This document shows, in pieces, positions 1 to 35,563 of a DNA stretch of 35,563 bases; position 1 is the stretch's first letter; the number at the start of each line of letters is the position of its first letter. A model generated the notes under the pieces. It saw nothing but the letters and a program-made list of their open reading frames with translations, was not told the origin of the DNA and did no database searches. The stretch comes from a virus, in IMG/VR virus record IMGVR_UViG_3300045988_077109; one strand, given 5' to 3'. Both the position numbers and the translations under genes were made by a program.

Positions 1-55
1 ATTCGGCGTTGGAGCAGAAATCTGGAAAGAAATCATGTAGTAAACTAAAGGAAGC
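1..55. repeat. 55-bp terminal direct repeat identical to 35509..35563 (circular-assembly overlap)
   Basis: Bases 1..55 (attcggcgttggagcagaaatctgg...aaactaaaggaagc) recur exactly as the last 55 bases of the window. Unique length is therefore 35508 bp. Confidence 0.95.
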
Positions 56-80
56 TTTAACAGATTAAACAATTGCAGAA

Positions 81-215
81 ATGCTTACATTTGACGCAAT
101 TCCGGAGAAGTACCAGAAAAAAGTAAAAGGATATGGTATTGAGTATGTAAAGAAAGGAAAACTTTCTGTGGAGGAGTATGAAATGCTGTACAAAGAGGAA
201 TATCCGGGAGAGTAG
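81..215 (+). CDS. XkdX-like small phage protein (44 aa)
   Basis: ORF below the track cutoff, ATG 81, TAG 213..215: MLTFDAIPEKYQKKVKGYGIEYVKKGKLSVEEYEMLYKEEYPGE. The KKG-x-L-S-x-EEY-x-x-L tail fits my recollection of the XkdX family. It also sits just after the fibre genes, across the circular junction. The SD is weak. Confidence 0.5.
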   Translation: MLTFDAIPEKYQKKVKGYGIEYVKKGKLSVEEYEMLYKEEYPGE

Positions 216-225
216 AGGCGATTAT

Positions 226-369
226 ATGGAAATCCAATCCTACCAAGAATTAACTACTTATGCCGGAACAACCATCGTGGAGAACGATGCAGAATGCTAC
301 ATGGAAGTCTCTGCCGGTGGTGGAGATGCATTAAGAGCCAAGAAGCTGGCGTTGATACTGGGAGATTAG
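226..369 (+). CDS. hypothetical small protein (47 aa)
   Basis: Internal ATG 226 of track ORF 178..369, with agagg about 7 nt upstream. MEIQSYQELTTYAGTTIVENDAECYMEVSAGGGDALRAKKLALILGD. No family recognised. Confidence 0.4.
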   Translation: MEIQSYQELTTYAGTTIVENDAECYMEVSAGGGDALRAKKLALILGD

Positions 370-385
370 AGATAAGACAAAGAGA

Positions 386-414
386 TTGAATCTTATATAT
401 AAAAGTGGTACACT
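386..414 (+). promoter_or_regulatory. sigma-70-type promoter of the moron gene
   Basis: TTGAAT (386..391), 17-nt spacer, TACACT (409..414), with TG at 406..407 (extended -10, tgGTACACT). It lies 32 nt upstream of ATG 447. Confidence 0.6.
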
Positions 415-446
415 GTCTTTTACAAAAATACGAAGGAGAAACATCG

Positions 447-947
447 ATGCCAAAAGAAGTAATTATCTCGCTTATTTCCACTGTTTTAGGGACGGTTGTT
501 GGATGGATTTTAAATTGTTTTTCGCTTAATACGGGGAGAATAGTAATAGAAATTAATGATTTTCATGCAGCTCCGCAAGAATTTGTACATACATATTCAA
601 ATGGTCAGTACACTGAAATAAGAGGGAAAAGGATTATTGCCTCGTTTGAACTATTAGTGACCAATAAAAAACAAACAACGTGTGGGGTTAATAATTGTAA
701 AGTATATCTTGAAAATAAAAATGGGGAAAAACAGTATTTTACAGATTTAACAGAACAAATGGCAGTGTTTTACGATGGTACAGATTTATTAAATATACCA
801 GGGAGAACAACAAAAAGCAAAAAAATAGAGAAAGAACTTATGCTTTGGCGAAAACAGAGTCTAAAAGGGAGTGTGATATGCTTAGAATATAGGATTAATG
901 GGAAAAAGAAAATACATAGATGTATGCTAGGAGAAATGAAAGAGTAG
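447..947 (+). CDS. membrane-anchored protein of unknown function (166 aa), moron
   Basis: Internal ATG 447 of track ORF 405..947, preceded by gaaggag. The N-terminus MPKEVIISLISTVLGTVVGWILNCF is one hydrophobic helix; the rest is Lys/Asn-rich. The coding DNA is very AT-rich (15 G+C in the 60 nt 661..720). No family recognised. Confidence 0.75.
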   Translation: MPKEVIISLISTVLGTVVGWILNCFSLNTGRIVIEINDFHAAPQEFVHTYSNGQYTEIRGKRIIASFELLVTNKKQTTCGVNNCKVYLENKNGEKQYFTDLTEQMAVFYDGTDLLNIPGRTTKSKKIEKELMLWRKQSLKGSVICLEYRINGKKKIHRCMLGEMKE

Positions 948-982
948 AGTCGTGCTTATTAATACGGCTTCTACTCTTTTTA
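941..982 (+). terminator. Rho-independent terminator of the moron gene
   Basis: Stem agagtaga (941..948) pairs with tctactct (970..977), followed by ttttt at 977..981. The stem overlaps stop codon 945..947. Confidence 0.6.
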
Positions 983-1060
983 TATGCAGAAAGGAAAGCA
1001 CATGGAAATCAGAGCGAGGCCGAGAGGTCTTATTTTTGTACGCAAAATTAAGGAGGAAAC

Positions 1061-1138
1061 ATGGAAATTGTAATTGCGTTTGCGGCAGGTGCAATCATAG
1101 AAATTGGAATTATGTGCCTACTACAGATTAACAGATGA
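1061..1138 (+). CDS. possible 25-aa hydrophobic peptide
   Basis: ATG 1061 is 5 nt after the strong SD aaggagg (1050..1056). MEIVIAFAAGAIIEIGIMCLLQINR, TGA 1136..1138. It is too short to be in the track. It could also be the broken 5' end of the next gene. Confidence 0.3.
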   Translation: MEIVIAFAAGAIIEIGIMCLLQINR

Positions 1139-1151
1139 AAGTGAGAACAGA

Positions 1152-1454
1152 ATGAAAGAACTACTTTTTCAGACCTACACGATAGTGCTTCCGATACTAT
1201 TAGGATATATCGTGTGGCTGTTAAAAAATCAGAAGAAAGACAGGGATGCAAACAGCAAAGGTACGATGCTTTTACTTAGAGTCCAGTTGATTGAATACCA
1301 TGATAAGTATATGAGACTTGGCTCAATCCCATCGTATGCTTACGAGAATTTCTGTGAAATGTATAATGCGTATCACAAACTCGGTGGCAATGGAATGATT
1401 ACAAAGATGATGCATGAAATTGAAGAATTGCACCTAAGAGGAAAAGGAGAATAG
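1152..1454 (+). CDS. lysis-module membrane protein (100 aa), function unknown
   Basis: Internal ATG 1152 of track ORF 1104..1454. MKELLFQTYTIVLPILLGYIVWLLKNQKK gives one N-terminal TM helix, followed by a soluble helical part. It lies directly upstream of the holin. Confidence 0.65.
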   Translation: MKELLFQTYTIVLPILLGYIVWLLKNQKKDRDANSKGTMLLLRVQLIEYHDKYMRLGSIPSYAYENFCEMYNAYHKLGGNGMITKMMHEIEELHLRGKGE

Positions 1455-1458
1455 AATC

Positions 1459-1752
1459 ATGGAACAGATTATTAATTATGTGAAACCGGAACTTGTTGTC
1501 GTGGCAGTTGTCCTGTATTTTATCGGAATCGGACTAAAAAAATCTGAAACCGTAGCAGATAAATACATTCCGACAATCCTTGGAGCTGTTGGAGTTGTAA
1601 TTTGCGGAATTTATGTTGTTGCAACTTGCAACCTTAAAGGTACACAAAATATCGCAATGGCAATTTTCACAGCGATTGTTCAGGGTATTCTGGTTGCGGG
1701 ACTTAGCAATTATGTAAACCAGGTGTTTAAACAGTTAAATAAAGCTGAGTAG
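1459..1752 (+). CDS. holin (97 aa, about 3 TM segments)
   Basis: Three hydrophobic stretches (LVVVAVVLYFIGIGL, ILGAVGVVICGIYVVA, IAMAIFTAIVQGILVAGL) and a charged C-terminus. It lies immediately upstream of the endolysin. The pattern resembles Hol44/phage_holin_5-type holins (from memory). Confidence 0.85.
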   Translation: MEQIINYVKPELVVVAVVLYFIGIGLKKSETVADKYIPTILGAVGVVICGIYVVATCNLKGTQNIAMAIFTAIVQGILVAGLSNYVNQVFKQLNKAE

Positions 1753-1781
1753 ATAGAGTAAAGACGGAAAGGAGAGATACT

Positions 1782-3119
1782 ATGGCACATTTATATGTAA
1801 TAGCCGGTCATGGTGCCGGTGATTGCGGAGCAGTAGGATATGGATATACGGAGGCAGAGCGTGTACGTGCGCTCGCTTCCAGATTATCAGCGCTGGGAGG
1901 TAGTAATGTTACTATTGCAGACACAAACCGAAACTGGTATGCCGATAATGGTATTATGAGCTTAAATATTCCGAAAGATTGGCAGATTCTGGAATTACAC
2001 ATGGACAGCGCAGGAGCTTCGGCAAAGGGCGGTCATGTTATCATCAATTCTGCTTATAGCGCAGACCAGTACGACACGGCACTGGCAAGTTTTATCGGCT
2101 CGTTTTTTCCGGGACGTGCAAAAAATATCATTCCAAGAAGCGACCTCGCCAACCCGAACAGGGCTGCCGCAAGAGGATATAGCTATCGACTTCTGGAAAA
2201 TGGCTTTATCACAAATTCTGGCGATCTGAATAAATTTAACAGTCAGATGGATGATCTGGCAAGAGGTATCCTTAATGCATTCGGCATCGCTACGGCATCT
2301 CCGGCAAAAGAGGATTCTGACGGTAAAGTAACAGCTGGTGGAACATCTCAGGACTCCGTACAGCATTACGGTAAGGTATCCTACCAGTCACATATCCGCG
2401 ACATCGGATGGGCGTGCTGGCAGTCTGACGGTCGTATGTCTGGAACTACTGGACAGAACCGGAGAATCGAAGCGTTCCGACTTATTCCTGTCGGAGAAAC
2501 AGACGTAGTAGTGCATATCAAGGATGTAGGCGATAAGGAATACAAGAATATCTCCAAAGGCACAATCCTTGGCACCACAGGACAGAACAAACGTATCGAA
2601 GCAATCAAGATTACCGGAAAAGATACGCCATATATCTACAGAGTTCATCAGAAAAACATCGGATGGACAGATTGGACATTCAATGGATCATGGGCTGGCA
2701 CAAAAGGAAAAGGGCTGCAAATTGAAGCGATTGAGATCATGGCTGCTAAATTCCTTGTCAATCCACACGTCCAGAACAGAGGCTGGTTAGGAGAGAGAGC
2801 TTGCGAGAATATCATTGGTATTACAGGACATAACCTTAGATTAGAAGCATTTAAGATTGATCCGCTTAATATGACAATTAAAGCAAAAGCTCACATTCAG
2901 GGAATTGGTTGGAAAGATTATGGTCAAATTGACAAAAATACTGTAATCGGAACTGTAGGGGAAAATAAAAGAATTGAATGTTTATGTTTCAAAGGTGATT
3001 TTGAATACAGAGTACATATCCAGAACAGCGGCTGGACTGATTGGACAAAAGCTGATGGGGTAGCAACACTCGGAACTGTGGGACAGGCACTAAGAATTGA
3101 AGCGATTCAGTTTAGATAG
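1782..3119 (+). CDS. endolysin: N-acetylmuramoyl-L-alanine amidase (Amidase_3-like) plus six ChW cell-wall-binding repeats
   Basis: N-terminus HLYVIAGHGAGDCGAVGYGYTEAERVRAL...LELHMDS resembles a MurNAc-LAA zinc amidase. The C-terminal half is made of repeats of the form Y-x-x-H-x-x-x-x-GW-x-x-W...GTTGQ-x-x-RIEA, typical of clostridial ChW repeats. Confidence 0.9.
   Translation: MAHLYVIAGHGAGDCGAVGYGYTEAERVRALASRLSALGGSNVTIADTNRNWYADNGIMSLNIPKDWQILELHMDSAGASAKGGHVIINSAYSADQYDTALASFIGSFFPGRAKNIIPRSDLANPNRAAARGYSYRLLENGFITNSGDLNKFNSQMDDLARGILNAFGIATASPAKEDSDGKVTAGGTSQDSVQHYGKVSYQSHIRDIGWACWQSDGRMSGTTGQNRRIEAFRLIPVGETDVVVHIKDVGDKEYKNISKGTILGTTGQNKRIEAIKITGKDTPYIYRVHQKNIGWTDWTFNGSWAGTKGKGLQIEAIEIMAAKFLVNPHVQNRGWLGERACENIIGITGHNLRLEAFKIDPLNMTIKAKAHIQGIGWKDYGQIDKNTVIGTVGENKRIECLCFKGDFEYRVHIQNSGWTDWTKADGVATLGTVGQALRIEAIQFR
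2364..3116 (+). repeat. six tandem ChW-type coding repeats inside the endolysin
   Basis: Repeat cores are SHIRDIGWACW..GTTGQNRRIEAF, (degenerate) GTTGQNKRIEAI, HQKNIGWTDW..GTKGKGLQIEAI, HVQNRGWLGE..GITGHNLRLEAF, HIQGIGWKDY..GTVGENKRIECL and HIQNSGWTDW..GTVGQALRIEAI. Confidence 0.85.
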
Positions 3120-3257
3120 TTTCGCAACATCTTATAGCATTTTCTGGTTAATTAAAATTAATCGTTAGTGACACATTAGCGACAAAAAGTGCCACAAATG
3201 GCGTAAATACGTTGTGCTCAATTATCATTCCTTTAAAATATCCTATTATAAATAAGG

Positions 3258-3313
3258 AAGAAAATACTTCCATCTTGTATGTGCAAACGAATCAGCACAT
3301 ACAAGATGGAAGT
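3258..3313 (-). terminator. Rho-independent terminator of the integrase gene
   Basis: Perfect 19-bp inverted repeat acttccatcttgtatgtgc (3266..3284) / gcacatacaagatggaagt (3295..3313) with a 10-nt loop. On the minus strand the hairpin is followed by attttcttcc. It starts 9 nt after the int stop codon. Confidence 0.8.
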
Positions 3314-3321
3314 AAAAAAGA

Positions 3322-4851
3322 TCAGCGAGAAATACGCGGAAAAACGTCTATGGAAAAAGAAGAATGTCGTTGGCCACGGGCGTTTTTCTCTGTTTTTGTA
3401 AAATCTATTCTTTCAATCACATTCTTCAAAGCTGTATTTTTATCTGCAGCATCAAAAGTATCCCATGCATTTAGAAGTTCTTGACATTTAGGGACAAATG
3501 TGGAGCGGTTCTTTTTCGACAAATCGAGACGCACGATATCAGCATTCACAGATTCAATTTTCTTATCAAAATCTTTTATTTTATCTTCCAGAGCAGCAGA
3601 ACGCTCAAAGAAAATCTCTTTTGTATAAATCCCCTGCTCTAATAAATCGAATAAGGATCCCCGTTGCTTCAGAGTTGTTTCCTTTTCTTTTTCCAAATTC
3701 ACAAGAATGGACCGGAGAGATTCTTGCTCGGAATCATCTGTACTTTCAAAATTGTTTACCTTGTAGTCAGCTATGTAGTTGCGGATCCATTCCAGGACAG
3801 CGTTTTCGAGTTCTTCAAGTTCAATAGCTACAGTGGCGCATCCGGCATATTGGCAAATAAGATAATCACGAGGCTGTTTGGAGGACATTTTTTTTCTAAC
3901 CATGACACGCCCGCAACAAGAACACCGGACGATTCCGGCGAACGGGTTCTGAATTCTACAGCTACGTTTTACCGGAGCGGTCATGGAAGAGTTTACAGAG
4001 TTCGCCCGGTAATAGAGATCTTCCGAGATACATCCAGGATGTTTTCCTTTTACTAAAATATAATCATCTGCCTTCGGACGGCTGGTTGCGATTTTTCCAT
4101 TTACAATTGCTTTTTGTGATTTTCGATAATTCCAACGTAACATTCCTATATTTACAGGGTTTGAAATGATTGTTTTTACAGTAGCCGGATTAAAAGGCTT
4201 TCCACTACGAGAAACGATTCCCATGCCGGTTAATGCAGAACAGGTCTTCTGGAATCCGTATTTTTTATTCCCCATAAAATCATACATCAGTTTCAAAACC
4301 GGATTTTCTTTTTCGTCTGGTACGAGCGTAAAATGCTTGCAATCATCCGCTTTTACACGCCTCCAACCGTATGGAGCGATGTTGCCGACATAATATCCGT
4401 CTTTTACAGATCGAATACGCCCAGCCTGCATCCTACGTTTAATAGTGGCATATTCACGCCGGGACATAAAAAGAGAGAACTCGAAGTATTCATTGTCGTT
4501 CTCAATCGCTGGATTATAAGTCTTTCCTGGAGTAACGATCAGAGTGTTGGAGTAGAAGAAAGCTCTCTGAACACGTCCTTGATCAATAGTGTCACCTCTG
4601 GCAAGACGTTCCACTTCCATAACAAGGACACCTTCCCAGATACCGGATTCAACTTCGGATAAAAGGCGGACCATTTCCGGTCTAGCATCGATGCTATCTC
4701 CGGATACGACTTCTCTGTAAATAGCTCCGATCGGAAGGCTTCTGGCACGTGCAAGTTCAAGAAGAGTTTCCTCATGACGTTTCAAAACATCAATTCCGAG
4801 TGCTTCAAGGTCGGAATCTTTTCTGGATTTTCTTAAATAAATTACATACAT
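3322..4851 (-). CDS. int: large serine recombinase (phage integrase), 509 aa
   Basis: N-terminal resolvase-type catalytic domain (YVIYLRKSRKDS...VLVMEVERLARG) and a central recombinase domain. A Cys-rich zinc ribbon follows (VRCSCCGRVMVRKK...LICQYAGC), then a coiled coil. SD aaaggag precedes the start. Confidence 0.93.
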   Translation of the reverse strand: MYVIYLRKSRKDSDLEALGIDVLKRHEETLLELARARSLPIGAIYREVVSGDSIDARPEMVRLLSEVESGIWEGVLVMEVERLARGDTIDQGRVQRAFFYSNTLIVTPGKTYNPAIENDNEYFEFSLFMSRREYATIKRRMQAGRIRSVKDGYYVGNIAPYGWRRVKADDCKHFTLVPDEKENPVLKLMYDFMGNKKYGFQKTCSALTGMGIVSRSGKPFNPATVKTIISNPVNIGMLRWNYRKSQKAIVNGKIATSRPKADDYILVKGKHPGCISEDLYYRANSVNSSMTAPVKRSCRIQNPFAGIVRCSCCGRVMVRKKMSSKQPRDYLICQYAGCATVAIELEELENAVLEWIRNYIADYKVNNFESTDDSEQESLRSILVNLEKEKETTLKQRGSLFDLLEQGIYTKEIFFERSAALEDKIKDFDKKIESVNADIVRLDLSKKNRSTFVPKCQELLNAWDTFDAADKNTALKNVIERIDFTKTEKNARGQRHSSFSIDVFPRISR

Positions 4852-4922
4852 AATGTATCAGCTCCTTTGTATTTTATGAAAAAAAGGGTACAAAAATAAC
4901 AGCCTGAGAACTTTTGTTCTCT

Positions 4923-4951
4923 TGCGTGGCTGCTCCGGAGATGATACAATA
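4923..4951 (+). promoter_or_regulatory. candidate sigma-70 promoter facing the small zinc-ribbon gene
   Basis: TTGCGT (4923..4928), 17-nt spacer, TACAAT (4946..4951), with TG at 4943..4944 (extended -10). It lies in the int / zinc-ribbon divergent intergenic region. Confidence 0.5.
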
Positions 4952-5016
4952 TTATTGCATTTGGGTATCTCTTCGGAGAACTTAATGAGAACAGGAACAG
5001 AGAGTGAGGTGATGGG

Positions 5017-5199
5017 ATGGAATGTCCAAGATGTGGAAGTAAGCAAATTAACGGAAATGCAAATTTCTGTGTAAAATGTGGAGCAAAATTAAGACCTGTG
5101 TGCAACTGTTGGGTATTAAAAAAGGACAACTATACATGCGGTGAAGATAGTTGTCCAGGGTATAGGATGTTGGTTAAACTCGCTAAACAAAAAAATTAA
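5017..5199 (+). CDS. small zinc-ribbon protein (60 aa)
   Basis: MECPRCGSKQINGNANFCVKCGAKL is a classic CPxCG...FCxxCG zinc ribbon, with four more Cys downstream. SD gaggtga is upstream. Confidence 0.65.
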   Translation: MECPRCGSKQINGNANFCVKCGAKLRPVCNCWVLKKDNYTCGEDSCPGYRMLVKLAKQKN

Positions 5200-5672
5200 G
5201 GATAAATTACTTTCTTTGCAGATTCAGTAATGCAATCAACGAGGAGCTGATACAAAGAATCTTTAAGGATTTGTCCAGCTTTTCCTATAGCAGATCGGTA
5301 CTTTGCGGTTGCAATAGGAGTTTCGGGTGTTTCAACAAGCAAATTAGGAATGGCATTTTTAATTATCGATTTCGTATCTGAATCGAGATCTTCATCAAGT
5401 GATAGAAGTTCGATAGCACTATCCAAGATTTTTTGTGTCCATGGATACGGTTTTCCACAATGATAGCAATAGAAAGGTTTTTGATCCAACGGTTCGGGTA
5501 CGAACAGAATATCATACTCGTAATAACTACCATGAATAGGTTTTCCACAAGAAGGACATTTGTCAAAAGCTTTTGAACCGCATTGGGGGCAAAAGGAATA
5601 AGAGAATTTTTCAATATCGCTAGTTATTATATGCCCGTTTTCACAGATTTGAGCTGTAAGAAAGTTTCCCAT
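5196..5672 (-). CDS. DUF2321-like zinc-ribbon protein with a helical C-terminal domain (158 aa)
   Basis: AQICENGHIITS...FCPQCGSKAFDKCPSCGKPIHG...FYCYHCGKPYPWT matches my recollection of the DUF2321/COG4306 pattern. SD aagggag precedes the start. The stop overlaps the convergent gene in the palindrome TTAA (5196..5199). Confidence 0.75.
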   Translation of the reverse strand: MGNFLTAQICENGHIITSDIEKFSYSFCPQCGSKAFDKCPSCGKPIHGSYYEYDILFVPEPLDQKPFYCYHCGKPYPWTQKILDSAIELLSLDEDLDSDTKSIIKNAIPNLLVETPETPIATAKYRSAIGKAGQILKDSLYQLLVDCITESAKKVIYP

Positions 5673-5712
5673 GTGTAACGTATTCTCCCTTCTTTATTAC
5701 TTGGCACGGTAA

Positions 5713-5770
5713 TGCCTGTAGTTAAAGTATAGGAGAATCGGGTGGAAAGAGCAACAGAGAAAAAGTGAGG
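5713..5770. repeat. copy A of the duplicated intergenic promoter module
   Basis: Shares the identical 22-mer gtagttaaagtataggagaatc (5718..5739) and similar flanks with 6605..6662. Confidence 0.85.
5726..5754 (-). promoter_or_regulatory. leftward sigma-70 promoter of the DUF2321-like gene
   Basis: On the minus strand: TTGCTC (5754..5749), 17-nt spacer, TATACT (5731..5726). The same arrangement is conserved in copy B. Confidence 0.6.
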
Positions 5771-5776
5771 AAGGAA

Positions 5777-6058
5777 ATGAAGAAAAGAATTTTAGAAATC
5801 ATGACAGTAACGGTTTTGACTATGTCGGTTTTAAGTGGATGCAAAGGATTCGCTACGACAGAGACGGAGTATGATACAGAATCGAAAGATATAAAATCAA
5901 TGTTTGTTGAAGTAGAAAAAAATAATGATTGGGTGATTGTGTATGACAAAAAAACGAAAGTTATGTATGCAGTATCTGATTATTCGTATGGCAGTGGAGT
6001 GTTCACAGAACTTGTAGATGAAAATGGTCGGCCGAGATTGTGGGAAGGAAAGGAATAA
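5777..6058 (+). CDS. small lipoprotein, DUF6440-like (93 aa)
   Basis: ATG 5777 follows gaggaagg. The signal peptide MKKRILEIMTVTVLTMSVLSGC carries the lipobox LSGC. The mature part VIVYDKKTKVMYAVSDYSYGSGVFTELVDENGRP resembles the DUF6440 pattern as I recall it. Confidence 0.75.
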   Translation: MKKRILEIMTVTVLTMSVLSGCKGFATTETEYDTESKDIKSMFVEVEKNNDWVIVYDKKTKVMYAVSDYSYGSGVFTELVDENGRPRLWEGKE

Positions 6059-6061
6059 AAA

Positions 6062-6256
6062 ATGAACATTTGCGAAGCAACAAAGAAAGCACTGGAAGAA
6101 AACAAGTGTATAAGAGAGAAACCTTATAAGGTAAAAGTAAAACCTATAAAGGGAGATGTCGGGACGATAATGGGACTGGATGGGAGCCATCCTGTTAAAG
6201 GATGGCAGCCAACAGCCAGAGAGTTGATTTCTGAGTCGTGGGAAGTTATGGAATAA
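6062..6256 (+). CDS. short DUF2829-like (Tad2-like) protein (64 aa)
   Basis: MNICEATKKALEENKCIR...GWQPTARELISESWEVME. The N-terminal M-N-x-x-EA-x-x-AL-x-x-x-K and the C-terminal W-x-P-x-x-x-x-L-x-x-x-x-W-E-V fit my recollection of DUF2829. It starts 4 nt after the lipoprotein gene. Confidence 0.6.
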   Translation: MNICEATKKALEENKCIREKPYKVKVKPIKGDVGTIMGLDGSHPVKGWQPTARELISESWEVME

Positions 6257-6569
6257 ATTGAGCCAGAAAATTTACGACATTAAGAAGAGTTTCCTTTTTC
6301 TGGTTTTCCATGGTGACAATGGCTTTATCGGTAAGGGAAGAATCGTAAATAAAATCACTGGCATGATGATTGTCAAGATATCCATTACGACCTAATTCGC
6401 ACATACAATCGTCAACATCGGAAACAGACCAATCAGGGAAAAGCAATTTCTGAACAGGTTCGGATGAATCAAATTCTTTCGAAGCGCTGCGGGAAAGACC
6501 GTTAGAACGGCGTAGACAATATTCTTTGTATAGATGATAAAGAACGGTTTTTGAATCTTTTGTAAGCAT
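6246..6569 (-). CDS. YjcQ-like winged-helix protein (107 aa), candidate repressor
   Basis: I chose the second ATG (6569) because aaaggag lies 7 nt upstream. MLTKDSKTVLYHLYKEY...DDCMCELGRNGYLD...LTDKAIVTMENQ resembles B. subtilis YjcQ (from memory). It sits in the position normally held by cI. Confidence 0.7.
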   Translation of the reverse strand: MLTKDSKTVLYHLYKEYCLRRSNGLSRSASKEFDSSEPVQKLLFPDWSVSDVDDCMCELGRNGYLDNHHASDFIYDSSLTDKAIVTMENQKKETLLNVVNFLAQFIP

Positions 6570-6604
6570 AACGGAGCTCCTTTCTTTGATACTCAGCATG
6601 GCAG

Positions 6605-6662
6605 TGCCGGTAGTTAAAGTATAGGAGAATCTGATGAAAAGGGCAACAGGAAAGAAAGAGGT
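6605..6662. repeat. copy B of the duplicated intergenic promoter module
   Basis: Identical 22-mer at 6610..6631. The flanks match 5713..5770 at roughly three quarters of positions, aligned by eye. Confidence 0.85.
6618..6646 (-). promoter_or_regulatory. leftward sigma-70 promoter of the YjcQ-like gene
   Basis: On the minus strand: TTGCCC (6646..6641), 17-nt spacer, TATACT (6623..6618). Confidence 0.6.
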
Positions 6663-6668
6663 GATGAA

Positions 6669-7400
6669 ATGCAGGAATTGTTGAAAATTAGTTATGAAGC
6701 AGAAAATCCGACTGTTTCAGCAAGAGAGTTGCATGATCAGCTGAATATCGGGACCAAGTTCACAACATGGTTTCAGAGAATGACAGAATATGGATTTTCT
6801 GAAAATACAGACTACAAAACTTGCTACCCAAATTTGGGAAGCGAGAACCACGGTGGACAGAACATGGTTGACTATCAGATATCTGTGGATATGGCAAAAG
6901 AGATTTGTATGATCCAGCGATCACCGGAAGGCAAACAGATTCGCCAATACTTTATAGATCTGGAGAAAGCCTGGAACACACCGGAACAGATTTTCGCTAG
7001 GGCGTTAAAGATGGCAGATAAGACCATCGAAGAGCTGAAGCACAACAATGCACTCCTTTTGGAAGACAATGTCCGGATGAAACCGAAAGAAGTATTTGCG
7101 GATGCGGTAGCAACAAGCCAGAGCACAATCCTGATTGCGGATCTCGCAAAGCTCCTGAAGCAGAATGGCGTGGATACCGGTCCGAAGAGACTCTTTGAGT
7201 GGCTGCGTGCGAATGGTTATCTGATCCGGAGGAAAGGAACAGACTACAATATGCCAACGCAGAAGTCAATGGAGCTGCAGCTGTTCCAGGTAAAAGAGTC
7301 TACGGTAAATAATCCGGATGGATCCGTGAGAATCAATAAAACTACAAAGGTTACAGGCAAAGGTCAGCAATATTTTATCAATAAGTTTTTAAAAGAGTAG
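6669..7400 (+). CDS. ant: phage antirepressor (AntA N-terminal domain plus KilAC C-terminal domain), 243 aa
   Basis: N-terminus SARELHDQLNIGTKFTTWFQRMTEYGF...DMAKEICMIQRSPEGKQIRQYFIDLE is AntA-like. C-terminus FADAVATSQSTILIADLAKLLKQNGVDTGPKRLFEWLRANGYL is KilAC-like. Confidence 0.88.
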   Translation: MQELLKISYEAENPTVSARELHDQLNIGTKFTTWFQRMTEYGFSENTDYKTCYPNLGSENHGGQNMVDYQISVDMAKEICMIQRSPEGKQIRQYFIDLEKAWNTPEQIFARALKMADKTIEELKHNNALLLEDNVRMKPKEVFADAVATSQSTILIADLAKLLKQNGVDTGPKRLFEWLRANGYLIRRKGTDYNMPTQKSMELQLFQVKESTVNNPDGSVRINKTTKVTGKGQQYFINKFLKE

Positions 7401-7459
7401 GCGAGGACAAAGTAAGAAGGACAATCTGGACAGCATAGCATAAAAAGAGGTGATGATAG

Positions 7460-7612
7460 ATGATTGTTGAAACCATGCAGATCGGTAATGCGACAATACG
7501 TGTGCATGATGATTATTTTGAGAATACCAAGGAAGAAATGCAGCAATGCGCAGATGGATTTTTCAGAGTTCTGATCGAAGCTGCAGAGAGAAAAAAGGAG
7601 AAAACCGCGTAA
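7460..7612 (+). CDS. hypothetical small protein (50 aa)
   Basis: ORF below the track cutoff. aagaggtg lies 8 nt upstream of ATG 7460. MIVETMQIGNATIRVHDDYFENTKEEMQQCADGFFRVLIEAAERKKEKTA, TAA 7610..7612. Confidence 0.55.
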   Translation: MIVETMQIGNATIRVHDDYFENTKEEMQQCADGFFRVLIEAAERKKEKTA

Positions 7613-7648
7613 GCGGTACCGGTTGGACAAGCAAAGGAGGGATAAGAG

Positions 7649-7885
7649 ATGTTTTACAAGATTGCAAAGATATTAAGCAAAACAGCGATTGTATTTGGAT
7701 TTATGTGCATGGTTGGTGGGTGCTCGGAAAAGAGTCAGGAATTGTTTTACTTGTATGAGGCACTGGGAATCGTTACATTCGCCGCCGGAGCATTTGCACT
7801 GGAATATTTCCGGATACGGGAATGGCAGTACCGGAAAAGGAAAATAAGGGAGGCGAAGGAGCATGCCAGAAGAGAAGCAGCGTAA
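7649..7885 (+). CDS. small membrane protein / putative lipoprotein (78 aa)
   Basis: SD aaaggaggg is upstream. The signal-like N-terminus carries the lipobox MVGGC. A second hydrophobic helix (ALGIVTFAAGAFAL) and a basic tail follow. Confidence 0.65.
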   Translation: MFYKIAKILSKTAIVFGFMCMVGGCSEKSQELFYLYEALGIVTFAAGAFALEYFRIREWQYRKRKIREAKEHARREAA

Positions 7886-8051
7886 GAGCATCCGAGTGGG
7901 AGAGATCGACAAGATGATCGAAACACTTGAATCGCTGGAAAGAGTAGACAAGACTGCAGATTACCACAAACGGATGGCGATAGCATATTTAAAGAATTTT
8001 GCAGATTGCCTGGATGATAAAGGCGTAAAAACAATAAAAGTGCAAGGATAA
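7863..8051 (+). CDS. hypothetical protein (62 aa)
   Basis: Track ORF with agggagg 9 nt upstream. It overlaps the previous gene by 23 nt. No family recognised. Confidence 0.45.
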   Translation: MPEEKQRKSIRVGEIDKMIETLESLERVDKTADYHKRMAIAYLKNFADCLDDKGVKTIKVQG

Positions 8052-8064
8052 AGGAGGACAAGCA

Positions 8065-8421
8065 GTGAAAACGGTAAAAGTAACACCGGATAACATTATT
8101 TCAGCAATAGATGTAAATTTTGATGATTTTCGTGATCTGCAGAAAGCAGTAGGCGGGCATTTTGAAATCGTAAGCACGAAAACCTTATATGAGACATTTA
8201 AGATGCCTATGATCATGTTAGTGGATGAGGACGGAATAATGAAGCAGAAAGAAGTCAACCGCCTTGGATCATACTTTTATGATGCAGACAGGCACGGATG
8301 GCCAATCTTAGGAGACGTGGTATTTGCAATTGCAGCCGGAGAAGATATTGAAGCACCGGATGATGCGGAAGCTCTGATGGTATTCCTGAAAACGAATTTT
8401 TCATATTTGAAAGAAGAATAA
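8065..8421 (+). CDS. DUF3846-like protein (118 aa)
   Basis: GTG start 8 nt after aaaggagg. VKVTPDNIISAIDVNFDDFRDLQKAVGGHFEIV...MLVDEDG...GDVVF fits the DUF3846 pattern common in phages and ICEs (from memory). Confidence 0.75.
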   Translation: MKTVKVTPDNIISAIDVNFDDFRDLQKAVGGHFEIVSTKTLYETFKMPMIMLVDEDGIMKQKEVNRLGSYFYDADRHGWPILGDVVFAIAAGEDIEAPDDAEALMVFLKTNFSYLKEE

Positions 8422-8425
8422 AAAA

Positions 8426-8452
8426 CGCTTGCGAAAAGAAATATCGCAAGCG
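8426..8452. other. stem-loop 1 upstream of rep
   Basis: cgcttgcga (8426..8434) pairs with tcgcaagcg (8444..8452), with a 9-nt loop. An A-run precedes it and no T-run follows on the plus strand. Confidence 0.6.
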
Positions 8453-8462
8453 CCGCAACCAT

Positions 8463-8503
8463 AAAGGTACACGAATAATCTAAGCACTTATAGTGTACCT
8501 TTT
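8463..8503 (+). terminator. stem-loop 2, probable terminator of the ant operon
   Basis: aaaggtacac (8463..8472) pairs with gtgtaccttt (8493..8502), with a 20-nt loop. The T-run is partly inside the stem (cctttt). Confidence 0.45.
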
Positions 8504-8528
8504 AGCGGCTGGAAAGTCAAGTATTTAC

Positions 8529-8546
8529 AGGGCGACTGCCCTTTTT
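8529..8546 (+). terminator. stem-loop 3, short GC hairpin plus T5
   Basis: agggc (8529..8533), loop gact, gccct (8538..8542), then ttttt (8542..8546). Confidence 0.4.
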
Positions 8547-8585
8547 AATAACTTGATAAGACTATTAAAGTTATGAGGACACGCT

Positions 8586-9422
8586 ATGAGAATCAGACGA
8601 GTGACATACGATTTGGGAAATGTAATAGAGAGACAGGAATATCTGGATGGAAGATATGGAGCACCGGGAGAGAAGAGAGCCAAGAAGAAGAAGGCCACAC
8701 CGGAGGAAGTGGAGCAGGTCAACCAATGGACCAAGGAGAGGAAAGCACGTCACAGACTCCGGATGTATTTCAAAGTAAATGATTACTTTTTCACACTCAC
8801 ATATCCGAAAGAAGAACGTCCGCCGGACATGAAGCAGGCAAAGCAGGATTTCAAAGAGTTTTACCTGTTCTGCAAGAAGGAATACAAGAAAAGAGGACAG
8901 GAGCTCCGCTGGATCCGCAATATTGAATGTACCCCGTCCGGTAACTGGCACATCCATGTGGTTCTGAATCGAATCCCGGATACAGATTTGATCATAGCTG
9001 CAGCCTGGAAACACGGAAAGGTTCGTAATAAGCAGTTGCTCTATGAGAAAGGCGAGTTCCGGAAGCTGGCGCAATATGTTACCAAAAACGAGAAAACCCA
9101 AAAAAAATATGTGGATGAGGGCGTACTGGATCATGAGATTGCAGAAGCCAATTTTTCTACGTCTCGAAACATGCCGCTTCCAGAACCCAAAACAAAGATT
9201 TTATACCGGTGGCCGAAAGAACCGAAACCACCAAAGGGATATTACATAGTCAAGGATTCTTTTTACGAAGGGATCAACAAAGCAACCGGATTCCCGTACA
9301 GACACTACGAAATGATCCGGATAAGGAGAGAAGATGAAGATAGAACTATACACAGAAGTAAACTTCCGGGGACCAACCGCAAAAAACGGAAAGTGTATCG
9401 CTCTGGTGGAGTGCGAGACTAA
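8586..9422 (+). CDS. rep: HUH-superfamily rolling-circle replication initiator (278 aa)
   Basis: Three RCR motifs occur in the canonical order: FFTLTY (motif 1), WHIHVVL (HUH, motif 2) and LAQYVTKNE (catalytic Tyr, motif 3). The basic N-terminus is GAPGEKRAKKKK. SD gagga is upstream. Confidence 0.8.
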   Translation: MRIRRVTYDLGNVIERQEYLDGRYGAPGEKRAKKKKATPEEVEQVNQWTKERKARHRLRMYFKVNDYFFTLTYPKEERPPDMKQAKQDFKEFYLFCKKEYKKRGQELRWIRNIECTPSGNWHIHVVLNRIPDTDLIIAAAWKHGKVRNKQLLYEKGEFRKLAQYVTKNEKTQKKYVDEGVLDHEIAEANFSTSRNMPLPEPKTKILYRWPKEPKPPKGYYIVKDSFYEGINKATGFPYRHYEMIRIRREDEDRTIHRSKLPGTNRKKRKVYRSGGVRD

Positions 9423-9768
9423 GAAAGGACCGGCGGTGAAAGCGCAGATCGAGACCGAACAGAACACGACCTACCACAGAATGAGCATGATCGCGATCCT
9501 TGTCGGTCTGAGAATGCTCCGGTCGTGTGAAGTGACTGTCTACACGCCGGATCAGTTCCTGGTCACAACCATAAACGAAGGAAACATGGACAAATGGAAA
9601 CGGGAAGAGTGGCGCAGACCACATGGAAAAGAGATCAAGAACAAAGAGCTCTGGCAGGAGCTGTCAGAGCAGATGGAAAAACATCGTGTAAGCTTAGAGT
9701 TTTCTGAGTCTACGCGGTATTCCGATAGACTACAGTCTAAAATGCGGGAAAAGGAAGAAAAACAATGA
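9334..9768 (+). CDS. RNase H-like protein with a degenerate active site (144 aa)
   Basis: SD aaggag lies 6 nt upstream of ATG 9334. MKIELYTEVNF..., TTYHRMSMIAILVGL, CEVTVYTPDQF and KNKELWQEL align by eye with the E. coli RNase HI blocks EIFTDGSC, TNNRMELMAAIVAL, VILSTDSQY and KNVDLWQRL. However, the first Asp is Glu and the Glu of RMEL is Ser. Confidence 0.7.
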   Translation: MKIELYTEVNFRGPTAKNGKCIALVECETKKGPAVKAQIETEQNTTYHRMSMIAILVGLRMLRSCEVTVYTPDQFLVTTINEGNMDKWKREEWRRPHGKEIKNKELWQELSEQMEKHRVSLEFSESTRYSDRLQSKMREKEEKQ

Positions 9769-10040
9769 AATATAGGCAATGGAAAAAGAATTACAAGAAA
9801 AAGTATGGAGCAAATCCTCCGTTCGAGCTGGATAAACGAAAACAACAGCGGTATGCAAGGAAAATGGCGAGGCAGATAAATATAACATTGCCGACAATGA
9901 TGGAGACGTTAACAAAAGAGATTGACGGATGGATGAAAAGCCTAAAATCAGCACTTATCACGATGTGCGATAGTATGGCAATAACGCTTAATGATATAGC
10001 AGGACGTTTAAGAGAAGAAAGGGAGAAAAAAATAAAATGA
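9765..10040 (+). CDS. hypothetical protein (91 aa)
   Basis: ATGA start/stop overlaps with both neighbouring genes. Basic N-terminus. No family recognised. Confidence 0.6.
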   Translation: MKYRQWKKNYKKKYGANPPFELDKRKQQRYARKMARQINITLPTMMETLTKEIDGWMKSLKSALITMCDSMAITLNDIAGRLREEREKKIK

Positions 10041-11392
10041 TAACCAGTGGAATAACGAATATCAACGCCAAGCTGATTCACCAGCATCCGGATAACCCAC
10101 GAAAAGACCTGGGTGATCTGACGGAGCTGAGTGAGTCAATCAAGAAGAAAGGAATTATGCAGAACCTTACGGTCGTTCCGGGGCACTGGGATGAAAACCG
10201 GGCACACCATGAAGAAGGATACACGCTGATCATCGGGCACCGCCGGTTCGCTGCCGGAAAAATGGCAGGCGTAACTATGTATCCGTGCCGGATCGTGCAG
10301 GACATGAGCTATAAAGACCAGGTCGGAACCATGCTGGAAGAGAATATGCAGCGCATCGATCTGACGGTCCTGGAACAGGCGGAAGGCTTCCAGATGATGC
10401 TTAACCTTGGAGATACGGAAGAACAGATTGCGGAAAAGACCGGATTCTCCAGGACAACCGTGCGCCGGAGGCTGGAGATTGCGAAGCTTGACCGGGATCT
10501 GGTGAAGGAAAAGACGGATGAAGACGGGGGATATCAGCTGAATCTAAAAGATCTTGCTGAACTGTCGAGAATTGAAGATGTTGAAACAAGAAACAGAATA
10601 TTGAAAGATGCTGCAGACTCAAGACAGATTAAGTGGAAAGTAGAAGCGGAGATTAAAAACAAAGAGAGGGAGAAGAACAAAAAGATTATTGTTGAGCTTC
10701 TGGAGGAAGCAGGAATCAAGAAAGCCACAAAGGAGATAGAAAAAAAGAAGTATACGGCAGAGCTGAAAGATGTAAAAACGTTCAGCCTGGATAAAGAACC
10801 ACCAAAGAGAATAAATATCCGCGGAAAAGAACTGTATTATCTGGATGGTTGGAATGGGATTGATGTAGTGGAAAAACTCCCGAAATCAGAAAAGGTTGAA
10901 ACGGAATGGGACAGGCAGAGAAAAAAGACAAAGCAGTTGAAAGCTTTACAGAAAAAAATGAATGAAAGAAAAAAAGAATTCATCCGGACAATAGCAGACG
11001 GAAAAATCGAACTGTTAAAAGATGAGGAACGCCAGAAAATCATTGAAAAGATGATTCGGAACATGATGGAGAAGTCCTGTTGGTTAGGAAATGGAATGGT
11101 TCTAAAATTTTTTACCGGGAAAAGCCTGTATGATGCGGATGAGAAAGAAAAGGAAGAAGCAGAAGAAAAAATACAAACACTGGATACGCAGGTGTTGCTC
11201 CTGATTGCAATGAACAACATGATGGATGATTATACCGGGGATTTAGTAGAGTATTCCGGAGAATACAAAGAGGATGCCGGAAAGAGATACCAGGAATGCT
11301 TCAAAATCTTAATGCGTTATGGCTGGAGTTATGAAAGAGAAGAGGCGGATTTAGTTTACGGCAACCATGAGCTATACAAAAAGGAGTCCTAA
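10037..11392 (+). CDS. ParB/Srx-fold N-terminal domain protein with HTH and a long Lys/Glu-rich C-terminal region (451 aa)
   Basis: IHQHPDNPRKDLGDLTELSESIKKKGIMQNLTVV...LIIGHRRFAAGKMAG is a ParB N-terminal box with the GxRR motif. EEQIAEKTGFSRTTVRRRLEIAKL is an HTH. Confidence 0.85.
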   Translation: MITSGITNINAKLIHQHPDNPRKDLGDLTELSESIKKKGIMQNLTVVPGHWDENRAHHEEGYTLIIGHRRFAAGKMAGVTMYPCRIVQDMSYKDQVGTMLEENMQRIDLTVLEQAEGFQMMLNLGDTEEQIAEKTGFSRTTVRRRLEIAKLDRDLVKEKTDEDGGYQLNLKDLAELSRIEDVETRNRILKDAADSRQIKWKVEAEIKNKEREKNKKIIVELLEEAGIKKATKEIEKKKYTAELKDVKTFSLDKEPPKRINIRGKELYYLDGWNGIDVVEKLPKSEKVETEWDRQRKKTKQLKALQKKMNERKKEFIRTIADGKIELLKDEERQKIIEKMIRNMMEKSCWLGNGMVLKFFTGKSLYDADEKEKEEAEEKIQTLDTQVLLLIAMNNMMDDYTGDLVEYSGEYKEDAGKRYQECFKILMRYGWSYEREEADLVYGNHELYKKES

Positions 11393-11393
11393 G

Positions 11394-11672
11394 ATGGAGC
11401 AGTTAAGCGTAGAAGACTGGAAACCGGATGCCTGCCCGAAAAATATAACTGTAGAAGAATATCTGGCCACATTTCCCAAAATCAAATTAACCCGCCGGGA
11501 ATATCTCCAGACACTTCCCTTGTATCATGCAGCTCTGTACCTTGCAGAGACAACCCAAAAAGTACACAGTTCACAGGAATGGTATCTGTATTTAAACGAA
11601 AAAGTAGATCAAAACGGGGAGGTGTTATCTGATGAATATGATGTTTCCGAAACCAACCAAAAAGAAACGTAA
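11394..11672 (+). CDS. hypothetical protein (92 aa)
   Basis: Internal ATG 11394 of track ORF 11367..11672, with aaggag 6 nt upstream. It starts 2 nt after the ParB-like stop. Confidence 0.6.
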   Translation: MEQLSVEDWKPDACPKNITVEEYLATFPKIKLTRREYLQTLPLYHAALYLAETTQKVHSSQEWYLYLNEKVDQNGEVLSDEYDVSETNQKET

Positions 11673-11982
11673 GAAGCACAAAAAAAGCATCATGCAGCCA
11701 AAAGGCGACCGCCGGTGCTACCTGTGCATGTTACTGGATGGAGATTTTACATATAAGCCATATTTGGAAGAGCATCATGTTTTGTTCGGTAATACCCATG
11801 CATTTGCAGAGGCGGAAGGGTTAAAAGTCAATCTCTGCCTGGAACATCATCGGAACGGACCGGCGGCAGTCCATAACAATGCCAAGAACGCGCGGATCCT
11901 GATGGCAAACGCCCAGGAAGTGTACGAAAGAACCCATACAAGGGAAGAATGGATGAAAAACGCCGGAAAGAATTATTTATAG
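11632..11982 (+). CDS. Cys/His-rich putative zinc-dependent nuclease-like protein (116 aa)
   Basis: Basic N-terminus KPTKKKRKKHKK, then CYLC...LEEHHVLFG...GLKVNLCLEHHRNGPAAVHNN. The C-x-x-C...HH...C-x-x-HH arrangement recalls YbcO/NinG-type phage nucleases. The family assignment is uncertain. Confidence 0.65.
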   Translation: MNMMFPKPTKKKRKKHKKSIMQPKGDRRCYLCMLLDGDFTYKPYLEEHHVLFGNTHAFAEAEGLKVNLCLEHHRNGPAAVHNNAKNARILMANAQEVYERTHTREEWMKNAGKNYL

Positions 11983-12024
11983 GCACCACAGGAAGTTAAT
12001 ATATCACAATTTCGCAGAGTGCAT

Positions 12025-12044
12025 GGCTGCCCGGTGCGGCAGCC
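12025..12044 (+). other. GC-rich stem-loop abutting the SD of the DUF4317-like gene
   Basis: ggctgcc (12025..12031) pairs with ggcagcc (12038..12044), with a 6-nt loop. No T-run follows. The SD ggaaaggag starts at 12045. Confidence 0.5.
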
Positions 12045-12057
12045 GGAAAGGAGCGAC

Positions 12058-13176
12058 ATGAAGAAAGAATTATTGGAGTTAAAAAGAACCTTAACGATAG
12101 ATAGGTACAACATCACGAAGATAACCGGCTATATCGTAGACAGTGACCGGAACTGTAGGCTGGATTTTGTAAAAAACTTCTTAAACCTTGAAGAGACAGA
12201 AATATTCAAATATTTGGATATTTTCAAAAAAGTTTTATCCGGTAAGCCAGGAAGAAATATGTTCCAGCTGAATTTTGAAGAGAACACAAGAAAGCAGCAT
12301 CTGACAACTATTACAAAAACAGGGTTAGAGGACAATGATGTGCGACAGATATTCCTAGAAGAGATTGCGGAGTCCGTAAATGTATCAAATAAAGCATACA
12401 CGATGATCCTGATTGCAAGCGGAATCTACGACATTCCTGGAATCGCCACAGATGGAGCAGATCTGAATGAAAGCGAAGAGGTTTATGAGTACATGATCGG
12501 ATGTATCTGCCCGGTAAGCTTATCGGCGGCAGGATTATCTTATAAACCAGAACTGGCAGATATTCAGGAACGTACAAGAGACTGGGTAGTAAGTATGCCG
12601 ACACAAGGATTTTTATATCCGGCATTTACAGATCGCCACGAAGATCCGGAACATATCTGGTACTACAGCAAAGTTCCGGATAAACCGGACGCAGGCCTGA
12701 TCACGCAGACACTCCGATGCGGGATGCCATCCACACCAAAAGAGCAAAAAGAAGCTTTTAGGGAAGGGTTAAATGCAGCAGACGGAAAAGTAAGCCTGGA
12801 ACAGGCGAAAGATATTTATCATTACCTTGGAAGAATCCGTGAAATAAAAGCAGAATCCAACAACCGGATATTAAAAGGCGCGGAGCTGGAAAACGTATTA
12901 AAAAGCATCGGGATAGATCCGGAACTGGCAGCAGAAAAAACAAAAGACTGTGACGCGGCTGAAATCGATGCGGACAACACAGTGAGCACGAAAACATTTG
13001 AAATTGGACTTTCAGATGCACATGTATCGGTAAGCGCAGACAGAACAGACCTCGTTACATTAGAAGTAATTAACGGGGAGAAATACATTCTGGTAAAAGC
13101 GGACGGAGACATAAATGCAAATGGAATCATTTTAGAGAACCGGGAGGGTGAGAAAGATGAAGAGGAAGACGACTAA
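12058..13176 (+). CDS. DUF4317-like protein (372 aa)
   Basis: Internal ATG 12058 of track ORF 12019..13176, preceded by aaaggag. MKKELLELKRTLTIDRYNITKITGYIVD...FLNLEETEIFKYLDIFKKVLSGKPGRNMFQLNF matches the N-terminal pattern I recall for DUF4317. The tail is acidic. Confidence 0.75.
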   Translation: MKKELLELKRTLTIDRYNITKITGYIVDSDRNCRLDFVKNFLNLEETEIFKYLDIFKKVLSGKPGRNMFQLNFEENTRKQHLTTITKTGLEDNDVRQIFLEEIAESVNVSNKAYTMILIASGIYDIPGIATDGADLNESEEVYEYMIGCICPVSLSAAGLSYKPELADIQERTRDWVVSMPTQGFLYPAFTDRHEDPEHIWYYSKVPDKPDAGLITQTLRCGMPSTPKEQKEAFREGLNAADGKVSLEQAKDIYHYLGRIREIKAESNNRILKGAELENVLKSIGIDPELAAEKTKDCDAAEIDADNTVSTKTFEIGLSDAHVSVSADRTDLVTLEVINGEKYILVKADGDINANGIILENREGEKDEEEDD

Positions 13177-13255
13177 ACCCGGCAATATGCGGGCGTTCAT
13201 ATACTCGGTAAGCAAGAAAATGCGCAAGGTAAGACTGAAAGGAACAAAAAAATGA
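13157..13255 (+). CDS. possible 32-aa highly basic peptide
   Basis: ATG 13157 follows gggagggtg. MKRKTTKPGNMRAFIYSVSKKMRKVRLKGTKK. Its TGA overlaps the next ATG as ATGA (13252..13255). It is not in the track. Confidence 0.3.
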   Translation: MKRKTTKPGNMRAFIYSVSKKMRKVRLKGTKK

Positions 13256-13473
13256 AAGTTGGAGACAAAGTACAGTTAAGGCGCAGGATCTCCCAGAAGG
13301 GAGGTAAAACCAGACTCGCTACGGAAAAAGTCACGATTCTTGGAATCTATCCGCACCATGTGCAGGTCAGAAACCAGAAAGGGATTGTGAGGAGCTATAT
13401 AAACTGGGAGTGGCAGCAGTTGACCAGTAAAGAAGGAATGGAAGGCGTGGAATCATGGCGCAGGAAGGGGTAA
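13252..13473 (+). CDS. hypothetical protein (73 aa)
   Basis: Track ORF in a tightly packed same-strand operon. No family recognised. Confidence 0.6.
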   Translation: MKVGDKVQLRRRISQKGGKTRLATEKVTILGIYPHHVQVRNQKGIVRSYINWEWQQLTSKEGMEGVESWRRKG

Positions 13474-13475
13474 CA

Positions 13476-13880
13476 ATGGATAGATTGACAGAATGGATTG
13501 GCGAAGGAGAAGACCGACACGCTATACCAAGAATGGATTTGAGAAAAAACGGACACCAGGCGTGCTGTAATAAGCTGGCAGAATATGAGGATTTAGAAGA
13601 GACTGGAATGATCTCGAAATGGATTCCGGTGAAATGGCATGTGATATTGGATGCCGAACGGGAAGAGGAAGGAATCCCGGATGATATAGTCTATTATCTG
13701 GACTGCCCGATGCCGGAAGATGGTGAAGAAATAATAGTAACAGACGGAAAAAGGGTATGGACCGATGAGAACAGCATAGATATTGTAGGGCATTACTTGG
13801 AAAGTGGAAATGATTGGAAAGATATAAAAGCATGGATGCCACTTCCAAAACCATACAAGAAAGGCGGCAACAATGACTGA
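13476..13880 (+). CDS. DUF551-type protein, paralogue 1 (134 aa)
   Basis: Internal ATG 13476 follows aggaagggg. It carries KWIPV... and the C-terminal AWMPLPKPYK motif shared with 14370, 14725 and 15585. Confidence 0.75.
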   Translation: MDRLTEWIGEGEDRHAIPRMDLRKNGHQACCNKLAEYEDLEETGMISKWIPVKWHVILDAEREEEGIPDDIVYYLDCPMPEDGEEIIVTDGKRVWTDENSIDIVGHYLESGNDWKDIKAWMPLPKPYKKGGNND

Positions 13881-14091
13881 AAAAGAAGTATGCCTGATGT
13901 GTGAAAACTATTCAGAAGATACGAAATGTGATCAGAAAGATAGCTGCAAACTCATGGCAGTATTAAAAGAAAACCGGGCACTAAAGAAAAAAATAAGCAA
14001 GCTGAAACACCAATTGGATGAATCGGAGCTGAAAAGATCATACATGGTAAATCCAAGTGCAATTGGATACCGTAATGATATGGGGTGGTAA
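13873..14091 (+). CDS. hypothetical protein (72 aa)
   Basis: Track ORF with an 8-nt overlap with the upstream gene. Cys-rich N-terminus (CLMCENYSEDTKCDQKDSC) and a coiled-coil-like middle. Confidence 0.6.
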   Translation: MTEKEVCLMCENYSEDTKCDQKDSCKLMAVLKENRALKKKISKLKHQLDESELKRSYMVNPSAIGYRNDMGW

Positions 14092-14096
14092 AGCAA

Positions 14097-14318
14097 ATGG
14101 GACGGAGTATTTATTTCACAGATTTGGAGATTGAAAAGCTGATTGATTATGTATCTAATTCAGTTGAACTGTTGGGAGAAGCAGAAGATACATGGGAGCG
14201 GACTGCCGAGGATATGGAAAATGGACTTGGATCGGCAATAAGAAAATTATATAAAGGCAGAAGAGGCGAAAAGATTTATGCAAAATACAAGACGAAAAGA
14301 GGGAAAAGCAAGAGATAA
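14097..14318 (+). CDS. hypothetical protein (73 aa)
   Basis: Internal ATG 14097 of track ORF 14085..14318. Basic C-terminus. Confidence 0.55.
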   Translation: MGRSIYFTDLEIEKLIDYVSNSVELLGEAEDTWERTAEDMENGLGSAIRKLYKGRRGEKIYAKYKTKRGKSKR

Positions 14319-14369
14319 AATTTCCGAAATTTTTATTTTTCAATTTCCAAAAGAAGAGGAGGTGTAAGT

Positions 14370-14732
14370 ATGAGTAGAAACAGATCATTAGAAGAGATAC
14401 AAGAAGACATTAGAACGCTGACAAGAGTACCATCGGAATTCATTCATGCAAAACTGGATGAGCTGGCAGAAGAGATTGGAGAGTTAGCGAAACCAAAGTG
14501 GATTCCATGCAGTGAACGGATACCTGAAGAGCCAAAAGAAAATCTGGTGTTTGATGGAAAATGTCTTGAAGTGTATTTGGTAACGACAAAATACGGAAGT
14601 AGCGACCAAGACAAAGTATATCCATTTAGGGCTTTTTGGAATGGAATTAATTTCACGGATGGATGGGGAATTTTGGATGTAATAGCATGGATGCCGTTGC
14701 CGGAACCGTATAAGGAGGCTGAAGATGAATAA
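14370..14732 (+). CDS. DUF551-type protein, paralogue 2 (120 aa)
   Basis: SD gaggaggtg is upstream. KWIPCSERIPEEPKE ... VIAWMPLPEPYKE. Confidence 0.8.
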   Translation: MSRNRSLEEIQEDIRTLTRVPSEFIHAKLDELAEEIGELAKPKWIPCSERIPEEPKENLVFDGKCLEVYLVTTKYGSSDQDKVYPFRAFWNGINFTDGWGILDVIAWMPLPEPYKEAEDE

Positions 14733-15051
14733 TCAACAAGCAATAGATAGATTAGTGAAACATCTTGAATGGGGCTGGACTGAGGAAACAGTAGCTGCTA
14801 TTGAAATGGGGATACATGCGCTGAAAGAAACTCAGTGGATTCCAATAAGCGAGAGATTGCCGGAAGATGAAAGCTACATACTGGTATCATTTAAAAACTC
14901 CACAATGCCAGATATCGCAAGGTACGAAGAAAATGGCGGGGGTGGTACATTCTATCCGGGAGATGATGAAAAACCATATTCAAGTTACGGAATATTTGTA
15001 AATGCATGGATGCCGTTGCCGAAGCTGTATAGAGAGGAAGAGTGGTTATGA
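14725..15051 (+). CDS. DUF551-type protein, paralogue 3 (108 aa)
   Basis: SD aggagg is upstream. QWIPISERLPEDESY ... NAWMPLPKLYRE. It shares the identical 18-mer gcatggatgccgttgccg (15004..15021) with paralogue 2 (14685..14702). Confidence 0.8.
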   Translation: MNNQQAIDRLVKHLEWGWTEETVAAIEMGIHALKETQWIPISERLPEDESYILVSFKNSTMPDIARYEENGGGGTFYPGDDEKPYSSYGIFVNAWMPLPKLYREEEWL

Positions 15052-15374
15052 GATTAATTGATGCGGACAAACTGGTACTTCACTTGAATGATTATGCTTT
15101 GCAAGAAGCTCCGTTCGGACGCAATGACGGTAAAAATCAGAAAGAAATCTACGAGACAATAAAAGAGTGCATGAAAGCGGTAGAAGAACAGCCGACAGCG
15201 TTTGACGTGGAGAATGTTGTCTCTAACTTAGAGCAGCTAAAGCTTGATGGAGCTTGTGAGGACTGCGGATATTGCGAATGTCTCAATGAGTGCTGGGATG
15301 GAGATATGAGTGAAGAACACGCTATAGATATGGCGATTGAAATTGTGAAGCGAGGTGGACTGGATGAAAGTTAA
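15048..15374 (+). CDS. hypothetical protein (108 aa)
   Basis: ATG 15048 forms an ATGA overlap with the upstream stop. MRLIDADKLVLHLND... with an acidic, Cys-containing middle. Confidence 0.6.
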   Translation: MRLIDADKLVLHLNDYALQEAPFGRNDGKNQKEIYETIKECMKAVEEQPTAFDVENVVSNLEQLKLDGACEDCGYCECLNECWDGDMSEEHAIDMAIEIVKRGGLDES

Positions 15375-15588
15375 GATCGAAGACTTCTTACTGGCAATGG
15401 GAGATTATTGCAGAGAGCATAGTCCTGAAGAGTGTGCTTCTTGCAAAATGAGTGTAGATCATGAAGATCCGGGCGATGGTACAGTTTTTTATGGATGCGC
15501 TATGTTTGGATGCGAGTATCCAAAATATGCCAAGATGGTGAAAAAAGAAATTTTGAAGTACATGAAAGAAAGGAAGAAGGAGAAATGA
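15364..15588 (+). CDS. hypothetical Cys-rich protein (74 aa)
   Basis: ATG 15364 lies 6 nt after gaggtgg, within track ORF 15355..15588. Confidence 0.55.
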   Translation: MKVKIEDFLLAMGDYCREHSPEECASCKMSVDHEDPGDGTVFYGCAMFGCEYPKYAKMVKKEILKYMKERKKEK

Positions 15589-15793
15589 ATAGAGAGATTC
15601 TTTTTAGAGCGAAGAAAGTAGACGGTGGAGAATGGGTTGAAGTGCATATGCAGCGGAGTTTCTGGTCACGATCGAGGGAGCTGATAAGGCAACAACGCTG
15701 TATTATTCCCAGACAGGTGTCTGGTTCGATGAACAGGGAGAACCGTATAAGGTTGTGGCGTGGATGCCGATTCCGGAAAGGTATAAGGGATAA
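15585..15793 (+). pseudogene. frameshifted DUF551-type gene, paralogue 4
   Basis: ATG 15585 (ATGA overlap) opens MNREILFRAKKVDGGEWVE, then continues as Arg-rich nonsense to 15803. The -1 frame, open from 15641, reads SAYAAEFLVTIEGADKATTLYYSQTGVWFDEQGEPYKVVAWMPIPERYKG and stops at 15791..15793. Confidence 0.6.
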
Positions 15794-15918
15794 TGGAAGA
15801 TAAATATACAAAGACACTTGCATGGATAATTACAACAGTTGCAGTAATTATTGCAATGAAATGGACGGGATCAGCGTGGTGCTTATGGGCGCTGTTCATT
15901 CCGGCAATGATAGAGTAG
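15793..15918 (+). CDS. possible small membrane protein (41 aa)
   Basis: ORF below the cutoff: MEDKYTKTLAWIITTVAVIIAMKWTGSAWCLWALFIPAMIE. It has two hydrophobic stretches and a weak SD. Confidence 0.4.
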   Translation: MEDKYTKTLAWIITTVAVIIAMKWTGSAWCLWALFIPAMIE

Positions 15919-15937
15919 CAGAGAAGGTGATGAAACA

Positions 15938-16123
15938 TTGTATAAAAACCAGGAAGGATATCGTGATCCGACAGCAGGCAAAGCCATCCAGGATGCAAGC
16001 CGCATCCCACATCACGTAAAGGAAGCACATAAAGCATTAAAGGATATAGCAAGTCTGCTTGGATTCGAGGTCTTAGTATTAAGAGACAGGAAGACAGGGA
16101 GGGTATACCGATGGAAACAGTGA
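15938..16123 (+). CDS. hypothetical conserved phage protein (61 aa)
   Basis: TTG start 8 nt after gaaggtga. The YKNQEGYRDPTAGKAI N-terminus is a motif I recall from many Firmicutes phage/ICE small proteins. Confidence 0.55.
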   Translation: MYKNQEGYRDPTAGKAIQDASRIPHHVKEAHKALKDIASLLGFEVLVLRDRKTGRVYRWKQ

Positions 16124-16563
16124 AAGAAGAGAACGAGAAGAAAAAGGAATACCTGAAACAGTACGGCAAAGCATTACGCCAGGAGAAGCGGATCGAGGAA
16201 GAGCTGGAACGCTTAAAGCTGGATAGGATGCTTCCGGGAGCACTGGCAGCAGATGGACTGCCAAAAAGCAGCAACCTTTCTGATCTGTCGGATTATGCAG
16301 CAGAAGTGGACGAACAGGAACGGAAACTGGTGGAACAGAGAAAGAAAAGAGTTAGGATCCGGACTGAAATCAGGGAAAGAATTGAGCAGATGGAAGACGA
16401 GACAGAGAAAGATATCCTGACTTATCATTACATAGATCTTATGAGATGGAAAGAAATCTGTGCAAGAACCGGGTATTGCTGGCAGTATGTGCATAAAAAG
16501 CATTCAGATGCATTGAAAAAATTTAAATATGCGATAGAATGCGACACTCAACCTGTGATATAG
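16111..16563 (+). CDS. sigma-70 region-4-like late transcription regulator (DUF1492-like), 150 aa
   Basis: Coiled-coil N-terminal half, then EKDILTYHYIDLMRWKEICARTGYCWQYVHKKHSDALKKF, a region-4-type HTH. It is the last gene before the packaging/structural operon. Confidence 0.7.
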   Translation: METVKEENEKKKEYLKQYGKALRQEKRIEEELERLKLDRMLPGALAADGLPKSSNLSDLSDYAAEVDEQERKLVEQRKKRVRIRTEIRERIEQMEDETEKDILTYHYIDLMRWKEICARTGYCWQYVHKKHSDALKKFKYAIECDTQPVI

Positions 16564-16631
16564 TATATGCAGGTAAAGAATTGAAACGGGGTAGCAGTCG
16601 AAAGATTGTTGCCTTTTTCTTTGCCGTAAAT

Positions 16632-16745
16632 TCTGGAAAGAGGTTTGGCGGTTTACTCTGGAAAGAATTTATTCATACGTCAGTACATTTGTTTGTTGCA
16701 ATTACTTTTTTAGAACTCCTTATTACAGATACAGAAACCGCCAAA
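16632..16745 (+). promoter_or_regulatory. repeat-rich regulatory leader upstream of the HNH/packaging genes
   Basis: The direct 10-mer tctggaaaga occurs at 16632..16641 and 16657..16666, flanking tttggcggttt (16644..16654). The perfect complement aaaccgccaaa lies at 16735..16745, 9 nt before the HNH ATG. Confidence 0.5.
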
Positions 16746-16753
16746 ATAAAAAT

Positions 16754-17086
16754 ATGACAGACAAAGAAGCAAAAGCATTTTACAACTCATCTGCATGGAA
16801 ACATAAGAGAATGCAGATATTAGATCGAGATCATTACGAGTGTCAGGATTGCCGCAAGAGAATAAAAGACGCAGCTGTATCTGGCACACAGCTGATCGGA
16901 AGAGACAGAAAGATATGGAGAGCTGAAGAGGTACATCATATCCAGGGTCTGAAGGAACATCCGGAACTTGGTCTTGATGATGATAACTTGGTAAGTCTAT
17001 GTACGCAGTGTCACAACCTGCGACATGGAAGAGCTCCGAAGAGGTTCGCGAGAAGGAAGAAGCTCGCGAGCGAAGAGAGATGGTAG
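16754..17086 (+). CDS. HNH endonuclease (110 aa)
   Basis: YECQDCRKR...EVHHIQGLKEHPELGLDDDNLVSLCTQCHNLRH is an HNH motif with CxxC pairs. It lies immediately upstream of the terminase genes. Confidence 0.9.
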   Translation: MTDKEAKAFYNSSAWKHKRMQILDRDHYECQDCRKRIKDAAVSGTQLIGRDRKIWRAEEVHHIQGLKEHPELGLDDDNLVSLCTQCHNLRHGRAPKRFARRKKLASEERW

Positions 17087-17100
17087 TACCCCCCCGGTCA
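17087..17100. other. candidate cos-site core (C7GG tract)
   Basis: taccccccccggtca directly follows the HNH stop, in the HNH-to-TerS gap. The position is inferred from HK97-like HNH/cos phages. The cut sites are not determinable from sequence. Confidence 0.25.
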
Positions 17101-17227
17101 ATTCTCTGCAATTTTTTCTGAATGAAGAACGGGGATGTAGCCATGACTCTGGAGAAAAATGAAAATCTCGCGTGAAAAGGGTAAGGGTATCAGATTTTTA
17201 AATTTACTTTAAGAAGAAATTTTTTGG

Positions 17228-17253
17228 CACGGGCATAAAAACCCGTGTTTTTT
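17228..17253 (+). terminator. Rho-independent terminator
   Basis: cacggg (17228..17233), 8-nt loop, cccgtg (17242..17247), then tttttt (17248..17253). Confidence 0.7.
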
Positions 17254-17305
17254 AGCAAAAAAAGTTACGAAAAAGGCATGATTTGAGCGAAAAGAGGTGA
17301 GCAAA

Positions 17306-17617
17306 TTGACACAAAAAGACGTAAAAATGTCGCTGGTCAGACAGTTGGAACTACGTGGAATGAGTGCAGAATTCTACATGGATCTAGTGAATGATTATAT
17401 ATATTACTGGTCGTTGAAAAAGAAACTCATAGCAGATATTAGGAAAAAAGGGTTGAGATACGAGACCGTGAACGGGAATGGAATGACGGTGGAAAAAGCG
17501 AATGAAAGCGTTGTCAATTTGCAGAAAACTACGGCTACTATGTTGAAGATCCTGGCAGATCTGAAGTTAAAAGAGCCGGTACCAGAGCCGGAGAATCCTA
17601 CAGATGGTTATCTGTAA
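17306..17617 (+). CDS. terS: terminase small subunit, P27 family
   Basis: TTG 17306 lies 7 nt after aagaggtg (the track uses GTG 17297). LVRQLELRGMSAEFYMDLVNDYIYYWSLKKKLIADIRKKGL...NESVVNLQKTTATMLKIL fits the P27-family TerS pattern. It overlaps terL by 14 nt. Confidence 0.85.
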   Translation: MTQKDVKMSLVRQLELRGMSAEFYMDLVNDYIYYWSLKKKLIADIRKKGLRYETVNGNGMTVEKANESVVNLQKTTATMLKILADLKLKEPVPEPENPTDGYL

Positions 17618-19277
17618 AGAGATTGATTATTATCTCAAATATGCCGAAGAACATCCGAACTGGATAAATAAAAAAAGAAAATTACTCTTTGAAAACATCG
17701 TAAAGCCGTTGATGAAGCGGGACGATGTTTTTTTTGATGAAAAAACATATAGGAATTGTATTAAGTATTGTGAAAGCAATTATTACAAATTATTTCCGTT
17801 TCAAAAGTTCATTTATGCATTTGCATTTATGTACAAAGATGACATTCCGGTTTTCCCCACGTTTTTCATAAAAGAGGGACGTGGAAATGGAAAAGATGGT
17901 TTCATCATACCGCTGGTGAATTTTTTTCAGACTCCACTATACGGAGTAATGAATTATCACGTAGAAATCGTAGCGAATTCGGAAGACCAGGTAAAAGATA
18001 CGTTCAAAGTAGCGTATGACATGCTGCATGATAATCCTAAGTTTAAAGGCAAGTTCTCGGTCACAAAGGAGCTGATCTCAAACCTTGTAACCGGTGCAGA
18101 AATGAAATATAACACATCCAATGCAAAAACAAAGGATGGAAAAAGAACCGGTTGCCTGGTGCTCAATGAGATACACGCATATGAAAATTATGATCAGATC
18201 AATGTATTTGAATCATCATTCGGTAAAGTTAAGCATTCACGGGAATTCATAATCACGACAGACGGATATGTCAGAGACGGTCCACTGGATGAAATATCCG
18301 CAATGTGTATGGAAATTCTTGAAACGGGAGAAAACCCACTGGGGTATTTTCCGTTTATCTGTGAGATTGATGATCTAAAAGAGGCAGACGATCCGGATGC
18401 ATGGCATAAAGCAAATCCATCACTGGAATTTCTGCCAATTCTGGCAAACCGCATTATGCATGATTACCTGGAACAAAAAAAAATTCCATCTAAGCGAGCG
18501 GAGTTCCTGACAAAGAGAATGAACCTTCCGGCAAGAAGAGAGGAAGAAACGGTAACGACATGGCAAAATGTCCTGAGAGCATGTTATGAAGGTGAGACGA
18601 TGAAAGAACTGGAACGAAAGATTCCACGGATAACATTGGACACGCGAGGACATGCAGCAGTGATCGGCATTGACTATGCGGATGTGCGAGACTTCGCATC
18701 AGCTGGCGTTCTGACCAAGACAGATGATGGAGAGTGGATATGGAGACAACATACATGGATCTGTGCCGACTCTCCGTTTATTGATTCCATTAAATTTCCG
18801 TTGCGAAATGCTGGACAAGCAGAATTTGAAGATTTTGAAGTTGTTCCTGGACCAGTAATTGATGTGAATCTGATTGTTGACTGGTGTATGGAACAGATGC
18901 GAATTTTTGATATAAAGAAAATCGCAATGGACACATACAGATACACATTATTCAAGCAAGCCTTTGAAGAAAGAGGAATTTCTATTGAAAACAAGAAGAA
19001 TCCTCACGGAATCGTGAGACTGATCAGAAAGATTTCTTCAGCTACAGGAATTATTGCTCCGTTTATCCAGTCAATGTTTTCACAAGGGATGATCAACTTC
19101 GGACCGTCGGCAATTATGCGATGGTACACAAATAATACAAGTGTGACTGAGGACAAATTCGGTAATAAAAGCTTTGGTAAAATCGAACCGAAGTTAAGAA
19201 AAAATGATGGATTTATGGCTTTTGATGTAGCTATGTTCTGCAAGGACGAGCTGGAAGTCCAGATTATATACGTTTAG
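17604..19277 (+). CDS. terL: terminase large subunit (557 aa)
   Basis: Size, position and a Terminase_1-like pattern (GRGNGKDGF Walker-A-like, LVLNEIHAY Walker-B-like, C-terminal nuclease half). Confidence 0.92.
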   Translation: MVICKEIDYYLKYAEEHPNWINKKRKLLFENIVKPLMKRDDVFFDEKTYRNCIKYCESNYYKLFPFQKFIYAFAFMYKDDIPVFPTFFIKEGRGNGKDGFIIPLVNFFQTPLYGVMNYHVEIVANSEDQVKDTFKVAYDMLHDNPKFKGKFSVTKELISNLVTGAEMKYNTSNAKTKDGKRTGCLVLNEIHAYENYDQINVFESSFGKVKHSREFIITTDGYVRDGPLDEISAMCMEILETGENPLGYFPFICEIDDLKEADDPDAWHKANPSLEFLPILANRIMHDYLEQKKIPSKRAEFLTKRMNLPARREEETVTTWQNVLRACYEGETMKELERKIPRITLDTRGHAAVIGIDYADVRDFASAGVLTKTDDGEWIWRQHTWICADSPFIDSIKFPLRNAGQAEFEDFEVVPGPVIDVNLIVDWCMEQMRIFDIKKIAMDTYRYTLFKQAFEERGISIENKKNPHGIVRLIRKISSATGIIAPFIQSMFSQGMINFGPSAIMRWYTNNTSVTEDKFGNKSFGKIEPKLRKNDGFMAFDVAMFCKDELEVQIIYV

Positions 19278-19287
19278 GAGAAAAGAT

Positions 19288-20436
19288 ATGTTTAATTTTT
19301 TTATTCAGAATCGGAATAAGGAAATGCAGTCTTTGGCGGAAATCATTGCAGTGGATATGGCCAAACTGAACCTATCAAGGCTTGCCATTGAAAAAGCCAT
19401 GCTGATGATCGCAAAGGCGATTGCAAAATCTGACATTCTGATTCAGACGGAAAGTAAAGATAAAAGAAGACAGGAATATCGGTTAAACATACAGCCGAAT
19501 GACCATGAATGTGGAACAGCGTTCTGGACGGAAGTGGTTAAGCAGCTGCTGACGGAACAGGAAGTTTTGATCATTCCGCTTGGTGGAAAATACTACCGAG
19601 CATCCGCCTGGGAGTCCACTACAAATGTGCTGACGGAAAGAACATACTCGCATATCACGCTTACTTGTGGCGGATACGATTATGCTCTTTTAAAATCATT
19701 CAGGACATCAGAAGTCATACAATTAAAGTATGACAATGCAAAAATCAAGCTGTATCTGCAGAATGTAGTCAGTCAATATGATAAGACACTAGATTCCATC
19801 AATGCAATGATGCGTATGTCGGCACAGCCACGATATAAGCTGAAGCTTGGCACCAGTACGCTGTCATTCCGGGAAAAGCAAGCGGACGGAACAGATAAAG
19901 TAATGACAAAGGATCAGTATGTTGCGAAAATCAAAAATTTACTGGAAGCCGATGAACTTAGCGTTCTGACAGAATCAGATAATGTATCCGTGGATCAGAT
20001 GCAGATCAACACTTCCGTCAAAGCCGAGGAACTGTCGAAGATGGCTCAGCAAATCAACAATGAGGTAGCGAATGCATTTGATATTCCTGAAGCTGTATTT
20101 AATGGAAATATCACGGAACAATCCGATGCCACCAATGAATTTATTACTTATGCAGTCGGACCGATTGCTGAAGTTATCAACGATACTCTGACTGCTTACA
20201 TTGTCGGAGAAACCGATTTTTGTAGCAAAAACGAGAAAGTCTTGGTATGGCTTGCGAGATTTAAGCATGTTGACATTGTTGATAGTGCAGTCAATCTTGA
20301 TAAGCTCCGTGGAATCGGATTCAACCTTGACGAGCTTCGCGAAATGGTCGGCTATCCATTACTAAATACAGATTTCAGTCAGGAAAGAGCACTGACGAAA
20401 AACTATGGAGAGGAGGGCAGTACGAATGAAACCTAG
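19288..20436 (+). CDS. portal protein, HK97 family (382 aa)
   Basis: It follows terL, with SD aggag upstream. Size and order fit the canonical portal / ClpP protease / capsid block. Confidence 0.88.
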   Translation: MFNFFIQNRNKEMQSLAEIIAVDMAKLNLSRLAIEKAMLMIAKAIAKSDILIQTESKDKRRQEYRLNIQPNDHECGTAFWTEVVKQLLTEQEVLIIPLGGKYYRASAWESTTNVLTERTYSHITLTCGGYDYALLKSFRTSEVIQLKYDNAKIKLYLQNVVSQYDKTLDSINAMMRMSAQPRYKLKLGTSTLSFREKQADGTDKVMTKDQYVAKIKNLLEADELSVLTESDNVSVDQMQINTSVKAEELSKMAQQINNEVANAFDIPEAVFNGNITEQSDATNEFITYAVGPIAEVINDTLTAYIVGETDFCSKNEKVLVWLARFKHVDIVDSAVNLDKLRGIGFNLDELREMVGYPLLNTDFSQERALTKNYGEEGSTNET

Positions 20437-20517
20437 CAACCATACATAGTCGGAGGTGATCCAACCTATCTCGGAGCGGTCCGTTAAACAGTAAACTTAA
20501 AAGAAAGGAAAGAGAAC

Positions 20518-21285
20518 ATGGACGCAAAAAAGTACTATTCTTTGGAATCTAAGAATGATGTGGCAGACCTCTACATTTTTGGGGATATCACATCATGGCC
20601 GTGGTTAGAAAGTGACGTGTCAGCAAGCGGAATTGTGAACGAACTACAGTCTTTGGATGTAAAGGAAATTAATGTGCATATCAACAGCTATGGCGGTGAA
20701 GTCGCAGAAGGATTGGCGATTTACAATACGCTCAAGAATAGTGATATGAAAGTCACTACAATCTGTGATGGATTCGCTTGTTCCGCAGCATCAGTCATTT
20801 TTATGGCAGGTGACGAAAGAATCATCAATGAAGCGTCACTGCTCATGATCCACAATGCATGGACATATGCGAATGGAAATGCTACAGAGCTTAGAAAGGC
20901 AGCAGAAGACCTTGATAAGATTACACAGGCTTCCGTCAATGCTTATGTAAGTCGAGCAGTGATTTCAGAAGATGAGATTAAAAATCTCATGGACAATGAA
21001 ACGTGGATCACAGCTCAGGAAGCTGTAGAATATGGATTTGCTACAAAAACCGAAAAGTCCGATGATGGCGGAATTAAACAATCAGCATTTGCAAATATTC
21101 GCAGAGCCATTCTCAAAAAACCGGAAAATGTAAAGCCGGTAGAAATTGCAATGCAGTTGGATAATGAAGCAATCGCAGAGGTCATTGCGAAAAGAGTAGT
21201 GAATCTTTTACAGAAAAAAGAAGTTCCGTCAGAACCGAAGGAACCAGCAAATAGCAGCACTGGATGGAGTGCATTTTTTGAGTAG
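20518..21285 (+). CDS. ClpP-like prohead (head maturation) protease (255 aa)
   Basis: INSYGGEVAEGLAIYNTLKNS...TICDGFACSAASVIFMAGDERI...SLLMIHNAW is a ClpP/S14 serine protease core. Confidence 0.9.
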   Translation: MDAKKYYSLESKNDVADLYIFGDITSWPWLESDVSASGIVNELQSLDVKEINVHINSYGGEVAEGLAIYNTLKNSDMKVTTICDGFACSAASVIFMAGDERIINEASLLMIHNAWTYANGNATELRKAAEDLDKITQASVNAYVSRAVISEDEIKNLMDNETWITAQEAVEYGFATKTEKSDDGGIKQSAFANIRRAILKKPENVKPVEIAMQLDNEAIAEVIAKRVVNLLQKKEVPSEPKEPANSSTGWSAFFE

Positions 21286-21300
21286 AAAGGAAAAGATAAA

Positions 21301-22446
21301 ATGAAGATTGAAAATTTATCACAGGAATTAAAAGAAAAAGTTAAGCAGCTGTTAGAGAGCGCTCCGGCAGATCAGAAAGCGGATGCGATTATGCAGTCGA
21401 TCGAAATGATCGAGGAAGCAGCACATGCAGATCTGATCAATCAGGTGGTGGCAGAGGCAGAAAGAGCGAGCCATGACGCTGAATTTAAGAAACAGCTTGG
21501 ACTCCGCAATCTCTCACAGGAAGAAAAGAAATTTTATGAGGGATTCAAGGATATTAAGCAGTCTGTAACAGCAAATCAGATTGATATCATCCCGACAGAA
21601 ATTATCGATCGCACACTCGATGATGTAAGAAAAGCATCTCCAATTTTAAAACTGGTAAACATGGCACCGGCAAATGTAAAGAAATGGATTGTAGCATCAC
21701 ATTCAGGTGCAGCAGTATGGGGAGATCTTACAGATGAAATCAAGGGCGAATTATCAGGAACTATTTCAGCACTAAATATCGAACTCCATATGCTGTCCGC
21801 ATATCTGGTGATCCCGAAAGCCATCCGTGAACTTTCCATGGAATTTGTAGACCGGTATTTTATGGAAATCCTTTCAGAAGCAATGCAGGATGGTCTTGTA
21901 AAAGGTTATCTGGATGGAGATGGAAAGACTGGGCCGATCGGTATTTTCCGTCAGATCGGAACCACAAATGACGATGGAACAAATAAAGCGAAGACCGTTT
22001 TAAATAACATCACCAAATTCAGCCCGAAAGGACTTGCAAATGTAAGAAAAACCCTTACAAATAACGGAAAACGTGTTGTTACCAAACTGTATCTGATTTG
22101 TAACCCGGCAGATGAAGCGGAATATGTAGATCCGTGCATGTTTGGAGAAGCACTTACTGGTGGATATGTCAATAAAACATTCATTGATATTGAAAAGATC
22201 CCGGATGCTAACTGCCCGCAGGGTAAAGCAGCATTTACCATTGATGGATATTACACAATGGGTGCGACGGGTGTGAGAGTAACAGAATATGATCAGACAA
22301 AAGCGATGGAAAATGCGGATCTGATCATTGCGAATTGCTTTGCGAATGGACGAGCTGTTGATGATAATGTTGCAGTTATCTTCGATGTCACAAAACTTGA
22401 AGAGTATGTGATTAACGTACATCAGACATCTGCTGCATCCGTTTAG
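21301..22446 (+). CDS. major capsid protein, HK97 fold (381 aa)
   Basis: It follows the protease. There is an N-terminal coiled-coil delta-like region, and the size is typical of HK97-family capsids. Confidence 0.88.
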   Translation: MKIENLSQELKEKVKQLLESAPADQKADAIMQSIEMIEEAAHADLINQVVAEAERASHDAEFKKQLGLRNLSQEEKKFYEGFKDIKQSVTANQIDIIPTEIIDRTLDDVRKASPILKLVNMAPANVKKWIVASHSGAAVWGDLTDEIKGELSGTISALNIELHMLSAYLVIPKAIRELSMEFVDRYFMEILSEAMQDGLVKGYLDGDGKTGPIGIFRQIGTTNDDGTNKAKTVLNNITKFSPKGLANVRKTLTNNGKRVVTKLYLICNPADEAEYVDPCMFGEALTGGYVNKTFIDIEKIPDANCPQGKAAFTIDGYYTMGATGVRVTEYDQTKAMENADLIIANCFANGRAVDDNVAVIFDVTKLEEYVINVHQTSAASV

Positions 22447-22464
22447 TAAGAGTGAGGGCAGAGT

Positions 22465-22755
22465 ATGAACGAAAATGAACTATCCATTCTTGTTGATGAG
22501 ATGAGAGAAGAGTTCCAGATTCCTCCATACTACGATGACAGACAGCTGAGAAATCTTGCAAAAGAAGGTGAACATGCAGTCGGGAGATTGAATCCTGGCT
22601 GTAGCATCACCAAAGATTTGACGTATCGAATGCTAATGAAGAATTATATGTATTATTCTTATCATCACCGAGTAAGTGAGTTTTTTGAGAATTATGCAAG
22701 TGTGATCCTGACTTGGCAGATGGAGACGGAGGTGGACGTAAATGGCACTGCCTGA
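22465..22755 (+). CDS. head-tail connector (gp6-like) protein
   Basis: 96 aa, the first gene after the capsid gene. Assigned from position and size in the conserved order. Confidence 0.65.
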   Translation: MNENELSILVDEMREEFQIPPYYDDRQLRNLAKEGEHAVGRLNPGCSITKDLTYRMLMKNYMYYSYHHRVSEFFENYASVILTWQMETEVDVNGTA

Positions 22756-23089
22756 ATACACTGACGGAGTATTTGAACTGTATCGCATCGAAAATGATGA
22801 GTCGGAAGATTATCCGGAAGAAAAGCTCCGTGATACCGGAATGCGCTTTTGGTATCGTGAGCTTGCGGTATATGACACCACCAGAGCAAAGCTATCCGCT
22901 GACAGCATCGAAGTGACGCTAAAACTCGCTATTCCACAGTATAAGCAGATTAACAGTAAATGTGTCTGTATTATTGGCGGAGAACAACACGAGATCTACA
23001 ATGTGGCGCACATCACTACGAAAGATGGATTTAGAGAGTCGGAACTGACTTTAAAAACACCAGCGCATGATCGTGAGGTGATCGCATGA
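22742..23089 (+). CDS. head closure / head-tail adaptor protein
   Basis: 115 aa, overlapping its neighbours. Assigned from position in the conserved head-tail joining block. Confidence 0.6.
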   Translation: MALPEYTDGVFELYRIENDESEDYPEEKLRDTGMRFWYRELAVYDTTRAKLSADSIEVTLKLAIPQYKQINSKCVCIIGGEQHEIYNVAHITTKDGFRESELTLKTPAHDREVIA

Positions 23090-23418
23090 CACAAAAAGAA
23101 TTAAGTAAGCTCTTACATGACATCGACTGTCCGGTTAATGAGGGAGTCAGTAGTCTCAAAAATGAAAAGATATTTCCGAGAATTGATTACTGGGAGATTA
23201 TGTGGGAAGACACAATGGCATCCGGTGACGATTATGAGAATGAGATTACATGGCAGATTAGTTTTTATGCTAGAAAGCCACGCAATCCGAAACTGATTGC
23301 ATTGAAAAACCGTCTGAATGAGCTTGGCTACCATCCGACCATTGCTCACGAATACGTGACAGAAGACCGTGTATGGCATTCTTACTTCTCAATTACAACT
23401 GATGGAGTGATTGGATGA
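23086..23418 (+). CDS. head-tail joining block protein, unassigned
   Basis: 110 aa, with ATGA-type overlaps on both sides. Confidence 0.6.
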   Translation: MTQKELSKLLHDIDCPVNEGVSSLKNEKIFPRIDYWEIMWEDTMASGDDYENEITWQISFYARKPRNPKLIALKNRLNELGYHPTIAHEYVTEDRVWHSYFSITTDGVIG

Positions 23419-23786
23419 GCAGCGGGATAACCTTTGACAGTGGAGGGTTTGAAGACTTCGAGGAACTGTTGAAACAGTATTCCGAGAACGTAAGCCCGGA
23501 CAAAGCACTTGACGCAGTGGAAGAGGGGGCAAAGGAGTTTGTGAATGACCTTCTGAGACTCCCAAAACCACGAAGTCAGATCACCAAAGCGGGGTACACG
23601 CATATCGTGAGTACATTCGCACTGGAAAGAACTGACAGCGGAATTAAGGTTGGATGGGGCAAGTATTACGGTCCAATGCTTGAGCATGGAACCAGGAAGA
23701 TGGCAGCAAGGGCACACTTGAAGCCACTCTTTGAAAGAAACAAGGAAAAATACTACAAGAAGATGACAGAGAGCATCTTCGGTTAG
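23415..23786 (+). CDS. HK97 gp10-like tail completion protein
   Basis: GPMLEHGTRKMAARAHLKPLF resembles the gp10-family (E/F)GT-x-x-m-x-a-x-P-f-l-x-P signature. Confidence 0.7.
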   Translation: MSSGITFDSGGFEDFEELLKQYSENVSPDKALDAVEEGAKEFVNDLLRLPKPRSQITKAGYTHIVSTFALERTDSGIKVGWGKYYGPMLEHGTRKMAARAHLKPLFERNKEKYYKKMTESIFG

Positions 23787-23797
23787 GAGGTTAACTA

Positions 23798-24415
23798 ATG
23801 CCTATTAATACAAAAAAACCGGCTATGAAACAGACAGTCGGTGCACAGTATATGTGTTTTGCTGATGCAACAGAGGGCAAAGAGTACGATGGCACTTACG
23901 AGGCTGATGTTGAGAAGACAGAAGTCGTTAAGAGCGTAAAGGTAACTGAGAACTCTGAGACAAGTGATGTGTATGCATCCGGAAAAATCTATGATTCAGA
24001 TTCACCGATGTCCAGTATCGACATTGAGGTATCTGTGATTGCATTCCCGGACGATACAATATCCAAAATGCGCGGAGAGACAAAAGGAACAGGCGGACTT
24101 ATCCTCGCTGGCGGAAAGAGCGAAAGACCAATCTTTGCTTATGGAAAGGTTGTAAAACTGAAAAACGGAAAATCTCGTTATGAGTGGTTTCCAAAATGCA
24201 AGCTTGTTGAGAACTCCGATGATATTGCAACATCTGAGGAAAAAGCAAGTGAGCAGACAGACACGATTAAGATCAGGGCATATCCGTTTGATGCAGAAGG
24301 AAACATCGTGAGCAAGGTCACAGAGTCCACGGCACCGGCAGGACTTACAGAAGAGAAGTTCTTCGCAAAACCGATTCTGACGGATGCAGACCTTACAACA
24401 GCAGTAGGAGCGTGA
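23798..24415 (+). CDS. major tail protein (205 aa)
   Basis: SD aggagg is upstream. Position is immediately before the chaperone/TMP pair, and the size is typical of phi13-type major tail proteins. Confidence 0.8.
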   Translation: MPINTKKPAMKQTVGAQYMCFADATEGKEYDGTYEADVEKTEVVKSVKVTENSETSDVYASGKIYDSDSPMSSIDIEVSVIAFPDDTISKMRGETKGTGGLILAGGKSERPIFAYGKVVKLKNGKSRYEWFPKCKLVENSDDIATSEEKASEQTDTIKIRAYPFDAEGNIVSKVTESTAPAGLTEEKFFAKPILTDADLTTAVGA

Positions 24416-24431
24416 AAGGAATAAGTGGCAC

Positions 24432-24788
24432 ATGAATGCAGGTAAAATTATAAAGCTTACAGACGGGACAACCATTGAAGCGAAAATGAATTTTGGAACA
24501 ATCTTTTATCTTGATCAGATAGGTGGTTCAAAGCTTGGACGGAGAATAGACAAACTTGAAAAGAGCGGAAAAGCAACAGACAGCGACAAGATGAATTTTG
24601 CAGCGAAGCTTATCTATGCAATGGTAAGAAGCAATGGGAGAAAAGTGACATTTGATGAAGCACTTCAGCTTGTGCCACCGGATCCGACAGAACTTCTTGA
24701 AGTTGTAGAGGCTTATCAGAAAGAAGTTGACAAAATTAAAAAAAAAGAGGAATCGAAAGCGCAGATGAAAGCATTCAGCTCGAGATAA
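24432..24788 (+). CDS. tail assembly chaperone (G-like), 118 aa
   Basis: It lies between the major tail and tape measure genes and contains the A9 slippery run at 24738..24746. Confidence 0.85.
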   Translation: MNAGKIIKLTDGTTIEAKMNFGTIFYLDQIGGSKLGRRIDKLEKSGKATDSDKMNFAAKLIYAMVRSNGRKVTFDEALQLVPPDPTELLEVVEAYQKEVDKIKKKEESKAQMKAFSSR

Positions 24789-24934
24789 ATTGGGCTGAAT
24801 ATATGGTTGATGCGAGAGAGATGGGAATGACAGAGGACGAGTTCTTCCACTCATGTCCCGTCTTTTTTTGCGAACAATATGAGATATTCCGTGAGAAGAA
24901 AGCGAGGGAGGTGAGGACGTTATATGGCAGATGA
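24740..24934 (+). CDS. -1 frame extension of the tail chaperone (GT-like product)
   Basis: I translated the -1 frame by hand. It is open from 24740 to TGA 24932..24934: KKRGIESADESIQLEINWAEYMVDAREMGMTEDEFFHSCPVFFCEQYEIFREKKAREVRTLYGR. It has no ATG of its own. The stop overlaps the TMP start. Confidence 0.75.
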   Translation, partial: KKRGIESADESIQLEINWAEYMVDAREMGMTEDEFFHSCPVFFCEQYEIFREKKAREVRTLYGR

Positions 24935-27062
24935 ACTGAAGAGAGTTGGATTAGTGTTTAAGGCAGATGGTGCAGCAGACTTTCAAAAGACGATGCAGCA
25001 GGTAAATACAGCCGTTCAGGAAAATAGTAATTCATTTAAACTTGCAAAAGCGGCATGGGATGATAGCACTACTGCAGTTGAAAAGTTAAAAGACCGTCAG
25101 GAATATTTGGCAAAACAGACGGACGTTTATTCTGATAAAGTGGAAATTCTGAAGCGTGAGCTTGAAGAAATGGAATCTGCAGAAAACAGAAATGAGGATG
25201 CAATCCGAAAGAAGCAGAACCAGCTTACAAGTGCACAGATTAGTTTAACAAAATATCAGAAAGGCCTTGCTGAAGTAACAGAAGAACTTGAGAGCGGAGC
25301 AGCAGAAAGTAAGGAACAAATTAGGAAATTATCTGATGAAATTGCAGAGTCTACAGATAAAATTAAGGCAAATGAGATTGAAATCGAAGCTCTTAAAGCG
25401 AAATATGACGATCATACAAAGTCGATTGTAAAATATAAAGATGAACAGAAGTATCTTTTAAATCAAACAGAGAATTACGAAAGAATACTTGAATCATTAA
25501 AAAAACAATTGAATATTCTTGAATCTGCTGAAAATAAAGATGAAAAAGCAATTCAGGACAAAAAGAATGAGATAAATGAAACTACTACAAAACTTAATGG
25601 TTACAAAAGTAAACTGGAAGATGTTGAGAAAAAGCTGAAAAGCGGAGCAGCTGCAACGGAAGGCTATGCTGAAAAAGTACAGGATTTTGGAAATAAAGCA
25701 AAAGAGACAGGGGATAAGTTTAGCGGAATATCAACGGCGGCAGCAGGCATAGTAGCGGCAACAGCAGCTACAGTACCTGCAACGGCAGAATATCGTAAAA
25801 TTATGGGATCCCTTGAGGTATCGAGCCAAAATGCAGGGTACACAGCAGAACAAACAGCGGAAAGTTACAGGACCTTATATGGTGTGCTTGCAGATGATCA
25901 GACAGCTGCAACAACTACGGCCAATCTTCAGGCGCTGGGCTTATCACAAGAAGAATTAAATACGGTAATTGAGGGGACGATTGGTGCATGGGCAACTTAC
26001 GGGGATAGTATTCCTATTGATGGACTTGCAGAATCAATCAATGAGACTGTGAAAACAAGTACTGTTACTGGGACTTTTGCGGATATGCTCAATTGGGCGG
26101 GAACCTCGGAGGACGCATTTAATGAAAAGCTTGCAGCTTGTGGAAGCGAAAGTGAGAGAGTAAACCTGGTCATGCAGGAAATGGCGAATCAGGGTCTCGT
26201 AGATGCAGGAAAAAAATGGCAGGAAAACAATAAGAACTTGGTAGACGGAAATAAGGCAACAGCAGATTTCCAACAGGCAACCGCTGAGCTTGCGGATACA
26301 GTCGCACCGCTGATTACCAAAATTACGGAATTGATTGCCGGATTGATTGAAGAGTTTAATCAGCTCTCCCCGGAGGGACAGAGATTGATTGCCGGATGTG
26401 TATTGGTAGTGGCAGCAATAGCTCCAATTCTTTCGGGAATCGGGAATATTGCGATGGGAATACAAACATTGATTCCGTTGATTTCAAATCTATGGACCGT
26501 GCTTGGACCAATGGGAATTGTCGTGATAATTGGTTTGATTATCCTTTTATATAATAAATGTGAATGGTTTAGAAATGGAGTTAATGCACTATTTGGCGGC
26601 ATTGCTGATTTTATTAAAGGTGTAATTAATAAAATCAAGGGATTTTTCAACTTTGAATGGAAACTTCCGAAAATCAAGCTCCCACACTTCAAGGCAAGCG
26701 GATCATGGTCGCTTGTTCCACCAAAAGTTCCAAAGTTTTCGGTTGACTGGTACGCAAACGGCGGTATCTTGAACAGCCCAACTATTTTCGGAATGAACGG
26801 AGACAGAATGATGGGCGGTGGCGAAGCTGGAGCAGAAGCAGTTCTTCCGATCGACTTGCTAAAGACTTATATCCGTGATGAGATGCAGTCCAATAATACT
26901 GTACTTGCTCAGTTGATTGCTGAAGCTTTGTCGGAATTGACATTTGTCATTGAGAATAACATTTCACTCGGAGACAAAAAGCTTGCTGATGTACTAGTAG
27001 ATGCCATCATCAAAAAGCTGTCCTCTAGCGTTAAATGGAAGAAAGGAGCTGTCGGAGTATGA
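24924..27062 (+). CDS. tape measure protein (712 aa)
   Basis: Long coiled-coil N-terminal half, hydrophobic segments (AAGIVAATAATVPA, LIAGCVLVVAAIAPILSGIGNIAMGI) and a GGGEAGAEAVLPI C-terminal motif. Confidence 0.92.
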   Translation: MADELKRVGLVFKADGAADFQKTMQQVNTAVQENSNSFKLAKAAWDDSTTAVEKLKDRQEYLAKQTDVYSDKVEILKRELEEMESAENRNEDAIRKKQNQLTSAQISLTKYQKGLAEVTEELESGAAESKEQIRKLSDEIAESTDKIKANEIEIEALKAKYDDHTKSIVKYKDEQKYLLNQTENYERILESLKKQLNILESAENKDEKAIQDKKNEINETTTKLNGYKSKLEDVEKKLKSGAAATEGYAEKVQDFGNKAKETGDKFSGISTAAAGIVAATAATVPATAEYRKIMGSLEVSSQNAGYTAEQTAESYRTLYGVLADDQTAATTTANLQALGLSQEELNTVIEGTIGAWATYGDSIPIDGLAESINETVKTSTVTGTFADMLNWAGTSEDAFNEKLAACGSESERVNLVMQEMANQGLVDAGKKWQENNKNLVDGNKATADFQQATAELADTVAPLITKITELIAGLIEEFNQLSPEGQRLIAGCVLVVAAIAPILSGIGNIAMGIQTLIPLISNLWTVLGPMGIVVIIGLIILLYNKCEWFRNGVNALFGGIADFIKGVINKIKGFFNFEWKLPKIKLPHFKASGSWSLVPPKVPKFSVDWYANGGILNSPTIFGMNGDRMMGGGEAGAEAVLPIDLLKTYIRDEMQSNNTVLAQLIAEALSELTFVIENNISLGDKKLADVLVDAIIKKLSSSVKWKKGAVGV

Positions 27063-27757
27063 TGGACGTAGAATATAATGGAATTCTTGCATCAAGCTTA
27101 GGAATCTATGCGAAAAATATTCCTGACATTCCGGCAGCTGTCCGAAAAGAAAAGACAGTGGATATTCCTGGCATGGACGGAACGCTGATTCTGTTGGAGG
27201 GAGGTTATGAATCCACAGAAATCAAAGTGGATTTTAACTTTATTGGAGATTCTGACCGATGGGATGAACGTTTCGGACTTGCAAAAAAATGGCTGTCAAA
27301 AAGAGGTGGATTGCTCCGGTTTGGCTGTGATCCGGAGCATTACTACAAGATTTTGAAAGTTGAAGTGGACGATGGGAAGCGTACTACGGAAAGAGTTGGT
27401 AATTTTACAGCTACTTTCCTAACCAAAGATGGACTTAGGTATCTCGAAAGCGGACTCGGAGAAATGCCTGCGAGTGATGTAGTAGACAATCCTTATGAGA
27501 TTGCCTATCCAATCTATAAGATTACTGGCGAGGGCGAATGCACTCTTGTCGTCAATGATGGAAAAATGGTGGCAAATATAGGGCAAAACCTAACCATTGA
27601 CACAGGACGGAAACTTGCATACAGAGAAGACGGAACACTTAGTAATACGTCTGTGACTGGTGATTACGATAACCTCATTTTGATTGAGGGGAGAAATAAA
27701 ATCGAAATTACGGACGGATTTGAACTGAAAGTAATTCCGAATTGGAGGCGTTTATAG
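27059..27757 (+). CDS. distal tail protein (Dit)
   Basis: ATG 27059 overlaps the TMP stop. MMDVEYNGILASSLGIYAKNIPDIPAAVRKEKTVDIPGMDGTL is a typical siphovirus Dit N-terminus. Confidence 0.85.
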   Translation: MMDVEYNGILASSLGIYAKNIPDIPAAVRKEKTVDIPGMDGTLILLEGGYESTEIKVDFNFIGDSDRWDERFGLAKKWLSKRGGLLRFGCDPEHYYKILKVEVDDGKRTTERVGNFTATFLTKDGLRYLESGLGEMPASDVVDNPYEIAYPIYKITGEGECTLVVNDGKMVANIGQNLTIDTGRKLAYREDGTLSNTSVTGDYDNLILIEGRNKIEITDGFELKVIPNWRRL

Positions 27758-29664
27758 TGATTCAGATTTATAGTGCCGAAAATAAAGATTATGATCACAA
27801 TGGAGATATGACACTTCTTCCAGAAGAATGTTCTGTTCATGTGGTACTGAATGGCGAATGGACAGCCACATTAGAGCATCCGATTGATGATGAGGGCAGA
27901 TGGAAATATATCAATGACAATGCAGTTGTTAAGATGCCATCATTCAATGGCGAACAGTTGTTCCGTATTAAAAATAAAGAAAAAAGAGATTCAGGAGTGA
28001 GTGCAGAGCTTACTCCTATCTTTTTGGATGCAAAAGAGGATTGCTTTTTATTGGACGTAAGACCAACCGAGAAGAATGGACAAGATGCATTGGACATCAT
28101 GACCGCTCCGAACAAGATGTATTCAGCAAAGTCGGATATCAAAAAGTTATCTACAGCGTATTATCAGACAAAAAATCTGATTGAAGCCATCAATGGAAAT
28201 GATGAGAACTCATTTATCAATAGATGGGGTGGCGAAATCCTCTACAATAACTATCAGATCACGATAGATGATCATGTCGGTGGTGATTATGGAGTGCAAG
28301 TCCTCTACGGCAAGAATATCGTCAAGGACGGATTTTCCGAAACGATCGACATGACGGAAGTTGCTACGAGAATCATTCCGAAGTCATACAACGGATATAT
28401 GATTGCCGGAGACGCACCTTGGATAGATTCGCCACTGATTGAAAAATATCCAACAGTGCATTACAAAGTCATGTCTTTTGAGGATGTGAAAATGCGTGCA
28501 GATGCCTCAGAGGACGATGAGACAAACGGAACAATCATTTGCGATACGCAGGAACAGCTCGAAGGAGCACTCAAAAAGAAATGTGAAGAACAGTATGCTG
28601 CAGGTGTCGACAAGCCGAAGATTACGATCAAAGCAGACATGGAGCTTCTGCAGAACACGGAACTGTACGAGGACGTGAAAGAGTTGGAAGCTGTATCACT
28701 TGGAGATACCGTCCACTGTAAACACTCTAAGCTCAGAATCGTATCTGATGCAAGAGTCATCGAATTGGAATGGGATGCTGTAAGGAATAAGCTTATTTCG
28801 GTCACCCTGGGAAAATTCCAGTACAATTTTTTAAATAACGTATCGTCCATCATGAATAGAGTTGAACAGGCTATCCGCTCAGATGGTAGTCTTATTGGAC
28901 AGCAAGTGCAAGGTACGATCAATGGAGTTAAGGCACAGCTTAGAGCGCAATCATCCATTGCAAAAAAACAGACGGTCCGTGCAGTACTATTTGAAGATTT
29001 GGATCCTGACTCTCCGACATTCGGAGCAATGTGTTTAGGCACGCTCGGATTTGAGATTGCATCAGAACGCACGGCTGATGGGAGAGATTGGAAGTGGAGC
29101 ACATTCGGAACAGGACAAGGATTCTTTGCAGATTTTATTGTGGCCGGAACAATGCTTGCTGACCGTATCAAAGGCGGAACGTTGGAATTAGGCGGTGCTG
29201 GAAATGGTAATGGAGTTGCGAAAGTACTTAACGCTGACGGAAATGAGATTGTGCGATTAGACAAGGATGGTGTGTACGCAAAAGGTAAATATGTCTGTGC
29301 TAACACGGATGGGAGTCAGACGGCTACCCTTTCAAATGGAAATTTAACGTTCAAGACCGAATCTTACGAGGTTGTCGTCCGTGCTGGTGCGATCGGTGGA
29401 TTGACTGGACTTATGATCTATCCAGAGCAAGGTTCTGTTAGAACAAAATTCCTCTCTATTGGAGATAAATTATCTGCAAGGTTTGACAATATATCGCTTC
29501 TGGCTTCGGGAAAAACGACCATCGGCGGAGCATCTCTTGAGGTGCAACGTGACGGAAAAGGATATTCCGGCAAGACTGGAAAAGCTGTCTTTTCTGACGG
29601 AACTTACCTCGAATACGTCAATGGATTTTTGGTTGGCGGAAACACGAAAGAAGGTGGCTTTTAA
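27757..29664 (+). CDS. tail-associated protein (Tal) / minor structural protein
   Basis: GTG 27757 lies 8 nt after ggagg (the track uses TTG 27742). IQIYSAENKDYDHNGDMTLLPE... resembles the phage minor structural protein N-terminal region. It follows Dit. Confidence 0.82.
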   Translation: MIQIYSAENKDYDHNGDMTLLPEECSVHVVLNGEWTATLEHPIDDEGRWKYINDNAVVKMPSFNGEQLFRIKNKEKRDSGVSAELTPIFLDAKEDCFLLDVRPTEKNGQDALDIMTAPNKMYSAKSDIKKLSTAYYQTKNLIEAINGNDENSFINRWGGEILYNNYQITIDDHVGGDYGVQVLYGKNIVKDGFSETIDMTEVATRIIPKSYNGYMIAGDAPWIDSPLIEKYPTVHYKVMSFEDVKMRADASEDDETNGTIICDTQEQLEGALKKKCEEQYAAGVDKPKITIKADMELLQNTELYEDVKELEAVSLGDTVHCKHSKLRIVSDARVIELEWDAVRNKLISVTLGKFQYNFLNNVSSIMNRVEQAIRSDGSLIGQQVQGTINGVKAQLRAQSSIAKKQTVRAVLFEDLDPDSPTFGAMCLGTLGFEIASERTADGRDWKWSTFGTGQGFFADFIVAGTMLADRIKGGTLELGGAGNGNGVAKVLNADGNEIVRLDKDGVYAKGKYVCANTDGSQTATLSNGNLTFKTESYEVVVRAGAIGGLTGLMIYPEQGSVRTKFLSIGDKLSARFDNISLLASGKTTIGGASLEVQRDGKGYSGKTGKAVFSDGTYLEYVNGFLVGGNTKEGGF

Positions 29665-30671
29665 TGGCTTGGACAATCGGAAATTACGCTCTATCACAAG
29701 AGCAGATGAATGCAAATGCGTTGGAAGTGTATAAATATCTCTCAGCAAGAGGATGGTCGCTAAATGCAATTGCTGGATTGCTTGGCAATATGCAGAGTGA
29801 GTCCTATGTCAATCCTGGAGTGTGGCAGAGTTTGCAAGCGAATAACTATTCGGGTGGGTTTGGTCTTGTGCAGTGGACTCCTGCCACGAATTATACGGAC
29901 TGGGCGCGCCAGAACGGATATGATATTGCAGATCCGAACGGTCAGCTGTATTGGATTGACGCCTTGTCGGAGTCGACAGGACAGTGGATTCCAACAAGCG
30001 CTTACAATATGTCGTGGAGCGCATTTAAAAAGTCAGGATCCTCGCCGGAAGACCTCGCCAGTGCATTCCTCAAAAATTTTGAACGCGCCGGAGTAGAGGT
30101 TGAGTCCAACAGACGGTCACAGGCTCGGAGTTATTTTAACTTACTCGGTCAGTACGGTAAAAATGCCAAAGCTGTAGAGTCTGCAGTTCAATGGGCGATT
30201 GGAATTGCAAATGATAATAGCCACGGATACGATCAAGGGAGTCGGTGGGGTCCAGACTATGACTGTTCCTCATTACTGATCACTGCTTATCAGCAAGCCG
30301 GAATCAAGGTTAAGGATGCCGGTGCGACATATACCGGAAATATGTACTCTGCATTTTTAGCGTGTGGATTTGAGGATGTGACAGGATTTGTCAATCTGTC
30401 AAATGGTAGCGGAATAAAGCGAGGAGATATCTTGCTAAACACCGCTAGTCACACCGCTATGTCGATCGGCAATGGTCAAGTAGTACAGGCGAGTCAGAAT
30501 GAGCTTGGTGGTGCTACTGGAGGCCAGACTGGTGACCAGACAGGACGAGAAATATGGTGCACGAATTATTATAATTTCCCGTGGAATTATGTACTGAGAT
30601 TGTCGCACAGTGAATCAGGCGGATCGTCAGGCGGAACATCAGCGTATATCGTCAAATGGATTCCAGGATAG
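29664..30671 (+). CDS. virion peptidoglycan hydrolase: tail-lysozyme-like domain plus NlpC/P60-like domain (335 aa)
   Basis: N-terminus WSLNAIAGLLGNMQSESYVNPGVWQ...GGFGLVQWT is phage-tail-lysozyme-like. C-terminus HGYDQGSRWGPDYDCSSLLITAYQQAG...GDILLNTASHTAMSIG has a Cys/His pair as in CwlT-type DL-endopeptidases. Confidence 0.8.
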   Translation: MAWTIGNYALSQEQMNANALEVYKYLSARGWSLNAIAGLLGNMQSESYVNPGVWQSLQANNYSGGFGLVQWTPATNYTDWARQNGYDIADPNGQLYWIDALSESTGQWIPTSAYNMSWSAFKKSGSSPEDLASAFLKNFERAGVEVESNRRSQARSYFNLLGQYGKNAKAVESAVQWAIGIANDNSHGYDQGSRWGPDYDCSSLLITAYQQAGIKVKDAGATYTGNMYSAFLACGFEDVTGFVNLSNGSGIKRGDILLNTASHTAMSIGNGQVVQASQNELGGATGGQTGDQTGREIWCTNYYNFPWNYVLRLSHSESGGSSGGTSAYIVKWIPG

Positions 30672-30683
30672 AAAGGATAAAGT

Positions 30684-31694
30684 ATGAATACGATTAAAAG
30701 AGATGTGTATGTGTTAAAAAATACTATCAAAATTCCGATTGAAATCACGGAAGGCACTGATATGATCGGAATCGAATTTACGGTCAGGGATTTTACGATT
30801 CCGGCAACGGCAGCAGTTGTGGCTTATGCAAATCACAAAAGCATGAGCAGACCTAATTCCGCTCTGTGCGAACTGGCTGATAATGTGATTGCGTTTTCCC
30901 CGAGTTCAGGTTTTTTTGCTGTTGGAATGAATGAGTTGCAGATCAGGATCATTAATGAAGACAAGACACTAGTATCTTTTGCGGAAAAAGTAAAATGCTC
31001 TGGATCTGCTGGATTTCCAGACGATGAGGAAGAAGGCAAACAGACTCTTGTCGAGCAGGCGGTCACGGCGGTAAGCAAAGAATCTGGCGAAAGAAAAACC
31101 GCTGATGAGAATGAAAAAGCACAGCGTATTGCAGGCGATCAAGAAGAAAGAGATGCAAGGATTGAAGCAATCAATCTCGAAAAGAGTGAAAGAGATAAAG
31201 CGATTGAAGCAGAGAAAAACGCAAGAATCAAGGCAGACGATGAAATCAAAGCGAATCGCGCAAAAACTCTCGATGCGGTAAAAACCACTACAAAAGAGGG
31301 TACATTTGTTGATGCCTTGGCGGTTAAAGAACTGAGCGAAAAGATGGACGATATAGATGTAAAGACGGAGAATCTTGGAAAGAAGATTGCTATATTTGTA
31401 GACTCAGTTGTAAAAGGTTCAGTTAGCTTTAACACATCGGACTACTTAAAAGATGGAGTCAAATACGCTTTTACCGTAACCGTGTCCTCGGCTGTTAACG
31501 ATACATCTTGTGCGCAGGAAATAAGCTGCAAGCTTAATAATACGCTGATTGGCCAGAATGGTAATTACTGTAAATTATCATCTACATTTTGCGGACGATG
31601 CTCAAAAGGAGACACAATCCTTGTTACGTCATACAAAAATGGCGGGGAGTGGAGCATGTTTAACACGAGACTGATTTTTGTTCCGGTAGATTAG
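30684..31694 (+). CDS. baseplate/fibre protein with a BppU-N-like N-terminus and a coiled coil (336 aa)
   Basis: Position in the tail-tip module. The central heptad-rich region is ERKTADENEKAQRIAGDQEERDARIEAINLEKSERDKAIEAEKNARIKADDE. Confidence 0.65.
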   Translation: MNTIKRDVYVLKNTIKIPIEITEGTDMIGIEFTVRDFTIPATAAVVAYANHKSMSRPNSALCELADNVIAFSPSSGFFAVGMNELQIRIINEDKTLVSFAEKVKCSGSAGFPDDEEEGKQTLVEQAVTAVSKESGERKTADENEKAQRIAGDQEERDARIEAINLEKSERDKAIEAEKNARIKADDEIKANRAKTLDAVKTTTKEGTFVDALAVKELSEKMDDIDVKTENLGKKIAIFVDSVVKGSVSFNTSDYLKDGVKYAFTVTVSSAVNDTSCAQEISCKLNNTLIGQNGNYCKLSSTFCGRCSKGDTILVTSYKNGGEWSMFNTRLIFVPVD

Positions 31695-31707
31695 GAGGTG
31701 ATGGAAA

Positions 31708-32844
31708 ATGGCGGAAATCAATTATATCGAAATTAATGCGGAAAATCGCAGTATTACGATTCCACAAAGCGAAAAACTACTTGGAGTCGAAAATGACAGC
31801 AAGGCAATCCGAAAGCACTTCCGATGTCCGAAAATTGTCGGAGATGGAATTGACCTCACAAAATCCGATGTGCATATCAACATCCAGAATGCATCAAATA
31901 AGGTATCCGGAAAAGACAGATACAATGCTGAGAATTTAAAGGTGTCTGGCGAAAATGTAACTTTTGAGTGGAGTCCTCTGCGAAAAGCTACATCACACAA
32001 AGGCACTGTCAGATTTAGCGTGTGCGTGACTGAAGAAGGTACAGACAGAGAATGGAATACCACGATCGCGACCTTGAACGTGTTAGAAGGCGAAGAGCTT
32101 TTTACAGAAAAAGAGCGTGAAGAAAGAGGCTCTGACTTTGCCGGAATCCTTACTGCGGACGCAACCGCGGATGCAGACAGCATTGAATTCGGAAAGAGCG
32201 CCTATGTGAATGGAAAGAAAATTGAATGGGCGTTGACGAGCAAAAATGAAATTAAAGCAGTTACCAAAAAAACGGAACTATCATCCACACCAATAATCAT
32301 TCCGAACTATGGTCAGAGTACAATGCCGGTGCTTAAACATACAATTGAAGTCTCTCTTGCAGATACAAACAAGCCTGTCTTGTTAAAAGGGGATGCTAAA
32401 AAAACGATTGTGTACGACGAAGCAGGCAGTATTTATGGAGATGCAAAAGCGTCAGATGTAAGAGCCGGAAAAACATTTACGTCAAGCAATGGTGTGAAAA
32501 TTACCGGAACGCTCAGTGTGTCGGCAAAAACTATGAAAGGGATTGTCACGGGAGGAGGTGCGAATGCGGTTGCGTTTGATACTGGATTAAAAGCGATATC
32601 ATGCATAGTGATAATGCAGACGGTTACAAGCACGAGTGACACGGGCATCATTGCATTGCTGCACCAGAATGGAAAGACGGTAGGAATTGGAAATAGTTAC
32701 AGCCAGTACTTGAAAACATCATCTACATCGACAGGAACGATCGCTATAAACGGTGGGGAAGTAACATATACACCGAAGAATGGAACAGAAGTAACAAATA
32801 TGGTTGACGGAAAAGAATACACTTGGATCGCAATCGGAGAATAG
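31708..32844 (+). CDS. tail fibre / structural protein (378 aa)
   Basis: SD aggaggtg is upstream. Position is in the tail-tip module. No family firmly recognised. Confidence 0.65.
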   Translation: MAEINYIEINAENRSITIPQSEKLLGVENDSKAIRKHFRCPKIVGDGIDLTKSDVHINIQNASNKVSGKDRYNAENLKVSGENVTFEWSPLRKATSHKGTVRFSVCVTEEGTDREWNTTIATLNVLEGEELFTEKEREERGSDFAGILTADATADADSIEFGKSAYVNGKKIEWALTSKNEIKAVTKKTELSSTPIIIPNYGQSTMPVLKHTIEVSLADTNKPVLLKGDAKKTIVYDEAGSIYGDAKASDVRAGKTFTSSNGVKITGTLSVSAKTMKGIVTGGGANAVAFDTGLKAISCIVIMQTVTSTSDTGIIALLHQNGKTVGIGNSYSQYLKTSSTSTGTIAINGGEVTYTPKNGTEVTNMVDGKEYTWIAIGE

Positions 32845-32857
32845 GAGGAATCAACAT

Positions 32858-33361
32858 ATGAAAAGAAAAAGAAGAAAATTAGCAGCTATCATCTGCGCAC
32901 TTACACTGGCACTTTCCAGTGCTGTACCGGTGTCGGCATGTACGCCACCACTTAAACCGCCATCCGTAGAGATTCCGGATATCAACTTTGAACCTGACGA
33001 TGCCTTGAAAGAAGCAATCAGCAATGCAGCAAAAAACTGGATTGAGAAATGCATCCTCGGTACTCCGACAGTGGAATATGCATCGTACTATAAAAGCCAG
33101 TCAAGGTATTTTAATTATGCTTATGTGGCAGTCAAGTGGTCAGAAGTTGAAAATGCAACGTCCTACAAAGTGCGTATCACAAAAGCTGACGGAACGTGGA
33201 AAGAATACGATACGACCTATACAGCATTTTACAGCACCAATTACACGGATGATTTTATGGACGGAATGGACGGAGCTACGGTGAAAGTCAAAGCTTACGG
33301 CGATAACGATACATTCGGCTGTTGGTCAGATGATACTAATATTGCGAAATTTGGATATTAG
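32858..33361 (+). CDS. secreted lipoprotein with an FN3-like domain (167 aa)
   Basis: ATG 32858 lies 8 nt after aggagg, within track ORF 32804..33361. MKRKRRKLAAIICALTLALSSAVPVSAC is a signal peptide with a lipobox-like VSAC. VKWSEVENATSYKVRITKADGTWKEYDTTYTAFY is FN3-like. Confidence 0.75.
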   Translation: MKRKRRKLAAIICALTLALSSAVPVSACTPPLKPPSVEIPDINFEPDDALKEAISNAAKNWIEKCILGTPTVEYASYYKSQSRYFNYAYVAVKWSEVENATSYKVRITKADGTWKEYDTTYTAFYSTNYTDDFMDGMDGATVKVKAYGDNDTFGCWSDDTNIAKFGY

Positions 33362-33404
33362 GAGGAGATAGCATGATAAGAGGCAGAAGTAGAGGAGCAG
33401 TAGT

Positions 33405-35462
33405 ATGAACAATATCGTATCTGTAAAATTAGATTCCAGATATGCATCCACGCTGGGGGTATGGCAGTATGATTACGGTCAGGTGCTCCGGATCACAGGT
33501 CCGAAACTTCCACCGGCAGTGGAAGTGCAGTTTTCGCTGGCCGAGAAATCAGGAGAGACATTATCCAGAGTCGGCACGACGGTAGACGGAGTTACAGAGG
33601 TAAAGATTCCGGATGAATTACTGACACACAGTGCGACAAGCGATTACCGGATCTATGCTTATATCTATCTGGCAGATGAGACTTCAGGAAGCACCAAATA
33701 TGAAATTACAATCCCGGTCAGGGTACGTAGTAAGCCAACCTCTCCGGCAGAAGATCCAGAGACGGATCCGGATCTCTTTAGGGAGACAGTAGTAGCGGTC
33801 AATGCATCTGCTGAACGAGCTGAGAATGCTGCAAGCTCTGCGATGGAAAGTGCAGCATCGGCAGATGAGACACTGGCAGAGATCGAACGTGTTGCAGATG
33901 GTATTTCGGGAAATATCGAGAACGCCAACACAATGAAGACTGAGCTCTCTGATATGATCAACAATGCAGGGATAGAGAAGAAAGAGCTGGAATCATCAAT
34001 TGGAAAAGCCGGAGAAGCTAAGAAGGCATTAGACAGCTCCATTAGATCCGCTGGAGAGAAGCAGTTAGCGTTAGACGCCACGGTAGAACATGCGAATACA
34101 GTAGACGCATCGTTGAAAGAGCATATAGGTAGCGCTGAGCAAATACAGGCAAATGTTGAGCAGATTGCGACCAATAAAGAGGATATTGGTTCACTACAGG
34201 AAGAGTTAGGTGATATAGAATCAAAATTTGAGATTGAAACCGAAGCTTTTTCTAATAAATGTTCAATTATTAGAAATAACACACCTAACAATTTCACAGG
34301 AAATCAAATAACGGGCGTAAAACAATATTTTGATTTTGGTGAAAACGCAGCACTAACAAAAATAAAGATGAATATTAAAGCATCTAATGACGATACTGTC
34401 GTTTTAGAAATCGCCACTCTTGATGGCAATATTATAGCAACAGCAGAAAAGGCGGTTACAACAGAATATACAGATGTTGTGTTTGATTTAGAGAATATTG
34501 TTATTAAAGAACCTGTTTCAGTATTTGTATACACAAAAGGAACCAATTTACTGTCATATGGTTTATATGCAACGCCATATGACGATCAATCATTTTCGTA
34601 TATTTTTCCTGATGGTACAAGGAAATCAGCATTTAAGATTGGTACATCAGAAATACCAAAACCCACAACATCAAATAATAAGCAATGCTTAGTTTTGTTC
34701 TTTGATTATACATCTAAGATCATAAAGAATATCTCTGATTCCATTTCACAAAATATTGATACAACTTTGTTGAAAAGTGGAAAAGCCGCAGACGCTAAAG
34801 TAGTTGGAGATAAATTAAGTAAACTAGAGGAAGATATAGGAAATAAAGCTCCTGCAATAATAAAAAAAGCATCAGGAAAAACTATCATTATAAATGATTC
34901 TTCGAACCTTCCAATAAAGATATTGTCTGGAACAGGAAAAATCATAATTACAGGGAAGAATATTCTTAATATAAAAAAGAAAAATGAATTCATTCCATTT
35001 GAAGCAAAAGCTGGTACGCTATTTACACTTATCACCAACGGAGAATTGAGTGAAGGTGGGAATGTCCTGTTTACAGGTGAAAATGATGAAAACGTATGGT
35101 TTACTATCGATAAAGGGAAGACAAGAGTTTCTGCAAAAATTGGTGGAAATGTAAAAGGATATAAGAATTTGCTTAATCGAAAAGAGGGACTGAAATACTG
35201 TTTTTCTGTTGGGGAAAATGATGAATACGAAGAGTATGTGGAGCAAGTAATCACCGCTCCAGTTGATAGCGAGCAATTAAAGGCAATTCACACAAATTAC
35301 CCTACAACCGTGCTGACATCAGAAAACGAAATATCTGTTGAGTATGTAGCGGATACGGAAGCATATATCGGAAAGAGAATTAAAGAAGAGAATCAATCTC
35401 TGCAAAAACAAATCCTCGAAATTCAAAACGCTTTAATTAGTCAGAAAATTTCGGGGGTATAA
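33405..35462 (+). CDS. receptor-binding / upper baseplate (BppU-like) fibre protein (685 aa)
   Basis: The N-terminus VKLDSRYASTLGVWQYDYGQVLRITGPKLPPAVEVQFSL...IYAYIYL fits the BppU N-terminal pattern. A coiled coil with Ala/Ser/Glu repeats follows, then an AT-rich C-terminal domain. Confidence 0.8.
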   Translation: MNNIVSVKLDSRYASTLGVWQYDYGQVLRITGPKLPPAVEVQFSLAEKSGETLSRVGTTVDGVTEVKIPDELLTHSATSDYRIYAYIYLADETSGSTKYEITIPVRVRSKPTSPAEDPETDPDLFRETVVAVNASAERAENAASSAMESAASADETLAEIERVADGISGNIENANTMKTELSDMINNAGIEKKELESSIGKAGEAKKALDSSIRSAGEKQLALDATVEHANTVDASLKEHIGSAEQIQANVEQIATNKEDIGSLQEELGDIESKFEIETEAFSNKCSIIRNNTPNNFTGNQITGVKQYFDFGENAALTKIKMNIKASNDDTVVLEIATLDGNIIATAEKAVTTEYTDVVFDLENIVIKEPVSVFVYTKGTNLLSYGLYATPYDDQSFSYIFPDGTRKSAFKIGTSEIPKPTTSNNKQCLVLFFDYTSKIIKNISDSISQNIDTTLLKSGKAADAKVVGDKLSKLEEDIGNKAPAIIKKASGKTIIINDSSNLPIKILSGTGKIIITGKNILNIKKKNEFIPFEAKAGTLFTLITNGELSEGGNVLFTGENDENVWFTIDKGKTRVSAKIGGNVKGYKNLLNRKEGLKYCFSVGENDEYEEYVEQVITAPVDSEQLKAIHTNYPTTVLTSENEISVEYVADTEAYIGKRIKEENQSLQKQILEIQNALISQKISGV

Positions 35463-35508
35463 TCCAAGTTAAAAACAGTGTAAAGTTGCCGATTCAGAAT
35501 CTAAGAGT

Positions 35509-35563
35509 ATTCGGCGTTGGAGCAGAAATCTGGAAAGAAATCATGTAGTAAACTAAAGGAAGC
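35509..35563. repeat. second copy of the 55-bp terminal repeat
   Basis: Identical to 1..55. Confidence 0.95.

Follow-up and report, generated by a model that had tools for sequence, protein, structure and literature searches.

The immI region of phage P22 comprises mnt and arc-ant together with the antisense sar RNA. In coliphage 186, the promoters of the cI and apl operons lie tens of bases apart and the overlap between the operons is at their 5' ends. The type I toxin-antitoxin systems txpA/RatA, bsrG/SR4 and fst/RNAII combine a small hydrophobic peptide as toxin with a non-coding RNA as antitoxin. Excludons are known from chromosomal loci whose gene content is unrelated. The locus analyzed here is part of a viral DNA stretch of 35,563 nucleotides (IMG/VR record IMGVR_UViG_3300045988_077109; hereafter the window). 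A gene for a small two-zinc protein and a gene for a DUF2321 protein face each other and overlap at their 3' ends. The pair, termed the cassette below, is a widespread, apparently undescribed two-gene unit of temperate Firmicutes (Bacillota) phages.

The gene pair and its products

The first-pass annotation of the window had described two convergent ORFs of 60 and 158 amino acids with stop codons inside one TTAA, and both coordinates and lengths agree with this description (Table 1). The plus-strand stop TAA occupies 5197-5199, and the minus-strand stop is the complement of 5196-5198. The Shine-Dalgarno-like site of the small gene is located at the left edge of a conserved block and is also present in the sibling loci L005 and L006. 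The integrase gene int and DUF2321 are encoded on the minus strand, the small gene, Ant and Rep on the plus strand. The neighbor upstream of the small gene is int, in divergent orientation, and not cro or ant; the window copy of the cassette is therefore displaced.

Table 1. Positions of genes, signals and repeats at the DUF2321 locus of the window
Feature	Position	Strand	Remark
Terminator-like hairpin (4932-4900), then UUAUUUUUG	4880..4932	-	Fold -15.4 kcal/mol, z -2.6
TTGCGT-17-TACAAT hexamers	4922..4950	+	8/12 match; outside cassette
Cassette mosaic unit: small-gene RBS and CDS, DUF2321 CDS and upstream region	4998..5785		From alignment
Shine-Dalgarno-like TGAGGTG	5005..5011	+	5 nt 5' of small-gene ATG; read from sequence
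Small two-zinc protein gene	5017..5199	+	ORF of 60 aa
TTAA with both stop codons	5196..5199		3' overlap of 4 nt
DUF2321 gene	5196..5672	-	ORF of 158 aa
Direct repeat ATAGGAGttTCGGGTG	5314..5329		Left end of natural deletion in sibling L004
Shine-Dalgarno-like GGGAG	5685..5689	-	5' of DUF2321 ATG; read from sequence
Putative DUF2321 promoter TTGCTC-17-TATACT	5726..5754	-	8/12 match; inside cassette
Direct repeat ATAGGAGaaTCGGGTG	5729..5744		Second copy; right end of L004 deletion

The 158-aa protein had been called DUF2321-like. An hmmscan against PF10083 confirmed this over the full profile length (E 9.9e-45, 152.4 bits at a gathering cut-off of 24); residues 5-156 align with positions 3-157 of the 157-position profile. 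A match to phrog_16447 (E 7.5e-52) was obtained as well, and the protein is a typical full-length member of both families. By its ligand pattern (C10, H14, C28, C31, C39, C42, C69 and C72), the N-terminal region would bind two zinc ions. The YPWT motif comes next, and the C-terminal domain is acidic and comprises four helices. In an AF2 model (pLDDT 73), residues 1-52 contain strands and residues 77-156 helices. The C-x3-H motif, the three CxxC motifs and YPWT (Y76, P77, W78, T79) are invariant in 21 sequences including the window protein. Enzyme-like conserved residues were not found among these invariant positions, nor was an effector-like domain or a membrane segment detected in the protein. 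The isoelectric point is 5.1 in the window and 5.8 for DUF2321 in general. The family comprises 2,754 clusters at 50% identity. No Pfam domain in the N-terminal extensions of longer DUF2321 proteins scored above cut-off; one such extension gave a borderline HEAT-repeat match just under Pfam's cut-off. The statement that DUF2321 lacks an assigned function holds for the literature searched. Searches on DUF2321, PF10083, COG4306 and Lj928 transcription yielded nothing relevant, and a convergent partner gene is absent from every family description found.

The 60-aa protein carries an N-terminal ribbon, C3xxC6...C18xxC21, and a core of the type C29-x-C31-W...Y39-x-C41...C46-P-G-Y. Its description as a zinc-ribbon protein stands in so far as the ribbon signatures are present; the score against PF13240 (Zn_Ribbon_1), 23.3 bits, is just under the cut-off of 25, and PF12773 (DZR) gave 17.1 bits at a cut-off of 27.3. 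Among 28 relatives of the small protein, 20 show a zinc-ribbon match at E<0.01. No Pfam model covers the C-terminal CxCW..CPGY half. The protein is basic, with a pI of 9.2 and a family median of 8.9-10. At least two partner architectures exist. A ribbon followed by the CxCW..CPGY domain, as in the window, defines type A, and types B and C consist of a variable N-terminus and a C-terminal ribbon. The architectures are only weakly homologous to each other (HMM E 1e-5 to 0.8). A paralogous relationship of the small protein to the N-terminal part of DUF2321 was rejected, as hhalign matched only an 18-column ribbon (probability 64%), too generic to speak for mimicry.

A short ORF opposite the 3' flank of a longer gene may arise by chance. 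A word-indexed search with the single 60-aa sequence recovered only two relatives, both with altered ends, and the GenBank entries of the three cultured phages phiRS7, phi879 and Lj928 lack an annotation for the partner ORF. Family-level conservation refutes this reading, to which hardly any credence is left. In the fetched loci, 42 unique homologues with 37-65% identity were collected, in which Cys, Asn, Phe, Lys and Trp positions are invariant, among them N16, F17, K24, C29, C31, C41 and C46. Homologues occupy the same convergent position at 51 loci (tblastn/HMM), and a profile search reached 143 database clusters. The AF2 model has a pLDDT of 89, the Shine-Dalgarno sequence is good, and the gene is called by PGAP and other gene callers in several genomes.

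No known fold, no defence model and no function from the literature could be matched to DUF2321 or the small protein. Foldseek searches with the AF2 models of both proteins against PDB and BFVD returned nothing better than E 0.1, and a PDB sequence search gave no match. In PADLOC-DB v2, neither zinc protein nor any of three neighboring genes had a match at E<=0.1. NCBIfam and Rfam gave no informative match. The best Foldseek matches were generic zinc ribbons of TniQ and NrdR.

Pairing, orientation and mosaic structure in related loci

An opposite-strand small zinc-ribbon ORF is present at 70 of the 75 informative IMG/VR viral DUF2321 loci (93%). Convergent small zinc-ribbon ORFs were also found at 18 GTDB loci and in the phages phiRS7, phi879 and Lj928. 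At the viral loci, the pairing spans three partner architectures and several host families. As a control, 586 other genes of at least 100 aa from the same loci were inspected, and four had a convergent end-overlapping ORF with CxxC...CxxC. The 3' ends of the pair overlap by 4-174 nt in 85 of 86 paired loci measured, most commonly by 12, 15, 17 or 23 nt. For comparison, the 162 other convergent gene pairs from these loci include 37 that overlap, and their median gap is +89 nt. The cassette was defined by an opposite-strand small ORF with a CxxC...CxxC or CxCW motif and a 3' end overlapping that of DUF2321. This layout was seen at 91 related loci, and the window shows it with its 4-nt overlap. 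It persists in loci whose DUF2321 shares no more than 30-40% identity with the window protein. A lack of co-conservation in relatives had been set beforehand as a refuting observation; the convergent stop-overlapping layout is kept in about 90 loci. The genes are convergent in every locus examined and never co-directional. A Mantel test of the two identity matrices indicated co-inheritance (r=0.70; 0 of 2000 permutations as high), and the partner type tracks the DUF2321 phylogeny.

The orientation of the cassette follows its neighbors. The tyrosine integrase is encoded on the DUF2321 strand in 19 of 20 cases and ImmA in 27 of 27. Genes on the opposite strand comprise Ant/BRO (21/21), DUF739-cro (14/14), Rep (16/16) and SSB (10/10). 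Independent gene calls gave the order int<ImmA<cI | cro>ant>ZnR> <DUF2321, where ZnR denotes the small zinc-ribbon gene, at 12 of 12 places and in locus L178. The window agrees with this rule, DUF2321 lying with int and the small gene with Ant and Rep. Crude gene calls had suggested a random orientation relative to the neighbors, an appearance caused by spurious antisense ORFs and overturned by cluster-based counts and the independent calls. The co-directional gene directly upstream of the small gene (48 unique cases) encodes a Cro-type HTH protein in at least 17 cases and an antirepressor in about 10, and the small gene usually follows cro or ant in second or third place. It is operonic at 55 of 86 loci and DUF2321 at 22 of 86. 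The first-pass annotation had located the pair between int and the immunity genes, a site that it linked to defence or exclusion genes expressed in the lysogen. This site is correct for the window, but the family norm is the immediate-early operon after cro or ant. The suggested lysogen-type placement of DUF2321 is consistent with its orientation, as it shares the strand of int or ImmA in 46 of 47 cases.

The cassette behaves as a discrete unit. The block 4998-5785 is 97% identical to positions 3888-4675 of the related locus L007, and the flanks differ. In L007, a 2.7-kb cI/cro/channel block adjoins one side and Ant lies directly on the other. In the sibling L004, a natural 415-bp deletion between the direct repeats removes DUF2321 codons 1 to about 117 and the promoter region, and L005 and L006 have also lost DUF2321. 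In some phages the slot is taken by unrelated lysogeny-direction genes, whose products of 162 or 190 aa have a hydrophobic segment at the N-terminus. Deletion, loss, slot swaps and the discrete mosaic block support the view that DUF2321 is an accessory gene.

It has to be considered whether the pair belongs to the phage's own lysis-lysogeny circuitry instead of serving exclusion. DUF2321 or its leftward transcript would damp cro/ant, the transcript may read into cI, and the small protein would be a CII- or Cro-like regulator of the leftward promoter; lambda PRE and P22 sar are parallels for such a transcript. The proposal fits the position at the very beginning of the early operon, right behind cro or ant. 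In L007, the small gene stands in the 'cro position', with a cI-like gene in divergent orientation next to it. cI has the orientation of DUF2321, and a transcript reading through would carry cI in sense. Neither protein matches a defence model, and both resemble binding proteins rather than enzymes. However, the presence of the cassette varies among close relatives, which is unusual for a core part of a switch. DUF2321 also occurs in non-phage chromosomal contexts of many phyla, and neither cI nor cro adjoins the pair in the window. A role in the core circuitry is rather unlikely.

The dependence between the two genes is one-way. Phage DUF2321 is nearly always partnered, and the partner often occurs without DUF2321, which is present at only 23 of 54 small-gene loci. 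Such a pattern would follow if protection or antagonism came from the small protein. The 31 loci without DUF2321 may also be read in another manner. The small gene would then be a common immediate-early gene with a function of its own, the site downstream a hotspot for lysogeny-direction morons with DUF2321 as one cargo among others, and the overlap a result of compaction, without coupling at the protein level. The unrelated proteins of 162 or 190 aa in the same convergent slot and the small gene's occasional place within an all-co-directional operon at loci lacking DUF2321 accord with this. The 93% pairing of phage DUF2321 with zinc-ribbon ORFs and the co-divergence of the two proteins are left unexplained. 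Moreover, the alternative slot genes are separated from the small gene by gaps of +47 and +56 nt, whereas DUF2321 overlaps it in 85 of 86 loci. Mere coincidence in a hotspot is considered unlikely.

Outside phages, partnerless DUF2321 genes are common in non-Firmicutes chromosomes of many phyla, co-directional with housekeeping neighbors. No shared family was found among 116 neighbors of such genes. Since DUF2321 exists alone in ordinary chromosomal contexts, the protein is not intrinsically harmful. On plasmids it is rare (12 of 72,556).

Transcription signals and proposed function

A good promoter, TTGCGT-17-TACAAT, had been assigned to the small gene. This assignment is doubtful. TTGCGT (4922-4927) matches in three of six positions and TACAAT (4945-4950) in five of six. 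The score is under the promoter-scan threshold and hardly differs from the best match of about 7.7 that shuffled sequence yields. Both hexamers fall beyond the cassette block, in an int-proximal element of ~80 nt whose conservation extends to R. gnavus phages lacking the small gene. In phiRg519T2, the one R. gnavus phage checked, the next gene rightward of this element is on the opposite strand. A promoter of the small gene's own is not the family pattern either, given its usually operonic position, and promoter-like matches upstream of it showed no enrichment over shuffles across the family. For the promoter ascribed to DUF2321, the outcome was mixed. Putative hexamers are present and promoter-like matches are modestly enriched upstream of DUF2321 across the family (8.22 versus 7.67 in shuffles, p=2e-4), but the window site is weak.

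The reported lack of a terminator between the genes was upheld by two approaches. A simple scan revealed no terminator-like site within 4700-6800 on either strand, and RNA of the junction folds no better than shuffled sequence (z -0.85 to +0.86). On the strand of the small gene, terminator-like sites occur inside DUF2321 at 8 of 75 loci, with 11.2 expected, which suggests that small-gene transcription would read antisense through DUF2321. The antisense read-through of each gene into the other, as originally proposed, is made probable by the overlap without a terminator, conserved in about 90 loci. A terminator-like site 3' of the DUF2321 stop is found at 19 of 75 loci (25%; 9.8 expected), and the reach of the leftward transcript therefore varies. 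In the window, a terminator-like minus-strand hairpin lies farther downstream (Table 1); it is missing from the simple scan because its stem has an internal loop. Two of 200 shuffles folded as well, and the plus-strand fold was not significant. This element would end leftward transcripts that have passed DUF2321 and run antisense to the small gene, just before int.

The tentatively favored explanation regards DUF2321 as a lysogeny-direction accessory gene, placed antisense in the immediate-early operon and coupled to an early antagonist; it is plausible, yet somewhat short of probable. The early transcript, normally meeting no terminator, would run antisense across the whole of DUF2321, and the DUF2321 transcript would enter the small gene in antisense. 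Because the 3' ends overlap and a terminator is normally lacking, read-through would be mutual and would result in reciprocal expression of the two genes. In the lysogen, DUF2321 would be expressed from its own weak promoter, and its transcript would oppose leaky early transcription. Upon induction or infection, strong early transcription would silence DUF2321 via transcriptional interference or an RNA duplex and simultaneously yield the small basic zinc protein. More speculatively, this protein may bind and neutralize acidic DUF2321 made earlier. DUF2321 itself may be a non-enzymatic binding protein of zinc ribbon and helices, possibly acting in the lysogen against lytic development as an accessory function of the exclusion or immunity type. 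In the window, the cassette has been parted from its usual cI/cro neighbors and now adjoins int. The exclusion role, deduced from position and orientation, is a guess, because an effector-like domain, a PADLOC match and a structural analogue were all lacking.

The first-pass annotation had named a toxin/antidote-like module, and the pair was also weighed as an addiction module of the classical toxin-antitoxin or abortive-infection kind. One protein would poison the cell and the other act as its antidote, with an additional antisense layer of the type I sort. The cassette consists of two co-inherited genes and is sporadically present, and its combination of a basic and an acidic protein recalls type II toxin-antitoxin systems. 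Convergent 3'-overlapping layouts are typical of type I systems of Bacillota prophages, e.g. txpA/RatA and bsrG/SR4. However, each gene is found alone in nature, and DUF2321 is near-absent from plasmids. The gene order of type II systems, co-directional and co-transcribed, was encountered at none of the loci examined. Neither the basic Cys-rich 60-aa protein nor the acidic, soluble-looking DUF2321 contains a hydrophobic segment as in the small peptide toxins of type I, and both strands encode proteins conserved at the amino-acid level, unlike a type I antitoxin. Nuclease, kinase or pore motifs were not recognized, and PADLOC gave no match. Solitary chromosomal DUF2321 genes and the absence of enzyme-like residues likewise leave the toxin/antidote idea with little support, and an addiction module is improbable.

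The farthest-reaching version of the favored explanation, that the cassette is an unrecognized immunity module, is itself doubtful. A non-enzymatic zinc protein of the lysogen would block lytic growth and be countered by obligatory antisense read-through and a dedicated early protein antagonist. If true, control at the RNA level (type I-like) and at the protein level (type II-like) would be combined as a hybrid within the lysis-lysogeny switch of many Bacillota phages. Should the proteins control superinfection or induction, the cassette would represent a compact new module in phage-phage conflict and switch control of gut Firmicutes.

Irrespective of function, a first reproducible genomic rule is available for DUF2321: in temperate Bacillota phages it has a small convergent, end-overlapping zinc-protein partner. 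The position at the heart of the early/lysogeny region leads to the testable hypothesis of reciprocal antisense-coupled expression combined with a protein antagonist. Lj928 in L. johnsonii NCC533, the staphylococcal phages phiRS7 of S. saprophyticus and phi879 of S. sciuri, and clostridial prophages such as those of C. acetobutylicum or C. botulinum offer tractable models. The missing partner ORF in the GenBank records of the three cultured phages points to a systematic annotation gap.

Comparison with described systems

The locus resembles P22 immI in that, within the early region, a unit of opposite orientation flanks the antirepressor gene of a temperate phage and would counteract early and ant expression by antisense transcription. 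Unlike sar, a short non-coding RNA, the opposing unit here is the gene of a conserved 158-aa zinc protein. The target region encodes a small zinc protein, and the overlap involves the 3' ends of two coding genes. With coliphages 186 and P2 the cassette shares lytic and lysogenic units that face each other without a terminator and may mutually reduce their activity. In contrast to 186, two complete genes with overlapping 3' ends are located between the promoters.

The likeness to txpA/RatA, bsrG/SR4 and fst/RNAII comprises the prophage location, the convergent genes with 3' overlap, the lack of a terminator and the expected RNA duplex. The cassette differs from these type I systems in its partners, both conserved soluble zinc proteins that are each found alone. 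As in the excludons of Listeria, a long mRNA would also be antisense to an opposite gene embedded in the operon. What sets the cassette apart from excludons is a co-evolving partner gene that is dedicated to the embedded gene and positioned just upstream of it in the operon. A parallel to sieB-esc of lambda and P22 and to rexAB may be seen in a lysogen-oriented accessory gene of the early region, accompanied by a phage factor that possibly spares lytic growth. There is no similarity to these systems in sequence or fold; DUF2321 is devoid of a membrane segment, and its exclusion activity is hypothetical.

The convergent pair and its products

In the window, a small zinc-ribbon ORF (60 aa) and the DUF2321 gene (158 aa) form a convergent cassette. 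As described in the first-pass annotation, both stop codons are contained in TTAA (5196-5199), and a terminator scan of 4700-6800 found no terminator-like site. The junction of the window pair folds no better than shuffled sequence. The promoter previously called good, TTGCGT-17-TACAAT (4922-4950), is present but matches only 8 of 12 consensus positions, which is under the scan threshold and about the level of shuffled sequence. The hexamers of DUF2321, TTGCTC-17-TATACT (5754-5726, minus strand), are no better.

The suspected DUF2321 protein is a full-length family member (PF10083, 152 bits vs a cut-off of 24) and matches phrog_16447 (E 7.5e-52). The family comprises 2,754 clusters at 50% identity. 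DUF2321 contains eight invariant metal ligands (C10, H14 and Cys 28, 31, 39, 42, 69 and 72), a YPWT motif and an acidic C-terminal four-helix bundle, and lacks conserved acidic or histidine residues suggestive of catalysis. In the N-terminal extensions of some members, no known domain was found except one borderline HEAT-repeat match. The small protein is zinc-ribbon-like, scoring slightly under the Pfam cut-offs. It is basic, has the invariant residues N16, F17, K24, C29, C31, C41 and C46, and yields a confident AF2 model. Structure searches with both protein models against PDB and BFVD gave no match, and PADLOC, NCBIfam and a PDB sequence search gave no informative one. The literature searched contained no relevant mention of the DUF2321 family.

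The window is essentially the whole genome of a temperate phage (about 35 kb) of a Lachnospiraceae-type host, with sibling genomes of 35,343 bp (L004) and 35,201 bp (L007). Further genes encode Rep, ParB_N and DUF4317, followed by the structural genes.

Features of the window and of related loci
Feature	Locus	Coordinates	Strand	Remark
Holin and ChW amidase	window	1459-3119		
Serine integrase	window	3322-4851	-	
Int-proximal non-coding element	window	4881-4962		about 80 nt, by int start; contains TTGCGT-17-TACAAT
Small gene	window	5017-5199	+	ORF, 60 aa
DUF2321 gene	window	5196-5672	-	ORF, 158 aa
DUF6440-like protein	window	5765-6058	+	E 1.8e-5, just under cut-off
64-aa protein	window	6062-6256	+	phrog_643, 'transcriptional regulator'
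117-aa protein	window	6246-6599	-	phrog_750
Ant gene	window	6669-7400		
Partner ORF, Staphylococcus phage phiRS7	L001	4464-4640	-	not annotated
Partner ORF, Staphylococcus phage phi879	L002	4461-4634	-	not annotated
Partner ORF, Lactobacillus prophage Lj928	L003	4427-4597	-	not annotated
Alternative slot protein, 162 aa	L181	2246-2734	-	
Alternative slot protein, 190 aa	L214	3222-3794	-	

Conservation of the pair

A word-indexed search with the 60-aa query returned two relatives only, both with altered ends. DUF2321-encoding loci (80 from IMG/VR and 80 from GTDB genomes, 160 in all) were fetched and then searched with the small protein. Homologues with 37-65% identity were detected by tblastn in about 50 of them, all located directly downstream of DUF2321, on the other strand and with overlapping 3' ends. 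The 42 unique small proteins have the pattern (CxxC)...NFCxxCGxKL...CxCW[VI]...Y.CG...CPGY.L in common. An HMM of these sequences extended the set, with weaker matches, to the equivalent position of 29 further loci, including the cultured phages phiRS7, phi879 and Lj928, and a motif scan added 11. Partners of the second type combine a variable N-terminus with a C-terminal single ribbon, CPxC...NYCxxC. The GenBank/RefSeq annotations of the three cultured phages leave out the small zinc-ribbon ORFs that overlap the DUF2321 3' end.

Partners are of type A (small-protein homology) in 51 loci, type B (weaker HMM match) in 29 and type C (motif scan) in 11; 64 loci are partnerless and 8 have too little flank. 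The co-occurrence analysis upholds the pair: a small convergent zinc-ribbon partner is present in 70 of the 75 informative IMG/VR loci, while among 586 other genes of these loci (100 aa or longer) only 4 are accompanied by a convergent Cys-motif ORF. The partnerless loci are nearly all chromosomal contigs from Acidobacteriota, Planctomycetota, Chloroflexota, archaea and other non-Bacillota, where the neighbours of DUF2321 are unrelated and mostly co-directional.

The 3' end of DUF2321 overlaps the early small zinc-protein gene in 85 of 86 paired loci (modes 23, 12, 15 and 17 nt), normally without a terminator between them; the 4 nt of the window are the short extreme of the family range. For other convergent pairs in these loci the median gap is +89 nt, and 37 of 162 overlap. 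Sequence identities among the DUF2321 proteins and among their partners are correlated (Mantel r=0.70, a value reached by 0 of 2000 permutations), and partner type tracks the DUF2321 phylogeny. In a profile search, the small protein occurs in at least 143 database clusters, the named ones being 'hypothetical' or 'zinc-ribbon domain-containing'. A spurious origin of the small ORF is refuted. P0003, a relative of the window DUF2321, is a 185-aa read-through variant in which a frameshift at the stop adds 27 aa, running antisense into the small gene; overlap length is therefore labile even among near-identical phages.

Displacement and turnover among close relatives

Positions 4998-5785 of the window form a discrete block, 97% identical to L007, with different flanks. 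A 2.7-kb segment in L007 separates int from the small gene and encodes two HTH proteins, one cI-like (120 aa, divergent from the small gene) and one Cro-like (88 aa), as well as an ion-channel-like protein (288 aa) and another of 230 aa; Ant directly follows DUF2321. In the window, the cassette is joined to the int-proximal region and three extra genes (5786-6576) precede Ant. Its place between int and the immunity genes, stressed in the first-pass annotation, thus holds for this rearranged copy and not beyond it. The left block edge lies just before the Shine-Dalgarno sequence of the small gene, and TTGCGT-17-TACAAT therefore belongs to the int-proximal element. This element is found beside int with 77-81% identity in R. 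gnavus phages and Roseburia phage Jekyll, all without the small gene; in phiRg519T2, the one checked, the neighbouring gene on that side lies on the opposite strand. Its minus strand forms a hairpin at 4932-4900 (-15.4 kcal/mol, z -2.6), after which comes the U-tract UUAUUUUUG; this could plausibly stop transcripts running leftward from DUF2321 just before int. Candidate roles of the element are a terminator insulating int, a conserved promoter or a part of attP.

Comparison of window 4852-6668 with L007 4676-7341 showed that the window and L004 are without a cI-type HTH repressor near int or Ant. The leftward phrog_750 gene, divergent from Ant, may serve as repressor in the window lineage. 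With the gene of the 64-aa protein, which has a weak Tad2-like match (PF11195, E 0.006, under cut-off), it forms a second convergent, end-overlapping pair adjoining the cassette (overlap 11 nt). The layout is the same in L004, and in L005 a DUF2513 protein replaces phrog_750, again with an 11-nt overlap. The DUF6440-like protein, missing from L007, is probably a prophage lipoprotein, judging by its signal-peptide-like N-terminus and LSGC lipobox.

A 415-bp deletion in L004, lying between the direct repeats 5314-5329 and 5729-5744 (16 nt each), takes out DUF2321 from codon 1 to about codon 117 together with the region upstream of it. The small ORF of L004 uses a new start, is missing the first CxxC and, through a 1-nt deletion, no longer has its stop; every invariant core residue is kept. 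In L005 and L006 the small gene is cut down to its first 43 codons (98% nucleotide identity) with a different tail attached; this remnant has a cro-like gene on one side and Ant on the other, and DUF2321 is missing. These variants show the cassette to be dispensable and subject to turnover in closely related phages. Searching IMG/VR with the small-protein profile gave 54 loci, only 23 of them with DUF2321. The others show either an all-co-directional operon or an unrelated lysogeny-direction protein after the small gene, without overlap. The genes of two such slot proteins are separated from the small gene by +47 and +56 nt; both proteins have a hydrophobic segment at the N-terminus and match nothing in Pfam. 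Dependence therefore runs in one direction: phage DUF2321 requires its partner, which itself does not require DUF2321. In L214, which has the small gene and no DUF2321, a DUF4041 plus T5orf172/MUG113 protein (415-1692, minus strand) adjoins a LexA-like (S24 + HTH) repressor.

A site that is simply a moron hotspot beside a common early gene, with no coupling of the proteins, is an unlikely explanation. The toxin/antidote-like reading of the first-pass annotation fares worse: a classical toxin-antitoxin system is very unlikely because the genes are arranged convergently, each is also found without the other, they are all but absent from plasmids (DUF2321 in 12 of 72,556 records) and nothing looks toxin-like.

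Early operon and proposed antisense coupling

Orientation was counted from clustered neighbouring proteins. The DUF2321 strand carries tyrosine integrases (19/20) and ImmA-type proteases (27/27), the small-gene strand Ant/BRO (21/21), DUF739-Cro (14/14), Rep (16/16) and SSB (10/10). Independent gene calls in four partner families gave one map in 12 of 12 places: int, ImmA and cI leftward, then cro, (ant) and the small gene rightward, meeting DUF2321 with an overlap of 12 or 17 nt, and further early and replication genes beyond. A RefSeq-annotated L. paracasei element has the same int-to-DUF2321 map. Among 48 unique cases, the co-directional gene directly upstream of the small gene encodes a Cro-type HTH protein in at least 17 and an antirepressor in about 10. 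Of 86 loci, 55 have a co-directional ORF that ends no more than 80 nt before the small gene, and 22 have one at such a distance before DUF2321. Upstream of DUF2321, promoter-like hexamers show a modest enrichment over shuffles (p=2e-4), which is not seen upstream of the small gene. Terminator-like sites follow the DUF2321 stop in 19 of 75 loci (9.8 expected), with no enrichment after the small-gene stop (8 of 75 vs 11.2 expected). The small gene hence belongs to the immediate-early operon, in which DUF2321 is embedded antisense, and the early transcript must traverse DUF2321 to reach the downstream early genes. DUF2321 runs in the lysogeny direction, probably from a promoter of its own.

The mutually interfering module proposed at first thus stands at the level of conserved architecture. 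The best-supported mechanism, still tentative, is reciprocal antisense-coupled expression. In the lysogen DUF2321 would be expressed; upon induction or infection the early transcript would silence it, and the basic early small protein would act as dedicated antagonist of the acidic DUF2321 protein. DUF2321 itself may have an exclusion or immunity-type role. Action of the pair in the phage's own switch, like P22 sar/ant or lambda PRE, is possible but rather doubtful. No earlier description of the cassette was found; it resembles known kinds of arrangement, namely antisense-embedded lysogeny genes and convergent overlapping pairs.

What the first reader, a model, noticed from the sequence alone, without database searches (positions are those of the whole stretch)
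5713..6662. Duplicated 58-bp promoter module drives both leftward genes of the lysogeny region
Segments 5713..5770 and 6605..6662 are direct imperfect copies. They share the identical 22-mer gtagttaaagtataggagaatc at 5718..5739 and 6610..6631. On the minus strand each copy reads TTGC(T/C)C, exactly 17 nt, then TATACT, followed about 45-50 nt later by an SD and a leftward gene (DUF2321-like, and YjcQ-like). In copy A a plus-strand TTGGCA-16-TAAAGT overlaps the leftward -10 by 3 nt. This gives back-to-back promoters on one AT-rich core, a switch-like layout. In copy B the plus-strand -35 is poor. The larger architecture is also repeated: rightward gene(s), then a stop-overlapping leftward gene, then the module. 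The overlaps are 4 nt and 11 nt. Two dissimilar genes placed under the same cis element suggests a shared regulator and co-expression in the lysogen.
Basis: seen in the sequence. Interest (0 to 1): 0.7.

Follow-up and report, generated by a model that had tools for sequence, protein, structure and literature searches.

The report
Repeated promoter-leader cassette for prophage accessory genes
The two repeats are copies of a small promoter, hairpin and ribosome-site cassette that hundreds of human-gut temperate phages place in front of many unrelated small leftward genes, and where gene cassettes are swapped in and out.

Summary
The repeat covers about 100 nt (5685-5785 and 6577-6677), which is the whole divergent intergenic region including both ribosome-binding sites. 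The exact 22-mer occurs only twice in the window.

Comparison with 197 related viral loci shows a conserved leftward expression cassette. It reads TTGnnn, 17 nt, (CTCC)TATACT, 5 nt, a hairpin whose stem covaries and whose loop is conserved, then AAAGGAG and ATG. At least 51 unrelated small proteins sit under this cassette. They share their strand with the XRE repressor in 53 of 53 loci.

About 29% of these loci carry 2-4 copies, always in the same orientation. Relatives differ by indels that begin and end inside the module. L002 has one hybrid module and lacks window 5763-6576.

The leftward-promoter reading is therefore well supported.
- the rightward promoter in copy A;
- the "switch" layout;
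- a shared regulator in the form of the 107-aa protein.

The closest known analogue is the PeSL cassette of T4-type phages, with morons as the second. Transcription, RNA stability and expression in lysogens remain inferred. I rate it a new variant of a known kind, of moderate interest.

The parts
5666..5759 (-). Module copy A, the full promoter-leader cassette in front of the DUF2321 gene.
   Evidence: Covariance-model hit of 75.1 bits, E 4.7e-14. It aligns with 76 other distinct modules.
6559..6651 (-). Module copy B, the full promoter-leader cassette in front of the 107-aa gene.
   Evidence: Covariance-model hit of 84.3 bits, E 5.3e-16.
5749..5754 (-). Copy A -35 hexamer, TTGCTC.
   Evidence: Read. 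TTG at this position, 17 nt from the -10, is kept across unrelated spacers.
5726..5731 (-). Copy A -10 hexamer, TATACT, preceded by CTCC.
   Evidence: The family -10 is TATACT 44, TATTCT 12, TATCCT 12 and TATAAT 10 of 84.
5698..5720 (-). Copy A leader hairpin. On the leftward RNA it reads UAC-A-GGCA-UUACCG-UGCC-AA-GUA. The predicted transcription start is near 5719.
   Evidence: Covariation in the family alignment. There are 5 nt between the -10 and TAC in 78 of 84 modules. The predicted fold includes the inner stem.
5685..5689 (-). Copy A Shine-Dalgarno sequence, GGGAG. The start codon is at 5672-5670.
   Evidence: The family consensus is AAAGGAG, about 7 nt, then ATG.
6641..6646 (-). Copy B -35 hexamer, TTGCCC.
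6618..6623 (-). Copy B -10 hexamer, TATACT.
6590..6612 (-). Copy B leader hairpin. On the leftward RNA it reads UAC-CGGCA-CUGCCA-UGCUG-A-GUA, with one G.U pair. The predicted transcription start is near 6611.
   Evidence: The G.U pair forms only on the leftward RNA.
6577..6584 (-). Copy B Shine-Dalgarno sequence, GAAAGGAG. The start codon is at 6569-6567.
   Evidence: and the alignment to the model.
5196..5672 (-). Cargo of copy A: a 158-aa DUF2321 zinc-ribbon protein of unknown function.
   Evidence: Pfam PF10083, E 1e-44. phrog_16447, unknown function.
6246..6569 (-). Cargo of copy B: a 107-aa protein of family phrog_750, unknown function.
   Evidence: phrog_750, E 1.4e-24. No Pfam hit.
5763..6576 (.). 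Indel cassette bounded by the two modules. It holds the DUF6440-like lipoprotein gene 5777-6058 (+), the 64-aa gene 6062-6256 (+) and the 107-aa gene (-). It is absent from L002 and L241.
   Evidence: blastn of the window against L002. The hybrid module in L002 is shown.
6669..7400 (+). Right neighbour of copy B: an AntA/KilAC antirepressor gene. It is a neighbour of the module, not part of it.
   Evidence: Pfam PF03374, E 1e-35, and PF08346, E 1e-25.
5701..5728 (+). Plus-strand TTGGCA-16-TAAAGT in copy A. It is present but probably fortuitous.
   Evidence: The hexamers are not conserved in the family.

Best explanation
Each copy is a compact, portable expression cassette for a leftward accessory gene.

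Anatomy. The cassette is a housekeeping-sigma promoter: TTGnnn, 17 nt, TATACT, usually with CTCC just upstream of the -10. Transcription probably starts about 7 nt after the -10. That point is the base of a small stem-loop with an inner stem of 4-6 bp and an outer UAC/GUA stem. A strong Shine-Dalgarno sequence (AAAGGAG) follows 7-9 nt later, and the start codon about 7 nt after that.

Proposed action. A hairpin at the 5' end combined with a strong ribosome-binding site is the arrangement known to protect Firmicute mRNAs from 5'-end-dependent decay. The cassette would therefore give robust expression that does not depend on a regulator. The genes it drives point the same way as the integrase and repressor genes and against the early lytic operon. 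They are probably expressed from the prophage.

Why there are two copies. The same cassette precedes dozens of unrelated genes in a large family of gut Firmicute temperate phages. It therefore also provides short homology at which phages exchange, gain and lose gene cassettes. The window has two filled slots separated by an 892-bp unit.

Status of each step.
- Shown: the sequence anatomy, its conservation, the stem covariation, the diversity of the cargo, the orientation, and indels that end within the module.
- Inferred: promoter activity, the position of the transcription start, mRNA stabilisation, expression in lysogens, and recombination as the process that produced the indels.
For: - Repeat. 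It is real and exactly twofold in the window.
- Promoter. In the scan anchored on the hairpin alone, the 84 distinct modules have TTGACT, TTGTCT and similar -35 hexamers. The spacer is 17 nt in 73 of 84. The -10 is TATACT, TATTCT, TATCCT or TATAAT in 78 of 84. Exactly 5 nt separate the -10 from the hairpin in 78 of 84. TTG keeps its 17-nt spacing in six unrelated right flanks.
- Hairpin. On a MAFFT alignment of 77 distinct modules, 80% of cells are paired. The covariation score is 0.235, against 0.118 in shuffles (0 of 500 reach it) and at most 0.096 when the partners are slid. Pair 48-57 is AU 49, UA 18, GC 2, CG 1. Pair 49-56 is CG 17, UA 11, AU 3. There are 23 different stem sequences.
- Strand. 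G.U pairs in the four core stem pairs fit the leftward RNA 24 times and the rightward RNA 2 times.
- Leader. The Shine-Dalgarno sequence and ATG sit at a fixed short distance from the hairpin.
- Cargo. 249 instances drive at least 51 unrelated protein families, mostly PHROGs of unknown function.
- Orientation. Module-driven genes share their strand with the XRE repressor in 53 of 53 loci and with the serine integrase in 25 of 26.
- Arrays. Of 197 loci, 140 have 1 module, 48 have 2, 8 have 3 and 1 has 4. All 57 multi-copy loci have their modules on one strand. Spacing is 96-1585 nt, median 648.
- Exchange. L002 and L241 have a single hybrid module with copy A's left side and copy B's right side, and lack window 5763-6576. 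Other assemblies lack the unit made of the 107-aa gene, its module and ant. Hairpin classes and upstream classes are reassorted: 47 by 80 classes give 104 combinations.
- Cultured example. Phage RG-TP1 of Mediterraneibacter gnavus has one module between gp49 (-) and ant.
- Established knowledge. A 5' stem-loop plus ribosome binding stabilises B. subtilis aprE leader mRNA, and phage SP82 carries a 5' stabiliser. Both come from references 109 and 179 of PMC3997798.
Against: - No transcript data exist, so the promoter, the transcription start and lysogenic expression are all inferred.
- Sigma-70-like hexamer pairs occur at chance frequency across the window: 35 found against 38.6 +/- 5.9 in shuffles. 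The case therefore rests entirely on comparative conservation.
- Folding energies of the two leaders are not unusual, with z-scores of -0.93 and +0.20.
- Part of the module set was collected with patterns that imposed AAAGTATAGGAGAA and CAA. Only the hairpin-anchored set is unbiased for the promoter, and that set fixes one hairpin sequence.
- At the loop-closing positions, C.A mismatches are common on the leftward RNA (35 and 19 cases). These would be G.U pairs on the rightward RNA, so the functional strand is not fully settled.
- The conserved loop (YRCY) and the CTCC motif are not explained by a plain stabiliser.
- No terminator follows either cargo gene.
- Many modules are closely related to one another, so some of the conservation reflects recent common descent.
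Confidence: 0.7

Rival explanations
1. This is the first reader's model: a bidirectional switch. Overlapping back-to-back promoters sit on one core, under a shared repressor such as the 107-aa protein. The leftward genes would be on in the lysogen and the rightward genes on during lytic growth.
For: - Copy A has a 9-of-12 plus-strand match, TTGGCA-16-TAAAGT, which overlaps the leftward -10.
- The rightward genes begin only 20-25 nt beyond the leftward -35. Any dedicated rightward promoter would therefore have to overlap the module.
- This window lacks the strong PR promoter seen in relatives, so some other rightward promoter is needed.
- The 14-22 nt core is more conserved than a bare promoter requires.
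Against: - The plus-strand '-35' is the covarying left arm of the hairpin.
- The first base of the plus-strand '-10' is T, G, A or C across the family. Its final T is lost in the 24 of 84 modules whose leftward -10 is TATCCT or TATTCT.
- The best opposite-strand score averages 7.5 of 12, against 8.7 for the leftward strand.
- The 107-aa protein is encoded in only 11 of 238 loci and is absent from RG-TP1.
- The dyad differs between the two copies of a single phage. L009, for example, has GGGTA/TACCC in one copy and CAGCA/TGCTG in the other.
- The module occurs in phages with different repressors and different replication modules.
Confidence: 0.1
2. The hairpin and conserved core act on the rightward read-through RNA that crosses the leftward gene in antisense. 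They could be a processing or stabilising site, or a binding site for an RNA-binding factor, that generates or controls the downstream early mRNA such as ant.
For: - The loop-closing positions favour G.U pairs on the rightward RNA, 35 and 19 cases.
- On average the plus strand folds slightly better than its complement.
- The loop sequence is conserved, GGCA on this strand.
- No rightward promoter is evident, so read-through RNA probably exists and would contain the element.
Against: - The hairpin sits at a fixed 5 nt from the leftward -10 and 7-9 nt from the leftward Shine-Dalgarno sequence. That register is only meaningful for the leftward transcript.
- The core-stem G.U pairs favour the leftward RNA 24 to 2.
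- No U-tract follows the stem on either strand, so it is not an intrinsic terminator.
- No Rfam family matches.
Confidence: 0.12
3. The repeat is a recent local duplication or recombination scar with no function of its own.
For: The two copies share a perfect 22-mer, and their flanks are 75% identical.
Against: - The same element is present in more than 200 independent viral contigs, with the conservation pattern of a promoter and a hairpin.
- The two copies have different hairpin stems and different flanks that recur separately in other phages.
Confidence: 0.03
4. The hairpin is a DNA-level site: either an origin or nick site for the HUH Rep protein encoded at 8586-9422, or a site for a recombinase.
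For: - The window encodes a Rep_ORF2/G2P-type protein.
- The element has a conserved loop and a variable stem, as rolling-circle origins do.
- Indels are bounded by the element.
Against: - RG-TP1 and many other contigs have the module with a different replication module (Sak4, DUF669, primase) and no such Rep.
- The element is phased with a promoter and a ribosome-binding site.
- The crossover in L002 lies in the 22-mer, not at the hairpin loop.
Confidence: 0.03

Closest known systems
PeSLs, the promoter-early stem-loop 'mobile regulatory cassettes' of T4-type phages (Arbiol et al. 2010, PMC2839356; Comeau et al. 2014, PMC4122927)
   Same: Both are short repeated intergenic motifs made of a sigma-70-type promoter, a stem-loop, a Shine-Dalgarno sequence and a start codon. 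Both sit in front of ORFan genes in the most variable part of the genome. In both, indels and replacements between close relatives end in the motif. One PeSL subclass also has the stem-loop just downstream of the -10.
   Different: PeSLs belong to lytic myoviruses of Gram-negative hosts. They drive early genes in the main direction of transcription. [quoted passage not shown] Here the phages are temperate siphovirus-like phages of Firmicutes. The cassette points against the early operon and with int and cI. The stem is small (4-6 bp), has no U-tract and has a conserved loop. There are 1-4 copies per genome, not about 50. The sequences are unrelated.
Morons of lambdoid phages: accessory genes with their own promoter and terminator, expressed from the prophage. 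The concept of Hendrix and colleagues is cited from my own knowledge. PMC7067206 reviews accessory or 'moron' loci that are expressed in lysogens.
   Same: Both are autonomously promoted accessory genes of unknown or host-benefit function. Both are inserted between phage genes and are present or absent among close relatives. The orientation here fits expression while the lytic genes are repressed.
   Different: Classic morons each have their own, different promoter and a terminator. Here one shared promoter-leader serves more than 50 gene families. No terminator follows the genes. Their stop codons overlap the convergent rightward genes.
5' mRNA stabilisers of Firmicutes: the aprE leader 5' stem-loop plus ribosome-binding site, and the phage SP82 stabiliser (references 109 and 179 in PMC3997798)
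   Same: Both combine a stem-loop at or within a few nucleotides of the 5' end with a strong Shine-Dalgarno sequence close behind it.
   Different: A stabilising effect has not been tested here. The conserved loop sequence is not a known requirement of such stabilisers.
Hypervariable small-ORF regions of clostridial gut prophages that carry acrIIA22 (Forsberg et al. 2021, PMC8545432)
   Same: Both concern human-gut clostridial prophages with rapidly reshuffled arrays of small ORFs of unknown function. In that study no recombinase explained the gene turnover.
   Different: That paper describes no cis element. I did not show that its loci contain this module. The 53-aa cargo protein I tested has no match to any solved structure, AcrIIA22 included.

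Membership tests
Sigma-70 / sigma-A type promoter | -35 TTGACA-like and -10 TATAAT-like hexamers separated by 17 +/- 1 nt. | tested here: met
   Copy A is TTGCTC-17-TATACT and copy B is TTGCCC-17-TATACT. In the family the spacer is 17 nt in 73 of 84 modules and the -35 begins with TTG in nearly all.
Sigma-70 / sigma-A type promoter | The hexamers are conserved in relatives while the spacer and flanks diverge. | tested here: met
Sigma-70 / sigma-A type promoter | A mapped transcription start 6-8 nt downstream of the -10. | not testable with these tools
   This needs 5' RACE or dRNA-seq. The predicted starts are about 5719 and 6611.
PeSL (T4-type promoter-early stem-loop cassette) | A repeated composite motif of sigma-70 promoter, stem-loop, Shine-Dalgarno sequence and start codon. 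| tested here: met
   The definition is taken from PMC2839356.
PeSL (T4-type promoter-early stem-loop cassette) | Placed upstream of ORFans in hyperplastic regions, with indels between relatives ending in the motif. | tested here: met
   At least 51 cargo families of unknown function. Indels are shown.
PeSL (T4-type promoter-early stem-loop cassette) | The stem-loop is a strong terminator or attenuator of upstream transcription (G/C-rich). | tested here: not met
   The stem is 4-6 bp with no U-tract on either strand. The terminator scan does not report it. Terminator function was not measured.
PeSL (T4-type promoter-early stem-loop cassette) | [quoted passage not shown] | tested here: not met
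   The ribosome-binding site of the divergent gene lies directly upstream of the -35. The genome context is a temperate phage with an integrase.
Moron | An accessory gene with its own promoter, present or absent among close relatives. | tested here: met
Moron | Its own transcription terminator downstream of the gene. | tested here: not met
   The stop codons overlap the convergent genes by 4 and 11 nt, and no terminator-like site lies nearby.
Moron | Expressed from the repressed prophage. | not testable with these tools
   The orientation is consistent, sharing the strand with XRE in 53 of 53 loci. No transcript data exist.
5' stem-loop mRNA stabiliser (aprE type) | A stem-loop at or within a few nucleotides of the 5' end, followed by a strong ribosome-binding site. 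| tested here: inconclusive
   The geometry fits: 5 nt from the -10 to the hairpin in 78 of 84 modules, with AAAGGAG 7-9 nt after it. The transcription start is only predicted.
5' stem-loop mRNA stabiliser (aprE type) | The stem-loop lengthens mRNA half-life. | not testable with these tools
   This needs rifampicin chase experiments with stem mutants.
Repressor operator (dyad-symmetric protein-binding site) | The half-site sequence is conserved among sites bound by one regulator. | tested here: not met
   The stem arms vary by compensatory changes, with 23 distinct stem sequences. They also differ between the copies in one genome.
Repressor operator (dyad-symmetric protein-binding site) | The site co-occurs with the proposed regulator, the 107-aa protein. 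| tested here: not met
   Only 11 of 238 loci encode a homologue, and RG-TP1 has none.
Any Rfam RNA family | A covariance-model match. | tested here: not met
   No match falls within either module at E<=10. The five weak hits in 4800-7500 all lie elsewhere and score below their gathering cut-offs.
Intrinsic terminator | A G+C-rich stem followed by a U-tract. | tested here: not met

The most novel reading that the evidence does not exclude
The module is the cis-acting organiser of a previously undescribed hypervariable array of accessory genes in temperate phages of gut Lachnospiraceae and related Firmicutes.
- It acts as a shared promoter-leader cassette.
- It has a structure-conserved hairpin whose conserved loop is read by a dedicated host or phage factor.
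- It keeps all cargo genes on in the lysogen.
- It serves as the crossover point for shuffling cassettes between phages.

If this is right, the covariance model becomes a direct handle for mining hundreds of prophage-expressed ORFans from gut viromes. These would be candidates for superinfection exclusion or defence functions.
Probability: 0.3. Interest if true: 0.65.

Novelty: new variant of a known kind. Interest (0 to 1): 0.5.

Why it matters
- Finding genes. The module would be a simple sequence tag, 93 nt and searchable with a covariance model. It marks genes that temperate gut phages probably express from the prophage. At least 51 unrelated families are already tagged, and almost all are of unknown function. 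Such genes are where phage-encoded exclusion, defence and host-modifying functions are usually found, and they are hard to pick out in metagenomes.
- Phage evolution. It would extend the PeSL idea, in which a regulatory cassette doubles as a recombination linker, from lytic T4-like phages to temperate Firmicute phages.
- Engineering. It offers a compact, natural promoter-leader part for expression in Lachnospiraceae, which are hard to engineer.
- This window. The two leftward genes need no special shared regulator to be co-expressed.

Tried and rejected
- Genome-contig scan with the 20-mer gave one chance hit, a ribosome-binding-site-like sequence in a Bacteroidales MAG. The host could not be identified this way.
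- Cultured-phage database: the module matched only RG-TP1. The surrounding 2.7 kb matched only antirepressor genes. The replication region matched weakly to Faecalibacterium phages.
- Rfam: nothing at the modules.
- Single-sequence folding z-scores were not significant.
- The window-wide sigma-70 scan was at chance level, so it is uninformative on its own.
- Upstream ORF idea. AGGAG in the core is followed by ATG 6 nt later in copy B, giving a 16-codon ORF that overlaps the ant start. Other right-flank types have no start codon there, so I rejected it as a general feature.
- Sigma-54 resemblance of TGGCAC-N5-TGC in copy A. I rejected it by reading the sequence: the GG-to-GC spacing is one nucleotide short, copy B lacks it, and the bases covary as a stem.
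- Rolling-circle origin for the window's HUH Rep. Rejected because the module occurs with unrelated replication modules.
- The 107-aa protein as main repressor. Rejected because L003, L243, L244 and L246 carry an XRE repressor as well, and co-occurrence with the module is poor.
- Link to AcrIIA22. The 53-aa cargo protein has no match to a solved structure, so no link was shown.
- Pfam support for 'YjcQ-like': none.
Full report
**1. The observation**

The 22-mer GTAGTTAAAGTATAGGAGAATC lies at 5718-5739 and 6610-6631. It has no other match in the 35.5-kb window, even at 3 mismatches, and none is expected by chance.

The repeat is larger than the 58 bp reported. Positions 5685-5785 and 6577-6677 are 75% identical over 101 nt without gaps. 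The pairwise alignment runs from the ribosome-binding site of the leftward gene to the start codon of the rightward gene. The whole divergent intergenic region is therefore duplicated, 892 bp apart.

- Copy B has TTGCCC-17-TATACT on the minus strand.
- Copy A has TTGCTC-17-TATACT on the minus strand (read).
- Copy A has TTGGCA-16-TAAAGT on the plus strand, overlapping the leftward -10 by 3 nt.
- The stop-codon overlaps of 4 and 11 nt are correct.

One correction concerns the second leftward gene. It starts at ATG 6569 (107 aa), preceded by GAAAGGAG. It does not start at the upstream ATG at 6599 that a mechanical ORF call gives.

**2. Gene context**

- 3322-4851 (-): large serine recombinase.
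- 5017-5199 (+): 60-aa zinc-ribbon protein.
- 5196-5672 (-): DUF2321 protein (E 1e-44).
- 5777-6058 (+): DUF6440-like lipoprotein.
- 6062-6256 (+): 64-aa protein with only a sub-threshold Tad2-like hit.
- 6246-6569 (-): the 107-aa protein. It has no Pfam hit and belongs to phrog_750, of unknown function.
- 6669-7400 (+): AntA/KilAC antirepressor.
- Then a replication module (HUH Rep, RNase H, ParB-like) and structural genes.

**3. Relatives show what the repeat is**

Finding the family:
- A scan of IMG/VR with the 22-mer found seven contigs.
- Looser scans found many more. The pattern AAAGTATAGGAGAA-N14-CAA hit more than 119 contigs.
- The commonest hairpin sequence alone, which does not constrain the promoter, hit more than 120 further contigs.
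- A covariance model built from 77 distinct modules finds the element in 197 of the fetched loci.
- In the window it finds exactly two copies, at 84 and 75 bits. The next hit scores 12 bits.
- The only cultured phage carrying it is Ruminococcus phage RG-TP1 of Mediterraneibacter gnavus. It has one copy, between gp49 (-) and ant.

Read in the leftward direction, the family consensus is:

TTG(A/C/T)nn - 17 nt - (CTCC)TATACT - 5 nt - UAC-A-[stem of 4-6 bp, loop, stem]-GA-GUA - 7-9 nt - AAAGGAG - about 7 nt - ATG

Conservation in the 84 distinct modules of the set that is unbiased for the promoter:
- The spacer is 17 nt in 73.
- The -10 is TATACT in 44, TATTCT in 12, TATCCT in 12 and TATAAT in 10.
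- Exactly 5 nt separate the -10 from the hairpin in 78.

In the first small set, TTG stays exactly 17 nt from TATACT in six right flanks whose spacers are otherwise unrelated. This is the conservation pattern of a housekeeping-sigma promoter whose transcript starts at the base of the hairpin.

**4. The hairpin**

On the MAFFT alignment, which was not fitted to any structure:
- 80% of cells are paired.
- The covariation score is 0.235. Column shuffles give 0.118, and 0 of 500 reach the observed value. Sliding the partners gives at most 0.096.
- Pair 48-57 is AU 49, UA 18, GC 2, CG 1. Pair 49-56 is CG 17, UA 11, AU 3.
- There are 23 different stem sequences among the 77 modules. The loop is nevertheless almost always C-UGCC-A or a close variant, with a central YRCY.

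Which strand is functional:
- In the four core stem pairs, G.U pairs fit the leftward RNA 24 times and the rightward RNA twice.
- Copy B of the window is itself such a case (CGGCA/UGCUG).
- At the loop-closing positions the bias is reversed, so the strand is not completely settled.
- The fixed register with the leftward -10 and the leftward Shine-Dalgarno sequence argues for the leftward transcript.

The single-sequence folding energies are unremarkable, as expected for so small a stem. No U-tract follows the stem on either strand, and no Rfam family matches.

**5. What sits under the module**

- Across 249 instances the leftward gene belongs to at least 51 unrelated families. The right-hand neighbour belongs to at least 58.
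- The cargo proteins I tested are DUF2513, DUF2321, small membrane proteins, and PHROG families without known function.
- Module-driven genes share their strand with an XRE-type repressor in 53 of 53 loci. They share it with the serine integrase in 25 of 26 loci where these genes can be recognised. They point against the early lytic operon in which they are embedded.

**6. Why there are two copies**

- Of the 197 loci, 140 have one module, 48 have two, 8 have three and 1 has four.
- All 57 multi-copy loci have their modules on one strand. Spacing is 96-1585 nt, median 648.
- The window's pair is therefore the ordinary state of a multi-slot array.

Close relatives differ by indels that begin and end in the module:
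- L002 and L241 have one hybrid module. Its left half and the DUF2321 gene are those of copy A. Its right half and ant are those of copy B. They lack window 5763-6576.
- L243, L244 and L246 have the window's two-module arrangement.
- L239, L240 and L245 lack the unit made of the 107-aa gene, its module and ant.
- L006 has a different first gene in the cassette.
- Hairpin types and upstream types are reassorted across the family: 47 by 80 classes give 104 combinations.

The module is thus both an expression signal and the place where cassettes are exchanged. That homologous recombination produced these patterns is an inference from the patterns themselves.

**7.

The rightward promoter in copy A is probably fortuitous:
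- Its -35 is the left arm of the covarying stem.
- The first base of its -10 is T, G, A or C across the family.
- Its last base disappears wherever the leftward -10 is TATCCT or TATTCT.

The rightward genes start only 20-25 nt beyond the leftward -35. In relatives they are most simply explained as read-through from the strong PR next to cro, which in L002 is TTGACA-17-TATAAT.

The proposed regulator, the 107-aa protein, does not fit:
- It is encoded in only 11 of 238 loci and not in RG-TP1.
- It coexists with an ordinary XRE repressor in L003 and elsewhere.

The dyad cannot be a common operator, because its sequence differs between copies within one genome.

**8. Mechanism**

The best-supported reading is a constitutive promoter-leader cassette. 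RNA polymerase holoenzyme starts at the hairpin base. The 5'-terminal stem-loop together with a strong Shine-Dalgarno sequence then protects the short leader.

This is the arrangement known from the B. subtilis aprE leader and the SP82 stabiliser. I take both from references 109 and 179 in PMC3997798. Nothing of this was tested on the element itself.

Two features remain unexplained and could indicate a trans-acting factor: the conserved loop, and the CTCC motif just upstream of the -10 in 50 of 84 modules.

**9. Comparison with known systems**

- PeSLs of T4-type phages are the closest analogue. They are repeated units of promoter, stem-loop, Shine-Dalgarno sequence and ATG in front of ORFans, and recombination between them shuffles cassettes (PMC2839356, PMC4122927). 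The present element shares that logic. It fails three PeSL features: a terminator-grade G/C-rich stem, an AT-rich upstream region, and a T4-type lytic context. It is also unrelated in sequence.
- Morons are the second analogue. The element resembles them in having an autonomous promoter and presence/absence polymorphism. It lacks a terminator, and it uses one shared promoter for all cargo genes.
- Prior description. My literature searches found no description of this element. They covered only open-access text.
- acrIIA22 loci. The hypervariable small-ORF prophage regions reported around acrIIA22 in gut clostridia had no identified cis element (PMC8545432). I could not show any link to them.

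**10. Verdict**

The element is a new variant of a known kind, of moderate interest. Its main value is as a searchable tag for prophage accessory genes in gut viromes. All functional steps still need transcript mapping and mutagenesis.

Noticed in passing
window 4982-4998 (compare L002 290-2955; L243 3661-6190): The window has no cI/cro immunity block. Near-identical relatives carry 2.7-3.5 kb between the integrase and the zinc-ribbon gene. This block holds an XRE repressor, a cro-like gene, and either an ion-channel gene or a DUF4236 gene. The window has no XRE homologue anywhere (tblastn E>1). It may be a deletion variant, so how it would maintain lysogeny or drive its early genes is unclear.
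   Followed up: partly
module hairpin loops, window 5707-5712 and 6599-6604; family alignment A2 columns 50-55: The loop sequence is conserved (C-UGCC-A, central YRCY on the leftward RNA) while the stem takes 23 different sequences. A plain stabiliser hairpin does not explain this. It may mark recognition by a protein or an RNA.
   Followed up: partly
window 5732-5735 and 6624-6627 (CTCC on the minus strand, just upstream of the -10): CTCC directly precedes the -10 in 50 of 84 promoter-unbiased modules. It is not the usual TG extended -10. Its complement is an SD-like AGGAG on the rightward strand. Only in the ant-type flank is it followed by ATG (6634), giving a 16-codon upstream ORF that overlaps the ant start.
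   Followed up: partly
L138 869-3125 (also L161, L194, L218, L224): Some phages carry arrays of three or four modules, 460-1100 nt apart, each with its own small leftward gene. Some of these have no rightward gene between them.
   Followed up: partly
window 5196-5672: The exact 158-aa DUF2321 protein is recorded in 929 blocks of public assemblies, on contigs of up to about 90 kb. This prophage lineage is therefore very common in human-gut metagenomes.
   Followed up: no
window 6062-6256: The 64-aa protein has only a sub-threshold match to the Tad2-like (Thoeris anti-defence) domain: E 0.006, 17.5 bits against a cut-off of 25. An anti-defence role is a lead, not a finding.
   Followed up: no
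window 13455-15051 and about 15585-15795: Three adjacent genes have DUF551-type C-terminal domains, two above the Pfam cut-off and one (13455-13880) sub-threshold. A fourth small ORF ends in a similar AWMP-type motif. This looks like a tandem paralogue array in the early or middle region.
   Followed up: no
window 8492-8542: A terminator-like hairpin with a T-tract lies at 8529-8542 (+), just upstream of the HUH Rep gene (8586-9422). A leftward TTGACT-17-TACACT match lies at 8520-8492. Together they may mark a boundary between transcription units.
   Followed up: no
window 1782-3119: The 445-aa lysin candidate has a C-terminal region of about eight repeats, each containing GW...W motifs (IGW/SGW...DW). 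It looks like a repeat-type cell-wall-binding domain. I did not analyse it.
   Followed up: no
window 6570-6599: The mechanical ORF call 6246-6599 (117 aa) starts only about 12 nt downstream of the predicted transcription start and has no Shine-Dalgarno sequence. Gene callers in public assemblies use the 107-aa start.
   Followed up: yes
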